Part shown: positions 1 to 64,000 of the stretch, piece after piece
Layout: every line of letters begins with the position of its first letter
Position numbering within the stretch: the stretch's first letter is position 1
Program-made: the position numbers and the translations under genes
Notes under the pieces: generated by a model
The model's database searches: none
What the model was told of the DNA's origin: nothing
Seen by the model: only the letters and a program-made list of their open reading frames with translations
Source: an uncultured Muribaculaceae bacterium
Lineage (GTDB): Bacteria; Pseudomonadota; Alphaproteobacteria; Rs-D84
DNA: 64,000 bases
Assembly (NCBI GenBank): GCA_965231035.1
Contig: OZ246409.1
Location: 508,324-572,323 of the forward strand
Reading direction: 5' to 3'

Positions 1-172
1 TTTTGTCACCTTCAATATCCCCAAAATAAATAATATGAATCGGCAAATTATATTTTTTATCAATAACAACAGATTCCAAAGTTGATAGTTCTGGAACAAA
101 AACACCGTCACGGTAAACAATAGTTTCCGCTAGAAAGGTTTTTATATTGAATTCTTGCCAAAGATAGTTCAT
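1..172 (-). CDS. 5' portion of an unidentified gene (N-terminus only; the gene continues past the window start)
   Basis: Reverse-strand ATG at 172, open to the window edge for 57 codons (MNYLWQEFNIKTFLAETIVYRDGVFVPELSTLESVVIDKKYNLPIHIIYFGDIEGDK...). Divergent from ychF. No family recognised. Confidence 0.3.
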   Translation of the reverse strand, partial: MNYLWQEFNIKTFLAETIVYRDGVFVPELSTLESVVIDKKYNLPIHIIYFGDIEGDK

Positions 173-213
173 ATTAGCCTCGTCAACTTATAATCATTAT
201 AGAGGAAATAAAA

Positions 214-1293
214 ATGGGTTTCAATTGTGGAATTGTTGGATTACCAAATGTTGGAAAATCGACTTTGTTTAATGCACTGACTGAAAGTGCAGCGGCTGAT
301 GCTCAAAATTATCCTTTTTGTACAATAGAGCCAAATACTGGGCGTGTAGTGGTCCCAGATGAAATTTTATTAAAACTAGCAGCAGTTGAAAAATCACAAA
401 AAATCATACCAACACAGCTTGAAATAGTTGATATTGCAGGTCTGGTCAAAGGTGCCAGCAGTGGCGAAGGTTTAGGAAATAAATTTTTAGGAAATATTTT
501 AGCTGTGGATGCAATAATCCATGTTATCAGATGTTTTGAAAATGATGATATTGTGCATGTAAATGGAAAAATAGATCCGTTATCAGATATAGAAATAATT
601 GAAACAGAATTGATGTTGGCGGATTTAGAATCCTTGGACAAGCAGATAAAAAATCTGGAAAAAAAGGCTCGTGGTCTGGATAAAGAGGCAGTAAAAATGC
701 TGTCGGATGCTACCGAAGTTAAAAAAGGTCTAGAATCTGGAATACCAGCCAGATTACAACAAATTGATGCAACCCCGTTTAATTTATTAACAAAAAAGCC
801 GGTAATTTATGTTTGCAATGTCGAAGAGTCGTCTGCTGCAACCGGAAATAAATTTTCTGATATGGTAAAAAACAAATTGGATGGTCAATCGCCAGTTCTG
901 GTAATTTCATCAAAAATAGAAATGGAAATTTCACAAATTGTTGATTTAGAAGAAAGAAAGATGTTTTTAAACGATTTGGGATTAAACGAATCTGGACTGT
1001 CCCAGGTTATCCGTGTTGGTTATGAAACATTGGGGTTACAGACATTTTATACTGTTGGGCCAAAGGAAGCACACGCATGGACAATAACACGCGGTATGAC
1101 TGCACCCCAGGCAGCCGGTAAAATTCATACAGATTTTGAAAAAGGTTTTATTCGTGCAGAAATAATTTCACCAGCAGATTATTTGGCATTGGGCAGCGAA
1201 ACGGCGGTCAAGGAAGCTGGAAAAATGCGTCTAGTCGGCAGAGATTATGTGATGACCGAAGGTGATATCTGTCATTTCTTGTTTAATAATTAA
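214..1293 (+). CDS. ychF: Ribosome-binding ATPase YchF (Obg-family GTPase)
   Basis: N-terminal G1 motif GLPNVGKSTLFNAL, characteristic YchF body and C-terminal TGS domain. SD-like AGAGGA 8 nt upstream and TATAAT at 189-194. Confidence 0.93.
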   Translation: MGFNCGIVGLPNVGKSTLFNALTESAAADAQNYPFCTIEPNTGRVVVPDEILLKLAAVEKSQKIIPTQLEIVDIAGLVKGASSGEGLGNKFLGNILAVDAIIHVIRCFENDDIVHVNGKIDPLSDIEIIETELMLADLESLDKQIKNLEKKARGLDKEAVKMLSDATEVKKGLESGIPARLQQIDATPFNLLTKKPVIYVCNVEESSAATGNKFSDMVKNKLDGQSPVLVISSKIEMEISQIVDLEERKMFLNDLGLNESGLSQVIRVGYETLGLQTFYTVGPKEAHAWTITRGMTAPQAAGKIHTDFEKGFIRAEIISPADYLALGSETAVKEAGKMRLVGRDYVMTEGDICHFLFNN

Positions 1294-1294
1294 T

Positions 1295-2917
1295 TTACAA
1301 AACTATTGATTCTAAACGTTCTATGGATTTTTTTATTTCTGTATCAATTGCAGCTATCTTGGTTCTAACAGTTTCATCACCACCCAATAATTTTGCGGTT
1401 AATTCTTTTTTCTGAGCGTTTAATTTTTCCAGATATTTTTTTAGTTTTAATGAAACAATAAATTTTTCTGCATCTTGCAGGTTAATATCAACACTACCGC
1501 CACCAACCCCATCAAAAGATATATTCAAAGTTGCCAAAAATTCCGCATGTATTTCTGCCAGGTCCGGATATTTTTCAACAATTGCACGCAATGTTCCCAC
1601 AGTAATTTTATCTATTTCTGGAACCGCTATATCTGGTAATTTTTTCTTTTTATCCCATTTGTGCCATTGATTAAATTTACGGCTGTTAAATTCTTTTTCG
1701 AATTCAGATCTTAAATCTGGGTCTTTGATTTTTTCTAATTCTTTTTTAATAAATTTCTCGGCTTGGCTGCGACCACCTGGGGTTGAAATTAAAAAGCTTT
1801 TATTAACAAGGTTCCAAAAGAAATCAACAAACGCTTCGGCAGAATCAATAATCTTTTTCATAGATTCAATACCGTTTTTGCATTTCAAAACCTCGTCAGG
1901 GTCTTTACCACCAGTCATAAAAGCAAATTTAACATCAGAAGTATCACGCAAAAATGGTAAAATTATTGAACATGCGCGTGCTGCTGCCTTTTGACCCGCC
2001 GCATCACCGTCAAAACAAAAAGTTATATTTCTGTTCAGTTTACACAAAATTCCGATATGGTCTTCGGTCAATGCAGTGCCAAGTGGTGCAACTGTTTCGC
2101 CAAAACCATGAACCTGCATTTGTATTGCGTCAATTTGTCCTTCGACAACAATACTGCGATTGGTTCTGTGAATTGATTCGCGTGCAAAGTTCAAACCAAA
2201 TATAGTTTTTCTTTTATGAAACAATTCAGTATCTACAGTGTTTATATATTTTGGTTCAGATCCATCCAAACTGCGACCTGAAAAAGCAACAACCTGGCCC
2301 ATTGGATTAAAAATTGGAAACATTAATTTTTCACGGAAAAAGTCATAATTTCCGTATTCTCCCCTGCGAACCAATCCGGTTGCAGAAAGTTTTTCAAATG
2401 GAGTGGTTGCAAATTTTGCAGAAATTACATTGTTTTTTGGTGCGTAACCAATACCATATCTTTTTATAATTTCATCAGAAAATCCACGACCACGGATATA
2501 TTCCAAAGCATTACGGCCATCCGGTTCAAACAGTTTTTTTTGATATACATTTGCTGCCGCCGTCATAATATCAATATACGAATCTTCACGCGCTTTTTCT
2601 TCTGTGGTTTTTTGTTTAAATTCAGGAACTTTTAATCCCGCCATATTTGCCAGCTCACCAATAGCAGCACGAAAATCCATATTGTTGGATTTCATTGTGA
2701 ATGAAATTATATCGCCATGTTCGCCACAGCCAAAACAGTGGTAAAATCCTTTTTCTTCGTTAACAGAAAAACTGGGTGTTTTTTCATTATGAAATGGACA
2801 GCAACCCCAGTAATTTTGACCTTTTTTTGCCAAGGGTACACGTTTACCAACAACGTCCACAATTGATAGACGTTCACGTAGTTCATCAGTAAAATTGCGG
2901 TCATAATTATTTGGCAT
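1295..2917 (-). CDS. dnaG: DNA primase
   Basis: N-terminal zinc-ribbon CCPFHNEKTPSF...CFGCGEHGD, TOPRIM region (VVVEGQIDAIQM, FCFDGDAAG). 540 aa, so somewhat shortened at the C-terminus. Confidence 0.9.
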   Translation of the reverse strand: MPNNYDRNFTDELRERLSIVDVVGKRVPLAKKGQNYWGCCPFHNEKTPSFSVNEEKGFYHCFGCGEHGDIISFTMKSNNMDFRAAIGELANMAGLKVPEFKQKTTEEKAREDSYIDIMTAAANVYQKKLFEPDGRNALEYIRGRGFSDEIIKRYGIGYAPKNNVISAKFATTPFEKLSATGLVRRGEYGNYDFFREKLMFPIFNPMGQVVAFSGRSLDGSEPKYINTVDTELFHKRKTIFGLNFARESIHRTNRSIVVEGQIDAIQMQVHGFGETVAPLGTALTEDHIGILCKLNRNITFCFDGDAAGQKAAARACSIILPFLRDTSDVKFAFMTGGKDPDEVLKCKNGIESMKKIIDSAEAFVDFFWNLVNKSFLISTPGGRSQAEKFIKKELEKIKDPDLRSEFEKEFNSRKFNQWHKWDKKKKLPDIAVPEIDKITVGTLRAIVEKYPDLAEIHAEFLATLNISFDGVGGGSVDINLQDAEKFIVSLKLKKYLEKLNAQKKELTAKLLGGDETVRTKIAAIDTEIKKSIERLESIVL

Positions 2918-2929
2918 TAACTTTTTATT

Positions 2930-5185
2930 CTATTTCTTTCTACCCCAGGATTTTTTAGCACTTGGTTTTTTATTGTTAATTAAATCAGCAGCGGTTGCCA
3001 AATCAGGTTGCTCTTTCACACTGACATTAACTTTGTTTGATGAAATGTATGCACCATAACGACCTTCGGCATAATACAAAATAGGTTTATCTGTTTTTGG
3101 GTTGATGCCCAACTCGATACCTTCGGCTTTTTTCTTTTCCCCAGATAAGAGTTCATTAGCAATTTCTAAAGTAATTGTGTCAGCATTATATTTTTTTGCA
3201 GATGCGTTTTTTTTGCCATCTGTAACATATGGGCCAAAACGACCGGTTTTGAATTTAATTCCATTACCTAAATCTTTTTCTGATGCACCGGCTTTTTCTT
3301 CAGAATTTTCACCATTTACCGGCATATTTGACAGTTTTTGAGTATAATCACAAGTTGGATAGTTTGAACAACCTATAAAAGCACCATATTTAGACAACTT
3401 TAAAGAAAGTGCTCCACCACATTTTGGACACTTATCGCCGGCTTTTTTGAATAAATGTTCATACATGTTTTTATTAATTTCATCAATAATTTCGGTTGTT
3501 TTAATGTCTTTTGCGGAATCAATCATCTTTTGGGTTGGTTGCCAAAACTCGGATAAAGCCGGTGTTTTTGCAACTTTTCCATTTGAAACATCGTCCAAAG
3601 TATCTTCGGTCTTAGCAGTAAAATTAACATCAACCAGGTCAGGAAAATACTTTGACAGATATGCAGCAATGACCCAACCGCCTGATGTTGGCGAAAAACG
3701 GCGCTGTTTATCCTGTTCTACATAGTTTCTATCAACAATAGTGCTCATAATAGCAGCATAAGTTGATGGTCGACCTATTCCAAGCTCTTCCAGCTTTTTT
3801 ACCAGTGAAGCTTCGGTATATTTGGCTGGCGGTTGAGTGAAATGTTGATCTGGGGTCAGTTTTTTAATAGTTATAAAATCACCCACAGATAATGTTGGTA
3901 ATTTTTCTTCAGCGTCATCATCAGATGAATCATCAGTATCTTCTTGATAAACCTTCATAAATCCATCAAATGTTCGGGTTGTTCCAACCGCATGAAAGGT
4001 GGCTAACTTTTTATTATCTTGAATATCCACAGAAACACTGTCAAATTCGGCGTTTGTCATTTGGCATGCAATTGTGCGTTTCCAAATAAGGTCATAAAGT
4101 TTTATTTCATCACCTTCTGCGCTGCAAGCCGCAGAATCAAAGTGTGTAGGGCGAATTGCTTCGTGGGCTTCTTGGGCATTTTTTGACTTAGTTACATATA
4201 TATTTGGTGTTTCTGGCAGGAAGTTTTTACCGTATTCATGTTCAATAAAGCCCTGAATTCCGGTAATACTGTCAATAGACAGGTTGGTTGAATCGGTTCT
4301 CATATAGGTTATTAGACCTTGCTCATAAAGTCGCTGGGCGGCAGCCATAGTGCGTTTGGAGCTGAAATAAAGCTTCCTGGCAGCCTCTTGTTGAAGGGTG
4401 CTGGTAGTGAACGGAGCCGCAGGTTTTCGGGATATTTTGCGTTTTTCTAGTAAAATTACAGATGCGGCAATAGGTACTTGCAATTTTGATAAAATATTAT
4501 CCATTTGACCCTTAGATTCAATGGTCATCTTGTCGATTTTTTGCCCGTTTTCTGCGAAAAGTTTGGCATTAAAGGAATTTTGTCCTTTTTCGCATATTGC
4601 GGTCAGTGACCAATACTCTTTTGGTACAAATTTTTCGATTTCTCGCTCGCGATCTACCACTAATTTGACCGCAACTGACTGTACACGACCAGCAGATTTT
4701 CCCAGATTCCTGCGCCATAGAAGCGGAGAAATGCCAAAACCAATCAAATAATCCAAAGCACGGCGTACAAGATAGGCATCAACCAGGTTTTGATCAATTT
4801 CACGTGGGTTTTTGATTGCTTCTTCAACTGCTTTCTTGGTTATTTCATGGAAAGCTACACGGTATATCTTCTTGTTTTTAAGTGCTTTTTTATCTTCTAA
4901 GATGTCAAACAGGTGCCATGCGATTGCTTCACCTTCTCGATCAGGGTCACTTGCCAAATAAACAGCATCTGCCTTTTTAAGTTCGTCCAGAATCAGTTTT
5001 ATCTGTTTTTCTTTGCCTGGCATAATTTGCCACTTCATAGCGTAATTGTTTTTTACATCAACACTGCCGTTTTCTGGAACCAAATCACGAACATGGCCAA
5101 TAGAGGCTACAACGCGCCAGCCAGTACCCAAATACTTTTCAATAGTTTTTGCTTTTGAAGGGGATTCTACGATTAACAGATTCAT
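2930..5185 (-). CDS. topA: DNA topoisomerase I
   Basis: N-terminal TOPRIM MNLLIVESPSKAKTIEKYLG, active-site region ITYMRTDS, C-terminal C4 zinc ribbons (CPKCGG...CSNYPTC). Confidence 0.93.
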   Translation of the reverse strand: MNLLIVESPSKAKTIEKYLGTGWRVVASIGHVRDLVPENGSVDVKNNYAMKWQIMPGKEKQIKLILDELKKADAVYLASDPDREGEAIAWHLFDILEDKKALKNKKIYRVAFHEITKKAVEEAIKNPREIDQNLVDAYLVRRALDYLIGFGISPLLWRRNLGKSAGRVQSVAVKLVVDREREIEKFVPKEYWSLTAICEKGQNSFNAKLFAENGQKIDKMTIESKGQMDNILSKLQVPIAASVILLEKRKISRKPAAPFTTSTLQQEAARKLYFSSKRTMAAAQRLYEQGLITYMRTDSTNLSIDSITGIQGFIEHEYGKNFLPETPNIYVTKSKNAQEAHEAIRPTHFDSAACSAEGDEIKLYDLIWKRTIACQMTNAEFDSVSVDIQDNKKLATFHAVGTTRTFDGFMKVYQEDTDDSSDDDAEEKLPTLSVGDFITIKKLTPDQHFTQPPAKYTEASLVKKLEELGIGRPSTYAAIMSTIVDRNYVEQDKQRRFSPTSGGWVIAAYLSKYFPDLVDVNFTAKTEDTLDDVSNGKVAKTPALSEFWQPTQKMIDSAKDIKTTEIIDEINKNMYEHLFKKAGDKCPKCGGALSLKLSKYGAFIGCSNYPTCDYTQKLSNMPVNGENSEEKAGASEKDLGNGIKFKTGRFGPYVTDGKKNASAKKYNADTITLEIANELLSGEKKKAEGIELGINPKTDKPILYYAEGRYGAYISSNKVNVSVKEQPDLATAADLINNKKPSAKKSWGRKK

Positions 5186-5188
5186 TTA

Positions 5189-6334
5189 TTAAAAGCCTTT
5201 GGCTGAAAGTTGCTGGTCTTTGTTTATATGCGCGTTTTGGCATAAACCAAAACCAAACATCAGGGATAATAAACTGCTGCCTCCGAATGACATCAGTGGC
5301 AACGGTACCCCAACGGTTGGTATTAAACCCAAAACCATAGAGATATTTATAAAGTAATAAATGAAAAAGTTCAACATAAAACCAAAACAGAATAATTGCC
5401 CAAATCGATTACGGCACGTTTTTGCGATCCAAAATAGAACAGCAATAATAATTCCATAAACAAGCAATAAAAAGAAACTTCCAAAAAATCCAAATTCTTC
5501 ACCCAGCATTGTGAAAATAAAGTCAGTTTGCTTTTCTGGCAAAAAAGATTGTTGCGATTGTGTACCGGATAAATAACCTTTACCTGTAATTCCCCCACTG
5601 CCAAAAGCGATTTTCGCCTGATTTATTTGATAACCAGATCCCTTAGCATCATGGTCAGGGTTAACAAAGGTAATAATTCTTTCACGTTGATAATCATGCA
5701 TACCACCAAACCAAACAACCGGTGCCGCCAAAACTGCTAAAATTCCAGCAATAATAAACCATTCTTTTTTTGCACCAGTTATAAAGAACATAACAATTGT
5801 AATTAACCCCAAAGAAATGGCAGTTCCCAAATCTGGCTGTGCGACTATTAAAACAAAAGGTAAAATCATCAAAATAACCGGGATAATGTAATTTTTTGAC
5901 TCGATGGAATCTCGCCAGTTCATCCACGAGAAATGTCTTGCCAACACCAACACCAAAGATATTTTTATAAACTCTGATGGTTGTATGTGAAAAAAACCAA
6001 TATCTAACCATCTTTGGGCACCCATCCCAGTATGGCCGACAAAAGTAACCAAAACAATTAATAGAAAAGCAACAGCATAAATAAAATATGCTGATTTTAT
6101 CCATAATTTTATATTTGTGAAGGCTGCGAAAAAGAAAATAACAAAGCCCACCAATATTTTCATCAATTGAGAAAAAGCAAATGGATGCCAAGAACCACCA
6201 CCAGCAGAAAATAAAACCAGAATAGAAGTTATCAGAATTATAACCATAGGAGCAAATAATACCCAAGAAAACCTTTTCAATTTTTCAGAAAAGGTCATCA
6301 TGTTTGAATTTGAAACACGTGTCTGTCTAACCAT
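5189..6334 (-). CDS. mrdB: SEDS-family peptidoglycan glycosyltransferase RodA
   Basis: Ten-TM SEDS profile (QPSEFIKISLVLVLARHF, PDLGTAISL). Overlaps the mrdA stop by 8 nt, typical of the mrdAB couple. Confidence 0.85.
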   Translation of the reverse strand: MVRQTRVSNSNMMTFSEKLKRFSWVLFAPMVIILITSILVLFSAGGGSWHPFAFSQLMKILVGFVIFFFAAFTNIKLWIKSAYFIYAVAFLLIVLVTFVGHTGMGAQRWLDIGFFHIQPSEFIKISLVLVLARHFSWMNWRDSIESKNYIIPVILMILPFVLIVAQPDLGTAISLGLITIVMFFITGAKKEWFIIAGILAVLAAPVVWFGGMHDYQRERIITFVNPDHDAKGSGYQINQAKIAFGSGGITGKGYLSGTQSQQSFLPEKQTDFIFTMLGEEFGFFGSFFLLLVYGIIIAVLFWIAKTCRNRFGQLFCFGFMLNFFIYYFINISMVLGLIPTVGVPLPLMSFGGSSLLSLMFGFGLCQNAHINKDQQLSAKGF

Positions 6335-8126
6335 TTTTTAATATCTCTCTCATTGTTTCAGCAGCAACACGTGCAGCAACCGAGCTTGTGCCAGAGTGTT
6401 CTGTCACAGTACAAATAACATATCTTGGATTATTTGTTGGAGCATATCCGACAAACAATCCATGGTTTCTCATATTCCAATTTAATTGTTCGTTTGTTAA
6501 AACGCCTGTTTCGTGTTCTGATCGTGAAATATTACGAACCTGTGAAGTTCCAGTCTTACCACCCATTTTTTTACCATTAATATTTACAGCACTGCCAGAC
6601 GCAGTACCACCTGTTTGTAAAACCTGTTCTAGACCCGTAAGAACGGCACGTATATTTTTCTGTTGCAGTTTTAAATCATCAAATTTTTCCAATTCACCGT
6701 CTTCAATTAATCTTGGTTTTACTTCTTTATTAGAAGCGACACGCGCCATCATAATTGCCAATTGTAAGCAATTTGTAAGTATAAAACCCTGACCAATACC
6801 AGAAATAATAGTATCACCATGAACCCATGTTGACCCAATATTTTTTTCTTTCCATCTTCTGTCTGGCATAATCCCAGTCATTTCCTTTGGCAAAATATTG
6901 TGCATAAATTTTTCAGTGAAACCAAGTTTCAAAGCCATTTCTTTTATAGCATCAATACCAATACGCAAAGCAATTTGATAAAAATAAACGTCACAGGAAT
7001 GTTTAATTGCCCCATATAAATCAACGGCACCATGACCTTTTTTCTCCCAGCAATAATAACGTCTGTCACCGTAATCCCAATATCCTGGGCAGAATATTTT
7101 TTCGGTTGGTAACAAAGCGCCAGATTCCAAAGCAGCCAAGGCAACAATTATTTTGAATGTGGATCCTGGGGGATATAAACCTTCCAGAGTTTTATTCATA
7201 AATGGTTTTGCAATATCATTACGTAAAGAATCTAAATATTCATCACCATCATCATTACGAAAATTGTTAGGATCAAAACTGGGGGCGGATGCCATTGCCA
7301 GAATGTTTCCAGTTTTTATATCAATAGCAACACCACAACCAGAACGATTTGCATTCAAACCATCTTGTAATTTCTTTTGAACATTTTCGCGAATTGTTGT
7401 TTTAAGGTTTTTACCATTTTTGGCGGCTACGAACTGGGATTTATCTTCACCAGTTGTACGACCAACAGCATTTGCAATCATAACAGTTTGACCTGGATCA
7501 CCTTTTAGTGTTTCATTAAAAGATTTTTCCAATCCTGTAATTCCAGTTGTAAAAAATGGTGCGTTTGGAACTGGTTTGTCGGGAATACCAACATATCCAA
7601 ATATTTGTGCACCAGCATACCCAAGTTCGTAAATTCTGGTGTAACCACTTTTTATATGAAGTCCAGGAATGTTTTGTGCCTGCAATTCTGCCAGCTTTTT
7701 CCAATCAGAATTTTCACTGACCAAAACAGGTTGAAACTTAGCTTGTTTTTTTATTGTTCTGTAAATTCTTTCGATTGTTTTATTACGTAATTTTAATTCA
7801 CGAGATACCAAAGAAATCAAAGCATCAACATTTTCAGTTTCTTCTGGTATTAAGTATATTCTGTAAATAGGCGCATCACGTGAAATTGGGACACCAGATT
7901 CAGAAAGTATTTTTCCGCGTTCTGGCATATTTATTTGTATTCTAAAAGAGTTGTTTTCAGATTTGCGTTTATAATCTTTGTAATCAAATACCTGCATTTG
8001 CAGCATACGCATAATCAAAAGCGAAGTTAAAACAGCACCTGCCCCTAGAAACATGGCAGAACGTCTATCAAAAAGGCGTGCGACTTCGGAATCAATCATT
8101 ATCAACTCGTTTTGCAATTGCAACAA
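6327..8126 (-). CDS. mrdA: Penicillin-binding protein 2 (elongasome transpeptidase)
   Basis: N-terminal TM, PBP dimerisation domain, transpeptidase motifs STFK, SCD(V) and KTGT. Confidence 0.88.
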   Translation of the reverse strand: MLQLQNELIMIDSEVARLFDRRSAMFLGAGAVLTSLLIMRMLQMQVFDYKDYKRKSENNSFRIQINMPERGKILSESGVPISRDAPIYRIYLIPEETENVDALISLVSRELKLRNKTIERIYRTIKKQAKFQPVLVSENSDWKKLAELQAQNIPGLHIKSGYTRIYELGYAGAQIFGYVGIPDKPVPNAPFFTTGITGLEKSFNETLKGDPGQTVMIANAVGRTTGEDKSQFVAAKNGKNLKTTIRENVQKKLQDGLNANRSGCGVAIDIKTGNILAMASAPSFDPNNFRNDDGDEYLDSLRNDIAKPFMNKTLEGLYPPGSTFKIIVALAALESGALLPTEKIFCPGYWDYGDRRYYCWEKKGHGAVDLYGAIKHSCDVYFYQIALRIGIDAIKEMALKLGFTEKFMHNILPKEMTGIMPDRRWKEKNIGSTWVHGDTIISGIGQGFILTNCLQLAIMMARVASNKEVKPRLIEDGELEKFDDLKLQQKNIRAVLTGLEQVLQTGGTASGSAVNINGKKMGGKTGTSQVRNISRSEHETGVLTNEQLNWNMRNHGLFVGYAPTNNPRYVICTVTEHSGTSSVAARVAAETMREILKNG

Positions 8127-8547
8127 AAGGAATATACAATGCTGTTATCCATAAAATAAACCATATTGCACGGATAAAGCCGGTAAAACTCCAGTTAAAT
8201 ATTATAAGTATCAAAGAAGCAATACTGACATAACCAACAAGTACCAATATTCCATCATTTTTTTGTCTGGCCAAATCAACAAAGTTTTGCAAGCCATTTG
8301 CAGCATAAAAAAGACAATACATAAATGTCCAAAATAAAACAGTATCAAATTTATAATCTATCAGGAAGCAAAACAGAATTGAAAAAGGAACAAACCAATC
8401 AGTTGGTTTTATAAAAGAATAATAAAAGATTGGAATTAATGCCAAAAGCCCACCAGGGTTCCAAAAAGGAACCGACAAGTGCCACAGAACCAAAACTGAT
8501 AAAAAAGGAAATGCGGATTTAAAATATGCGGCAATTTTTTTCATCAT
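8092..8547 (-). CDS. mreD: Rod shape-determining protein MreD-like membrane protein
   Basis: Small polytopic membrane protein, 151 aa, placed between mreC and mrdA as in the canonical mreCD-mrdAB order. Overlaps both neighbours. Confidence 0.55.
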   Translation of the reverse strand: MMKKIAAYFKSAFPFLSVLVLWHLSVPFWNPGGLLALIPIFYYSFIKPTDWFVPFSILFCFLIDYKFDTVLFWTFMYCLFYAANGLQNFVDLARQKNDGILVLVGYVSIASLILIIFNWSFTGFIRAIWFILWITALYIPFVAIAKRVDND

Positions 8548-9365
8548 TTGTATTTATCTTTACTGCTGAATTTTAAAACCATAACACTGGATAATTTTTC
8601 TGGCGATACAATTTTTACGTCTTCGTGACTTTTCATTTCGCCAACAGGTATTCCATCAGGTAAAACACCACGAATATTACTGGTGATAAGTTTTAATCCC
8701 TTTGTAGCTTGGAACTCAGGATCGCTAAAAAATCCCATAGTAGGTGTTTCTGAACCATTTCCCTGCAAGAATCCATAAACTTCGGACCCAGCGATACGAA
8801 CAGGTATATTCGACTTTGTATCTGTCAAAGAACGAACTTTTGCAAAACTTTCACCCATTTCTGATACAACACCAATCAAGGCACCTTCAAATGATATGAC
8901 AACCATATCTTTTTCTATACCAGACTTTGAACCCTTGTTTATAAAAAACGTATCATGGTTAAAAGCTTCGTTTTCATAAGTAATATTTGCAACAATTGAC
9001 TTTTCCGGTGTTTCACGAACAATATCTAATTCTTGATTCAATTTTTGGTTTTCGGATATAGCTATATCACAATCATTCTTTTGACGTATTGCTTCGCTAA
9101 GCTTTGCCTTTAATTCTTCGTTTTCAGTTCTGATTGTAGAAAGTTCACGAATTCCAGAAATCGCATTTCCAACAGCATGTATTGGCCAAGTAACAACATC
9201 ACCAACCCATTCTGTAATCGGTAGAACAAAACCAGATACACCATTCATAACCTTGTAATCAGGTTTATCAATTAAAAGATATATCAAAAATACCGGTAAA
9301 ATAGCGGCTGTTATTGCAGATTTTATAACATGACGCACACGAGAAGACATTTTTTTCTGGTTCAT
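8544..9365 (-). CDS. mreC: Rod shape-determining protein MreC
   Basis: N-terminal TM, coiled-coil (ENEELKAKLSEAIRQKN), C-terminal beta-rich MreC domain. Position 5' of mreD. Confidence 0.85.
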   Translation of the reverse strand: MNQKKMSSRVRHVIKSAITAAILPVFLIYLLIDKPDYKVMNGVSGFVLPITEWVGDVVTWPIHAVGNAISGIRELSTIRTENEELKAKLSEAIRQKNDCDIAISENQKLNQELDIVRETPEKSIVANITYENEAFNHDTFFINKGSKSGIEKDMVVISFEGALIGVVSEMGESFAKVRSLTDTKSNIPVRIAGSEVYGFLQGNGSETPTMGFFSDPEFQATKGLKLITSNIRGVLPDGIPVGEMKSHEDVKIVSPEKLSSVMVLKFSSKDKYK

Positions 9366-9530
9366 AGATTTTTACCATTTAATTTGTTACACGGTGCACA
9401 GTCTAATATTTTAATCATCAAGATTCAATAAAAACTTGATTTTTAGATTAAATATGTCAAAATACCCAAGCATCCGAAGTGGCAAGGCATTGCCATCAGG
9501 GTCAGTTGGTATCTAAACAAAGGATAGAAA

Positions 9531-9737
9531 ATGCCAAAAATGAAAACCAAATCGTACATGAAAAAACGTGCGAGCATGACAGCAACGGGCAAAATCCGTG
9601 TTGCCAGAAACAGCCACAAGAAACTGTTGCGTAAAAAATCCAACCGTGCAAACAACCAGGGTTCCAAGGCGCAGTACTTGAATGATAACATGATGGGACA
9701 GGCCAAAATCTTGACCCCATACGGATTAAAGAAATAA
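9531..9737 (+). CDS. rpmI: 50S ribosomal protein L35
   Basis: MPKMKTKS...KKR...TATGKI is typical of L35. SD AAAGGA upstream. Immediately 5' of rplT. Confidence 0.85.
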   Translation: MPKMKTKSYMKKRASMTATGKIRVARNSHKKLLRKKSNRANNQGSKAQYLNDNMMGQAKILTPYGLKK

Positions 9738-9752
9738 TAAGGGGCTGAAAAA

Positions 9753-10118
9753 ATGGCAAGAGTAAAACGCGGTATTACCGTTAAACAAAAACATAAAAAA
9801 ATTCTGCAACGTGCCAAGGGTTTCTTGGGTCGTCATCATTCGACATACAAGGCCGCACGTGAAAAAACTGAAAAAGCTGGTCAGTATGCTTATCGTGATC
9901 GTCGCGTTAAAAAACGTGATTTCAGATCATTGTGGATTGTTCGTATTAACGCAGCAGTCCGTTCTCATGGTCTGACATACAGCCAATTCATGAATGGCTT
10001 GAAAAAGGCCGGGATTGAACTGGATCGTAAAGTATTGGCAGAAATGGCATACGCAGGCGATTCAAACTTCGATAAATTGATCGAATCTGCAAAACGATTT
10101 ATCAAAACTGAAAAATAA
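9753..10118 (+). CDS. rplT: 50S ribosomal protein L20
   Basis: [18 protein letters not shown]...[19 protein letters not shown] is the L20 signature. Confidence 0.93.
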
Positions 10119-10154
10119 TTTTCGGTGGCGATAATTTATGCAATGTTCTAGAAT

Positions 10155-10179
10155 AGCCACCGAACGGTGGCTATTTTTA
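10155..10179 (+). terminator. Intrinsic terminator after rplT (AGCCACC-GAAC-GGUGGCU then a U-run); part of a possible switch, see findings
   Basis: GC-rich hairpin followed by TATTTTTAT. Confidence 0.55.
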
Positions 10180-10195
10180 TATCAGGGAAAATACA

Positions 10196-11182
10196 ATGAA
10201 AGAATTAATAAAAGAATTATCAGATGCCAAGACCCCACAGGATTTGGATAATATAAAATCCAAATGGTTGGGTAAAAAGTCGGCCTTGCGGGCCAAATTT
10301 GACGACTTAAAGAATGTTCCGACTGAAAAACGCCAGGAAGTTGGTGCAGAATTAAATGCGGAACGTGTAAAAATTGAAGAATTGATTGAAAATGCAAAAT
10401 CTGAAATTACAAAACGTATTCTGGATGAAAAACTGGCCAATGATAACTTTGATATGACCTTGCCGGGTGTTGGGGGTTCTGTGGGTAGTATGCACCCTGT
10501 AACAATTATTGAAGAAAAATGTATATCCGCACTTCGTACATTGGGTTTTGTACCAGTTCAAGGTCCAGAAATAGAAGAACCAAAATATAACTTTGATTTG
10601 TTGGATATTCCACCTCATCACCCCGCACGCGATATGCAGGATACATTCTGGATTAAAAAAGAAAAATTATTACCCAGAACACATACAACATCAGTTCAGT
10701 CGCGTTTTATGATGTCTTTGAATGGCGATGAATCCAAATTACCAATAAAAATAGTTTCCCCAGGACGTGCATATAGAAATGAAGCAATTGATGCTACACA
10801 TCTTGCACTTTTTCACCAATTTGAAGGATTGTGGGTTGGGCATAATGTAAGAATATCTGAACTAAAAGGAACGATTAGTTTTATTTTGCGCGAGATTTAT
10901 GGATTGGATGTAAAAATTCGTTTTAAACCTAAATTTTACCCTTATACCGAACCAAGTGTTGGGGCAGATATTGATTTGGGTGATGGTTGGGTAACAATTG
11001 TTGGTGCCGGAATGGTATCGCCCCAGGTTATGAAAAACTTTGGTTTTGATCCAGACAGGGTTTCAGGTTTTGCATTCGGTTTTGGGACATCCCGTTTGGC
11101 TGGTGAATTTGCAGATGCAAATATGCGTGAATTATATGGAATGGATTTACGAGTATTCAAAAATATCAAAGGTGTTAAATAA
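10196..11182 (+). CDS. pheS: Phenylalanine--tRNA ligase alpha subunit
   Basis: Class II aaRS motifs (FNFDLLDIPPHHPARDMQDTFW; GLDVKIRFKPKFYPYTEPS; GAGMVSP). Shares a start/stop junction with pheT. Confidence 0.93.
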   Translation: MKELIKELSDAKTPQDLDNIKSKWLGKKSALRAKFDDLKNVPTEKRQEVGAELNAERVKIEELIENAKSEITKRILDEKLANDNFDMTLPGVGGSVGSMHPVTIIEEKCISALRTLGFVPVQGPEIEEPKYNFDLLDIPPHHPARDMQDTFWIKKEKLLPRTHTTSVQSRFMMSLNGDESKLPIKIVSPGRAYRNEAIDATHLALFHQFEGLWVGHNVRISELKGTISFILREIYGLDVKIRFKPKFYPYTEPSVGADIDLGDGWVTIVGAGMVSPQVMKNFGFDPDRVSGFAFGFGTSRLAGEFADANMRELYGMDLRVFKNIKGVK

Positions 11183-13161
11183 TGAAGTTCAGCAAGAAAA
11201 TTTTAGAAACCTTCATTAATCTGCCAAAAGATTGGCGTGAATTGATGGAAGATGTTGGTCTGGAAATAAAATCGGTTGATGGTGATATTTTCAATTTGGA
11301 ATTATTGGCCAACCGCGGTGACCATTATTGCTATTTTGGATTAACAAAAGAAATTTATGGGCGTATCGGTTCAAAAATAAAATATGATATGAATAAAATG
11401 ACCGAAAAACTTTCTGAATCTAAAAAATCAGAAAATTTATTCAAAATTGAAACTGATAAATGCTTGGCTTATTCATTGACACCATATAAATTGGAAAAAC
11501 CTCAAAAAAGCCGGGAAACAAAAGATAATTATATTTTAGAAATATTACCTGCCAGCGGTGTTAATGTTATTTTAGACATTATTGATGTTACAAATGTTGT
11601 TATGCTGGAATATGGTCAACCTGCACACGTTTATGATGCTGACAAAATAAAAGGCAAAATACACATTCGTGATTCAAAACCGGGTGAAAAAGCAACCCTG
11701 CTCTTTCATGATGGTATGACAGAGTTGCCTGTTGGTACTTGCGTAATAGCAGATGATGAAAAAATACTTTGTGTTGCTGGTGTAATTGGTTGTCATGCGG
11801 CCGAAGCTGACGAAAACACAAAAAATATTTTGGTTGAAACAGCGCTTTTTGATCCTGTTGCAATCCGCAAAGCTTCACGCGCAATCGGTCATACATCAAT
11901 TGCTAGTCAGATTTTCGAACGCGGTGGAAATTATCAGGCAATGAAAGAAGGTGCCGCACGCGCAAAGAAATTATACGAACAAATTGGTTGGGTTCAGAAC
12001 GGCGGTTATCAGATTGTTCCAGAAACAATGCCAGTAATGGTAAAAGATATAACTTTACCTGGTGACTTTGTCAGATCTGAACTGGAAATTAATATTTCTG
12101 ACAGTGAAATAACAGAACGTTTGGCCAGATACGGATTTTTGAAATCAAAAACAAAAAATTCGTACTCTGTACCATCATGGCGTGTTTGGGATATCAAAGG
12201 GTTCAAAGCGGATTTAATAGAAGAACTGGCACGTTCAATCGGATATAACAATCTGCCTAATCGATTGCCAATTGCAACAATAGGCAGCCAACCTTCGGCA
12301 TCTGAACTTCGCAAGGCTGAAATAACATCATATCTGGTAAATAATGGATTTTTTGAAGTCTTGGTGGACAATATGTATTCACCTCGTCATGCAAAATTAT
12401 CACCAGTTGCAGAACATATAAGTATTGAAAACAGCGTTGATGGCGGATATGCCTTTATGCGTAATAATGTTATTGTCCAGGCGACAGAATTGGTTTCAAA
12501 AAATCTGCGTGTTAAAAATCGTGAAATTCGTGCATTCGAATGGGGTAAAATATTCAAGAGCGGAAATGAAATAGAAATTCTTTGGGGTGTTATGAATGGT
12601 GAAAAGTTGAATACACTGTTTGCCAAAGGTTTGCTGGAAGGTCTTTTTGCTGATTTATCATTGGATGTTAAAATCGAATACCAAGATTTCGAAGGCAGTA
12701 ACAAAGTTTCTGAATGGTCATTATTGAACCCAAAGCGTCGTGGTCATATAACATGCAATGGTCGAGGAATTTGTGTTTTTGGTGAAATTCATCCAAGTTT
12801 GCTGGCGGAATTTGATATTAAAAATGATGCACCTGTATTTTTCAGCTTTGACACTGCTGGTTTAATGAATGCAGCAAAGAAAAAAATAAAATATGAAAGC
12901 CCAAGTAGCACAATTCCAAGTACCAGGGATGTTTCTGTAACGATTCCTTATGGTGTTGCTGCGGGCAGTGTTTCGAATTTTATCTCTGAAAGGTACAAAT
13001 CAGTTGCAGATATTAAAATTACAGACGTTTTTGAAAAACCAAAAGAAAATGTTCGAAATGTAACATTTGCGCTGGAATTTTCAGGTACAAAAAGTACCGA
13101 AGAATTAAACTCGCTAATTTTGGAAATTATGAATGTGGCAAATGATTTTGCAAAAAAATAA
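11182..13161 (+). CDS. pheT: Phenylalanine--tRNA ligase beta subunit (shortened, 659 aa)
   Basis: B3/4 and B5 regions, C-terminal FDX-ACB-like region. Shorter than the ~800-aa canonical PheT; the N-terminal tRNA-binding domain appears reduced. Confidence 0.88.
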   Translation: MKFSKKILETFINLPKDWRELMEDVGLEIKSVDGDIFNLELLANRGDHYCYFGLTKEIYGRIGSKIKYDMNKMTEKLSESKKSENLFKIETDKCLAYSLTPYKLEKPQKSRETKDNYILEILPASGVNVILDIIDVTNVVMLEYGQPAHVYDADKIKGKIHIRDSKPGEKATLLFHDGMTELPVGTCVIADDEKILCVAGVIGCHAAEADENTKNILVETALFDPVAIRKASRAIGHTSIASQIFERGGNYQAMKEGAARAKKLYEQIGWVQNGGYQIVPETMPVMVKDITLPGDFVRSELEINISDSEITERLARYGFLKSKTKNSYSVPSWRVWDIKGFKADLIEELARSIGYNNLPNRLPIATIGSQPSASELRKAEITSYLVNNGFFEVLVDNMYSPRHAKLSPVAEHISIENSVDGGYAFMRNNVIVQATELVSKNLRVKNREIRAFEWGKIFKSGNEIEILWGVMNGEKLNTLFAKGLLEGLFADLSLDVKIEYQDFEGSNKVSEWSLLNPKRRGHITCNGRGICVFGEIHPSLLAEFDIKNDAPVFFSFDTAGLMNAAKKKIKYESPSSTIPSTRDVSVTIPYGVAAGSVSNFISERYKSVADIKITDVFEKPKENVRNVTFALEFSGTKSTEELNSLILEIMNVANDFAKK

Positions 13162-13187
13162 AAACCCGGTCATTTGACCGGTTTTTA
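13160..13187. terminator. Bidirectional intrinsic terminator between pheT and nth (CCGGUC-AUUU-GACCGG with A-run and U-run on either side)
   Basis: Hairpin flanked by AAAAA and TTTTT. Confidence 0.7.
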
Positions 13188-13862
13188 AATATTCTTATCT
13201 TTGGCGTTGCACCATTTTGAAACTGGGCATTCTGCACATTTTGGTTTTAATGCCCGACAAATATAGCGGCCATGCAGAACCATAACATGATTTGCCATTC
13301 CATGATATTTTTCTGGAATCAATTTCATCAGTTTTGCTTCAACTTTTTCCGGTGTATTGTCAGATTCATCTGCCCAACCATAACGATGCGCATTTCTGAA
13401 CACATGGGTATCCACTCCAATGTGTGGTGCACCCCATAAAACATTCATAATAACGTTTGCTGTTTTTTGACCGATACCAGGTAATTTTACCAATTCGTCA
13501 CGATTGTGAAATTCAATTGGAAATTTCCAATTCTGATCATATTGCTTTGATTCATCAGATAGTTTTTCGGAAAGATTGATAATACTTTTTGCCTTGTTAT
13601 TAAAGAATGAAATAACTTTGATATGTTCTTTTAATCCCTTTTCACCCAGTTCCAGCATTTTTTCTGGAGTATCTGCAATTTCAAAAAGTTTTGGTGTTAC
13701 TTCGTTTACTTTTTTATCAGTTGCTTGTGCGGACAATATTACAGCCACAGCAAAAGTAAATTCATTAACAAAATACAATTCACTGCGGATTGACATATCA
13801 ATCACGCTAGGAACGTTTTGAAAATAAATTTCCGGTGTTAAAGATATTTCTTTTCCTAGCAT
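13185..13862 (-). CDS. nth: Endonuclease III (DNA glycosylase/AP lyase)
   Basis: HhH-GPD (LPGIGQKTANVI...GVDTHVFR) and C-terminal 4Fe-4S cluster loop C-x6-C-x2-C-x5-C (CRALKPKCAECPVSKWC). Confidence 0.88.
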   Translation of the reverse strand: MLGKEISLTPEIYFQNVPSVIDMSIRSELYFVNEFTFAVAVILSAQATDKKVNEVTPKLFEIADTPEKMLELGEKGLKEHIKVISFFNNKAKSIINLSEKLSDESKQYDQNWKFPIEFHNRDELVKLPGIGQKTANVIMNVLWGAPHIGVDTHVFRNAHRYGWADESDNTPEKVEAKLMKLIPEKYHGMANHVMVLHGRYICRALKPKCAECPVSKWCNAKDKNI

Positions 13863-13863
13863 A

Positions 13864-16800
13864 TTATTTTGATTTTTTGATTTTTATACCAAATTTATGA
13901 CCTTCGATTTCGGTTTTGTGTTCACTTGTACCCTGCTTCATTTCAACAATCAGTGCATCAGACATTATTCTGGTACGATGGTTTTTCAGCGCGGCGGACA
14001 ATTCTGAATCTGCTTCATATTCTAAAACTATACGATCAGAAACATCCAGACTAACAGTTTTTCGGGTGTCTTGGATAAAGCGTAAAGCTTCGTTTGCCAA
14101 ACCTTCGGCAACTAATTCAGGTGTTAATTCGGTATCCAAAACCACCACCGCGGTATTGTCCGGCAGTGTTGCACCCGTTATGCCATCTTTGACATTCAGA
14201 CGCATTTCGAATTCATCAGAATTCAAAGCATATTCACCAACAATCAATTTATCGCCGGATACTTTGTATTTGCCCTGTTTTATAGCTGGCAAGATTTCTT
14301 TCAATGCAGAACCCAAACGTGCACCGATTTTTGGAGTGATTGGGAATATAAATGAATCTGCAAAATCATTTATTACATCTGAAAATTCAACATGTTTTAC
14401 ATTAAGTTCATTTTCTATTAACCCTGCAAAATTTTGTATCGGTACAGGATTTCCATTTTTGCTAACAGAAGATGTTGCAAGTGCAATAATTGCTTTTTTA
14501 AGTGGTAAGCGATTACGAAGCTTAAATTGTTCTCGCAACTGTTTTCCAGTTGAAACAATTAATTGAACTTTGCGCATAGATATTAATAAATTATTGTTGT
14601 GTTTGTTTTTGACTTCTGGAAAGTTTTCTAAATGAACACTTTCTTTATTAGTCAGACTTTTATAAATGTGGTCACTTACAAAAGGTGCCAAAGGAGCAAT
14701 AATTTTACATAAATTCATCAGTACTGTAAATAAAGTGTCAAATGCGTCCTGATTTTCATTCCAAAATCTTTCTCGGTTCAACCTAATATACCAGTTGTTT
14801 AATATATCTAAGAATTTTATTAATTCTTTAATAGCAATATCTGGCTTATATTCGTCGAAAGATTCTTTAAACACGGCAATTAATTCATTTAATTCTTGCA
14901 GCACATATTCATCAGATATGTTTTTATGAATACCATATTTTTCTTTTGCGGTTATATTTCCCGCGTTCGCATAAAGTGTAAAGAAATGGTATGCATTCCA
15001 AAGTGGCGTCAGGATGTTTTTTACAGTTTCTGCAAAAACTTTACCTTCTTTATCAATTGGAACTGGTTCTGCTTTTAAGAAATTGCTGCCCAATATATAT
15101 AAACGAACAGCATCAGCACCATATGTGTCCAAAATTGAAGAAGGATCAACATAATTTCCAACTGACTTTGACATTTTCTTTTTATGTTCGTCAACGCTTA
15201 ATCCATTGGCAGAAATTGTCGAAAAAGCCGGTCTATTGAACAAAGCGGTAGATAAAACCATCAATGTATAAAACCAACCACGGGTTTGATCTTGGCCTTC
15301 GACTATGTAATCTGACATATAATTTTTATCATCAACCAATTCTTTGTTTTCAAATGGGTAATGCATATATGCAAAAGGCACAGCACCCGATTCAAACCAA
15401 CAATCTAATACGTCAGGAATGCGTTTCCATCCATCTTTTTCAAGTTTATCCAATGTAGGACGATGCAGGTCTTTGATTTCAACCCCAAAAAAGTCCTGCA
15501 TTTCAGAAATACTGCCAAAAACTTTGTATTCGCCGGATTTGTTCATCCAGATTGGTAATGGAACACCCCAGAATCGATTTCTGGATATTCCCCATGGGCG
15601 AGCATTTTCTATCCAGGCTTCGAATCTGTTACCTGCAGACTTCCAATCTACTTTCTTATTATTAGCAATCAGGTTATCGCGTATTTTTGGAACATCAATA
15701 TACCATGCTTCGGTCGCACGATAGATTAATTTCCGTTTACTACGCGGACTGAAAGGATAACTGTGTTTATGGGACTCTTTTTTAACCAAATGACCGGTTT
15801 TTTTAAGATTTTCGATAATCTTTGGATTTGCCATAAAAATGTTTTCACCTGCCCAATCAGTTACTTCGTTTGTAAAGTTTCCATAATCATCAACATTTAC
15901 AATAACTGGGAATTTTGGATCCAGTGCTTTGGCGGCCAAATAATCTTCTTCACCAAAAGCTGGTGCGATATGAACGATACCAGTACCATCTGAATCAGAT
16001 ACATAATCAGCAGATATAACCTGGTATAACTTTTCATCACTATAATAATTGAATAATGGTTTGTATTTTAATCCAACCAGCTGATTTCCTTGCATTTCTG
16101 ATACTTTTTCAGCTTTTTCAAACTGTTTTTCATATACAGACAATCTGGATTCTGCAATTATATACTCAGAATCATCAGAATCACGCATAACAACATATTT
16201 CATATTTGGATTTACAGCCAAAGCAGAATTAGCAGGTAATGTCCAAGGTGTTGTTGTCCATGCCAACAGACGACGACCATCTTCCAATTCAAACCAGATG
16301 GTTACAGAATCATCAACTATATCCTGATATTCGCTGGATGCTTCGGAATTCGAGACCACTGTGCCCAAAGCCCAATCAAAAGGATTAACCTTGAAATCGC
16401 GATACAATAATCCATCGTCGTATAATTTTTTAAGTGCCCAAATTACTGATTCCATAAATTCAGGATACATTGTGTTATAAACAATATCACCTTGGCCTAT
16501 ATCAACCCAACGACCAAGTCGATTTAAATATATACCCCATTCATTAACATATTTCATAACACCATCACGACACATATCGCAAAATTTTTCGATACCAAAT
16601 TCTGCAACCAAGTCTTTGGATTGTTTTCCAGTTGCCTTTTCGACCATAACCTCGGTTGGCAGTCCGTGAACATCCCACCCCAGTTTATGAACCACGTTTT
16701 TGCCCAACATGTTTTGATAGCGGCAGACCATGTCTTTGGCCGCAGACACGCCTAAATGCCCCAGGTGTGGCAGGGCAGACGGTGTAATTGGGCCGTCAAA

Positions 16801-16932
16801 GAACCGGAACATATTGCCGTCTCTGTTCTTATCTTTAACCCTTTTAAAAGTATTATCAGACTTCCAAAACTCTGAAACTTGTTTTTCCAATTCTGGAAAA
16901 TTTGCACGCGCATCTGTCTTTGGGTATGCCAT
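13864..16932 (-). CDS. ileS: Isoleucine--tRNA ligase, type 2 (eukaryote-like)
   Basis: HIGH-like (PSALPHLGHLG) and KMSKS motifs. N-terminus and length (1022 aa) match IleS2 rather than the E. coli-type IleS1. Confidence 0.92.
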   Translation of the reverse strand: MAYPKTDARANFPELEKQVSEFWKSDNTFKRVKDKNRDGNMFRFFDGPITPSALPHLGHLGVSAAKDMVCRYQNMLGKNVVHKLGWDVHGLPTEVMVEKATGKQSKDLVAEFGIEKFCDMCRDGVMKYVNEWGIYLNRLGRWVDIGQGDIVYNTMYPEFMESVIWALKKLYDDGLLYRDFKVNPFDWALGTVVSNSEASSEYQDIVDDSVTIWFELEDGRRLLAWTTTPWTLPANSALAVNPNMKYVVMRDSDDSEYIIAESRLSVYEKQFEKAEKVSEMQGNQLVGLKYKPLFNYYSDEKLYQVISADYVSDSDGTGIVHIAPAFGEEDYLAAKALDPKFPVIVNVDDYGNFTNEVTDWAGENIFMANPKIIENLKKTGHLVKKESHKHSYPFSPRSKRKLIYRATEAWYIDVPKIRDNLIANNKKVDWKSAGNRFEAWIENARPWGISRNRFWGVPLPIWMNKSGEYKVFGSISEMQDFFGVEIKDLHRPTLDKLEKDGWKRIPDVLDCWFESGAVPFAYMHYPFENKELVDDKNYMSDYIVEGQDQTRGWFYTLMVLSTALFNRPAFSTISANGLSVDEHKKKMSKSVGNYVDPSSILDTYGADAVRLYILGSNFLKAEPVPIDKEGKVFAETVKNILTPLWNAYHFFTLYANAGNITAKEKYGIHKNISDEYVLQELNELIAVFKESFDEYKPDIAIKELIKFLDILNNWYIRLNRERFWNENQDAFDTLFTVLMNLCKIIAPLAPFVSDHIYKSLTNKESVHLENFPEVKNKHNNNLLISMRKVQLIVSTGKQLREQFKLRNRLPLKKAIIALATSSVSKNGNPVPIQNFAGLIENELNVKHVEFSDVINDFADSFIFPITPKIGARLGSALKEILPAIKQGKYKVSGDKLIVGEYALNSDEFEMRLNVKDGITGATLPDNTAVVVLDTELTPELVAEGLANEALRFIQDTRKTVSLDVSDRIVLEYEADSELSAALKNHRTRIMSDALIVEMKQGTSEHKTEIEGHKFGIKIKKSK

Positions 16933-16962
16933 TTAATTTAACCTTTTATATTTTTTTAAACA

Positions 16963-16985
16963 TAAAAAAAGAACGCCTATGCGTC
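16963..16985 (-). terminator. Terminator-like hairpin plus U-run on the minus strand, between tRNA-Thr and the ileS start
   Basis: ACGCAUAGGCGU followed by UUUUUUU on the minus strand, only ~30 nt 5' of the ileS ATG. Confidence 0.45.
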
Positions 16986-17098
16986 CCAGCTATCGCGAAG
17001 ACGCAATAAGCTTTTATCCTATAATAATTATGTTTTTTGTTGTCATGCGACTATTTATACAATTAATTCATTTAAAAATCAAGTTTTATTGATTTTAA

Positions 17099-17174
17099 TG
17101 GTGCCGGAGATAGGATTCGAACCTACGACCCCCTCATTACGAATGAGATGCTCTACCAACTGAGCTACACCGGC
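17099..17174 (-). tRNA. tRNA-Thr (anticodon CGU)
   Basis: Cloverleaf GCCGGTG/TAGCTCAGTTGGTAGAGC/anticodon loop TTCGTAA/TΨC GGTTCGAATCC/..CCGGC-A-CCA. One U·U mismatch in the acceptor stem. Confidence 0.8.
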
Positions 17175-17231
17175 GTTTCCGAGAGTATAACTGAATGTTT
17201 TTCAGAATACAAGCCTGTTAAACCAAGGTAT

Positions 17232-17861
17232 TTATTTTTTTAACAGCTTCATCTTTTTACATTTTTCCATATTTTTCATAGATAAATCAAAAAGCAGATT
17301 TTCAATATCACCAATTATTTTTTCATTTGTCATTTTTAAGAACTTATGCTCTTTTTTTCCTTCAATTCTTTCCTTGTACCCAGGTTTTTCGTAATAATCA
17401 TCACAAAAATCAACCTCTTTGTTTGCGTGCAGGTCAGATTCTTGCTTATCAAGTGCACAAACAATCTTGGATTCAATAGTTTCTTGGGCTTCGTATTCTA
17501 TAAATAATTCATAAATTCTATTGCCAAGTGGGTCTGGTAAAAGTTTACGGTATTTATCAATTGCTTGTTTTTCAGCTTTTATCTTTTCTTTGCGAATTTC
17601 TGGGTTGGATATTTGATCAATCACATTAAAATCCCCGGTTTCGGCCTCTACCAAATCGTGAACCAAGGCCATTTCCAGTAATTTTTTCTTGTTCACAGGT
17701 TGTTTTATATATTCTGAAACCATCATTACCAGAAAACATAAACGCATAATATGATCACTGTCGTTTTCGTTGCTTCCATCGTTGCGTTTGGCTTTTCTTT
17801 TCACATAGCAAAGCTTTTCAACGGTATCCATAAATTCAACAATTTTCAAAGCATCGTTCAT
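17232..17861 (-). CDS. HD-domain phosphohydrolase (YfbR-like 5'-deoxynucleotidase family)
   Basis: H...HDLVEAETGD metal-binding motif layout of the YfbR/HD family. Confidence 0.7.
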   Translation of the reverse strand: MNDALKIVEFMDTVEKLCYVKRKAKRNDGSNENDSDHIMRLCFLVMMVSEYIKQPVNKKKLLEMALVHDLVEAETGDFNVIDQISNPEIRKEKIKAEKQAIDKYRKLLPDPLGNRIYELFIEYEAQETIESKIVCALDKQESDLHANKEVDFCDDYYEKPGYKERIEGKKEHKFLKMTNEKIIGDIENLLFDLSMKNMEKCKKMKLLKK

Positions 17862-17874
17862 TTTATGATCCTTT

Positions 17875-19524
17875 TTATTTACAGGATTTTATTTTTCGCA
17901 AAACAACCATAATTCCGGCGGGTGTCATACCGGGAATTCGTGATAAATCTGCAATGTTTTCCGGTCGTGTACGGCTCAGTTTTTGAATCAATTCGTTGGT
18001 CAGACCGGATAATCCAGTAAAATCAAACTTGGTTGGAATTTTAAGATTCGCATCGCGTTTATAACTTTCAATTTCGCGCATATTTCTGGCAATATAACCG
18101 GCATAGAATTTATTATTTTCTGCGATTTGATTTTTAAGCAGTGAATATTTTTCCCGATATTGTGATTCTGAAATAAGATTTAAACGAACCCCGATTTTAC
18201 CCAATCGTGAAATCGCATTGTCTGAACGAAGCGAAAGCCTGAACTCGGCACGGCTTGTAAACATACGATACGGTTCATCCACACCCAATGTTGTTATATC
18301 ATCAATCAAAACGCCGATCATTGAATTTGTTCTGTCCAGATTCAATGTTTCTGTACCCAATGCGTTTGCAGCCGCGTTTGCACCTGCGACCAACCCTTGG
18401 GCTGCGGCTTCTTCGTATCCGGAAGTTCCATTGATTTGTCCGGCAAAGAAAAGTCCAGGGATATCCTTGGATTCCAAGGTTGCATACAAATCACGTGCAT
18501 CAATGGCATCGTATTCAATTGCGTATCCGTATCGTGCAATTTTTGCATTTTCAAGACCAGGAATCATACGAATCCATTTGTCTTGTAAATCTGTTCCAAA
18601 GCTGGTTGAAATACCATTTGGATAAATTAAATCACTGTCTAGTCCTTCGGGTTCCAGGAAAACATGATGTGTTTTATGTTCTGGAAATCGCATAACTTTA
18701 TCTTCCAAAGATGGGCAATACCTGGGACCTGTTCCACGAATATCGCCATTATACATTGGTGCATTTTTTATGTTTTTACGAATAAATTCATGTGTTGATT
18801 CGTTTGTGTGGGTTATAAAACAAGAAATCTGTTCAACTTCTTTTTTAATTGGTTTTGAAAACCATTCATGTGGCATATCGCCAGGTTGCGGTTCGCAAAC
18901 ATCAAAATTTATAGAATTGCAGTGAATTCTGGCGGGTGTTCCGGTTTTAAGTCTTAATAGTGAAAAACCGGCTTTTTTTAATATTTTTGATATGTTCTTA
19001 TCTGATTCCTGGTATTTTCCATCATCTTGCAAACGGCCAGATTCTATTTTTTCATCACCCCTGTGAACTAATCCGCCAAGAAAAGTCCCAGTTGTTAAAA
19101 TAATAGATTTTGCAGAATATTTTTTATTAATAATCTTGTTTTTCAAATCCAAATCATCAACAGATTCAAAAATTATTTTCAAATATTTATATCCAGATAA
19201 AATAGATTTAACTGCTGCGTGATAAAGTTTTCTATCAATTTGAGCACGTAATGCCTGGGTTGCAGCACCATGAGAGGCATTAAGCATTCGCCAATGTATT
19301 CCAGACGAATCGGCTGCAACCGGCATCACGCCACCCAAAGCGTCAATTTCTGCAACCATTTGTGATTTACCGGGTCCGCCAATACTGGGATTACAAGACA
19401 TAGCACCCAAATCAGATTCTGATTTTGTAAATAATGCAACTGTTGCACCACGACGAGCCGCAGCCGCTGCGGCTTCGACCCCAGCATGCCCACCGCCAAT
19501 AACAATTACATCAAATTCGTTCAT
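17875..19524 (-). CDS. mnmG: tRNA uridine-5-carboxymethylaminomethyl synthesis enzyme MnmG (GidA)
   Basis: FAD fold DVIVIGGGHAG, GTGPRYCPS, FFAGQINGTSGYEEAAAQG, conserved C-terminal helical domain. 549 aa, shorter than the E. coli protein. Confidence 0.92.
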   Translation of the reverse strand: MNEFDVIVIGGGHAGVEAAAAAARRGATVALFTKSESDLGAMSCNPSIGGPGKSQMVAEIDALGGVMPVAADSSGIHWRMLNASHGAATQALRAQIDRKLYHAAVKSILSGYKYLKIIFESVDDLDLKNKIINKKYSAKSIILTTGTFLGGLVHRGDEKIESGRLQDDGKYQESDKNISKILKKAGFSLLRLKTGTPARIHCNSINFDVCEPQPGDMPHEWFSKPIKKEVEQISCFITHTNESTHEFIRKNIKNAPMYNGDIRGTGPRYCPSLEDKVMRFPEHKTHHVFLEPEGLDSDLIYPNGISTSFGTDLQDKWIRMIPGLENAKIARYGYAIEYDAIDARDLYATLESKDIPGLFFAGQINGTSGYEEAAAQGLVAGANAAANALGTETLNLDRTNSMIGVLIDDITTLGVDEPYRMFTSRAEFRLSLRSDNAISRLGKIGVRLNLISESQYREKYSLLKNQIAENNKFYAGYIARNMREIESYKRDANLKIPTKFDFTGLSGLTNELIQKLSRTRPENIADLSRIPGMTPAGIMVVLRKIKSCK

Positions 19525-19527
19525 TAG

Positions 19528-20259
19528 TTAAAATCTTCCCAAACCACCATTTATATGCAGTGTTTGACCGTTTATATATCCAGCTTCGTTAGATGCCAAG
19601 AATACGCAAGCCGCGGCAATGTCAGATGGTTCACCAAAACGGCTGACAGGTATTTGTGCAAAATAAGTCGCTTTTTGTTCGTCTGTCAAAACATCTGTCA
19701 TAGGTGTTTTAATAAATCCAGGAGCAATACAATTTGCTGTAACCCCACGTGAGGCTGTTGGTTCAGCTGCGATTGATTTGGTCATCGCAATCATTCCACC
19801 CTTACTTGCTGCATAATTTGCCTGGCCTGGACCACCAATTGCACCAACTATTGAAGCCATATTTATAATGCGTCCAAATTTATTTTTCATCATTGGCATA
19901 ATTGCTGCGCGGCACAATTTAAACGTAGAGCGAAGATTTGTGTTAATAACATCATCAAATTGTTCATCTGTCATACGCATCAACAAAGTATCTTTGGTAA
20001 TTCCAGCATTATTGACCAAAATATCAATTTTACCGGCTTTTTCGATAGTTTCTTTGATTAATTCTTCTGCGGCACCATCTTTTAATACATCTTTTGCAAT
20101 TTTTATAAAAGAATCATCAAATTCGCTGTTTAATTTTGATTCACTACGTCCTGTAACAACAACCTTGGCACCGGCATTCTGCATTTGTTTTGCAATCGCA
20201 ACACCAATACCACCAGTTGCACCAGTAATTAAAGCCACTTTATCTTTTAATGAAAACAT
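19528..20259 (-). CDS. fabG: 3-oxoacyl-ACP reductase
   Basis: SDR fold: TGATGGIG, NNAG, catalytic S...YxxxK (YAASKGG). Confidence 0.9.
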   Translation of the reverse strand: MFSLKDKVALITGATGGIGVAIAKQMQNAGAKVVVTGRSESKLNSEFDDSFIKIAKDVLKDGAAEELIKETIEKAGKIDILVNNAGITKDTLLMRMTDEQFDDVINTNLRSTFKLCRAAIMPMMKNKFGRIINMASIVGAIGGPGQANYAASKGGMIAMTKSIAAEPTASRGVTANCIAPGFIKTPMTDVLTDEQKATYFAQIPVSRFGEPSDIAAACVFLASNEAGYINGQTLHINGGLGRF

Positions 20260-20261
20260 TA

Positions 20262-20543
20262 TTAATCCCTTTGTTTAATCTTTCTAGATTTAAAAAATTC
20301 TATTCCAGTCTGTTCAACAATTTTTCTTTTTATTTTTGTTCTGGCACAATGCGCAGAAATAGAACCAGCCCGATACGTTGAAATTTTGATTTTATTTGTA
20401 TAATTACTTATCTTAACCAAATTTTTCGAATCTATTAAATCTTTTGGTAAATCTAAAAATTCTATTTGCTCTGAAATTTTTTTTGATTTTCCAAGAACTT
20501 TGGATACTTTATATTCATCCTTATGTGCTTTCTCAGTTGACAT
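20262..20543 (-). CDS. Hypothetical small basic protein (93 aa) inserted between fabD and fabG
   Basis: ORF start overlaps the fabD stop by 1 nt and ends 2 nt before the fabG start. Lys-rich, A+T-rich. No family recognised. Confidence 0.4.
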   Translation of the reverse strand: MSTEKAHKDEYKVSKVLGKSKKISEQIEFLDLPKDLIDSKNLVKISNYTNKIKISTYRAGSISAHCARTKIKRKIVEQTGIEFFKSRKIKQRD

Positions 20544-20544
20544 T

Positions 20545-21438
20545 TTAAACCTCTAATTTCCTTGCTGTTATTGATTGTTCTATTCTTGGAACCAGACCAG
20601 TCAGAATGTTTCCGGGCCCAACTTCGATTGTTTCGGTAATTCCTAATGCAGGCATATTCAAAACAGATTCGCGCCAACGAACACCATGTGTGATTTGATA
20701 CACCAAAGCTGTCTTAATTTCTGTTGGATCCATTAATTGTGAAGCTGTTTTATTTGAAATTAATGGAACACTTGGAATATTCATTTTAATACCAGCCAGT
20801 GCCAATTCCATTTCTTTTGCAGCTGGGGCCTGCATTCTGCAATGAACAGGAACAGATAAAGCCAAAGGCAGTGCACGTTTTGCACCCGCAGATTTTGCGA
20901 GTTCCATTGTTTTTTCAACAACCGCAGTTGCACCAGAAATAACAACCTGACCAGGGGAATTATCATTTGCAACATCACAATCAGTTTGTGCACAAATTTC
21001 ACGAACCTTTTCAATATCCAGACCCATTATTACAGCTGTTAAACCCTGACCGACTGGAACAGCGCGTTGCATTGCATCACCACGTAAACGTAACAATTTT
21101 GCGGTATCTCCAACAGAAAATGAATCAGCAGCACACAAAGCTGTATATTCACCTAATGAATGTCCAGCAACAAAGGATATTTCCTTCATATTTAATTTTC
21201 CGGTTTCGATTGCAACACGCAACATAGCAATAGAAGTTGCAAAAATTGCCGGCTGGACATTTGCTGTCAGTGTTAAATCTTCCATTGGACCGTTAAAAAT
21301 AATTTCAGAAAGTTTTTGGTTTAAAGCATCGTCAACTTCGTTAAAAACATTACGAGCAATTTCAAAGTTATCATACAGTTCTTTACCCATACCGACAGCT
21401 TGACTGCCTTGGCCTGGGAAAATCAAAATTGATGACAT
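20545..21438 (-). CDS. fabD: Malonyl CoA-ACP transacylase
   Basis: FPGQGSQ, active-site GHSLGE, and an SD AAGGA before MSSIL; start moved to the internal ATG at 21438, since the longer ORF would overlap queH. Confidence 0.9.
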   Translation of the reverse strand: MSSILIFPGQGSQAVGMGKELYDNFEIARNVFNEVDDALNQKLSEIIFNGPMEDLTLTANVQPAIFATSIAMLRVAIETGKLNMKEISFVAGHSLGEYTALCAADSFSVGDTAKLLRLRGDAMQRAVPVGQGLTAVIMGLDIEKVREICAQTDCDVANDNSPGQVVISGATAVVEKTMELAKSAGAKRALPLALSVPVHCRMQAPAAKEMELALAGIKMNIPSVPLISNKTASQLMDPTEIKTALVYQITHGVRWRESVLNMPALGITETIEVGPGNILTGLVPRIEQSITARKLEV

Positions 21439-21466
21439 AGTTTTTCCTTTGTTAAATACAAAGCGA

Positions 21467-22006
21467 TTATACTTTGCGAAAACTGAATTCGCAACCACAA
21501 TAATTTTGACGGTAAAAGCCGGTTTTTTTATTAATTTCTGAACGTAACGATTCGTCCCATTTTATTGGCAAATATTTAATCTTGGTAATTTCATCAATTG
21601 CGCAATTATCAACTTGGGATTGGTTTTTGTGTTTTGACACCCCAAAGACTGACGCAATCGTATCATAACCATTTTCTAATGCCCATTTTTGTGCAAAACG
21701 AAAACGATGTTTAAAACATTGGCTACAACGCTTACCACGCTCAGGTTCGGATTCCAATCCATGAACAGATTCCAACCATTTTTTATGATCCCAATCGCCA
21801 ACGAAATATTTTACCCCCAAAGATTCGCAATATTTTATCTGTTCATCCAATCTTTTTTGATATTCATCCAGTGGATAAATGTTCGGATTGTAAAACAAGA
21901 CAGCAAAATCTGAAATTTCTGGGAAATTCCCATCAGCCAATTGCTTGATAGCTCCGCTGGAACACGGTGCACAGCAAGACATTAAAACAAGTTTAACTTT
22001 TTTCAT
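21467..22006 (-). CDS. queH: Epoxyqueuosine reductase QueH (DUF208)
   Basis: N-terminal CCAPCS cluster motif and Cys-rich C-terminus (CSQCF, CGCEF) typical of QueH. Confidence 0.78.
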   Translation of the reverse strand: MKKVKLVLMSCCAPCSSGAIKQLADGNFPEISDFAVLFYNPNIYPLDEYQKRLDEQIKYCESLGVKYFVGDWDHKKWLESVHGLESEPERGKRCSQCFKHRFRFAQKWALENGYDTIASVFGVSKHKNQSQVDNCAIDEITKIKYLPIKWDESLRSEINKKTGFYRQNYCGCEFSFRKV

Positions 22007-22323
22007 AATTGTCTTTGAAAATCACGTTTAATAGATCTGAAAACATAGTTAAAAGATCTCCAAAATTTTCTTTCATCAAAATGATTTATCTTCACAAAAA
22101 GCTGCAAAACATGATCTTCCCACAATGTCATATATATCTGATCTTGGAGGTTGTTTATAATAAGATTTGCAACCTTGCAATTGTTGTTCTGAAATTGTCC
22201 GTTTATACAACATGTTTTATAATGACAACACTTATCGCATGAATAATACAATAAACTTTTGTCTGGTTCACATGGTTTTAACTGAAAAATATTTATATGA
22301 TTATTAAATGCAACGGTACCCAT
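22003..22323 (-). CDS. Hypothetical Cys-rich small protein (106 aa)
   Basis: ORF between metG and queH, overlapping the queH start by 4 nt. CxxC/CC cluster (CDKCCHYKTCC). A+T-rich. No family recognised. Confidence 0.35.
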   Translation of the reverse strand: MGTVAFNNHINIFQLKPCEPDKSLLYYSCDKCCHYKTCCINGQFQNNNCKVANLIINNLQDQIYMTLWEDHVLQLFVKINHFDERKFWRSFNYVFRSIKRDFQRQL

Positions 22324-22340
22324 GGGATAAAAACCTTTTA

Positions 22341-24341
22341 TTAAAATTTAAATTCATTCCCTATTATTGAATCTTCTGGTAATTCAATAATTTCAGAATG
22401 ATCACCCCCTAATCCCAATTCGTCTGATGCGCACATCATACCATTTGATACAACACCCCTGACCTTGCGTGCAGCCAAAGGCATATCAAATGCCGGCAGT
22501 TTTGCCCCAACCTTGGCCAAAACGCTTAACATCCCTGCTCTTGCGTTCGGTGCACCACAAACAATTTGTAATGGAATACCATCGCCAGAATCCACGGTTA
22601 AAACCTGTAAATGATCAGAATCTGGATGTTGTTCCGCGGTCAGAATTTTCGCGATAACAATTTTTGGTGCCTGTTTTATATATTTTTCAGACATAGCTTT
22701 AATCTTGTCATCGTCAATTCTTTCAAACAAGTTTTCAGGAACAACAAATTCAGAGCCATCCTGAACACGCCATTCAAATTTCTTTGGCCACGATAAATCA
22801 TTTGTGATTTTGAATATATTACGCATTTTTTCTGCAGTATTTGGAATGAATGGTGCGGAAATTCTGGCATACAGGTCAATCAGCTGGAAACAAACATTCA
22901 AAACATCAGATGCTTCGCCTGCTCTATCTTGTTTTACCAGTGCCCATGGTTCCATTTTTGTAAAGAATTCATTACCAATGGACCATAGTTCACGCAAAGC
23001 TGACACAGCTTTTCGGAATTCACAACCATCCAGTGCAAACTTTAATTCATCCAATTTCAAATTTACATCATTTTGAAAGCTGTTCAAATCAATAAAGTCA
23101 TTGAATTTTGGAACACATAAACCAAAATTCTTTTCATTTATTTTGCATACTCGGGATACAAAATTACCCAAAATTCCGTTCAAATCTTTGTTCACAATGT
23201 CGGCAAATCGTTGAATTGTAAAATCTGAATCATCTGTTTCCGGGGCACTGGCCATTAATGCATATCGCCATGCGTCCGCAGGTGCTTCGGTAATTGCTTC
23301 ATCCAAGAATATTCCATTGCCGGTTGATTTTGATATTTTTGCACCTTCGAAATTCAAAAAATTCAAACCTTTTAACATATCAACAGTTTTCCAACCTTCA
23401 TTCATAGCCAGTTGTTGTTCAGGGAAAAACACAGAATGGAATTTCACATTATCTTTGCCCATAAATTGTGCATAGTGGCAGCCTTCTTCATTCTTCCACC
23501 AATTAGCCCAATTTTTGTTTGCAGCCTGGGATATAGAAACATAACCCCATGGTGCATCAAACCAAACATAAAATACTTTGTTTTCATAACCTGGTTTATT
23601 AACAGGAATTCCCCAAGATAAATCGCGAGTTATACTGGTATCACGAAGCCCTTCGTTTGCCCAACCTTTTGCAATTGCATAGGCGGATTTTGACCATTTT
23701 GGTGCCTTGACTGCCAACCATTTTTTCCATTTGTCTTCAACCTTGGAGGCCAAAAAGAATAAATTTTTGGTTGGACGCATTTCAATATTTGTTCCGCCAG
23801 AAATGGTTGAATGCGGGTTTATAAGCTCATTAGCTTCATAAGTCGAGCTGCACGCGTCACACTGATCTCCGCGTGCTTTGTCATATCCGCATTTTGGACA
23901 GGTTCCCTCGATTTGTCGGTCTGCCAAGAACATGTTATCATCAATAGAAAAAGGTTGAATGGTTTCGCGTTCTTCGATTAAGCCTTGTTCGTCCAAGCGT
24001 GAAAAAAGCTCATGAATTAATTTTTCTTGTAATTCTGTGTGTGTGCGTCCGTATAAATCAAATGATAAATTGAAATCACGAACAGATTTTAGATGTTTTT
24101 CTAGATATTTATTGTTGTAGTCAATAACCGACATACCTTCTTTTGCGGCTCCAACAATAGCAGGTGTTCCATGTTCGTCTGCCCCACAGATAAACAAAAC
24201 ATCGCGATTTAATGCCCTGCAAAATCTGGCATAAACATCGCTTGGTAAATAACAGCCGACCAGATGACCGATGTGCAATTCACCATTAACATAAGGTAAT
24301 GCGCTGGTTATTAAATATTTTTTTTGTTCTTTTTTGCTCAT
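22341..24341 (-). CDS. metG: Methionine--tRNA ligase with C-terminal tRNA-binding (EMAP-like) domain
   Basis: HIGH (PYVNGELHIGHL), KMSKS (KISKSTGN), zinc knuckle CPKCG...CDAC, C-terminal Trbp111-like domain. Confidence 0.93.
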   Translation of the reverse strand: MSKKEQKKYLITSALPYVNGELHIGHLVGCYLPSDVYARFCRALNRDVLFICGADEHGTPAIVGAAKEGMSVIDYNNKYLEKHLKSVRDFNLSFDLYGRTHTELQEKLIHELFSRLDEQGLIEERETIQPFSIDDNMFLADRQIEGTCPKCGYDKARGDQCDACSSTYEANELINPHSTISGGTNIEMRPTKNLFFLASKVEDKWKKWLAVKAPKWSKSAYAIAKGWANEGLRDTSITRDLSWGIPVNKPGYENKVFYVWFDAPWGYVSISQAANKNWANWWKNEEGCHYAQFMGKDNVKFHSVFFPEQQLAMNEGWKTVDMLKGLNFLNFEGAKISKSTGNGIFLDEAITEAPADAWRYALMASAPETDDSDFTIQRFADIVNKDLNGILGNFVSRVCKINEKNFGLCVPKFNDFIDLNSFQNDVNLKLDELKFALDGCEFRKAVSALRELWSIGNEFFTKMEPWALVKQDRAGEASDVLNVCFQLIDLYARISAPFIPNTAEKMRNIFKITNDLSWPKKFEWRVQDGSEFVVPENLFERIDDDKIKAMSEKYIKQAPKIVIAKILTAEQHPDSDHLQVLTVDSGDGIPLQIVCGAPNARAGMLSVLAKVGAKLPAFDMPLAARKVRGVVSNGMMCASDELGLGGDHSEIIELPEDSIIGNEFKF

Positions 24342-24351
24342 GTTTTTTAAT

Positions 24352-24386
24352 CTCTTTTTACAAATAAACGCCCCAACGAGGCGTTC
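24352..24386 (-). terminator. Terminator-like hairpin (AACGCC...GGCGUU) 3' of tRNA-Val on the minus strand
   Basis: 6-bp GC stem with 7-nt loop, then a U-rich tract on the minus strand. Confidence 0.4.
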
Positions 24387-24471
24387 AGAAAAATGAATAC
24401 CGTTGGTTATTTCTTATTAAAATTATTTTTGCATTCGCATATTCTATATTTTTTCCCCGCACTTTTAAATC

Positions 24472-24548
24472 TGGTGGGTGGTATTGGGCTCGAACCAACG
24501 ACCTTTACGATGTCAACGTAATGCTCTAGCCAACTGAGCTAACCACCC
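24472..24548 (-). tRNA. tRNA-Val (anticodon GAC)
   Basis: GGGTGGT/TAGCTCAGTTGGCTAGAGC/anticodon loop TTGACAT/GGTTCGAGCCC/ACCACCC-A-CCA. Confidence 0.85.
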
Positions 24549-24589
24549 AAAGCGCCACAAATTATAACAAACAGAATTTTAATTGCAAA

Positions 24590-24618
24590 TAAAAAACCGG
24601 CAAACACCGGTTTTTTTA
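24590..24618 (-). terminator. Intrinsic terminator after infC (ACCGG-CAAACA-CCGGU flanked by A6 and T7)
   Basis: Hairpin with a U-run on both strands. Confidence 0.65.
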
Positions 24619-24622
24619 AGTT

Positions 24623-25180
24623 TTATTTCACAGGGGCGATAATAATAGATTTTGTTCGTTCGTCTGGTTTAGATTTTGATTCCAGAGTACCTTTGTCCCC
24701 GACCAATTCTGTGATTTTTTCGAATAATTTTGGAACAGCTTCCCTGCCCTGGGCCAATACGCGTTTGCTGCCCTTGGTCATAACAGAAACTTTTACCTTG
24801 TCGCCTTCGCTTAAAAATTCCATAACCTTTTTCATTTTGATATTCAAATCATTTTCTTCGATAAAAGGCTTTACCCAAACTTCTTTAATTTCGGTGTTTT
24901 TCTGATTCTTGCGGGCTTCGGCGGCTTTCTTTTTCTGTTCGTATTTGAATTTACCAAAATCCATAATTTTTACAATTGGTGGAATAGAACCTGCGTTTAT
25001 TTCTACTAAATCCATCCCAGCATCCACAGCAGCCTGTAAAGCCTGGGGTGTAGGCATTACGCCCAGATTCTGACCTGTGTCAGAAATAACCTGCACGGTT
25101 TTTGAAAATATTTTGTTGTTTATACGCGGACCCATGTCCCTGCGACTATCACGGTTATTATTGTTTATTGTTGGTTTAAT
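24623..25180 (-). CDS. infC: Translation initiation factor IF-3, probably with an AUU start codon
   Basis: IF3 N- and C-domains (LVEINAGSIPPIVKIMDFGKFKYE...). The frame stays open upstream of the first ATG (25135); an in-frame ATT at 25180 sits 6 nt after a GGAG SD, matching the conserved AUU start of infC. Confidence 0.85.
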   Translation of the reverse strand: MKPTINNNNRDSRRDMGPRINNKIFSKTVQVISDTGQNLGVMPTPQALQAAVDAGMDLVEINAGSIPPIVKIMDFGKFKYEQKKKAAEARKNQKNTEIKEVWVKPFIEENDLNIKMKKVMEFLSEGDKVKVSVMTKGSKRVLAQGREAVPKLFEKITELVGDKGTLESKSKPDERTKSIIIAPVK

Positions 25181-25216
25181 TGTAGGCTCCTTTGTAAGCT
25201 TCAGCTTTATTATTAA

Positions 25217-25960
25217 CTATATTTGGCTTGTTTTCAACAAATTTTGCAATTTTTGTAAAGCTGCCCAAACATCTTTTTTTGTATCAGGTTTTAAAACCAT
25301 ATAATTCGGATGATAAATTGGAATTACAGAAGTACCGTCTGTCAGTTCAAAAGTTTCCCCATGGTTCCTGGGCAGCTTTGCTTTTATAACTTCATCTGCC
25401 GCTAATGTGCCAAGTGTTAAAACAGCAATTGGTTTTAACATAGATATCAAAGAATCAACGAAAGGTTTTGTCAGATCCAGTTCTTCACGTGTTGGTGTTC
25501 GTCCACCAGGTGTATGCCAGAATACCAGGGGTATAATTGAGATATTATCTCGATTGATATTAATTGCGGTCAGCATTTTATCCAGTATATTTCCAGCAGA
25601 CCCAGTTAATATTTTTCCAACACTATCATCATCTTTTGATGGTGAATCTGTAATTATTAATAACTGATTTTTATAATTTTCAGCTGGAATATATGGTAAA
25701 ACAACATTGCTGGCAAATTGTCGCAAAGGATGTTCAAAATCTTTTATTGCAGATAATAGATCAGATAAATTATTAACCTTTTTCACCACTTTTTCTGCGG
25801 TGTTGAAAGATATAGGTGCAACTGCTGGAACTATAGATGGTTCATAGATTTTTCGTGCAGAATTTTCTTTTTTTACATCCGTATTTTCTGTTGTAGATAA
25901 TTCCATATTTTCAGAAATTTCCCAACGTACACCCGCTAAATATAAATCACTCAAAGACAT
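25217..25960 (-). CDS. Uracil-DNA glycosylase superfamily protein (family-4-like fold, non-canonical motif A)
   Basis: Collinear with family-4 UDGs (…IITDSPSKDDDSVGKILTGSAGNILDKML… vs GEGPGxxEDxxGxPFVGxAGxLL; motif B …IYHPNYMVLKP… vs HPS/A). No Fe-S cysteines. ~100-aa N-terminal extension. Confidence 0.65.
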   Translation of the reverse strand: MSLSDLYLAGVRWEISENMELSTTENTDVKKENSARKIYEPSIVPAVAPISFNTAEKVVKKVNNLSDLLSAIKDFEHPLRQFASNVVLPYIPAENYKNQLLIITDSPSKDDDSVGKILTGSAGNILDKMLTAININRDNISIIPLVFWHTPGGRTPTREELDLTKPFVDSLISMLKPIAVLTLGTLAADEVIKAKLPRNHGETFELTDGTSVIPIYHPNYMVLKPDTKKDVWAALQKLQNLLKTSQI

Positions 25961-26046
25961 TGTTATAATTCTTATTTTTTCTTGCTTTTATCAATATTTT
26001 CGTATAGACTAAACAATGAACAACAAAAATACAAGGGAGTATTTTC

Positions 26047-26460
26047 ATGAAAATAAAAAACTTTGCAATGTTGGCCGGTGTCGCTGGATTGTTGGCTGCT
26101 TGCGGTGGTTCAATTGTAGAACCAGCAGATATGAACGATCAAAAAGTATTCTTTGCTTTCGATTCTTCTGAAATCTCTAAGGAAGCAAATAACAACTTGT
26201 TGGGTCAATCTTTGTATATGAAACATCATCCAGAAACCAAGATACAGGTTGCTGGTAACTGCGACGAACGTGGTTCAACAGAATACAACTTGGCATTGGG
26301 CGCACGTCGTGCGGCTTCTGCTAAATCTGTAATGGTAAAAGACGGTGTTGAATCAAAACGTATCTCTACTATTTCTTATGGTAAAGAACGTCCAGCTGTT
26401 AAGGGCACAGGCGAAGATGTTTGGGCACAAAACAGAAACGCAACAACAACTGTTAAATAA
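26047..26460 (+). CDS. pal: Peptidoglycan-associated lipoprotein (OmpA-C domain)
   Basis: Lipobox LLAAC, OmpA-like domain FAFDSSEI...NCDERGSTEYNLALGARRA. Confidence 0.85.
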   Translation: MKIKNFAMLAGVAGLLAACGGSIVEPADMNDQKVFFAFDSSEISKEANNNLLGQSLYMKHHPETKIQVAGNCDERGSTEYNLALGARRAASAKSVMVKDGVESKRISTISYGKERPAVKGTGEDVWAQNRNATTTVK

Positions 26461-26481
26461 TAACGGTTTTGATGTTATTTT

Positions 26482-26508
26482 GACCCGCATGTTATGCGGG
26501 TCTTTTTT
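26482..26508 (+). terminator. Intrinsic terminator after pal (GACCCGCAU-GUUA-UGCGGGUC then U6)
   Basis: 9-bp GC-rich stem followed by TTTTTT. Confidence 0.8.
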
Positions 26509-26518
26509 ATATTATAAA

Positions 26519-26562
26519 AAACGGCTGAATTTACAATTTCATATGAAACAGCCGGTATTTTA
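26519..26562 (-). terminator. Terminator-like hairpin plus U-run on the minus strand after gpsA
   Basis: CGGCUG...CAGCCG then UUUUUU on the minus strand. Confidence 0.5.
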
Positions 26563-26585
26563 TTGAATGTATTAGTTTTTTGTTT

Positions 26586-27449
26586 TTAGATTTTTAATAG
26601 TATTTTCATGTTTTTTAGAACTGGTACAGGTATATGTTTTTCATCTGCATGTTTAATTAATCCGTCCAATGCATACAATCCTTCAACTGTGCCTGAAACC
26701 TTTTGTTTCTTTGCAATTGAAACACCAGCAGAGTAATTACGACTGGTTACAGATGTTGCAGACAAGAATAAGTCCCCTATTCCACAAAGTCCCAAGAATG
26801 TTCGAACCTTTGCACCATGTGCAATTCCAATATTTACAACTTCGTTCCATGCGCGCGTGAATAATAATGCCTTTTCATTTTCACCATCTGCTTTTACACT
26901 GGCAAAACCAGCAATCAGGGCAACAGCATTCTTACCAACACCTGAAAATTCGGTTCCTATAACATCATCGGATTCTTCCAGATACATTTCGCCAAATATC
27001 TTGTGTCCCAGTTCCAATATTTCAGGTTTCCCAGCCAAAGTACTGCCTGTGGGAACACCTTTTGCAACCTCGGCTGCGAACTGTGGACCGGACAAAACCC
27101 CAATTTTATTAAATTTTGGGAATTCATCGCGTAAAACTTCGGACATAAATTTGCTTTTATGTGGATCCAGACCCTTGGTGCAAATAATAAGTGGCTGATT
27201 CTTATGAAATTTAACACATTTATCTATCGTTTCGCGGAAATGTGCTGCAGGAGTAACAACCAGCCAAGCATCAGTATTGGCCAAATCTTTCATATCTTTT
27301 GTAATTTTTATTTGTTTTGGCAAATTCAAACCACTGAATCTTGATACCAAACCATCATAAGACCACAGTGTTACACGATTCCCAGCCTTTGTAGATAAAA
27401 TTGCCAATGCTGTTCCCCAGGCGCCTGCCCCAATTATTCCGATATTCAT
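26586..27449 (-). CDS. gpsA: NAD(P)H-dependent glycerol-3-phosphate dehydrogenase
   Basis: N-terminal Rossmann GIIGAGAWGTALA, GpsA catalytic-domain layout. 287 aa, compact. Confidence 0.88.
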   Translation of the reverse strand: MNIGIIGAGAWGTALAILSTKAGNRVTLWSYDGLVSRFSGLNLPKQIKITKDMKDLANTDAWLVVTPAAHFRETIDKCVKFHKNQPLIICTKGLDPHKSKFMSEVLRDEFPKFNKIGVLSGPQFAAEVAKGVPTGSTLAGKPEILELGHKIFGEMYLEESDDVIGTEFSGVGKNAVALIAGFASVKADGENEKALLFTRAWNEVVNIGIAHGAKVRTFLGLCGIGDLFLSATSVTSRNYSAGVSIAKKQKVSGTVEGLYALDGLIKHADEKHIPVPVLKNMKILLKI

Positions 27450-29062
27450 TTCAACATCCTTATTTTCTTTTCCAGCTTTGGAACAGATACCAGACCATCA
27501 GATGATAAGTCTATTGCGCGTAAATATGCATCGCGAGCGAGATTTTTATTTCCCATTTCCAATTGTAAATCACCCAAATGTTCAAACAACGAAGAACAAT
27601 TCTCAGCTACTTGACCAACTTTTTCAAATATTTCTAATGCGGCTGATGCGCCCTCTTTGGCCCAAACAACCATCCCCAGAACATCCCATGATTCAATCTG
27701 AGTCGGATTTTTAGTAACCAAAGCGATAGAATATTGATACGCTGTGGTTAATTCCTTCTTTTGAATTGCCCAAATTTTCGACTGTATAGCTAAAATATCG
27801 GCATCCATAGGCAAAATATGTGAAGCTGTTTGAATATCATTCTGGGCGGAATCAATATCATCAAAAGTCAGATAAATGCTTGCACGCGCCTTCAGAAAGA
27901 ATGCGCGACCTTTTTCAGAAAGTTTCTTATTTTCCAGTGCACGGTTAACAACTCTTAATGCTTCACGTTTGTCGCCCTGCTGGACATTTTTTGCAATCAG
28001 CTTGGTTATTGCTGGAACAAATAGCGGATTTGCGCGTACAGCACCCTGCAAATCACTAATTTTACCAGTCTTTTCGACAATTTTCATACAAGCAAACGAA
28101 TAAAAAGGACTATTCTTACCAATTGACTTGAATAATTTATCGTAATTTCCACCATTATTAAAGAAATATTGTCCAAGATAATAATTCAAAGCATCTTTGT
28201 TGGCGTTTGAATCTGTTCTGATAACTTCTGCAAATCTTAACATCAGAAGGGATAAATCCGAATACATCAGTATCTGTGTATGTGAAACACTTTGAACAAA
28301 ATTAAAAGAAAGCTCGTTGTTATAGCCACTGTAATCCACCCAATTTGGAGATATTTTCGTATCCAGCATATACATTCCACCAGGGCGTTCGGTAAAGTCT
28401 TTTTGTAATTTTGTAGCTTCTTCGGACATATTATTATGATTATAAAAAGCAATCATATACATATAATCATTTATATTCATAAAATCCGGAGATACCTTTG
28501 CAAATTGTTTTGTAGCCTCTGTAATTTTTCCTGTTTCAGCATAAATTTGACCGCGTACAAATGATTTCCATGACTCGGTCGTGCGAAGCTTTTTTATAAA
28601 AGCAAATGTTTCATCAATCTTTCCGTTTGCAATCCCAGACCAAATTCTTAAGGGAGCGGCCAGGGCAGATTCATCGTTTTTATGTCTTTTATATATTGTT
28701 TTCCAATCGTTTTGAGTAATCAGATAGGCGTCATAAATCAACTGTGGTGCGGCACTGCTGTCTTTATTAATAGTGCTGACATTATCTGGCATTTTACCAT
28801 TCAAAAAGTCCGAAATTACAACGGTATTTTGAATTATTGGAAGATCCCGATCCTTTAATTTTTTTGAAAATTCGGATGCTTTTTCAAAATCATTAACATA
28901 AATTGCATGCTGACCGGCCAAGAAAGCGCCGTATTTATTTGCAGGATAATCATATGATTCTGAGGATTGTGTTTGTGGGTCAATATGCCAGATTGCAGTT
29001 CCTGTCACAATTATGACAGCGAAAAGAGCGGCAGTTATAAAAAAACTTTCTATTTTCTTCAT
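27446..29062 (-). CDS. TPR-repeat protein with N-terminal membrane anchor/signal, function unknown
   Basis: N-terminal hydrophobic helix, multiple TPR-like helical repeats in the C-terminal half. Overlaps the gpsA start by 4 nt. Confidence 0.6.
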   Translation of the reverse strand: MKKIESFFITAALFAVIIVTGTAIWHIDPQTQSSESYDYPANKYGAFLAGQHAIYVNDFEKASEFSKKLKDRDLPIIQNTVVISDFLNGKMPDNVSTINKDSSAAPQLIYDAYLITQNDWKTIYKRHKNDESALAAPLRIWSGIANGKIDETFAFIKKLRTTESWKSFVRGQIYAETGKITEATKQFAKVSPDFMNINDYMYMIAFYNHNNMSEEATKLQKDFTERPGGMYMLDTKISPNWVDYSGYNNELSFNFVQSVSHTQILMYSDLSLLMLRFAEVIRTDSNANKDALNYYLGQYFFNNGGNYDKLFKSIGKNSPFYSFACMKIVEKTGKISDLQGAVRANPLFVPAITKLIAKNVQQGDKREALRVVNRALENKKLSEKGRAFFLKARASIYLTFDDIDSAQNDIQTASHILPMDADILAIQSKIWAIQKKELTTAYQYSIALVTKNPTQIESWDVLGMVVWAKEGASAALEIFEKVGQVAENCSSLFEHLGDLQLEMGNKNLARDAYLRAIDLSSDGLVSVPKLEKKIRMLK

Positions 29063-29088
29063 GGTTCTTCTATGCTACAATAAATCGT

Positions 29089-29664
29089 ATGGATAATAAA
29101 GAAAAATTTCAAAAATATGCCGATTTGCTGCGTGAATGGTCAAAGCGAATGAATCTGGTTGCACCCAGTACGCTGACGGATATAGAAAACAGACATTTTA
29201 AAGATTCTGAACAGTTGGCAAGTGTTTTATCAAAAGATGTTTCAATAATTGATTTGGGCAGCGGGGCAGGCTTTCCAGGTGTTGTTCTGGCAATATTAGG
29301 TTGGAATGTTACCTGTATCGAATCGGTTGGTAAAAAAGCAAATTTTTTAAATGCGTTGAAACAAGAGTTGGATTTACCGAACCTGACAGTTTTTAATGGC
29401 AGGGTTGAAGATTTTATCAAAAATGCAAAAAATACTGGTAATACACTGGTTTTTACCGCACGTGCGTTTGCACCGTTGATAAAAATAATGGATTATGTCA
29501 GACCAGTAAAAAGCCGGCTTTTTCTGTTAAAAGGCCGGGAAATTGAATCAGAAATAGAAATAGCCAAGAAAAAGTATAAATTTGACTATAAATTAACACC
29601 CTCTAAGACAGGTGATGGTTTTATTATACAAATTGATAATATGAAAATGTTTCATATGAAATAA
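29089..29664 (+). CDS. rsmG: 16S rRNA (guanine527-N7)-methyltransferase RsmG (GidB)
   Basis: SAM-binding DLGSGAGFPG, size and context (5' of parAB). Confidence 0.88.
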   Translation: MDNKEKFQKYADLLREWSKRMNLVAPSTLTDIENRHFKDSEQLASVLSKDVSIIDLGSGAGFPGVVLAILGWNVTCIESVGKKANFLNALKQELDLPNLTVFNGRVEDFIKNAKNTGNTLVFTARAFAPLIKIMDYVRPVKSRLFLLKGREIESEIEIAKKKYKFDYKLTPSKTGDGFIIQIDNMKMFHMK

Positions 29665-29769
29665 TTTTTAATTTATTGAAATTACTTAATTTATAAAAAT
29701 AAAATTTTATCCTCTTGACCAGCTGTGTTTGATTTTTGTATCCTTTCGTCTGTTCGAAGGAAAAATAAT

Positions 29770-30540
29770 ATGACAGAAATAATAGCGTTCGCAAATCAAA
29801 AGGGTGGTGTTGGAAAAACCACCACAGCAATAAATATCGGTGCATCACTGGCCGCAATAAAAAAACAGGTTTTATTAATTGATCTGGATCCCCAAGGCAA
29901 TGCCGGCACCGGTTTGGGTTTTATTCGTGCTGCACATCGTCAAAGTGTTTATGGTGTAATTATGGGAACAGCAAATGTTGCCGATAACATTTTAACAACT
30001 GCTGTTGCAGGTATGCACATTTTGCCATCCAGTCCTGCACTGGCTGGGGCCGAGGCCGAATTGTTGGATATAGATAATCGTGAATATCGTTTGCGTGACG
30101 CAATTGAACAAATTAAAAATCATTATGATTATATTTTGATTGATTGCCCGCCAGCTTTGGGATATTTAACATTGAATGCCTTGACAACTGCAAACCGTGT
30201 AATTGTACCTTTGCAATGTGAATTTTTTGCGCTGGAAGGTGTTCAGCATCTGGTTAACACAATTGATGAAGTTCAAAAAAAATGGAATCCAGAATTACAA
30301 ATTTTGGGTGTTTTGCTGACTATGTACGATCGGCGCTATGGCTTGACACGCGCGGTCGAAGAAGATGTCAGAAAGACTTTTGGTGAAAAAGTTTTCAAAA
30401 CTGTTGTTCCCAGAAATGTCAGAATATCCGAAGCACCATCACATGGAAAACCGGCCTTATTCTATGATTTTAATTCGGCTGGGGCCCAGGCATACTTGCG
30501 TGTTGCAACAGAAATAGTCGAAGGTATTGGAAATAAATAA
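29770..30540 (+). CDS. parA: Chromosome partitioning ATPase ParA
   Basis: Deviant Walker A ANQKGGVGKTTT. Start set at the ATG at 29770 with SD AAGGA. Confidence 0.9.
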   Translation: MTEIIAFANQKGGVGKTTTAINIGASLAAIKKQVLLIDLDPQGNAGTGLGFIRAAHRQSVYGVIMGTANVADNILTTAVAGMHILPSSPALAGAEAELLDIDNREYRLRDAIEQIKNHYDYILIDCPPALGYLTLNALTTANRVIVPLQCEFFALEGVQHLVNTIDEVQKKWNPELQILGVLLTMYDRRYGLTRAVEEDVRKTFGEKVFKTVVPRNVRISEAPSHGKPALFYDFNSAGAQAYLRVATEIVEGIGNK

Positions 30541-30553
30541 AAAGGAAGAGAAA

Positions 30554-31429
30554 ATGTCGAAATTTGGATTAGGAAAAGGTTTAGCAGATTTAAAGGCGGA
30601 AATGGGCAATATTCCAGATATTTCTGTTTTAACTGGTGGTGAACGTGTTGCAGTAAGACAGATTCCATTGTCACAGATTGGTGCAAATCCGGACCAGCCT
30701 CGCAAGACTTTTACAGAATCAGAATTGCAAGAATTGGCAACATCAATTCGTGAAAAGGGTGTTTTACAACCAATTTTGCTGCGTGCGGTCAAAGACAAGC
30801 CATACAGCTATGAAATTGTTGCTGGTGAACGCCGTTTTCGTGCAAGTAAAATGGCTGGTTTAGTTGAAATCCCGGCTTTGGTTAAAACCATAACAAATGA
30901 AAATGCTATGGAGATAGCGCTGATTGAAAATGTTCAGCGTGAAAACCTAAACCCAATTGAAGAAGCCAATGCATATAAAAATTTGATGGAAAAATGTAAT
31001 TACGAATTGGATGATGTTTCACGTCTAATTGGTAAATCAGAAAGTTATATCAGAAATATTATGCGTCTGGATAATTTGCCAGAATCTGTTAAAATATTGG
31101 TAGAAAGTGGCGAATTGTCGGCTTCACATGCCCGTACAATTGCAGTTGCAGAAAATCCAGAAGAACTGGCACACGAAATTATTTCCAAGAAATTATCAGT
31201 TGCTGATACAGAAAAAAAAGTAAAAGATTCAATCAGATCATCAAAAAGCAGGGCCCATTCTTCAAATTCTATGGGTGCAGATAATATTAAGGAAATAGAA
31301 ACTAAAATAAAAAAATCCTTGGGGGTAAATGTAAAATTGCGTGAAAAAAAAGGTGGGGCAGGCGAAGTAATACTTTCTTTTGCGAATCGCATTCAAATGC
31401 AAGAATTAATAGAAAGACTTACAAAATAA
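30554..31429 (+). CDS. parB: Chromosome partitioning protein ParB
   Basis: ParB box GERRFRA, HTH region. Start at 30554 with SD AGGAAGAG. Confidence 0.9.
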   Translation: MSKFGLGKGLADLKAEMGNIPDISVLTGGERVAVRQIPLSQIGANPDQPRKTFTESELQELATSIREKGVLQPILLRAVKDKPYSYEIVAGERRFRASKMAGLVEIPALVKTITNENAMEIALIENVQRENLNPIEEANAYKNLMEKCNYELDDVSRLIGKSESYIRNIMRLDNLPESVKILVESGELSASHARTIAVAENPEELAHEIISKKLSVADTEKKVKDSIRSSKSRAHSSNSMGADNIKEIETKIKKSLGVNVKLREKKGGAGEVILSFANRIQMQELIERLTK

Positions 31430-31459
31430 AAAACCGGCAAAAAAGCCGGTTTTTTGTTA
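31430..31459. terminator. Bidirectional intrinsic terminator between parB and the macB-like permease (CCGGC-AAAAAA-GCCGG, A-run and U-run)
   Basis: Hairpin flanked by A6/T6. Confidence 0.75.
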
Positions 31460-31462
31460 TTT

Positions 31463-32680
31463 TTATTCGTATCGCAAGCTGTCAATCGGGTTTAATTTTG
31501 CAGCCTTGATTGCAGGCATAACACCAGATGCCAGTCCTACAATAATTGCCACACTTACAGATAATACAACCGGCCAAGCACTGAAAGGGACTTCATAATG
31601 TAAAATCAGGCGTCCGACACCCTGGGATAATCCAACACCCAAAATTAAGCCGAACATTGATCCAATAAATGAAATCATTATAGATTCTGATAAAAATTGA
31701 ATAATTATATGTTTTTCACGAGCACCAATGGCTTTACGTATGCCGATTTCCCTGGTTCTTTCGGCCACAGATACCAACATCATATTCATAATTCCAATAG
31801 AACCAACCAACAAAGAAACCCCTGCAATGGCTATTAACAGCAATTTCATATATCCAGTTACGGTATTCATAGTGTCCAGCATTTGCTTCATATCCATTAT
31901 TTGAAAATCATCAACATCGTCATCTTTTAATTTATGACGATCGCGAAGCAGGGTGGTTATTTGATCAGATACCAAAACATTATCAGCATCCGCATAAAGT
32001 TTTAATGTTATAAGACTAACAGCATCAGGAAAATGGCTGCCTTGCATACGTTTTTTCATTGTTGTGATTGGAATTATAACCATATCATCCTGACTGCCCA
32101 TTACTGAATCACCACGTTCTTTGGTCATTCCAATAACAACAAAAGGTGTGTTTTGGATACGAATAACTTCGCCCGTTGGATCATCTGGCATATTAAGCTG
32201 TTTTGCCGTTTCTGGACCAATAACAGCGTAAGTAGAGGCATTTCTGACCGCAGAGTCATCAAAAAATACACCCTTGGCAATTTCTAAGTTTTGAACGGTT
32301 GTGTATTCTGGATAAACACCAACCATTGATGAAGACCAATTTTTGTTGCCATAGATAATTTGAGCACCACTATTTTGGACAGGGGTGGCGGCTTCTATAT
32401 ACGGTAATTGTGCGATTGCTTCGGAATCTTGAATGGTCAAAGTTTGTCGATTTCCTGTACGAACACCTGAACTTTGTGCTGCGCCAGCTCTGACCATAAT
32501 TGTATTTGTTCCCAGTGAGGAAAACTGGTCATTAATTCTTTTCTGGACGGTTTCGCCAACTGCAACCATAATAACAACAGCCATAACGCCGATGATAATT
32601 CCCAAAACTGTCAAAAAAGACCGGACTTTATTTCCACTTATGGATAACCAAGATTCTTTTAAAATATCGTTAAATGTCAT
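31463..32680 (-). CDS. ABC transporter permease, MacB/FtsX family
   Basis: N-terminal TM, large periplasmic domain, C-terminal FtsX four-helix bundle. Overlaps the ATPase gene stop. Confidence 0.85.
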   Translation of the reverse strand: MTFNDILKESWLSISGNKVRSFLTVLGIIIGVMAVVIMVAVGETVQKRINDQFSSLGTNTIMVRAGAAQSSGVRTGNRQTLTIQDSEAIAQLPYIEAATPVQNSGAQIIYGNKNWSSSMVGVYPEYTTVQNLEIAKGVFFDDSAVRNASTYAVIGPETAKQLNMPDDPTGEVIRIQNTPFVVIGMTKERGDSVMGSQDDMVIIPITTMKKRMQGSHFPDAVSLITLKLYADADNVLVSDQITTLLRDRHKLKDDDVDDFQIMDMKQMLDTMNTVTGYMKLLLIAIAGVSLLVGSIGIMNMMLVSVAERTREIGIRKAIGAREKHIIIQFLSESIMISFIGSMFGLILGVGLSQGVGRLILHYEVPFSAWPVVLSVSVAIIVGLASGVMPAIKAAKLNPIDSLRYE

Positions 32681-33399
32681 GATAATGCCTTCTCGTCCTT
32701 TGGAACCTTGCCATCATAGGTTATATGCCCGTCCAAGATATGTATAAGTCTGTTCGAATATTTAGCAATATTGAATTCGTGAGTAATCATAACAATTGTT
32801 ATACCCATTTCACGGTTCAATTTTTCAAAGAATTTCAATATATCATTACCCATTTTGGTATCCAAAGCACCTGTGGGTTCGTCAGCCAAGATTAATTTTG
32901 GGTCACCAGCTAATGCACGCGCAATGGCAACACGTTGTTTCATTCCACCAGATAATTGTGTTGGTAAATAAGTTTCAAATTTTTCCAATTCTACGCGTTT
33001 TAGCATATCTCTTGCCCGTCTGACACGTTCATCTGTTGACAAACCTTTATACATTAAAGGTAACATAACATTGTCTAAAACAGACCTTTTTGGAAGCAGG
33101 TTAAAGTTCTGAAAAACAAACCCGATATATTCATTCCTGACAAGTGCTAGTTCATCAGCAGTAAGGTTGGTAACATCTTTGTCATAAAGCTTGTATGTGC
33201 CAGAACTAGGCGTATCCAGTGCACCAATAATATTCATACAGGTTGATTTACCGCTTCCGCTGGGTCCCATAATTGATACAAATTCACCGGCTTTGATATC
33301 AAAGTTTATATCGAATAAAACTTGCTCGCTGCCGCCCATTTCAACAGGAAAGCTTTTACAGATTTTCTTTAAAGAAATTATATTTTTAGATGTTTGCAT
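32677..33399 (-). CDS. ABC transporter ATP-binding protein (MacB/LolD-type)
   Basis: Walker A GPSGSGKST, signature LSGGMKQR, Walker B ILADEPTGALD. Confidence 0.9.
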   Translation of the reverse strand: MQTSKNIISLKKICKSFPVEMGGSEQVLFDINFDIKAGEFVSIMGPSGSGKSTCMNIIGALDTPSSGTYKLYDKDVTNLTADELALVRNEYIGFVFQNFNLLPKRSVLDNVMLPLMYKGLSTDERVRRARDMLKRVELEKFETYLPTQLSGGMKQRVAIARALAGDPKLILADEPTGALDTKMGNDILKFFEKLNREMGITIVMITHEFNIAKYSNRLIHILDGHITYDGKVPKDEKALS

Positions 33400-33410
33400 A
33401 AATTAATCCA

Positions 33411-34589
33411 TTACATTGGACCGCCGCCAGGACCGCCGCCGCCGCCCATATTACTGGTTTTAGAAGCAGTTTTACCCAGAACACCGGTTATAACCTTGTC
33501 CCCATCTTTTAAATCTTTGGAAACAAGTTCAGTTTCTGTTGATGTTGTAAGCCCTTTGGTATAAGCAACCAAAACAACAGAATTATTACGTTCTATGGGT
33601 AAATGTGTTTTAGGGGTGGCTGAACCAGGTTTGGAAACTATACCTTCAAAATTTCTAAGCAAAAATGCCGAGTTCGAAACACGTAAAACATCTTTTTTAT
33701 CTTCAATAATAATTGTTACGAATGCGGTCATTCCTGGCATCAAGCGCATATCTGAATTATCAACATCAATAACAACTGTGTAAACAACAACATTTGAAGT
33801 TGTTGTTGGCGAAAGTCTTATTTGACGGACATTTCCACTGAAAGTCTGTGTTGGATAAGCATCAACTGTAAAAGTAACTGGCAGGCCTTCTTTTATCATT
33901 CCAATATCGGCCTCGGACACAGAAGTTTCAATTTGCATTTTTGATAAATCTTCAGCAATTTCAAACAAATCAGGCGTTTGAAAAGAAGCAGCAACAGTTT
34001 GACCCTTATCAACCTTTCGGGCTATGACAGTGCCATCAACAGGCGATTTAATAGTTGCATAATCTAAATTTGTTGCAGCGCGTTCATATTCGGACTTTGC
34101 ACGTTTTACAGATTGTTCAGCTTGTTCGTATGTTGTTTGAGACTGTTCCAGTTCTGCCCTGGCGATAAAACCGTCTGAATAAAGAGATTTATTTCGAGTA
34201 TATTCGTTTTTGGCGTAATTGCGCTGAGATTCGCTGCTTAATAAAGAGGCTTTGGCCTCAGCTACGTTTGCTTTTAGTACCGAAGGGTCAATAGTAAGCA
34301 ATATATCGCCTTTTTTAACCTTGGAATTATAATCTACATAGATTTTTTGAATTGTTCCACTGACTTGGGATCCAACATTTACAGTATTTACAGGTTTTAT
34401 TTCACCTGTGGCTGTTACAACCTGGCGAAGTTCGCCACGGGATACACTGACAGTTGCAAACTTAGAAGATGTTTGATCCTTATTACCACTTGATATCAAA
34501 GACCAGCCAACAATAATCACCAAAATGGTGATTAACCACCATTTTTTTCTCTTAATCCAAGCTACAAACGTATTAGATTCTTTTATCAT
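33411..34589 (-). CDS. Periplasmic adaptor (HlyD/MacA family membrane-fusion protein) with Gly/Pro-rich C-terminal tail
   Basis: N-terminal TM, coiled-coil hairpin, biotinyl/lipoyl-like and beta-barrel domains. Ends in ...GGGGGPGGGPM. Confidence 0.85.
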   Translation of the reverse strand: MIKESNTFVAWIKRKKWWLITILVIIVGWSLISSGNKDQTSSKFATVSVSRGELRQVVTATGEIKPVNTVNVGSQVSGTIQKIYVDYNSKVKKGDILLTIDPSVLKANVAEAKASLLSSESQRNYAKNEYTRNKSLYSDGFIARAELEQSQTTYEQAEQSVKRAKSEYERAATNLDYATIKSPVDGTVIARKVDKGQTVAASFQTPDLFEIAEDLSKMQIETSVSEADIGMIKEGLPVTFTVDAYPTQTFSGNVRQIRLSPTTTSNVVVYTVVIDVDNSDMRLMPGMTAFVTIIIEDKKDVLRVSNSAFLLRNFEGIVSKPGSATPKTHLPIERNNSVVLVAYTKGLTTSTETELVSKDLKDGDKVITGVLGKTASKTSNMGGGGGPGGGPM

Positions 34590-35902
34590 TTTGTCACCTT
34601 ATCCAGTTCAGATTTTATATCACCAATAGCTAATGCCACAGCGGCACGTTTTGTAAACAAATCGTATCTGGCAGCATTGTGTTCTTTTTGGGCATCCGCT
34701 AAATCGGCCTGGGCTGTTTGCCAATCCAGCATGGTTGCACGTCCAACTTTATACATTCCAGCTGTGACACGTTCGCTTTCTGTTGCGGATTTTAATAATA
34801 TTTCAGTCTGGGATAAAACATTCTGGGCGGTTTTATAATTTTGATACGCTGTGAACACATCCAGCGTGGCTGCATCAGATGTTGCTCTTTCTTGGGCCTG
34901 TGCACGTTCATAAGTGGCGTTTGCACTGCGAACCCCATACATATTAGCAAAACCAGCAAATATTGGCATAGATGCACGAATTCCAATACTGCCGCTGTAA
35001 CGGCTGTTTGCAGGGTCATATGTATCCGGTGATGGGTTATAAGATACAGTTCCAGTTGCAGATATACTTGGTAAATTTTTCAAAAATGTCGAGTTTCTAC
35101 GATGCCAAGCAGCCTCGCGATTAGCGGTGGCACTAAGCAGATCAGGTCGGGTTTTCTTTGCTTGGTCAATAAGGTCATCAATACTTTTGTTTTCGGTACT
35201 TTTTCCAAAATCTGATGGCATATCAGAAATTTTAATATCCTGGTCAGCAGAGAATGAAAGTTTTGAAAGTAATGTTCCCTTGGCAATTTCACGATTATTT
35301 TTTGCCTTTTCTACTTCCAGAATACGAGTAGCAAGTGAAGTATCTGCTTTTAATACATCAGCCCGTGCCACTGCACCAGCTTTGAATTTTTTATCTGCTG
35401 TGTCGCGGGCAGTTTGTGCAGCGGTTTTTAATGCCTGAGCTGTTACAACGTCTGCATTCGCGTTAAGCAACGAATAATAAGAACCAATAATACCATAAAC
35501 ATAATTTTGAACAGATTCGTCATAATCGAAACCAGTGGCGCGCCATGTTGCAGCCAAAGTATTTAAATCTTCTAATCTTTTTCCAAAATCAAAAATCAAA
35601 TAAGACGCCGATAAAGAAGCACCCTTTGACCAATCGTCCCATTCACGATTTTGATAATTTTTTGTTGCTGAAACAGATGCGCTTACACTGGGTAAGTATT
35701 CTGCATAACCAGCATTTTTGTTTAATCTGGCTGCTTCGGATGAAAGATAAGCAGCGGAAGTTGTTGGATTTCTGCATAATCCCAGTTCAATTACTTGCTG
35801 TAAAGACAGCTCGCCCGATGGGACATTCTTTATGGATAAACAATCATCATAAGCAAATGCGACAGAAGGCAAAAAGCAAAATGCCAAAATTATTTTCTTC
35901 AT
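34586..35902 (-). CDS. TolC-family outer-membrane efflux channel
   Basis: Signal peptide, two-repeat TolC/OEP architecture. First gene of the tolC-macA-ABC-permease operon. Confidence 0.85.
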   Translation of the reverse strand: MKKIILAFCFLPSVAFAYDDCLSIKNVPSGELSLQQVIELGLCRNPTTSAAYLSSEAARLNKNAGYAEYLPSVSASVSATKNYQNREWDDWSKGASLSASYLIFDFGKRLEDLNTLAATWRATGFDYDESVQNYVYGIIGSYYSLLNANADVVTAQALKTAAQTARDTADKKFKAGAVARADVLKADTSLATRILEVEKAKNNREIAKGTLLSKLSFSADQDIKISDMPSDFGKSTENKSIDDLIDQAKKTRPDLLSATANREAAWHRRNSTFLKNLPSISATGTVSYNPSPDTYDPANSRYSGSIGIRASMPIFAGFANMYGVRSANATYERAQAQERATSDAATLDVFTAYQNYKTAQNVLSQTEILLKSATESERVTAGMYKVGRATMLDWQTAQADLADAQKEHNAARYDLFTKRAAVALAIGDIKSELDKVTK

Positions 35903-35972
35903 TTTCTACTCTCTCATCTTCGTATTATATCACAATTTGTTGAATTTTTATCGAATTTTTGAAATTTTTCAG

Positions 35973-36001
35973 TTGAATTTCATTTATATATTGCCTAGTA
36001 T
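35973..36001 (+). promoter_or_regulatory. Candidate sigma-70 promoter for tRNA-Cys (TTGAAT-17 nt-TAGTAT), preceded by phased T-tracts
   Basis: Hexamer spacing read directly from the sequence; ~15 nt 5' of the tRNA. Confidence 0.35.
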
Positions 36002-36016
36002 TGTTTCGCAAATGAT

Positions 36017-36090
36017 GGCTCGGTGGCAGAGTGGTTATGCAGAGGACTGCAAATCCTTGTATGCCGGTTCGATTCCGACCCGGGCCTCCA
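36017..36090 (+). tRNA. tRNA-Cys (anticodon GCA)
   Basis: GGCTCGG/TGGCAGAGTGGTTATGCA/anticodon loop CTGCAAA/TΨC-loop TTCGATT/CCGGGCC-T-CCA. One non-canonical pair in the T-stem as I read it. Confidence 0.75.
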
Positions 36091-36097
36091 AATTCAG

Positions 36098-36171
36098 GTT
36101 TAAGATTTGAGATTTAAGGTTGAAAGTAAAATTATAAATTTCCTCAAACCTTAAATCTCAAACCCTAAAAC
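36098..36171 (+). repeat. Long imperfect inverted repeat (about 22-bp arms, 25-nt loop) between tRNA-Cys and the recF start
   Basis: GGTTTAAGATTTGAGATTTAAGGTT ... AACCTTAAATCTCAAACCCTAAAAC. The 3' arm ends 2 nt before the recF ATG. Confidence 0.6.
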
Positions 36172-36172
36172 T

Positions 36173-37246
36173 ATGATTAATTCTCTAATTCTTACCGATT
36201 TCAGAAACCATGCATCCAGTCGCGTGAATGTTGAAAATTCAAAAAATATAATAATTACTGGACCAAATGGATCCGGGAAAACTGCAATACTGGAAGCTAT
36301 ATCAATGTTATCAGGTGATCGTGGTATGCGTGGTGCCACAATGTCCGAGATTGCACGTTTTGATGGTTCTGGTGGATTTAATATTTTTGCGAATTTAGAA
36401 GATGAAACCGAGATTGCAGTTTTCTTTGCAAAAGATGATTCGAATCGTCATGCAAAGATAGATAAAGACAATTCACCGCTTTCGGAACTGGCATCCAGGC
36501 TAAGTATTGTTTGGTTAACCCCAAAAGAAGACAGGTTATTTGTGGATTCTGCATCAGACAGACGCACTTTTTTTGACAGATTAATCGCCAGCTTTGATGC
36601 GCCACATTCTGGTCGTGTGGCCAGGTTAGGGAAATTGCTTTCGGAACGGGCTTTTGCATTAAAAAGCAGGGCGGATGATAATTGGTTGCGGGCCTTAGAA
36701 ACACAAATTGCAGGAATTTCTGTTGCTGTTGTGGCGGCACGTATCAGATATGCAGCCGAAATAAATTATTTTTTAGAAAGCAGTGCAATATCTGTATGCG
36801 GTCAGATTGAAACTTTGTTGCTAAACAGTTCGTCTGCAGATGCAGAAAAAGAATACTTGAAATATTTGTCAGAAAACCGTGGGTTACAAGGTGACAAAAT
36901 GGTAATAGACGGCGCGCATAAATCTGATTTTGGTGTTTTTAACAAAGTTTTAAACTTGCCTGTGTCACTTACCAGCACGGGTCAGCAGAAATCAGTGCTT
37001 ATTGATTTGATATTGGCACATTCAAAATTAATCAGAACCAAGACTGGTAAAACACCAATTGTTTTATTAGACGAAGCAGCGGCACATCTGGATTCAACTG
37101 CCAGAGAAAGGCTTTTTAATGAATTAGGTGCGGTCGATGCCCAGGTTTGGGCAACAGGTTTGGAACCAGAAGTTTTTAAATCTTGTAAGAACGCCGTATT
37201 TGTTTCTTGCAAGGATGGTAAAATTTTTAATATACTGGAATCATGA
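36173..37246 (+). CDS. recF: DNA replication and repair protein RecF
   Basis: Walker A GPNGSGKT, SMC-like signature and Walker B/D-loop at the C-terminus (LLDEAAAHLD). Confidence 0.88.
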   Translation: MINSLILTDFRNHASSRVNVENSKNIIITGPNGSGKTAILEAISMLSGDRGMRGATMSEIARFDGSGGFNIFANLEDETEIAVFFAKDDSNRHAKIDKDNSPLSELASRLSIVWLTPKEDRLFVDSASDRRTFFDRLIASFDAPHSGRVARLGKLLSERAFALKSRADDNWLRALETQIAGISVAVVAARIRYAAEINYFLESSAISVCGQIETLLLNSSSADAEKEYLKYLSENRGLQGDKMVIDGAHKSDFGVFNKVLNLPVSLTSTGQQKSVLIDLILAHSKLIRTKTGKTPIVLLDEAAAHLDSTARERLFNELGAVDAQVWATGLEPEVFKSCKNAVFVSCKDGKIFNILES

Positions 37247-37710
37247 AAAAAATAGATTATCAAAAATTATTAGATAACGCTCTGAAATCTGTTGTAAAAG
37301 ATGCGCTGGTTCATGCACAATTTAATGGGTTAGGTGATGGTGCGCACTTTTTTATTACTTTCAAGACACGCGATCCCGGTGTTGTACTGCCAGATTTTCT
37401 GCGTATGAGATACCCAGACATCATGACAATTGTTTTGCAGTATTCTTATAACAATCTGAATGTATCCGAAAAAGAGTTTGGCGTTCAATTGACTTTTGAT
37501 GGTCGTCCGTTCTTTATTCGCGTGCCTTATTCCTCATTGATTGAATTCAAAGACCCCAGCGTGGACTTTATGTTGTCTTTTCATCCAAAAGGTTCACAAT
37601 CTGCGGGAAATGATATGGAATTGCCCTTGGGCGAAGAGAAAGCAAACACAGATGATAAAAGAGTAGTAAGCTTTGATGATTTCAGAAAGAAAAAGACAGA
37701 TAAAAAATAA
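37243..37710 (+). CDS. sspB: ClpXP adaptor SspB (alphaproteobacterial type), probable
   Basis: Resembles SspB-alpha (…HFFITFKTRDPGVVLPDF…YPDIMTIVLQ…), with an acidic/basic disordered tail. Overlaps the recF stop by 4 nt. Confidence 0.55.
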   Translation: MKKIDYQKLLDNALKSVVKDALVHAQFNGLGDGAHFFITFKTRDPGVVLPDFLRMRYPDIMTIVLQYSYNNLNVSEKEFGVQLTFDGRPFFIRVPYSSLIEFKDPSVDFMLSFHPKGSQSAGNDMELPLGEEKANTDDKRVVSFDDFRKKKTDKK

Positions 37711-37735
37711 AAACCGCCGTTTGGCGGTTTTTTAA
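37711..37735. terminator. Bidirectional intrinsic terminator between sspB and accC (CCGCCG-UU-UGGCGG)
   Basis: Hairpin flanked by AAAA/TTTTTT. Confidence 0.8.
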
Positions 37736-39129
37736 TATTCTTCGTTCTTTTCTTTTTCTTCTTGTGCGGCTTCGGCCTGGGCATCTGAATTTTTCAAGAA
37801 AGTTTCCAGCCAATGGTTGTCAAAAGCCAAAGTTTTAACATCTTTATTCTTTAACAATCTTTGTTGCAATGGAATGGTTGTTTTTATACCTTCTATGACA
37901 AATTCTTCCAATGCGCGTTGTGCACGCATAATACATTGAGGACGATTTGGTGCATAAATAATCAATTTTGCAATCATTGAATCATAGGTAGGTGGAATCA
38001 CATAACCAGTATAAACAGCAGAATCAACACGAACACCCAATCCACCAGATGGTGCATAAAGTGTTATTTTTCCAGGATTTGGAATAAATGTTTCTGGGTC
38101 TTCGGCATTAATTCTGAATTCAATTGCATGACCACTGGCGACTATATTAGCCTGGGTATAACCCAATTTTTCACCATCGGCAATACGAATTTGTTCACGA
38201 ACCAAGTCTATTCCATAAACCATTTCGGTTACAGGATGTTCCACTTGTAAACGTGTATTCATTTCCAAGAAATAGAATTTACCGTCCTCGAACATAAATT
38301 CAAACGTTCCCGCGTTGGTATATCCCATCTTTTTTGCTGCGGTTTTACAAACCTCAATCATATCGTCGCGTTGCTTTTGTGTCAGGGCAGCAGCTGGGCA
38401 TTCTTCCATAACTTTTTGATTTTTGCGTTGCAAAGAACAATCGCGTTCACCAAATATTACAACACTGCCATGTTGGTCGCCTAAAACTTGGAATTCAATA
38501 TGACGTGGGTGCAGCAACAATTTTTCCATATACAAAGTATCGTCGCCAAATCCGGCGCGTGCTTCGTTTTTGGTCATCTGAAAAGCTTCTGGCATTTCGG
38601 AAGCATTCATAATTGGACGCATACCTTTGCCACCACCACCTGCAGACGCTTTTAACATGACTGGATAACCAATTTTTTCAGCCCAATGAAGTGCTTCTTC
38701 CAGTGATTCAACAGCACCATCTGATCCTGGCACAACAGGTAAACCGCATTCAATAGCTGTTTTTTTGGCATTAACTTTGTCGCCCATTTTAACAATCATT
38801 TCTGCATTTGGTCCAATCCAAATTAATCCGTGTTGTTCAACTTTTTCAACAAAGCCTGCACGTTCTGATAAAAATCCATATCCAGGGTGAATTGCATCTG
38901 CATTTGTTAATAAAGCAGCAGTTAAAATTGCAGATTCGTTTAAATAAGAATCTTTGGCTGGACCAGGTCCGATACAAACAGCTTCGTCCGCCAAGTGAAC
39001 ATGGGTTGCGTTTTTATCAACAGTTGAATGAACCGCAACAGTTCGTATTCCCATATCACGACAGGCACGTATAACACGCAGAGCAATTTCCCCGCGATTA
39101 GCGATTAGTACTTTTTTGATTTTTTGCAT
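37732..39129 (-). CDS. accC: Acetyl-CoA carboxylase biotin carboxylase subunit
   Basis: ATP-grasp biotin carboxylase: KVLIANRGEIA, GGGGKGMR, EMNTRLQVEHPVTE. Confidence 0.93.
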   Translation of the reverse strand: MQKIKKVLIANRGEIALRVIRACRDMGIRTVAVHSTVDKNATHVHLADEAVCIGPGPAKDSYLNESAILTAALLTNADAIHPGYGFLSERAGFVEKVEQHGLIWIGPNAEMIVKMGDKVNAKKTAIECGLPVVPGSDGAVESLEEALHWAEKIGYPVMLKASAGGGGKGMRPIMNASEMPEAFQMTKNEARAGFGDDTLYMEKLLLHPRHIEFQVLGDQHGSVVIFGERDCSLQRKNQKVMEECPAAALTQKQRDDMIEVCKTAAKKMGYTNAGTFEFMFEDGKFYFLEMNTRLQVEHPVTEMVYGIDLVREQIRIADGEKLGYTQANIVASGHAIEFRINAEDPETFIPNPGKITLYAPSGGLGVRVDSAVYTGYVIPPTYDSMIAKLIIYAPNRPQCIMRAQRALEEFVIEGIKTTIPLQQRLLKNKDVKTLAFDNHWLETFLKNSDAQAEAAQEEKEKNEEY

Positions 39130-39146
39130 GTTTATACCATTAAATC

Positions 39147-39614
39147 TTATTCAATGATGATCAAAGGTTGGTCAAATTCGACTGCCTGACCATCTGTGAT
39201 TAATATTTCTTTCACAGTGCCGTCACGATCGGCCTTAATAGGGTTAAATGTTTTCATAGCTTCAATCAAAACAACAGTATCACCGGTTTTAATTGTGCTA
39301 CCCACTGATGTAAATGTTTTTGCGCCAGGTTCTGGGGCCAAATATGCAACACCAACCATTGGAGATTTTAAAGCAAATCCACATGTTTTACCAGGTTCTG
39401 GTGTGCAGACAGCTTCTTCGGTTTTTGCCTTGATCGGCGCTGCTGTTGGAAAACTTGGCATGGCAGCAGTTGCAATAATGTTATTTTGTTTTGATAAATG
39501 AATATGTTTGCGATAAACGCCAAACAAAAACTGTCTTTCAAGATCTAATTCGGTTATTCCCATTTCATCCATAATTTTTGACATGGATTCAACAGTTGAA
39601 CGAAAAGATGACAT
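39147..39614 (-). CDS. accB: Biotin carboxyl carrier protein of acetyl-CoA carboxylase
   Basis: C-terminal biotinyl domain EAMKTFN (biotinyl-Lys in AMK). Start placed at the internal ATG at 39614, which has SD AAGGA; the longer ORF would overlap yidD. Confidence 0.88.
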   Translation of the reverse strand: MSSFRSTVESMSKIMDEMGITELDLERQFLFGVYRKHIHLSKQNNIIATAAMPSFPTAAPIKAKTEEAVCTPEPGKTCGFALKSPMVGVAYLAPEPGAKTFTSVGSTIKTGDTVVLIEAMKTFNPIKADRDGTVKEILITDGQAVEFDQPLIIIE

Positions 39615-39682
39615 CTTATATCCTTTTAAAAGGTTAAACTTAAAATAGTGCAGAGAGAATTGTAGCACAAACAGGTCAGATG

Positions 39683-39949
39683 TCAAGGGACCGGGTCGTA
39701 ACCAAAACCACCCTTTGGGTGACAACGTGAAATTCTTTTTAGACCCATAACACCGCCGCGGATTATTCCATATTTAGCAATTGCTTGTTTTGTATATTCG
39801 CTGCAGGTCGGTGTAAATCGACAAGCTGCCTTGCCCCCAGTAAAAGGCGATATTCCTGCCTGATAAATATCGATAATAACAGCTGCAATTTTGCGAATCG
39901 TGCGTGAAACAGGGTCAATTTTTTTAATATTATTTTGATTCAGGGTCAT
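39683..39949 (-). CDS. yidD: Membrane protein insertion efficiency factor YidD
   Basis: Conserved YidD motif Y.AGISP..G..CRF.PTCS.Y. Overlaps the rnpA stop. Confidence 0.85.
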   Translation of the reverse strand: MTLNQNNIKKIDPVSRTIRKIAAVIIDIYQAGISPFTGGKAACRFTPTCSEYTKQAIAKYGIIRGGVMGLKRISRCHPKGGFGYDPVP

Positions 39950-40269
39950 TTTAAGAAATCCAGGGCATTTTTCATATTTGCAACACCGGTAAGCTTGTCA
40001 GCTTTTAATATACCAATTTTTGCAATGAATACATAGTCCATATCCGGATTCATCATTTTACTATTTTCAACCAACCAAGCACGCAAAAGACGCTTGGCAC
40101 GATTTCTATCAACCGCCAAAGGAAATGTTTTTTTAGTTGCAACCAGACCATACCTGGCATCGCCTGGAAATTTTGTTTTTTGTGCCTTGGCTATAAAAAA
40201 AGGTGTCCTGGCAGTTGGGCAGTTTTCAGGCATAATAAAGTCAGAATGTTTTTTAATTGTATCTCGCAT
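39946..40269 (-). CDS. rnpA: Ribonuclease P protein component
   Basis: Basic 107-aa protein with the RNR-like motif region (AVDRNRAKRLLRAWL), 5' of yidD. No rpmH was found 5' of it. Confidence 0.78.
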   Translation of the reverse strand: MRDTIKKHSDFIMPENCPTARTPFFIAKAQKTKFPGDARYGLVATKKTFPLAVDRNRAKRLLRAWLVENSKMMNPDMDYVFIAKIGILKADKLTGVANMKNALDFLK

Positions 40270-40378
40270 AGGACCAATGATATCAAAAATATCGCATAAT
40301 CAAACAAAAAATAGCATTTTTATAGTTTTCATTTCTTGATTTTTGAAATATAAGGTTTTATAGTGTGTTGAATTATGA

Positions 40379-41440
<1,062 letters not shown>

Positions 41441-41451
41441 TCAATTTCTGT

Positions 41452-41531
41452 GGATGTCTGATTGTATTTGATTTCGGTCATGTAACATTTGTACACTCCC
41501 CTCATCAAATACTGCACATGCATCTCATATA
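41452..41531 (+). repeat. Copy A of an ~75-nt repeated intergenic element (3' of mreB)
   Basis: ~75% identical over ~75 nt to 48886-48962, shared core ...CGGTCATGTA...ACACTCCC...ATCAAA...ACTxCxCAT.... Confidence 0.7.
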
Positions 41532-41542
41532 AATTAATTAAA

Positions 41543-41567
41543 ATTACCGCCGTATGGCGGTTTTTTA
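41543..41567 (+). terminator. Intrinsic terminator after mreB and the repeat (CCGCCG-UA-UGGCGG then U6)
   Basis: Hairpin followed by TTTTTT. Confidence 0.8.
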
Positions 41568-41637
41568 ATTGCATTGCTTGTTGATTTTTAGATTTTAATT
41601 TTGTAACCTTTGGCTTGAAATAATCAAGGATTTTATC

Positions 41638-41862
41638 ATGGAAAAAAACAAGCAAAATATTGAGCAACCAAAAGAACAGCTTTCGTTTGAAGAAGCATAT
41701 AAACAATTAACAGAACTGGTTAAAAAAATGGAATCAGGTGAATTGCCTTTGGCGGATTCTGTTGCAGCTTATGAAAAAGGTATTAAATTAAAGGCTTATT
41801 GTGAACAAGTTTTAAAAGAAGCCGAATTGAAAATATCTACAATTACAAATTTGGATAAATAA
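41638..41862 (+). CDS. xseB: Exodeoxyribonuclease VII small subunit
   Basis: 74-aa helical protein with the XseB signature (LSFEEAYKQLTELVKKMESGELPLADSVAAYEKG). Confidence 0.85.
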   Translation: MEKNKQNIEQPKEQLSFEEAYKQLTELVKKMESGELPLADSVAAYEKGIKLKAYCEQVLKEAELKISTITNLDK

Positions 41863-41879
41863 TCTTAAAGGCACCCGCT

Positions 41880-44489
41880 TTGAATCAAAATAATAAACTT
41901 ACGCCCGTTATGCAGCAATATGTAAATATGAAGTCTGAAAATCCGGACGCGGTTTTGATGTTTCGTTTGGGTGATTTTTACGAAGCTTTTTTTGATGATG
42001 CAAAAACAGTTAGTCGTGCTTTGGGACTGGTTTTGACCCAACGTGGTACAGATGGTATGGGTTCTGATATTCCGATGTGTGGAATACCTTGGCATGCTGC
42101 GGATAATTATTTTGGCCGTCTTGTTCGTGAAGGTTTTAAGGTTGCGCTGGTTGAACAAATGGAAACACCTGCCCAGGCCAAGGAAAACGGGCATAAGTTT
42201 ATAGAAAGAAAAGTTGTTCGGGTTTTAACGCCGGGTACACTGACTGATGAAAATTTATTGTCCCCAAAAAAATCAAATTTCCTGGTCGCTGTTGCACCAA
42301 AAAGTCCTTTTGGTTTTGATATAGCTGGTTGTGATATTTCAACTGGTGAATTCTTTATTGGTATTTCGGAAAACATAACCGATGATATGGTTCGGATTAA
42401 TCCGGCAGAAATTATTTATCCAGAAAAATATTCAGAAACCAAGGATATTTTACGCCTGCGGGATGTTTTCAAAACAACACCTGTTTATGAGAAACTTTAC
42501 AATCGTTCAGACATAGATCAGATTGTTTTCAAAGTATTTGGTCAAAATGTTGATTTCAAAACAGAGTATGTAAAAGATGAAAAAACATCTGTTTTTGATG
42601 ATAAAGCCATAGCGTTATTGGCGGGGTATTTATTTAATACTCAACGTGGTGCAAATATTGCTTTTCGTGCACCGTATTCTTTCAAGGCAGGAAAACAATT
42701 ATTAATCGATTCGGCCACTTGGAAAAGCTTGGAAATCGATTCGGCTATAAACGAAGGTGGTGTATGTCTGATTGATATCTTGGATAAAACCAGAACAGCC
42801 GCTGGGGCACGTCGTATGCGTTCCTATTTACGAACTTTATCGGGCGATGTTGGTGAAATTCGTCGCCGCCAGGAACATATTGGTCATCTGATTTTGAATT
42901 CTGATGTTATGGGTAATCTGTCACAAATATTGATAAGAACACCCGATGTTGGGCGCAGTTTGGCAAGGTTATTGTCTGGGCGTGGCACACCGCGTGATTT
43001 AAGGCATGTTTCAGATTTTATGGCAATACTGCCAGATGCCAAGGTTGCTGGTGTCAAATTGGATTCCGGTATGGCAGAGAAGTTTTCAAATATTAATACC
43101 CACGACATGCTGGCTGGAAAATTAAAATTTGCATTATCTGATGAATTACCAACTTTCTTTCGCGAAGGCGGGGTTATTCGCACCGGCTTTGACCCCGGGT
43201 TGGATAATATGAAACAGTTGGCAAACGGTGCCAAAGAAACAATTGCAAAATTACAATCTGAATATATCGCCCAAACCGGTGTTAATACACTGAAAATCAA
43301 ATATAATAATATTTTGGGATATTTTATAGAAGTCCCAAGCGCACGTGCAGATTTTCTGATGAAACCTGAAAATGGTTTTATACACCGTCAGACTATGTCG
43401 GGAAATATGAGATTTACCACATCAAAGTTGATTGACCTGGACAATGATGTTCGCAGTGCTGCTGAAAAGGCGGCCGGAATCGAGGCTGAAATAATTTCAA
43501 ACTTTATAGAAGAAATAAGGATTGTTTCAGATGATTTGTTAAACACGGCCGAAGTCATAGCAGATTCAGATGTTTGGTATGCGTGTGCAACAGTTGCATC
43601 TGAATATTCATGGGTTCGTCCAACTGTTTCAGAAACAACTCAATTTGATATCAAAGGTGGTCGTCATCCTGTTATTGAATGTGTTTTGCGTGATCGTGGG
43701 GATCAGTTTGTTAAAAACGATTGTAATTTGAATAATAAAAGCATCGCATTGTTGACCGGACCAAATATGGCTGGTAAATCAACATATCTGCGTCAGAATG
43801 CTTTGATAGTTATCTTGGCACATTTGGGGTCTTTTGTTCCGGCGGAAAGTGCAACCATTGGAATTTGCGATCAGTTGTTTTCTCGCGTTGGTGCATCTGA
43901 CAATTTGGCCGCAGGACAGTCTACATTTATGGTCGAAATGGTCGAAACTGCAAATATATTAAACCGTGCAACAAATAAGTCGTTTATAATTTTTGATGAA
44001 ATAGGCCGCGGAACAGCAACATACGATGGTATGGCAATTGCCCAGGCTGTGTTGGAATTTTTAGATACATTAAAACCCAGAACGCTTTTTGCAACCCATT
44101 ATCATGAATTGACCCATTTGGTTAATGATAAATCAGAAGGTTTAAAGTTTGTTCAATGTTTGACCATAGATGTACGCGAACATAACAATGAAATAATCTT
44201 TATGCATAAAATTATTCCAGGTGTTGCGAATCGCTCGTACGGAATTCATGTCGCCAAAATGGCAGGAATTCCAAAATCGGTTGTATTGCGTGCAGAACAA
44301 GTTTTGGAAGGTTTAGAAAATAAATCATTTCAGATTCCAGAAAAAATTGAAACCGAAGACAATGTGGTTGTGGAAACTGTTGCACCTGAAAAAATTCAAA
44401 ATATTATTGATGAACCTGGTATAAAACTGGTCGAAGAAAAAGTTTCTGCGCCAGTGAAGAAAAAACAACTTTCGCTTTTTGGGGAATAA
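41880..44489 (+). CDS. mutS: DNA mismatch repair protein MutS
   Basis: N-terminal mismatch-binding domain (TPVMQQY...GDFYE), Walker A GPNMAGKST, ABC signature and HTH at the C-terminus. Confidence 0.93.
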   Translation: MNQNNKLTPVMQQYVNMKSENPDAVLMFRLGDFYEAFFDDAKTVSRALGLVLTQRGTDGMGSDIPMCGIPWHAADNYFGRLVREGFKVALVEQMETPAQAKENGHKFIERKVVRVLTPGTLTDENLLSPKKSNFLVAVAPKSPFGFDIAGCDISTGEFFIGISENITDDMVRINPAEIIYPEKYSETKDILRLRDVFKTTPVYEKLYNRSDIDQIVFKVFGQNVDFKTEYVKDEKTSVFDDKAIALLAGYLFNTQRGANIAFRAPYSFKAGKQLLIDSATWKSLEIDSAINEGGVCLIDILDKTRTAAGARRMRSYLRTLSGDVGEIRRRQEHIGHLILNSDVMGNLSQILIRTPDVGRSLARLLSGRGTPRDLRHVSDFMAILPDAKVAGVKLDSGMAEKFSNINTHDMLAGKLKFALSDELPTFFREGGVIRTGFDPGLDNMKQLANGAKETIAKLQSEYIAQTGVNTLKIKYNNILGYFIEVPSARADFLMKPENGFIHRQTMSGNMRFTTSKLIDLDNDVRSAAEKAAGIEAEIISNFIEEIRIVSDDLLNTAEVIADSDVWYACATVASEYSWVRPTVSETTQFDIKGGRHPVIECVLRDRGDQFVKNDCNLNNKSIALLTGPNMAGKSTYLRQNALIVILAHLGSFVPAESATIGICDQLFSRVGASDNLAAGQSTFMVEMVETANILNRATNKSFIIFDEIGRGTATYDGMAIAQAVLEFLDTLKPRTLFATHYHELTHLVNDKSEGLKFVQCLTIDVREHNNEIIFMHKIIPGVANRSYGIHVAKMAGIPKSVVLRAEQVLEGLENKSFQIPEKIETEDNVVVETVAPEKIQNIIDEPGIKLVEEKVSAPVKKKQLSLFGE

Positions 44490-44492
44490 AAA

Positions 44493-45059
44493 ATGTCAGA
44501 ACACATAAACCTTTTGGATGAAAAAGTCTTTAATAAATATATTCAAGATATTGTTTATAGAAACGGTCCAATACAAGTTTTTGGATCAAAAGAGATTAAT
44601 AGTCCTGAATGGGTAAAAGAAAATAAGAATATTGTTACAAATGCTCTTATATTTAAATATCTGAAATTGCAATTGCGTGGTTATTTGGCAAATTATGATG
44701 CGAAAGATTTTTTGCCAGACATTGAAATATCAGGACGTATGCCTGATTGGGCAAAAGAAATATCAGAACGTGGTGATAAAGTTGTTAATTTTGATGCATC
44801 CAATGTTCCAGGAGATTTGCGTGAAAAGATTATAAAGATAAGCATTTTTTTACAGTCTTATGCAGAAAAATACATAGATCAACAGTTGGTAGGATCTGGG
44901 AAAATAGAAATGGGTGGTCTTTCTACAATAGAAGAAATAAAAACATTTAAACATGCATTATCAATGTATCGTGCTGCATACTTTGGTAAAGGTAAAAAGC
45001 AAGTTTCTGATAAAATAGTTATCGGTCAAATTATAAAAAATCAAAACCAAAATGATTGA
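44493..45059 (+). CDS. Hypothetical protein (188 aa) wedged between mutS and truB
   Basis: Starts 4 nt after the mutS stop and overlaps the truB start by 8 nt. A+T-rich. No family recognised. Confidence 0.5.
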   Translation: MSEHINLLDEKVFNKYIQDIVYRNGPIQVFGSKEINSPEWVKENKNIVTNALIFKYLKLQLRGYLANYDAKDFLPDIEISGRMPDWAKEISERGDKVVNFDASNVPGDLREKIIKISIFLQSYAEKYIDQQLVGSGKIEMGGLSTIEEIKTFKHALSMYRAAYFGKGKKQVSDKIVIGQIIKNQNQND

Positions 45060-45921
45060 TGGATGGATAATCTTGGACAAGCCATCTGGAATCAGCAGTC
45101 GTGCTGCGGGTGGTCGTATTGCCAGAATGTTTGGTGCAAAGACTTTTGGCCATATTGGAACATTGGATCCAATGGCATCAGGTTTATTGCCAATCGCGTT
45201 GGGTCAGGCGACAAAAATGATTCCTTTTATGGAGGGTAAAAGTTCAAAAGAATACCTGTTCAGTGTGAAATGGGGGTTCGAGACAGATACTTTGGATACC
45301 AAGGGTCACGAAATTAAAACCGGTGGAAAAACACCAACTGAAAAAGAAATAAAAGCCGCATGTAAAAAATTGATTGGCGAATATGATCAGGTGCCACCAA
45401 ACTATTCTGCGATTCATATTAATGGTCAGCGTGCATATAAATTGGCTTGCAGCGGTGTTAATGTAGATATGCCACCACGCAGGGTTTTTATACATGAACT
45501 GGAACTGATTGATTCAAAATCTTGGACTTTTCGTGTTTCTTGTGGAACTGGTACATATGTTCGAAGCCTGGTGCGTGATATTGCGAAACTTTGTGGGACC
45601 CTGGCGACCGTTGATATGATACGGCGAACAAAAACAACGGGTTTTGAAATAAAAGATGCGCATACGCTTGATTTTCTGGAAAAATTGGTTAATAATGACC
45701 AGGCTTTGAATGAATGTTTAAAGCCAATGGATTTCGGACTGGGGGACATTCCGGTTTTGAATCTGAACGATAAAGACGCTGATTATTATAAAAAAGGTGG
45801 CTTTGTCAAAATGGCTTTGGCGATAGAGTCTGGGCTTTTCCGTGTGTATTCTGGTGATGAATTTATCGGAATAGGAAAGTTTGAGGATGGTTTGCTGCGG
45901 CCGAAACGAAATATAACATAA
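45052..45921 (+). CDS. truB: tRNA pseudouridine(55) synthase
   Basis: Catalytic motif [17 protein letters not shown]-less compact form. Confidence 0.9.
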
Positions 45922-45932
45922 AAGGAAAAACA

Positions 45933-46205
45933 ATGTCCGTTACAAAAACAAAAAAAACAGAACTGATTAAAAAGTTCAAAACATCTGAAAAAGATAATGG
46001 CGGATCTTCTGCATCCCAGGTTGCTGTTTTAACAGAACGCATCAATAACCTGACCGAACACATGAAGGTTAATAAAAAAGACCAACACTCTAAACGTGGT
46101 TTGTTGTTGATGGTTAACCGTCGTAAGAAGTTGCTGGCTTATATTAAAAAGAACAGCGTCGCCGAATACGAAGATTTGATTAAAAAATTAGGTTTGAGAA
46201 AATAA
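45933..46205 (+). CDS. rpsO: 30S ribosomal protein S15
   Basis: S15 signature (…[43 protein letters not shown]…). Confidence 0.93.
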
Positions 46206-46230
46206 AAAAACCCGCAACGGCGGGTTTTTA
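46205..46230 (+). terminator. Intrinsic terminator between rpsO and pnp (CCCGC-AACG-GCGGG then U5)
   Basis: Hairpin followed by TTTTT, as at the classical rpsO-pnp junction. Confidence 0.8.
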
Positions 46231-46231
46231 T

Positions 46232-46259
46232 TTGCAATTTGGGAAATATTGAATATAAT
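46232..46259 (+). promoter_or_regulatory. Candidate strong sigma-70 promoter for pnp (TTGCAA-16 nt-TATAAT)
   Basis: Near-consensus hexamers read directly, ~125 nt 5' of the pnp ATG. Confidence 0.5.
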
Positions 46260-46382
46260 TGAAAGGCTAGAGAAAAGATTGTTCATTTTTGCGTTTTGAT
46301 TAAGAATGCAATGACGAATAATTTTTCTCTGCAAAATGCTGGCAATGGTGCTGGCTTGTAATAACAAAAATGGAGAAAAATT

Positions 46383-48548
46383 ATGTTATTTGGTTTATTT
46401 AAAAAAGATGAAAATGCGGGTTTGAATAACCCCATTACAGTTGAAATCCCTTATGGTGATGAAACACTTCGCCTAGAAACAGGTCGCTTTGCCAAACAGG
46501 CAAATGGTGCCGTTATGGCAACAATTGGTGGAACAATGGTTTTGGCAACAGTATGTGCTGAAAAGACTGCTGTTGATGGTCAGGACTTTTTCCCACTGAC
46601 AGTTGATTACCAAGAAAAATTTGCATCAGCTGGTCGTATTCCAGGTTCACGTGATCGTCGTGAAGGTAGGGCAACAATTTCTGAAACATTGATTTCACGT
46701 TTGATTGATCGTCCGATTCGCCCATTGTTCCCAGAAACCTTCAAAAACAAGGTTCAAATTATTGCCCAGGTTTTTTCTTATGACAAAAAAAATCAGCCCG
46801 ATATCTTGGCTGTTATTGCATCCAGTGCTGCGCTGGCTTTATCTGGGGTTCCTTTCCAGGGACCAATTGGGGCGGCACGTGTTGGATATATGGACGGCGC
46901 ATACGTTTTGAATCCATCTAAAAAACAAACCGAAGATTCAGAAATGGATTTGGTTGTCGCTGCAACCAAAGATGGTGTTTTAATGGTTGAATCTGAAATT
47001 GGTGAATTAGATGAAAAAATAACCTTGGGCGCTGTTAAATTCGGTTTTGACGCACAGCAAGCAGTTATCAAAGCAATCAATGAGTTGGCTGAAAAAGTTG
47101 GTAACGCTGCATGGGCAGTTCCAGAACATTCCGAAGAGTATTTGGCAATGCAAAAAGATTTTGAACAGTTTTCTGGCGAGATTGAATCTGCACTGGGAAT
47201 CAAAGAAAAATTGCAACGTTTGGATACTTTGTCAGAAATTGGGAAAAAAGCCAAATCACGTATTTCTGAAATATTACCAGAATCCACAACTGCTAAGTCC
47301 ACTCTGGAATCATGGGCCGCAGAGATTGTTGATGGATTGACAGCACGTATTATGCGTGGAAATATCTTGGCTGGTAAACAACGTATTGATGGTCGTGATA
47401 ATAAAACAGTTCGTCCAATTGAAATTGAATTGGGTGTATTGCCACGCGCACACGGTTCTGCATTATTTACACGCGGTGAAACCCAGGCATTGGTAACATT
47501 GACATTGGGTGGTGGTAAAGACGCATTACCAATTGAATCAATGGAAGGTTCCGAAGAAATGGGTTTCTTCTTGAACTATAACTTCCCTGGATTTTCTGTT
47601 GGTGAAGCAAAAATGTTAAAATCCCCAGGTCGTCGTGAAATTGGCCATGGAAACTTGGCTTGGCGTGCTGTTCATCCAATGGTCCCAAGTCGTGAACAAT
47701 TCGACTATGTAATCCGTATTGTTTCTGACATTTTGGAATCAAATGGTTCTTCTTCTATGGCAACAACATGCGGTGCAACATTGGCAATGATGGATGGTGG
47801 TGTTCCGATGAAACGCCCAGTTGCAGGTATTGCGATGGGGCTGATTAAAGAAGGTAATGATTATGCTGTTTTGACCGATATCTTGGGTGACGAAGATCAC
47901 CTTGGTGATATGGACTTTAAGGTAACTGGTACTGATCGTGGTATTACTGCATTGCAGATGGATATCAAAATCACATCTATTACCTTTGAAATTATGGAAA
48001 AAGCATTGGCACAGGCAAAAGAAGGTCGTATGCATATCTTGGGTAAGATTGAAAAAGCAATAAAAGCACCAAGAAAGAATGTTTCTGAATATGCCCCTCA
48101 GGCGTATGCAATGAAAATCAATCCAGACAAGGTTCGTGAAGTAATCGGTAAAGGCGGCAGCGTTATCCAAGCCTTGACACGCGAAACAGGAACCCAAATT
48201 GATTTGTCTGATGATGGTTCAATCAAAATTATGGCCACATCCAAAGAGCAGGCAGATGAAACAATTGCACGTATCAAGACGATTGTTGCTGAACCAGAAG
48301 TTGGTCAGATTTATGAAGGTGTTGTCAGTGGAATCAAAGATTTTGGTCTGTTCGTAAAAGTTATGAATGGATTCGAAGCATTGGTTCATATTTCTGAAAT
48401 CACCGGTAAACGTATGGAAAAGATTGAAGAGGCCAAAATCAAAGAAGGCGACAAAGTATTTGTTAAATACATGGGTACCGACAAACGTGGCAAGACCAAA
48501 ATGAGCATGGTTGGTATCGATCAGAAAACTGGTAAAGAAGTAAAATAA
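46383..48548 (+). CDS. pnp: Polyribonucleotide nucleotidyltransferase (PNPase)
   Basis: Two RNase PH domains, KH (IGKGGSVIQ) and S1 domains at the C-terminus. Confidence 0.93.
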   Translation: MLFGLFKKDENAGLNNPITVEIPYGDETLRLETGRFAKQANGAVMATIGGTMVLATVCAEKTAVDGQDFFPLTVDYQEKFASAGRIPGSRDRREGRATISETLISRLIDRPIRPLFPETFKNKVQIIAQVFSYDKKNQPDILAVIASSAALALSGVPFQGPIGAARVGYMDGAYVLNPSKKQTEDSEMDLVVAATKDGVLMVESEIGELDEKITLGAVKFGFDAQQAVIKAINELAEKVGNAAWAVPEHSEEYLAMQKDFEQFSGEIESALGIKEKLQRLDTLSEIGKKAKSRISEILPESTTAKSTLESWAAEIVDGLTARIMRGNILAGKQRIDGRDNKTVRPIEIELGVLPRAHGSALFTRGETQALVTLTLGGGKDALPIESMEGSEEMGFFLNYNFPGFSVGEAKMLKSPGRREIGHGNLAWRAVHPMVPSREQFDYVIRIVSDILESNGSSSMATTCGATLAMMDGGVPMKRPVAGIAMGLIKEGNDYAVLTDILGDEDHLGDMDFKVTGTDRGITALQMDIKITSITFEIMEKALAQAKEGRMHILGKIEKAIKAPRKNVSEYAPQAYAMKINPDKVREVIGKGGSVIQALTRETGTQIDLSDDGSIKIMATSKEQADETIARIKTIVAEPEVGQIYEGVVSGIKDFGLFVKVMNGFEALVHISEITGKRMEKIEEAKIKEGDKVFVKYMGTDKRGKTKMSMVGIDQKTGKEVK

Positions 48549-48567
48549 TAATTATAGGGGATATAAA

Positions 48568-48867
48568 ATGGATATGGGATCATTGATGGAGCAGGCAAAA
48601 CAACTGCAAAGCAAAGTTGCAGCCGCCCAGGATAAATTGGCAAAAACAAGTATCAAGGGTATTGCTGGTAACGGTCAATGCATTGTCGAGATGTCTGGCA
48701 AATATGATCTTTTGAATCTGACCATATCCCCAGAATTATTAAAGAATGATGTTACACACCTAACCCAGGTTATTATGGATGCGTTTGCTGATGCCAAGTC
48801 CAAGGCAGACGCGACCATAGATAAGGTTATGGGTGATGCAACTGCTGGTATGCCACTGCCAGAGTAA
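48568..48867 (+). CDS. ybaB: Nucleoid-associated protein YbaB/EbfC
   Basis: 99-aa protein with the YbaB/EbfC signature (MEQAKQLQ...GNGQCIVEMSGKYDLLNLTISPELL). Confidence 0.85.
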   Translation: MDMGSLMEQAKQLQSKVAAAQDKLAKTSIKGIAGNGQCIVEMSGKYDLLNLTISPELLKNDVTHLTQVIMDAFADAKSKADATIDKVMGDATAGMPLPE

Positions 48868-48885
48868 AATATTAAATATAATAAA

Positions 48886-48962
48886 GCATCTGCTTGTTTT
48901 TGATACCGGTCATGTAGGTTTACTACACTCCCTTTATCAAAAACTACGCATCTACATCATTC
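48886..48962 (+). repeat. Copy B of the ~75-nt repeated intergenic element (3' of ybaB, 5' of tRNA-Val)
   Basis: Collinear with 41452-41531 apart from a few substitutions and 1-2-nt indels. Confidence 0.7.
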
Positions 48963-49034
48963 TATTTAATATTTAAAAAAGTGCAAAAATAACTTGTGTT
49001 TTGGAAAAGCATAGGTTATTATTTCCCAGCAATC

Positions 49035-49110
49035 GGATGTTTAGCTCAGTTGGTAGAGCATCTCGTTTACACCGAGAGGGTCAGGAGTTCGAGTCTCTTA
49101 ACATCCACCA
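49035..49110 (+). tRNA. tRNA-Val (anticodon UAC)
   Basis: GGATGTT/TAGCTCAGTTGGTAGAGC/anticodon loop TTTACAC/GGTTCGAGTCT/AACATCC-A-CCA. Confidence 0.85.
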
Positions 49111-49115
49111 GAATA

Positions 49116-49140
49116 ATGCCCCGTTTGGGGCATTTTATTA
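49116..49140 (+). terminator. Intrinsic terminator after tRNA-Val (AUGCCCC-GUUU-GGGGCAU then UUUAUU)
   Basis: 7-bp stem followed by a T-rich run. Confidence 0.75.
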
Positions 49141-49182
49141 TGATTGTGGTATAATTTGTTGAGTAATAAAGGTTTTAAAAAT

Positions 49183-49302
49183 ATGGGTAAAAAAACATCT
49201 AAGAAATCAGCAGGCAAACTACAAACAGCGACAAAAACATTTGAAAATACCAGACTTAGAGTTGCCGCTTCTCAAAATAAAAGAAAAATCGTTATAAGAT
49301 AA
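49183..49302 (+). CDS. Possible small basic peptide (39 aa, MGKKTSKKSAGKLQTATKTFENTRLRVAASQNKRKIVIR)
   Basis: Short ORF in an otherwise empty 200-nt gap, with no clear SD. Not in the ≥60-aa ORF track. Unrecognised. Confidence 0.15.
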   Translation: MGKKTSKKSAGKLQTATKTFENTRLRVAASQNKRKIVIR

Positions 49303-49316
49303 ACAATGTTTTCTTT

Positions 49317-50096
49317 TTAACTTCTGGTTCTGGATTTTTCTATCCATTCCAGTGCCTTTTTTATAGTGTTTTCTACATTAATAAAATGTGATTCTTTGGT
49401 TTTTGGGTTATTAAAAGCTCTATTCATCCCTATCCAAATGGTGTGATCGGGAATTATTAAAGAAAGCTCATCCAAACTTGTTTTAATATTTTCAGGATTA
49501 AAACTATTCAAATAACCTTGGGGATAATCTGCCAAAGGGGCTTTCCAATCAGTCTTATTTAAAAAACCGTTATAACAGGAAGACATTACAGAAAATTTTG
49601 CACCAATTTGATTTAATTCTGCTATTATTTCTCTTCTAATATTCTCAGAATCATATGTAAAAATAAATTCTTGTCCAGGTTTGTTTCTGATGTTTCTTGC
49701 AATTTTTTCAGGGTAAATATTTCTGGCCTTTTCATTATTTTTATCATTTTTTATAGAGAAACAGTAATTTATCTGGCATCTTTTGATAACAAAATTACCA
49801 GTTTTTTTATTTTTAAGGCTGAACCATCTTGATAAATCAGAGTTTATAGAGCCTATGCAGAATGCAGAGCAAGAATCCTTTTCAAGATATAGAGAAATGT
49901 TAGGAGAATTTTCGATATTTGCAGATATATTTAATAATCCTTCAATCCAATCAAACCATTTTTGATTTGATCTTAAAAAAAACGAGCTTACAGGAATTGC
50001 TATTTCTACTTTATTTGAAAGGTTTGCAAGCTTAAATATATATTCATAATTTAAATTTATTGATCCAACATCAACCGTTATATAACGCAAATTCAT
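49317..50096 (-). CDS. Uncharacterised protein, paralog 2 of a tandem pair (259 aa)
   Basis: Shares the MNLRYIT N-terminus and several collinear motifs with the upstream paralog (KVEIA.P; VIKR.Q; PEK.A..I...P..EF.F.YD; DWK.P....PQGY; W.EK). Start overlaps the paralog-1 stop by 4 nt (ATGA). A+T-rich. Confidence 0.55.
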   Translation of the reverse strand: MNLRYITVDVGSINLNYEYIFKLANLSNKVEIAIPVSSFFLRSNQKWFDWIEGLLNISANIENSPNISLYLEKDSCSAFCIGSINSDLSRWFSLKNKKTGNFVIKRCQINYCFSIKNDKNNEKARNIYPEKIARNIRNKPGQEFIFTYDSENIRREIIAELNQIGAKFSVMSSCYNGFLNKTDWKAPLADYPQGYLNSFNPENIKTSLDELSLIIPDHTIWIGMNRAFNNPKTKESHFINVENTIKKALEWIEKSRTRS

Positions 50097-50833
50097 TTGT
50101 TTTGGGCCTTTTGTTTATCCAGCCATAATAACACATTTCTTATAAATTCTTCAGCAAAATGAAAATTAAATTCTTGAGTCTTTTCGTCCATCAGTAACTT
50201 GTGGGCTTCTACCCAAGTATCATGATTTTGTGGAACAAGATTTTTGATTCTGCCAAGATTAAAGTCAATATTACCTGCACATAATTTCCCAGTGTAACCT
50301 TGGGGACAATTATTAAAAATGGGTTGTTTCCAATCAAATTGAGCCTTGTAAGTCAGTGAAAATTTTACACCTGTATTGTTCAGTCTGGAAAGTTTATTTT
50401 TTAAATTATCATGATATAAAAATACAAATTCTCGATCCGGATAATTGGAAATAATTTTTGCAACTTTTTCTGGATCAAAATTTTCTTGTCTGCCGTATAA
50501 ATCAAACTGCCATCTTTTAATTACAGGCTTATGTGTTTTTATGTTTTTTATATCAAACCAATCGTATAAATCAGCATCAATAACACCATTTTTACAAAAT
50601 TTTACGGCCCAATCTCCAACTATATGCATTGCCAAGTTATCAGCATTTTCTATACAAGAAAGAATATCAATGGTTTCCGAAAACCATTCATTCCCGGGCA
50701 TTTTATATTTCATAATTGATGAATCGCCAGGAAAGGCAATTTCGACTTTGTCGGATAATTTTAAAAGATTTATGATTTTTTCAACAGAAGTAAACTCTCG
50801 AATACCAGAGCATGTTATATAGCGCAGGTTCAT
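50093..50833 (-). CDS. Uncharacterised protein, paralog 1 of a tandem pair (246 aa)
   Basis: Starts 3 nt after the rlmN stop. About 30% identical to paralog 2 by eye. No signal peptide or TM. No family recognised. Confidence 0.55.
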   Translation of the reverse strand: MNLRYITCSGIREFTSVEKIINLLKLSDKVEIAFPGDSSIMKYKMPGNEWFSETIDILSCIENADNLAMHIVGDWAVKFCKNGVIDADLYDWFDIKNIKTHKPVIKRWQFDLYGRQENFDPEKVAKIISNYPDREFVFLYHDNLKNKLSRLNNTGVKFSLTYKAQFDWKQPIFNNCPQGYTGKLCAGNIDFNLGRIKNLVPQNHDTWVEAHKLLMDEKTQEFNFHFAEEFIRNVLLWLDKQKAQNK

Positions 50834-50836
50834 TAA

Positions 50837-51910
50837 CTAACCTTTTTGGTTTAATCGCAGTTGCCCACAGGCACTGCCGATATCTTGACCTCGCTCTCTC
50901 CGAATTCTGGTGTGAATACCGTTTTTAATCAATATATCCTGGAATCTGTGTACCGCATTCCCAGAAGGTGACTTAAAATCACGTTCATCAACCGCATTCC
51001 ATGGTATTAAATTTACCATACAGTTCTTGGTTGTCAATAATTTTGACAATTCTTCGGCATTTTCGACCGAATCGTTTGTCCCAGCCAACAATATATATTC
51101 AATCATCAATTGACGGTTATTTTTGGCCACAAATTCAAACGCAGCGTCTATAACCTGTTCCAGATTATACTTTGTGTTTATAGGCATTAAACGTTCACGC
51201 AGGGCATCGTTTGGTGCGTGTAATGATATTGCCAGATTAACTGGTTGCCCCCATTCAATCAATCTTTGTATTCCAGGAACAATACCGCATGTTGAAACAG
51301 TAATCTTTCGCCAGCCAATTCCCAAATCTTGGTGCAGTCTTTCCATAAAGCCAATTGTGTTTTCTGTATTTTGTAAAGGTTCGCCAGTGCCCATAATAAC
51401 CACATGTGAAACATCGTTATTATTTGGGTCACCGTTGGGTTTTACGTTTTTATTGTCGTTATCGCCACGAAGTGCCCAACCGGCGGTTAAAACCTGGGCA
51501 AACATTTCATTTACGGTCAAATTGCGTTTTAATCCCAGTAATGTGCTGGCGCAGAACTTACATCCCATTGCACAGCCTGCCTGTGAGCTGACACAGACAC
51601 TGTTCCCATAGCTGGTTCGCATTAAAACGGATTCTATTTGTTCTCCGTCTGCCATTTCCAGCAAAAATTTAGTGGTTTGACCATCAGATGATTCAAGCTT
51701 TTTAACAATCTTGCAGGGCAGGGTTGTTGCAATCTTATCCAAGTCGTTACGCAGATCTTCTGGAAGGTTTTTCATAACAGAAAAATCAGGTGCCCCCCTT
51801 TCCAACCATTCATTGATTTGTTTTGCACGAAATTTTGGCTGACTGATGGATACAATAAATTGTTCCAGTTGAGCAGGGGTCATATTGAAAAGAATTTGCT
51901 TATCAATCAT
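50837..51910 (-). CDS. rlmN: Dual-specificity RNA methyltransferase RlmN (radical SAM; 23S rRNA A2503 and tRNA A37 C2-methylation)
   Basis: Radical-SAM CAMGCKFCAS, conserved LIPWN and C-terminal GQDIGSACGQL (the second catalytic Cys). Contains an Asn/Asp-rich insert (DNDNKNVKPNGDPNNNDVSH). Confidence 0.9.
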   Translation of the reverse strand: MIDKQILFNMTPAQLEQFIVSISQPKFRAKQINEWLERGAPDFSVMKNLPEDLRNDLDKIATTLPCKIVKKLESSDGQTTKFLLEMADGEQIESVLMRTSYGNSVCVSSQAGCAMGCKFCASTLLGLKRNLTVNEMFAQVLTAGWALRGDNDNKNVKPNGDPNNNDVSHVVIMGTGEPLQNTENTIGFMERLHQDLGIGWRKITVSTCGIVPGIQRLIEWGQPVNLAISLHAPNDALRERLMPINTKYNLEQVIDAAFEFVAKNNRQLMIEYILLAGTNDSVENAEELSKLLTTKNCMVNLIPWNAVDERDFKSPSGNAVHRFQDILIKNGIHTRIRRERGQDIGSACGQLRLNQKG

Positions 51911-52743
51911 ATTTTATAATTTTTATCATTTATAATAATAACAGCCTTGCGACGTAATTGTTTTAACTGTTGATCGGCTGTGAACATTGCTTTTTTATAA
52001 ATAGCATTTTGTTTTATAATGTCATCCAGTTTTCCATATTCTTTGGTCTTTTTAATATCACATACCAAGAATACTGAATTATCCTGGGGTTTTGACCAAG
52101 TCAACTTTGGCAAGCCCACAACAGCTTCGCGAACATCTTCGGATAGTTCATATTGTTGAGCTGTAAATTTTTGTGGTGCACCACCAAATTTGCGTGCAAT
52201 ATCCATTGCGTCATCACAGCTTTTTGGTTTTGTTAATTTTGCAGAAACATCGGATGGAATATCAATTAATCTGACCAGTGTCATTTCCAATGGTAAACCT
52301 TTGGCACGTTCCAAGTCCTGTTTTTGTTGATCTATTTCACTGTCAGAAACGTCTATGGTTGGAACAATTGTTCTGGCTACGACCATTTGCCACGCGATGT
52401 TCGCATTGACTGCTGTTTTTGCCATTGCAAGTTCTGTTGCTGTCATATCACCCAAATTCATAGAATTTAATTCTTTTTTAACGTCCTGGTCTGAAGGTTT
52501 TGCATTAAAGTTTGCTGCATAATCCAGTTTTACATAATCATCAATAATGTTTTGAAATGCCTTTCTGCGATTATCTGTGGACGTATCACCTTGCTTTGCC
52601 ATTAATTTAGTTCTGGCGGTTATGTCTGTGTCTGTTACAGGTCTGCCACCAATAGTTGCAACAACAGATGCAGCAAATGACGAAGTTATAACCGAAACAG
52701 AAAAAATAACCGTTGATAAAAGTTTTAATTTTACATTCTTCAT
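51907..52743 (-). CDS. SurA-like periplasmic chaperone (N-terminal SurA domain only, no parvulin domains)
   Basis: Signal peptide, SurA-N-like helical domain, located between lptD and rlmN where surA normally follows lptD. Confidence 0.55.
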   Translation of the reverse strand: MKNVKLKLLSTVIFSVSVITSSFAASVVATIGGRPVTDTDITARTKLMAKQGDTSTDNRRKAFQNIIDDYVKLDYAANFNAKPSDQDVKKELNSMNLGDMTATELAMAKTAVNANIAWQMVVARTIVPTIDVSDSEIDQQKQDLERAKGLPLEMTLVRLIDIPSDVSAKLTKPKSCDDAMDIARKFGGAPQKFTAQQYELSEDVREAVVGLPKLTWSKPQDNSVFLVCDIKKTKEYGKLDDIIKQNAIYKKAMFTADQQLKQLRRKAVIIINDKNYKI

Positions 52744-52757
52744 ATTTAATCCCTTTT

Positions 52758-54773
52758 TTACAATCTCATTCCACCAATGTTTAACCCAAATCGGAACTGT
52801 ATAGTTGTGTTTCCGACATAGTCTTCTTTGACCGCGTTATCGCGGCGATATTCCAAAGACAAGAAATAACAAGGGTGAGTGTAAACTATTCCACCTGTGT
52901 GACGTTGGAATTTAGAATCTGTAATGTTATAAATAGCGTTAAACTTTATTCCTACACGATCTGTCATTTGAATACCAAAACCACCAGATACTTCGTTTAT
53001 ATTTTTATCCATTGTGTGCGCGTCCAAGAACTGTGCGGCCCAAATATGACCAACGTCAAAATAATTTCTGGATGAGCCAATTCTGGCAGAATTTTCTATG
53101 TGTCGTAACGAGAAAGTATCTTGGGCCAAACGGAATCTGGTAGAAAACTGCAACCAATCTGTATTTTCATATCCAATTCTGCCGACATAATCAGATTGCC
53201 CGTTGTGAAATCCACTGTTTGGGTCTGTATCAATACGCTTGGTAAAGTCATAAGTTTGTCCCAAAAACGTTTCAATGTTTTGTCCATTGTTATCAAAAGT
53301 TGCAAATCTGACACCGTAATCGCTGAATGTTCCATTTTCCCACAAATCTAATCCAGAAAAACGATTGTCAGAAAATAGTGTCGCATCTGACAATAATGCA
53401 CCCGCAGAATCATTGTTTAAAGCAAATGCAGAATCATCCAAATTTTTCATAGTTGTTATTCTGGCGCGTGGTTCTATGATTTGTGTCCAATCCTCGCCAC
53501 TGCGTGCCAAAGGCAAACCCCATTCCAAATAACCACTTGGTAAAAATCTTGATTTTACACCGGTAAAATTTGTTCCATCAATCATTTCTGTGTTACTGAA
53601 ATTGTAAACATCATATCTGGCAGATAAATTAGCAGTAACACGATTTCCACCCCACATTGTCCATGGGGATACTATGCTGGATTCACCAATAACACGTTGG
53701 CTGGATACGCCAGACCCAGACACCCCAAGAACGTCAGTATTCAAACGAAGATATGTTTGTTCAAATAAAGGGTCTGTTTGATAAACACCACGAATGTTTG
53801 GTAAAATATCACCATTCGGCGCTAAATACTTTCCACTGGCAGTACGAAGTTCTTGAAACACATGTGTATCCGCAACCGCATATCCAGAATGTCCAAAAAC
53901 TTCCACCTTGCCACCTGAATCCAAGTACGGTTGGTCACGATAGAATCCATATTTTTGCAAATAAGTTTTATCAGATGCACGTTGTAAAAATAATATTGTT
54001 CTGACATGGTCACCCATTTCAATAACATCTTTATTAAAGGCATGCCAACGGTTTAACCCTTCTTTGTTATTTGTATAAGATCCAGAAGTTCTAAATTCAG
54101 AATAATTACCATTCAGGCGATGTTCCACCTGAAATAGCGGATTTTCGTTAGTTAGATACGAAAACTTTAATGTTGCATCGTGTTTTTCCGAAAAAGAAAG
54201 ATAAAGAGGAATATTAAATTGTGTTCCCATATTATTTGTAGAATTTAAATCGGGTATTAACAAACCACTTTTATGTTTAACAGTTGGGTCTGGCATATCA
54301 AAAAAAGGAAGCCATGCAACAGGAACTTTGTAAACCCAAAACACAGGGTAATCAAAAGTTATTATTTTATTGTTGGTACTGTGGGTCATCATAGACGAAG
54401 ATATTTCCCAAGCATTTCCAAAGGAATCGCATTTATAGCAGGCTGTGAAAGTTGCATTTTCTGAAATTGTATCACCATCTTTGCGAGTAACTTTTTCTGC
54501 TGTGACGTGAACATTATCATCCAACCAAATTTCTATATTATTACCAGATGTATCTTGACCTTTGTTTGAAATATAAGAATCTGTCAAAGTCATCTTTTGT
54601 CCAGACGTATTTTTAATCTCGGTCTGACCAGTTGTTTTTATAGCTTCGGATTTTATATTATATTCAATTTTTGGTGCAGAAATTGTTTTTGCAGATTCTA
54701 TATCAACCAACTGCCCAGCAATTGATGCGCTGGGAATAAGAAAAAATAAAAATGCGGGTTTAATCAATTTCAT
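52758..54773 (-). CDS. lptD: LPS-assembly protein LptD (OstA)
   Basis: Signal peptide, N-terminal OstA jellyroll domain, large C-terminal beta-barrel region. Confidence 0.85.
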   Translation of the reverse strand: MKLIKPAFLFFLIPSASIAGQLVDIESAKTISAPKIEYNIKSEAIKTTGQTEIKNTSGQKMTLTDSYISNKGQDTSGNNIEIWLDDNVHVTAEKVTRKDGDTISENATFTACYKCDSFGNAWEISSSMMTHSTNNKIITFDYPVFWVYKVPVAWLPFFDMPDPTVKHKSGLLIPDLNSTNNMGTQFNIPLYLSFSEKHDATLKFSYLTNENPLFQVEHRLNGNYSEFRTSGSYTNNKEGLNRWHAFNKDVIEMGDHVRTILFLQRASDKTYLQKYGFYRDQPYLDSGGKVEVFGHSGYAVADTHVFQELRTASGKYLAPNGDILPNIRGVYQTDPLFEQTYLRLNTDVLGVSGSGVSSQRVIGESSIVSPWTMWGGNRVTANLSARYDVYNFSNTEMIDGTNFTGVKSRFLPSGYLEWGLPLARSGEDWTQIIEPRARITTMKNLDDSAFALNNDSAGALLSDATLFSDNRFSGLDLWENGTFSDYGVRFATFDNNGQNIETFLGQTYDFTKRIDTDPNSGFHNGQSDYVGRIGYENTDWLQFSTRFRLAQDTFSLRHIENSARIGSSRNYFDVGHIWAAQFLDAHTMDKNINEVSGGFGIQMTDRVGIKFNAIYNITDSKFQRHTGGIVYTHPCYFLSLEYRRDNAVKEDYVGNTTIQFRFGLNIGGMRL

Positions 54774-55852
54774 TTTTTAAACAAGGCAAACAGTATTCCA
54801 GATAAAACAATTAATTGAGCTAACATCAATATTCCAAGTTGTGGTAAAGTTTCAACCATATTTGATGCAGACATAAAAAACGCCGAAACAATAGCCATTA
54901 CAGCCACAGCAATAACTGGAGCAAAACTGGTTCTGCGACGCAACAAAGAAGTTCTAAGTAAAATAACAAGACATAGTGCAGCCAGGATAACATTCATCAA
55001 TGGGCTTAACAGTCTTGTATAAATCTCGGTCAGGGTAAGTTTTTGTTGTTTCTTTAAAAGTTCATCTGAGGTTTTGAAAGATCTTTGATCCCAAGCATTT
55101 TTCAAAAGTTGTGTTGTTGGTATTCGTCTGACTTTGAATACAGATTCACCAACCCTGTCAGCAATATTTAAATCCATATCAAAACTATCAAAAGTTCCAA
55201 TTGTTAAATTATCATCTCTGGATTGTAATGAACCATTATTCATAACAATAGAAAGGCCACGGGCAGTGGAAATTAATTTTCCTTTTTCTGCAAATATTGT
55301 CCTTTCGGCACGTGGACTACGTGAATCATAAAGAATTATTTGTGATAAATCGTAACCAGATACTTTATCCACATAAACGACTAAACCTTCGGCCATTTGG
55401 TTAAATGCTGATTCTTTTAATTTCATATGTGCCAAGCCGTAACGTAATTCCCATTGAGTATCGTAAAACTTGGCCTGGGTTACTGGGACAGCCCAAATAT
55501 TTAAACCCCAATTTATAATTGTTAAAAACAAAACCAAAACCATAGCAGGTTTTGCAACTTGACGTGGGGACAGGCCTGATGCCGCTAAAACTGTAATTTC
55601 ATTATCGCTTATCAATTTGTTGTAAACAAACATAATCGCAATAAAAGTAACAAAAGGTATTATGATTGAAACAATAAAAGGAATCATCAGAACTGTCAGA
55701 CCAATAAAACTGTATACTTCTACACCATAATTTATAAGGAACTTCATCAAGGACATGATTTGCAACATCCATGCAAGACCGGTCAAAACCAAAAGCAACA
55801 TTGTAAATATTGTAATCAGTTGCTTTGTAAAGTAGCGTTTGATAATTTTCAT
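54770..55852 (-). CDS. LPS export ABC permease, LptF/LptG (YjgP/YjgQ) family
   Basis: Six-TM permease with a periplasmic beta-jellyroll insert. Overlaps the lptD start. Only one LptF/G paralog is in the window. Confidence 0.8.
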   Translation of the reverse strand: MKIIKRYFTKQLITIFTMLLLVLTGLAWMLQIMSLMKFLINYGVEVYSFIGLTVLMIPFIVSIIIPFVTFIAIMFVYNKLISDNEITVLAASGLSPRQVAKPAMVLVLFLTIINWGLNIWAVPVTQAKFYDTQWELRYGLAHMKLKESAFNQMAEGLVVYVDKVSGYDLSQIILYDSRSPRAERTIFAEKGKLISTARGLSIVMNNGSLQSRDDNLTIGTFDSFDMDLNIADRVGESVFKVRRIPTTQLLKNAWDQRSFKTSDELLKKQQKLTLTEIYTRLLSPLMNVILAALCLVILLRTSLLRRRTSFAPVIAVAVMAIVSAFFMSASNMVETLPQLGILMLAQLIVLSGILFALFKK

Positions 55853-56262
55853 AAGTTAGGTTGTGTTGACACTATTTATACACCAACGGCGGCAGGGAAT
55901 TTCAATCAAGAACCAGGATTTTTGCGTAGAATGTATATTATACATCCAAGCAGAAATCCGCAGTTATTGATTCAAATTCACACCGTTTTGTTACTTTGCC
56001 CTGCCTCTGTTATATAAATATATCATCTATTTGCGAAAATCATCTTGCTGTATAACATACAGCCACGCCAGTTTTCACAAATATCTAATATATTTATATA
56101 ACATCGTTGGCGTATAAATAGTGCCAACACAACCTAGTATAAAGCCCAAACACGCCAGCGTCAAGCATCAACCCAGCCATTTTTCAGTAAAAATTATGTT
56201 TTTACTTGCATTTTATCGATTCGGTGTTAATAATTAGCCTGTTCTTAAATAAAAATTTGAGG

Positions 56263-56292
56263 GCGGGGTTGAAGAACCCCGCTCTTTCAATA
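56263..56292 (+). promoter_or_regulatory. GC-rich stem-loop (GGGCGGGGUU-GAAG-AACCCCGCUC) in the nusA leader, directly 5' of the RBS
   Basis: 10-bp stem read directly; followed by CTTTC then AAGGAG-N8-ATG. Confidence 0.5.
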
Positions 56293-56308
56293 AGCAAGGA
56301 GAAGTAAA

Positions 56309-57850
56309 ATGTCTTTTGTTTCAATGCCGCGTCAGGATTTATTATTGGCTATAGATTCTTTGGCCCAGGAAAAGCAAATAGAAAAAAATATTGTAATAGA
56401 ATCGCTAGAAGCTGCTATTGCCAAAATTGCCAAGCATAAGTTTGGTGAGGAATTTAATATTGTTGCAAATATTGATCGTAAAAATGGATCGATACATGTA
56501 AAACGATTGTTTGATGTTATTGAATCACCTGAATCTGTTGGCGAAGAAGAATATAATTCAAATACAATGTTAACTGTGGCCCAAGCTAAAAAATATTCCA
56601 AAGATCCACATGTTGGTGATGTTATCGAAGATAATCTGCCAGAACCTGAATTTGGTCGTATGGCTTTTCAAACTGCAAAACAAATTATGACTGCACGTGT
56701 CAGAGATGCAGAAAAAGGTCGTCAATTTGAAGAATTTAAAGAAAATATTGGTGACATTGTTAATGGTATTGTTAAACGTATTGAATTTGGGAATGTTTTT
56801 GTTGATATTAACGGCAAGGCCGAAGGTTATATCAAAGGTACAGAATTAATTCCAGGCGAACGTTTGGCTGCTGGTGACCGTGTTCGTGCTTTGATTATGG
56901 ATGTTGCACGTTCTAACTCTGGCCCACAGATTTTCTTGACCAGAACACATCCTATGTTTATGGAAAAACTGTTTGTCCAAGAAGTTCCTGAAATTTATGA
57001 AGGTATTATCAAAATTAAATCTGTTGCACGCGCACCAGGCTCACATGCAAAAATTGCAGTTGAAACATCTGATCCATCAGTTGACGCTGTTGGTATGACA
57101 GTTGGTATCAAGGGAACTCGTATTCAACCAGTTATTAACGAATGTCATGGTGAAAAAATCGACGTTATTTTATATTCCGAAGATCCTGCAGTATTTATCG
57201 TTAATTCTATGCAACCAGCCAAGGTTGCAAAAATTATTGTTGACGAAGATACACACACAGCAGCCGTAGTTGTTAATGAAGATCAACAATCTTTGGCAAT
57301 TGGTCGTCGCGGACAGAATGTTCGTTTGGCCTCTCAGTTGACTGGATGGAATATTGACGTTATGAGCGAAGCTGAAGAACAAGAACGCCGCGCCAAGGAA
57401 TTTAAAGAAAAGACAGAACTGTTCATCAAAGGATTAGATGTTGATGAAATGATTGCGCATCTGTTGATTACTGAAGGTTTCAGAACAATTGAAGAAATTG
57501 CATTTGTTGATACTGCTGAATTAGAAGAAATCGAAGGATTTAATCCAGAATTGGCATCAGAATTGCAAACGCGTGCTAAAACTTATTTGACCAAATTGGA
57601 ACAAGATTATAAAGAAGAAGGTCATAAATTAGGCATGAAAGATGATTTGTTGAACTTTGACTTTATCAAACGCCCGATTATAATGAAGTTGGGACATAGT
57701 GGTATTAGATCACTGGCGGATTTGGCGGACTTGGCAACCGATGAATTGGTTGAAATGTTAGGCGAAGATAATATGTCAGAACGTTTGGCTTCACGCGTTG
57801 TTATGAAGGCACGTGAATTGGCATATAATATAAAACAGGACGAAGAATAA
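56309..57850 (+). CDS. nusA: Transcription termination/antitermination factor NusA
   Basis: N-terminal domain, S1, two KH domains, C-terminal acidic repeat. SD AAGGAG. Confidence 0.93.
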   Translation: MSFVSMPRQDLLLAIDSLAQEKQIEKNIVIESLEAAIAKIAKHKFGEEFNIVANIDRKNGSIHVKRLFDVIESPESVGEEEYNSNTMLTVAQAKKYSKDPHVGDVIEDNLPEPEFGRMAFQTAKQIMTARVRDAEKGRQFEEFKENIGDIVNGIVKRIEFGNVFVDINGKAEGYIKGTELIPGERLAAGDRVRALIMDVARSNSGPQIFLTRTHPMFMEKLFVQEVPEIYEGIIKIKSVARAPGSHAKIAVETSDPSVDAVGMTVGIKGTRIQPVINECHGEKIDVILYSEDPAVFIVNSMQPAKVAKIIVDEDTHTAAVVVNEDQQSLAIGRRGQNVRLASQLTGWNIDVMSEAEEQERRAKEFKEKTELFIKGLDVDEMIAHLLITEGFRTIEEIAFVDTAELEEIEGFNPELASELQTRAKTYLTKLEQDYKEEGHKLGMKDDLLNFDFIKRPIIMKLGHSGIRSLADLADLATDELVEMLGEDNMSERLASRVVMKARELAYNIKQDEE

Positions 57851-57883
57851 ATTATTCAGGATTCTGTCGAAGGAGTAAATTGA

Positions 57884-60253
57884 ATGGCAACATTAACACT
57901 TGGAAAATCTGTAACAGTTGGTGCAGTACAAAGCAAAAAGGGCGATGCTGTTTTTGTTGAACGCCGCAGACGTGTTGTTGCACCAGATAGTCGTGAAATG
58001 CGGGACGAGCCTAAGGGGCCTTCTGCCGCGCGTTCTGCTGCTGATGAAAAGTTACGGGCAGTGTTAGAAGCAGCCAAGGCACGCGATGAAGAACGTCGTG
58101 CAAGGGAAGCTGAAGAAGAAGCATCCCGCAATGCACGTGAAGCTGAAATTGCACGTGAAACACGTGAATACGAACAAGTCAAAGAACAATTAGCTGCTCG
58201 TGAAACAACGACTTCGGAATCTGTCGCGGATGAAAAAAGTGTAAATCCAACAAAAAAAGTCTTTACAGGTAATTATCAACATAAAACTCATACCAGTGAA
58301 GAAGAAGCTCATTCCGTAAAAAATAATTTCAAGAAAGATTTTAAGAAAAATGGAAAAATATCTATTCATGATATTGTAATTGCAGACAGTGACGACGGAG
58401 AGGAAAAAATTGCAATCAAGGGTGCAAATCGTCGTCGTTCCGAGGCATCACTAAGACGTTTTCGTGAAAAGGCACGTGCGGCGTTTTCTGTACCACAAAA
58501 AGTTTCACATGAAGTTTCAATAGGTGACATTATTACTGTCAAAGATTTGGCAGCTGCTATGGCTGAAAAAGTTGGTAATGTTATCAAAAAGCTGATGGAA
58601 ATGGGAATGATGGTTTCCCAAAATCAATCTATTGATGCAGATACTGCTGAATTAGTTGCTTGTGAATTTGGTGCAACTGTAAAGCGAGTTGATGTAAAAC
58701 CATATGCAGAAATTCTTGAACGTCAGCCAAATGCAGAAAACCTTAAACACCGTGCACCAATTGTTACTGTGGTTGGACATGTTGATCATGGAAAAACATC
58801 TTTGTTAGATGCATTCCGTAATGCAAATGTTGTCGCAGGCGAAGCAGGTGGAATTACTCAACATATTTCTTCGTACGAGGTAAAATCTAAATCAGGTCAG
58901 ATGATTACATTTTTGGATACACCTGGTCATGAAACATTTACAGCTATGCGCGCACGTGGTGCACAGATGGCAGATATAGTGGTTTTGGTTGTTGCTGCAA
59001 ATGATTCAATTATGCCCCAGACTATCGAGGCGATTAACCATATTCGTGCAGCCAAGGTTCCATTTATTGTTGCAATTAATAAAATTGATTTGCCCGAAGC
59101 TAATCCGCAAAAAGTTAAAACAGATTTGTTACAGCAAGAAGTTCAAGTTGAAGAAATGGGCGGCGAAGTTCAAGCTGTTGAAATATCTGCAACAAAGAAG
59201 ATTGGTTTAGATAAACTGGAAGAAGCGATTTTATTACAGGCAGAAATGATGAATTTGAAAGCAGATTCAGATATGCCAGCAGTCGCAACTGTGGTCGAAG
59301 CTAAAATGGAAAAAGGACTGGGACCTGTTGCAACAATTTTGATGCGCCAGGGTACTTTGGAAATTGGAAATGTTTTTGTTGTTGGTGAAACATATGGTCG
59401 TGTTCGTGGATTGGTTAATTCGGCCGGCGAACGTGTAAAATCTGTTGGTCCAGCACAACCTGTTATGGTTTTGGGATTGGAATCTGTTCCAAATGCAGGC
59501 GATACATTTAATGTTATGGAAAACGAGGCTCAAACCCGAGAAGTTGCAGCATATCGTGCACAAAAGATTAAAGACAAGGCAAACGCTGCAAAACGTTCTT
59601 CATTGGAAGAAATGTTTGCAAAACGCGATGATACAAATAAAATGGTACTGCCAATTATTTTGCGCGCAGACGTCCAAGGCAGTGTCGAAGCTATTTCTGA
59701 TATGTTAAAAGATATAAACACTGACAAGGTTGGCGTTGACGTGTTGTCTGCTGGTGTTGGTCAAATTACGGAAGGTGATATCAGATTGGCAACAGCATCC
59801 AGTGCGGTCATAATTGCATTTAATGTTCGTGCAGATGGTTATGTTCGTGATATGGCACGTAATAATGGTGTTGATATCAGATACCATTCAGTCGTTTATC
59901 GTATTACTGATGAAATCAAAGAAATATTGTCTGGCAAATTAGCACCAGAAAAACGTGAAACATTTATTGGGTATGCCGATATTATAGCTTTGTTCACAGT
60001 GGGTAAGGGGGTCAAGGTTGCTGGATGTCGCGTAACCGAAGGTATTATTAAAAAAGATGCTTTTGTTCGTCTGCTGCGTGACAACGTTGTTTTATACGAT
60101 GGTAAGATAGGTGTTTTAAAGCGCGAAAAGAACGAGGTCAAAGAAGTCACAGTTGGTACAGAATTTGGTATGAGCTTTGATAAATATAATGACCTGAAAG
60201 AGGGTGATCGTGTAGAATGTTACGAGGTTGAAGAAATCAAAGCAAAGTTATAA
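57884..60253 (+). CDS. infB: Translation initiation factor IF-2
   Basis: Charged N-terminal region, G-domain [16 protein letters not shown] / DTPGHE / NKID, beta-barrel C-terminal domains. Confidence 0.93.
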
Positions 60254-60254
60254 A

Positions 60255-60278
60255 AACGCCCAATTGGGCGTTTTTTTA
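60255..60278 (+). terminator. Intrinsic terminator after infB (ACGCCC-AAUU-GGGCGU then U7)
   Basis: Hairpin followed by TTTTTTT. Confidence 0.85.
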
Positions 60279-60331
60279 ATGAATATTGGACAGATTTACT
60301 TTAAAATACAAAAGATAAAAAAGAGGTTGTT

Positions 60332-60760
60332 ATGTCAGAAGGGTCATATACATCAAATGCGTACAAATCAGTAAATCACAAAGATAAAGATTATACTGTT
60401 GTTTGTGCTAATCATGCGCCAAATATAAATGTAAAAAGTGCCAAGATAATTTTTTGTAAAGAGGGTACAAATATAAAAATAGAAGAAAATTCATCTAAAA
60501 CTAAGATTTTTTATGGTCTTTGGTTTTCTCAAAAGAGTCGTATTTACAACAGGAATTATAAAATTTTTGAATACATTGTACCAAAAGAGGAAAATATCGA
60601 TTGGGATGAACAAATCAAATTAATATCTAAGCAAATATTAAATTGCAAAAAGCCTGAAAAAATAGCAAACGCAAAAGAAAAAATAGATGGAATAAAAAAT
60701 GCATTGGAAATTATCGAAGAAATGAAGGCAAGAAAGAGAGAAAAAGAGTTAAAAAAATAA
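60332..60760 (+). CDS. Hypothetical Lys-rich orphan protein (142 aa)
   Basis: Very A+T-rich ORF with its own terminators on both sides. No family recognised. Sits where rbfA follows infB in the classical operon but has no RbfA similarity. Confidence 0.45.
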   Translation: MSEGSYTSNAYKSVNHKDKDYTVVCANHAPNINVKSAKIIFCKEGTNIKIEENSSKTKIFYGLWFSQKSRIYNRNYKIFEYIVPKEENIDWDEQIKLISKQILNCKKPEKIANAKEKIDGIKNALEIIEEMKARKREKELKK

Positions 60761-60786
60761 AAAACCGCCATTTGGCGGTGGTTTAA
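60761..60786. terminator. Bidirectional intrinsic terminator (CCGCCA-UU-UGGCGG) between the orphan ORF and the bamB-like gene
   Basis: Hairpin flanked by AAAAA/GGTTT. Confidence 0.7.
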
Positions 60787-60792
60787 TTATGT

Positions 60793-61527
60793 TTAATCAA
60801 TCTTTTTTCCAGTTGAAGCGTCAAAGGTTTCATCTTCGACAGTAATTGTTTTGTCTTTATAAACCGGAGCTGCTTGGTCTTGAACCTTTTTACCCCAATA
60901 AATATCACCATTGGATGTATTTATAGCATACAGTTTATTGTTTGTTCCAACAACAAAAGCAAAATTATCAACAATTATAAATGGTTCGGCAACACCCAAA
61001 TTTATACACCATTTTTTATGGCCACCAGTTTTATCCAATTTGCAAAATGCGTCGCCCAGGCCACCAACATAAACCCCAACGCCCTTTACAATAACTGGTG
61101 CAACAATATCTAATACACTGGCACCACCCAACATGTTATTTTCACGATAAACATCCGTGACCCACTCAATATTTCTGGTTTTTGCATTAACCTTGACCAT
61201 TTCGCCTGTTGTTAACCCTGCATAAACAAATTCATCGTCGCATACAGGTTTTTGATCGCTGGTCACAGAATTGCTGGTTGGGAATCCGCTGAATATTTTT
61301 TTATCGCCATTCCAGATAACATTTGAAGAATCTTGGGTATATGGACAATCAATAATCTTGGTTTCTGGCAGGTTCATTGGTAAGTTTTGAACTTCTTTAT
61401 TCAAAATAACCAGTGCAGCCCCAGGAAATATGGATTCGCGCTGTCCAGGTAATATAGGATCGTGTTTTGAGCAAGCGGACAATGAAACTGGGATTAAAAA
61501 TAAGGTTAATATTTTTAATTTGTTCAT
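60793..61527 (-). CDS. PQQ-like beta-propeller lipoprotein (BamB-like, short)
   Basis: Lipobox VSLSAC, PQQ/WD-like repeats (…KLYAINTSNGDIYWGK…). At 244 aa it is shorter than canonical BamB. Paired with a yfgM-like gene upstream, as in yfgM-bamB. Confidence 0.55.
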   Translation of the reverse strand: MNKLKILTLFLIPVSLSACSKHDPILPGQRESIFPGAALVILNKEVQNLPMNLPETKIIDCPYTQDSSNVIWNGDKKIFSGFPTSNSVTSDQKPVCDDEFVYAGLTTGEMVKVNAKTRNIEWVTDVYRENNMLGGASVLDIVAPVIVKGVGVYVGGLGDAFCKLDKTGGHKKWCINLGVAEPFIIVDNFAFVVGTNNKLYAINTSNGDIYWGKKVQDQAAPVYKDKTITVEDETFDASTGKKID

Positions 61528-61537
61528 GTTGAAAACC

Positions 61538-62188
61538 TTATTTCAAAGTTTGGGCAGTTGCAGATATTACAGCAGGTGCGTCTTTTTCACTGATAATTTT
61601 ATCCAGCCATTTATTAGCTGCGTCTTTGTTACCTTCGGATAAGTATTTTTCAGCAACCAATAACATACTGTTGTAATAAAAAGGAGAGCTGGAAGTATTT
61701 AAATCAGACAAGAATTTTTCCAATTCTGAACCAGTCATTTTATCGCCCTTGATCCCAGCCAGGTGCAATTTTGCTAAATCACGAAAATCGCGAGAGCTTC
61801 CATCTTTTGCCAAAGTTTCCAATTTTGAAACATCACCATCAGACATAAATGATTGGAACATTGCCAAATCAGCGGTTGCCCCAGATGAATTTTTGGACAA
61901 TGCGGCCAAAGCACTACCATCAGCATTTTCGATTGCTATTTCATAACCTTCGGCAGTTGCCAAGCGTGCAGCTTTATTATTGTGGCGAACAATCTGAATT
62001 CCAACGGTAATTACAACAATAGCAATAGCAAAAGAAATTAAAATCTTGGAATACTTTTTCAAAAAAGCCATTGTTTTTTCATTGTTTACATCTTCCCAGA
62101 CTTCACGATACAGCGCTTCTTCGGCATAATCTTCTTGGGATTTCTTGGGTTCTGGTAATTTATTTTTGTTTTTGAACAGTTTGGTCAT
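61538..62188 (-). CDS. YfgM-like inner-membrane-anchored TPR-like protein
   Basis: N-terminal cytoplasmic segment, single TM (ILISFAIAIVVITVGIQI), periplasmic helical domain. Synteny with the bamB-like gene. Confidence 0.5.
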   Translation of the reverse strand: MTKLFKNKNKLPEPKKSQEDYAEEALYREVWEDVNNEKTMAFLKKYSKILISFAIAIVVITVGIQIVRHNNKAARLATAEGYEIAIENADGSALAALSKNSSGATADLAMFQSFMSDGDVSKLETLAKDGSSRDFRDLAKLHLAGIKGDKMTGSELEKFLSDLNTSSSPFYYNSMLLVAEKYLSEGNKDAANKWLDKIISEKDAPAVISATAQTLK

Positions 62189-62239
62189 TGAATTCTCCGG
62201 TCTTGATATTTATATCATCATTGATATACTATAAAGATT

Positions 62240-63196
62240 ATGAAAAAGCAAATCAAGAACCCTTTACCAGTCGCAAAGCAAGGAAGTGCATCGACAAGTT
62301 TAATGGCTATCCGGGGGGTATCAGATGAATCTGGTCTGGAACAATATATTCAGACTATTCAAAAGTTCCCAATACTTTCAGCCGAACAAGAATACGAATA
62401 CGCAACAACCTGGCGATCTAAACAAGATATGACAGCAGCCGAGAAGCTGGTTGCCAGCCATTTGCGTTTGGTTGTTTCGGTTGCCTATGATTTTAAAAAT
62501 TATGGAATTCCAGTTTCAGAGCTTATTGCCAGTGGAAATGTTGGTCTGATGCAGGCTTTACAAAAATTTGACCCAGAAAAAGGGTTCAGGTTTTCAACCT
62601 ATGCTATGTTTTGGATCAAGGCCGAGATTTATGAAACAATTTTGAATAACTGGTCAGTTGTCAGAATTGGTACTTCGGCCAATCAGAAACGCGTTTTCTT
62701 TAATCTGGCGCGTGCAAAAAAAGCACTGGGGATTATGGATAATAATTTGTCCGATGACCAGACCAAGCAAATTGCAGAGTTCTTACAAGTCCCAGAAAAT
62801 GATGTAACACGTATGGCGACCAGAATCAGCGCACGCGATTTATCATTAAATGCACCAGTTGGTAATGATGATTCCAGAGATGCACTTTCTAATCTGGCCG
62901 ATACATCTGATGGCATCGAAGATAATATTGAAAGATTGGAATTCCGTCGTCGTGGATATGAAATGCTGCGCAGGCATTTATCAGAATTACCAGAACGCGA
63001 TCGTGAAATTCTGCATGCACGCAGATTACAAGATCCGGCAGCAACACTGGAAGTTTTGGCACAGAAATACAAAATATCACGCGAAAGGGTTCGTCAAATC
63101 GAAGAACGCGCATACGCAAAATTACGTGATGCAATTTTAAAAGAGGAAGAATACATACCAGCAAAAAAAGGTGAGGTTATTGATGAAGCCATATAA
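62240..63196 (+). CDS. rpoH: RNA polymerase sigma-32 factor RpoH
   Basis: Sigma-70 regions 2 and 4, plus the RpoH box QKRVFFNLARAKK. Confidence 0.9.
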   Translation: MKKQIKNPLPVAKQGSASTSLMAIRGVSDESGLEQYIQTIQKFPILSAEQEYEYATTWRSKQDMTAAEKLVASHLRLVVSVAYDFKNYGIPVSELIASGNVGLMQALQKFDPEKGFRFSTYAMFWIKAEIYETILNNWSVVRIGTSANQKRVFFNLARAKKALGIMDNNLSDDQTKQIAEFLQVPENDVTRMATRISARDLSLNAPVGNDDSRDALSNLADTSDGIEDNIERLEFRRRGYEMLRRHLSELPERDREILHARRLQDPAATLEVLAQKYKISRERVRQIEERAYAKLRDAILKEEEYIPAKKGEVIDEAI

Positions 63197-64000
63197 AATT
63201 TATATGTACTTTTTATTGTTAGGTTTGTGGTCTTTGCCTGCATCCGCGTATGAACATAATTTTGGCAGATATGGGTTCAAGCTTACTGGTTATGGAACTG
63301 TTGGTGCAATTGAACCAGATTTCAAAAAAGCTTATTTTATGGATGATTGGCTGGTTCGAACACAGATCAATTATGCTTTGAAATCAAATATAACAGTGGG
63401 GTTTGTTTATTCAATCGACGAACTGGCGGTATACCAAGATAAGTATTCCCGTGATACTTTTTTATTTATCGAAGATGCAAACAGGGGCCGTATAGAACTG
63501 GGTATGACCGATTCAATTGCAACCAAACTGGGGGTTGGATTACCAGATGTCGGCGGATTAAGAATAAATGATAATCCAATATTTTATAAAAGATTGGAAC
63601 CAACAGGACCGGTTATTTCAAATACTACAATGACCAGCGGTCGGTACGATTTGCGTGCGAACTTTGTTTCTGTTCCAACGCGTCCTTGGCAATTTGGGGC
63701 ATCTGTTGCTGGATTATCACCAAAATATAATTATGCCACGGATGTTGGGGTAAAATATCGTGATCCGAACGGTAAAACAAAAAATGCATTTTCGATGGGT
63801 GCGTCCTTTATAGATTCGCCAGAAAACTTTCAAACCGAAGTTTTTGCACCATCAGTCACAGCAGATTGGCGTGCACAAATATCAACAGGATTTAATTTGC
63901 AATACAACAGCTGGATATGGGGAATATCGTTACGTGGAATTTACGACAGAAACCCGATTGGCGTTCCTGGGGACGGCTTGATTGCAGGAACAGGGATCAG
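63184..64000 (+). CDS. Outer-membrane beta-barrel protein (porin-like), partial; continues past the window end
   Basis: Signal peptide MKPYKIYMYFLLLGLWSLPASA, alternating amphipathic beta-strands with aromatic girdle residues. Overlaps the rpoH stop. Confidence 0.55.

Follow-up and report, generated by a model that had tools for sequence, protein, structure and literature searches.

ERIC (enterobacterial repetitive intergenic consensus), also called IRU, has provided typing markers for more than 30 years; to our knowledge its origin, its function and the enzyme that mobilises it are unknown. In 2005, De Gregorio reportedly described a TA duplication at ERIC. MITEs normally conserve their ends, and elements of the IS200/IS605 type have neither terminal inverted repeats nor a target duplication. 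According to two reviews (PMC10969869, PMC3184786), ERIC is itself a MITE with terminal inverted repeats and TA flanks, and the ERICs of Yersinia have an RNase E-linked effect on mRNA; the host range is given as Enterobacteriaceae and Vibrionaceae only (PMC10969869).

Several other families of small repeats have been described. The Correia/NEMIS elements of Neisseria and the RUP elements of Streptococcus pneumoniae are co-transcribed with neighbour genes and processed by RNase (PMC10969869, PMC3184786). REP superfamilies span phyla (PMC3733652), and Rickettsia palindromic elements (RPE) often insert in frame within genes (review PMC10969869). In a census of 183,232 genomes, 97.4% of MITEs (cMITEs) were specific within genus boundaries; the core sequence described below is not mentioned there.

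The source of the 64-kb stretch of DNA analysed here (hereafter the window) is an uncultured bacterium with AT-rich DNA, most closely related to MAGs that carry the label Alphaproteobacteria. The window contains two related sequences, copy A after mreB and copy B after ybaB (Table 1). We propose, with a probability of about 0.8, that both are non-autonomous hairpin repeats of the MITE type, which belong to an ERIC-like superfamily and are co-transcribed in the 3' UTRs of the genes that precede them.

Table 1. Positions of the two elements, their parts and the adjoining features in the window.
Feature	Positions	Strand	Sequence, pairing or basis
Copy A, whole element	41441-41541	- (purine-rich GGGAG strand)	101 nt; filled/empty-site alignment
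Copy A, conserved core	41475-41500	-	GGGAGUGUAC-AAAUGU-UACAUGACCG; pattern match and covariance-model matches
Copy A, inner stem	41464-41512	.	GTATTTGAT (41464-41472) pairs with ATCAAATAC (41504-41512), core enclosed
Copy B, whole element	~48868-48973	- (purine-rich GGGAG strand)	fold and inverted repeat I19
Copy B, conserved core	48907-48932	-	GGGAGUGUAG-UAAAC-CUACAUGACCG; pattern match and covariance-model matches
Copy B, inner stem	48896-48944	.	GTTTTTGAT (48896-48904) pairs with ATCAAAAAC (48936-48944); fold
mreB	40391-41440	+	ORF list; Pfam MreB_Mbl on identical protein
Intrinsic terminator of mreB	41546-41561	+	terminator scan and alignment; 3' of copy A
ybaB	48568-48867	+	ORF list; Pfam YbaB_DNA_bd
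tRNA-Val(TAC)	49035-49110	+	ARAGORN, Rfam tRNA; 3' of copy B

An earlier note on this DNA had reported two collinear, ~75%-identical intergenic sequences in the same orientation, one of them before a terminator and the other before a tRNA gene. This description holds, including the context: the mean column identity of the aligned copies is 76%, and an ungapped comparison over 82 nt (41457-41538 vs 48889-48970) gives 73%. The blocks shared by the copies, CGGTCATGTA-N7-TACACTCCC, have exactly two matches in the window, when 0.01 are expected from shuffles. Two covariance models, R1 and R2, run on the whole window with filters off, find A and B as the sole sites. R1 gives 52.5 bits for copy B (48893-48946, minus strand) and 44 bits for copy A (41461-41514, minus strand), R2 gives 53.6 and 38.9 bits, respectively, and the next-best match in the window scores at most 11 bits with either model. 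The size and the boundaries had to be corrected, since each element is ~100 nt long and not ~75 nt (judging from the fold and, for A, from the 101-nt difference between filled and empty sites), and begins at the stop codon and not 12-20 nt after it. The mreB TAA (41438-41440) is the insertion point of copy A, and copy B starts immediately 3' of the ybaB TAA (48865-48867). The interval given for copy A counts in one copy of the candidate target-site duplication (TA, TAA, TTAA or ATTAA).

Folding predicts each copy to be a single long imperfect hairpin which starts at the stop codon. Copy A and its terminator together fold with -36.9 kcal/mol (z -5.1); in the fold of copy B (48868-49010), positions 48868-48878 pair with 48963-48973. 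The terminal inverted repeats are ATCAATTTCTGTGGATG, which pairs with CATCTCATATAAATTAAT, in copy A, and AATATTAAATATAAT, which pairs with ATTCTATTTAATATT, in copy B, whose ends read AATATTAAATA.. and ..TATTTAATATT. The stems proposed earlier (CATGT/ACATG in A, ATGTAG/CTACAT in B) had partners at non-equivalent positions, and structural conservation was accordingly called unproven. The conserved pairing is a different one: the 9-bp inner stem listed in Table 1 and the hairpin at the centre, formed by TGTA/TACA in A and by TGTAG/CTACA in B, occupy equivalent positions in the two copies, and this structure is conserved and covaries. In the inner stem, a compensatory change from A/T to T/A between the copies can be read from the sequence directly. 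The outer arms are inverted repeats within each copy and are dissimilar between A and B, which is why only the inner 75 nt had been noticed. The minus strand has the lower predicted energy in both cases (-23.1 vs -17.7 kcal/mol for the plus strand in copy A, -29.5 vs -19.6 kcal/mol in copy B).

The evidence for mobility comes from copy A. Six public contigs (L001-L006) encode an MreB that is 100% identical to that of the window. The element is present in the window and in L002, L004 and L006, and exactly 101 nt are absent from L001, L003 and L005; the intergenic length is 197 nt in the filled form and 96 nt in the empty one, and the flanks are otherwise nearly identical. In the empty site, the terminator lies 5 nt 3' of the mreB stop codon (TATGTATTAA|AATTACCGCC). 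ATTAA is found at both junctions of the filled site, so that a duplication of TA, TAA, TTAA or ATTAA (2-5 nt) fits equally in this single filled/empty pair; with a TA duplication, the ends of copy A are symmetric (ATCAATTT / AAATTAAT). The insertion regenerates the mreB stop codon. Copy A, with exactly 101 nt present or absent and with junctions that fit a target duplication, thus has the behaviour of a mobile insertion. All strains compared have copy B. Several features of a MITE are found here: a length of ~100 nt (MITEs being shorter than ~500 bp), the lack of a gene inside the element, inverted repeats at its ends, and a filled and an empty site.

L001, a strain without copy A, carries in the rpsO-pnp gap (L001:15737-16582, minus strand, at about window position 46230) an extra segment of ~0.9 kb, whose 281-aa ORF matches nothing in Pfam; this segment is absent from the window and from L002. 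In the window, an 89-aa ORF (41437-41706, minus strand) runs antisense over copy A and the terminator, as does a called gene of 72 aa in L002 (11047-11265); the element has most likely misled the gene calling here.

The earlier note had asked for further copies. There are two in the window, and a scan for the two core blocks, with one genome per species and with hosts assigned by record title, found the core at no less than 120 loci elsewhere. Among these loci, the 26-base centre, which reads GGGAGUGUAC-loop-GUACAUGACCG on the minus strand, is unchanged in bacteria of about ten phyla. In the matches listed, the hosts are Pseudomonadota (Alpha-, Beta- and Gammaproteobacteria), Bacillota (Clostridia), Bacteroidota, Thermodesulfobacteriota, Lentisphaerota, Verrucomicrobiota (Opitutales), Spirochaetota, Deferribacterota, Bdellovibrionota and Myxococcota. 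The cultured carriers include Paramuribaculum intestinale DSM 100749, Dokdonella soli JCM 15421, Pseudomonas tumuqii, Citrobacter youngae CCUG 30791 and Anaerocaecibacter muris. In every locus listed, the core is the tip of a long hairpin with mutually complementary arms, and the arm sequences are wholly different between lineages and alike within one genome. About 30 of the listed matches lie within 300 nt of a contig end, according to our own reading of the contig ranges, and some loci have tandem or multiple copies (several per 8-kb locus in related genomes), as expected of repeats. A metagenome scan for more copies from the source organism returned eight loci, the JGI contig of the window not being one of them, and is uninformative on copy number. 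An all-vs-all BLAST of the ORFs within 2.5 kb of the elements found no neighbour gene or transposase that recurs across most loci; the largest cluster of neighbour ORFs spans six loci, and these clusters, small and unannotated, are taken to be host genes nearby.

The subfamily closest to the window copies is found in MAGs labelled Alphaproteobacteria or Rickettsiales (L008, L027, L033, L039, L051, L060, L089). Relatives of copy B occur at other loci, in L027 and, between two tRNA genes, in L132. The latter (L132:6209-6262), a B-type copy with the inner stem TTTTTGAT/ATCAAAAA as in B, sits between tRNA-Gly and tRNA-Tyr on a contig of similar GC content (36%), from the JGI metagenome Ga0116157 (L002 is from Ga0116171), and perhaps represents a third locus of the source organism or of a close relative. 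One of the relatives among these MAGs, whose YbaB and PNPase are 70% and 71% identical to those of the window, also has an element at the spot of copy B, after the ybaB stop codon (L128:7762-7803). Its arms are completely different from those of copy B and resemble those of the other copies of the same genome (L129, L131), so that the site is either an insertion hot spot or the place of an old copy that has been homogenised.

Two groups of loci may be mentioned in passing. The exact core is present in seven stretches from IMG/VR (L136-L142), on six viral or proviral contigs. In gammaproteobacterial loci (L034:1887-2388, L025, L046, L054, L057), elements lie beside tRNA-Ile/tRNA-Ala of the kind found in rRNA operon spacers; L034 has three full-length copies and one partial match around these tRNA genes.

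Read along the GGGAG strand, the core has the form NN-GA-GG-GA-G-[5-bp stem, 4-8 nt loop]-U-GA-CC-GA-NN; written for the minus strand, the module is also GA/AA-GG-GA-G-[5-bp stem-loop]-U-GA-CC-GA/GR. It consists of two tandem G.A/A.G blocks which flank two G-C pairs, followed by a G.U pair. Its variation was read from copies without the exact core, found by the covariance models, which is a less biased sample. In these, the 5-bp stem UGUAC/GUACA is replaced by the compensatory variants CGUAC/GUACG, CAUAC/GUAUG, UUUAC/GUAAA and UGUGC/GCACA, and the closing G-C pair becomes A-U in variant cores, and the G.A/A.G positions are mostly constant. Covariation, which the earlier note wanted analysed, is strong in both helices. 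On the alignment fitted by the model, the core helix shows 98.7% pairing, and 6 of its 8 pairs have changes on both sides; in the inner stem, such double-sided variation extends to all 10 pairs. The observed score is not attained in any of 500 shuffles, and slid controls pair at 30-46% vs 78%; the result is similar with a gapless alignment. As inverted-repeat arms would also covary for reasons at the level of DNA, this covariation is no proof of an RNA function. Rfam has no match at the element, either in the window (at the gathering threshold and in a permissive search with E up to 10) or in 18 diverse loci (gathering threshold). Mimicry of rRNA was considered and rejected, the best score of R2 on an E. 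coli rrn operon being 9.5 bits (E 0.28).

How close are these elements to ERIC? An E. coli ERIC element was retrieved with the joined sequences of the ERIC1R and ERIC2 primers. Its centre, the conserved inverted repeat at which the ERIC primers are aimed, reads ...GCAGGAAGGCGACAAGTGAGTGAATCCCC-AGGAGCTTAC-ATAA-GTAAGTGACTG-GGGTGAGCGAACGCAAACGCAGC..., its ends TATAC...GTATA, and it abuts the ybhI stop codon in the orientation of the window copies. R1, built from exact-core copies only, missed it. Since R1 was over-fitted, a set of 41 sequences, with variant cores among them but nothing enterobacterial, was used to build R2; R2 matches the ERIC centre with 23.7 bits (E 2.2e-5 in a search of 64.8 kb), a modest match with a roughly calibrated E-value. 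The ERIC centre AGGAG-CUUAC-AUAA-GUAAG-UGACU corresponds base for base to GGGAG-UGUAC-loop-GUACA-UGACC of the window family; the differences, at six paired positions, are all compensatory, and the G.A/A.G and G.U pairs are kept. The general architecture is also similar: ERIC (~127 bp) and the window elements are imperfect palindromes, 100-130 bp in length, bounded by terminal inverted repeats and, where copy A is read with a TA duplication, by TA; they are intergenic, devoid of genes, often adjacent to a stop codon in one preferred orientation, and have similar purine-rich internal-loop motifs. However, the two have no sequence in common in their arms or ends, and their hosts differ. As the core occurs in about ten phyla and the nearest relatives are in alphaproteobacterial MAGs, the window elements are not ERIC in the strict sense. 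The R2 match and the architecture, as judged by eye, support membership of one ERIC-like superfamily and not identity.

The other known families are more distant. Like the window elements, Correia/NEMIS and RUP are small non-autonomous hairpins with terminal inverted repeats and a TA duplication, but they have no sequence similarity to the window family, are conserved at their ends (with an IHF site in Correia) and lack a central hairpin common to several phyla. REP, BIME and REPIN are dispersed extragenic palindromes too, often in 3' UTRs; however, REPs are 20-40 bp long, are tagged by GTAG or CGTC and go together with RAYT genes, whereas the window element has ~100 nt, terminal inverted repeats, a direct repeat at the filled site and another core, and no recurrent gene was found among the ORFs within 2.5 kb of family members. 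QMITE2 of Coxiella, which also favours 3' UTRs, was considered and set aside as another family, being of the GTAG-REP type with direct repeats of 7-11 nt. The RPEs are alphaproteobacterial hairpin repeats of similar size, but no sequence relation was seen, and we separate them from the window element by their description. Elements derived from IS200/IS605 have subterminal hairpins and TnpA/TnpB nearby, unlike the window elements with their terminal inverted repeats and direct repeat; nor do such genes recur within 2.5 kb of family members. The REP- or RPE-like dispersed small repeat that the earlier note had listed among its candidates is therefore right as regards a dispersed repeat, here of the MITE type (insertion polymorphism, terminal inverted repeats, relatives at unrelated loci), and wrong as regards the family, the sequence being unlike REP and apparently unlike RPE, and ERIC being the closest known relative. 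Literature searches with the core as text returned chance primer matches only, and searches for ERIC-like elements outside enterics or for cross-phylum MITEs returned nothing relevant.

The orientation relative to neighbouring genes, another point that the earlier note wanted checked, follows a rule. Using simple ORF calling (ORFs of at least 150 aa) on 127 instances, we find the stop codon of a convergent gene 3-69 nt (mostly 34-59 nt) from the core in 43 and the mirror arrangement in 5 (p 1.4e-8); this split includes orthologous sites, hence fewer independent cases. Of the 48 members next to a stop codon, 43 thus place the CGGUCAUGUAC..GUACACUCCC strand in the mRNA, and both window copies follow this rule. 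In the copies of tRNA and rRNA operons, the transcribed strand is mostly GGGAG. It may be that Shine-Dalgarno-like purine runs are counter-selected just behind the terminating ribosome; it is also possible that insertion is strand-specific, or that the RNA with the pyrimidine loop is the functional form.

The two strands also differ in their folding, and here lies a paradox: mRNAs usually carry the other strand, yet the better fold is that of the GGGAG strand, in 104 of 108 instances and by 12.7 kcal/mol on average (-60.1 vs -47.4 kcal/mol), because its internal loops are purine-purine (GA/GA 78, G/A 49, A/G 40); 76% of its unpaired arm bases are purines. An asymmetry of G.U pairs, which would have been a sign of selection on RNA, was discarded, the counts being about equal (292 vs 260); the asymmetry is in the purine-purine mismatches instead. 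Purine-purine loops on one strand only, the better folding of that strand and the conservation of the centre and not of the ends would all fit a hairpin or cruciform site that acts at the DNA level, the single-stranded GGGAG strand being the substrate of a HUH-type nuclease, a recombinase or a repair protein, and the elements spreading otherwise than by classic DDE cut-and-paste. We consider this unlikely, since the neighbour ORFs show no association with a gene for HUH or any other enzyme and since the filled site has a direct repeat and terminal inverted repeats, unlike that of an IS200/IS605-type element; besides, if the bias follows the co-orientation of genes and replication, GGGAG would not be on the lagging-strand template.

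The orientation rule can also be read as a sign of function in the host: the plus-strand CGGUCAUGUAC..GUACACUCCC form would be selected as a cis-regulatory element, or as the source of a 3'UTR-derived sRNA, and would control mRNA decay or translation, maybe as an exapted mobile element. The internal loops of the plus-strand transcript are pyrimidine-rich and anti-Shine-Dalgarno-like. The placement of both copies in 3' UTRs, with the same strand in the mRNA as in most stop-abutting members, agrees with this reading, as does the intact core of A and B, whose arms differ by ~25%. The position of copy B after ybaB, common to a relative at ~70% protein identity, could even be held against a MITE, as it could indicate long retention and a role in the host. 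However, the copy of that relative resembles those of its own genome, which suggests re-insertion or homogenisation and not retention. Copy A is absent in strains with an identical MreB, in 104 of 108 instances the plus-type strand has a poorer fold than its complement, flanking genes are unrelated across loci, and Rfam has no match in the window or in the 18 loci searched. All this makes a regulatory RNA of the host quite unlikely, and the 3'UTR-derived sRNA that the earlier note had envisaged loses its ground with the dispensability of copy A and the lack of an Rfam match. The last of its candidates fares better: the invariant core is possibly a recognition site for a protein or an RNase.

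A small peptide or an antisense sRNA encoded on the minus strand is very improbable. GGGAG looks like a Shine-Dalgarno sequence, and neither it nor the AUG of the core from which translation would start (giving MTGIKNKQMLYYI in copy B) varies in the sampled family; the better fold is that of the minus strand, and a weak promoter-like site faces copy B on that strand. But the predicted peptides, of 3-100 aa (median 16.5 aa), fall into 106 distinct sequences that have only the core-encoded MT[E/D/G] in common, and the small ORF was rejected for want of a conserved peptide beyond these residues. GGGAG and AUG are 13-17 nt apart, and promoter-like sites near the copies occur at chance number. Moreover, the base before UG covaries with its partner (A becomes G in ERIC and in variant copies), and so behaves as a paired base and not as a conserved start-codon position.

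Finally, although the region is AT-rich and holds two copies only, a chance similarity or the remnant of a longer duplicated gene 3' end, which the earlier note had named as the finding that would undo its proposal, is almost certainly not the explanation, given the 0.01 expected matches, the unrelated upstream genes, the exact empty site at mreB and the presence of the core at ≥120 loci.

MITE-type repeats of an ERIC-like superfamily therefore remain our preferred reading, and they explain this odd pair of conserved 3' intergenic sequences. Copy A results from the insertion, or its absence from the precise loss, of exactly 101 nt at the mreB TAA. By analogy with ERIC, Correia and RUP, with their TA duplications, a transposase supplied in trans would have inserted the element. 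The copies lie between a stop codon and a terminator (A) or a tRNA (B), which predicts their co-transcription in the form of 3'-UTR hairpins, the mRNA carrying the strand with the pyrimidine loops, and they might affect the expression of mreB and ybaB, as an exonuclease barrier or as an RNase target, in the manner of the Yersinia ERICs. The mreB 3' UTR, in which a 101-nt hairpin differs among near-identical strains, offers a natural experiment on mRNA stability.

This local role is ordinary; the unexpected part is the deep and wide conservation of the central module, together with the strand asymmetry. Ordinary MITEs conserve their ends; in this family it is the centre that is kept and the ends that vary, a pattern for which ordinary cut-and-paste offers no explanation. 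We suggest, very tentatively and as a doubtful extension of the above, that ERIC could be just the enterobacterial branch of a superfamily of hairpin MITEs that spans the bacteria and is defined not by its ends but by its central module (the tandem G.A/A.G blocks, two G-C pairs and the 5-bp stem-loop). The arms would be replaced completely from one lineage to the next. The constant centre and the purine loops confined to one strand would then point to a universally available factor that reads the GGGAG hairpin in single-stranded form (RNA or ssDNA) and thereby mobilises or maintains the elements. An ERIC-type core that is identical across isolates and MAGs of many phyla gives a comparative handle on the role of this core, and P. 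intestinale DSM 100749, D. soli JCM 15421 and A. muris are culturable carriers in which it can be tested.

The window contains other repeats. A gap of 456 nt between divergent genes (55853-56308) has nested inverted repeats, in which 55857-55888 is 94% complementary to 56105-56136 and 56008-56039 is 88% complementary to 56072-56103. Very similar hairpins that resemble intrinsic terminators (AAAAAACCGCC..GGCGGTTTTTT) are found at 13155-13198, 24587-24616, 31423-31466, 37700-37736, 41533-41569, 46200-46229 and 60751-60796; many of them are flanked by both A-runs and T-runs and are thus apparently bidirectional.
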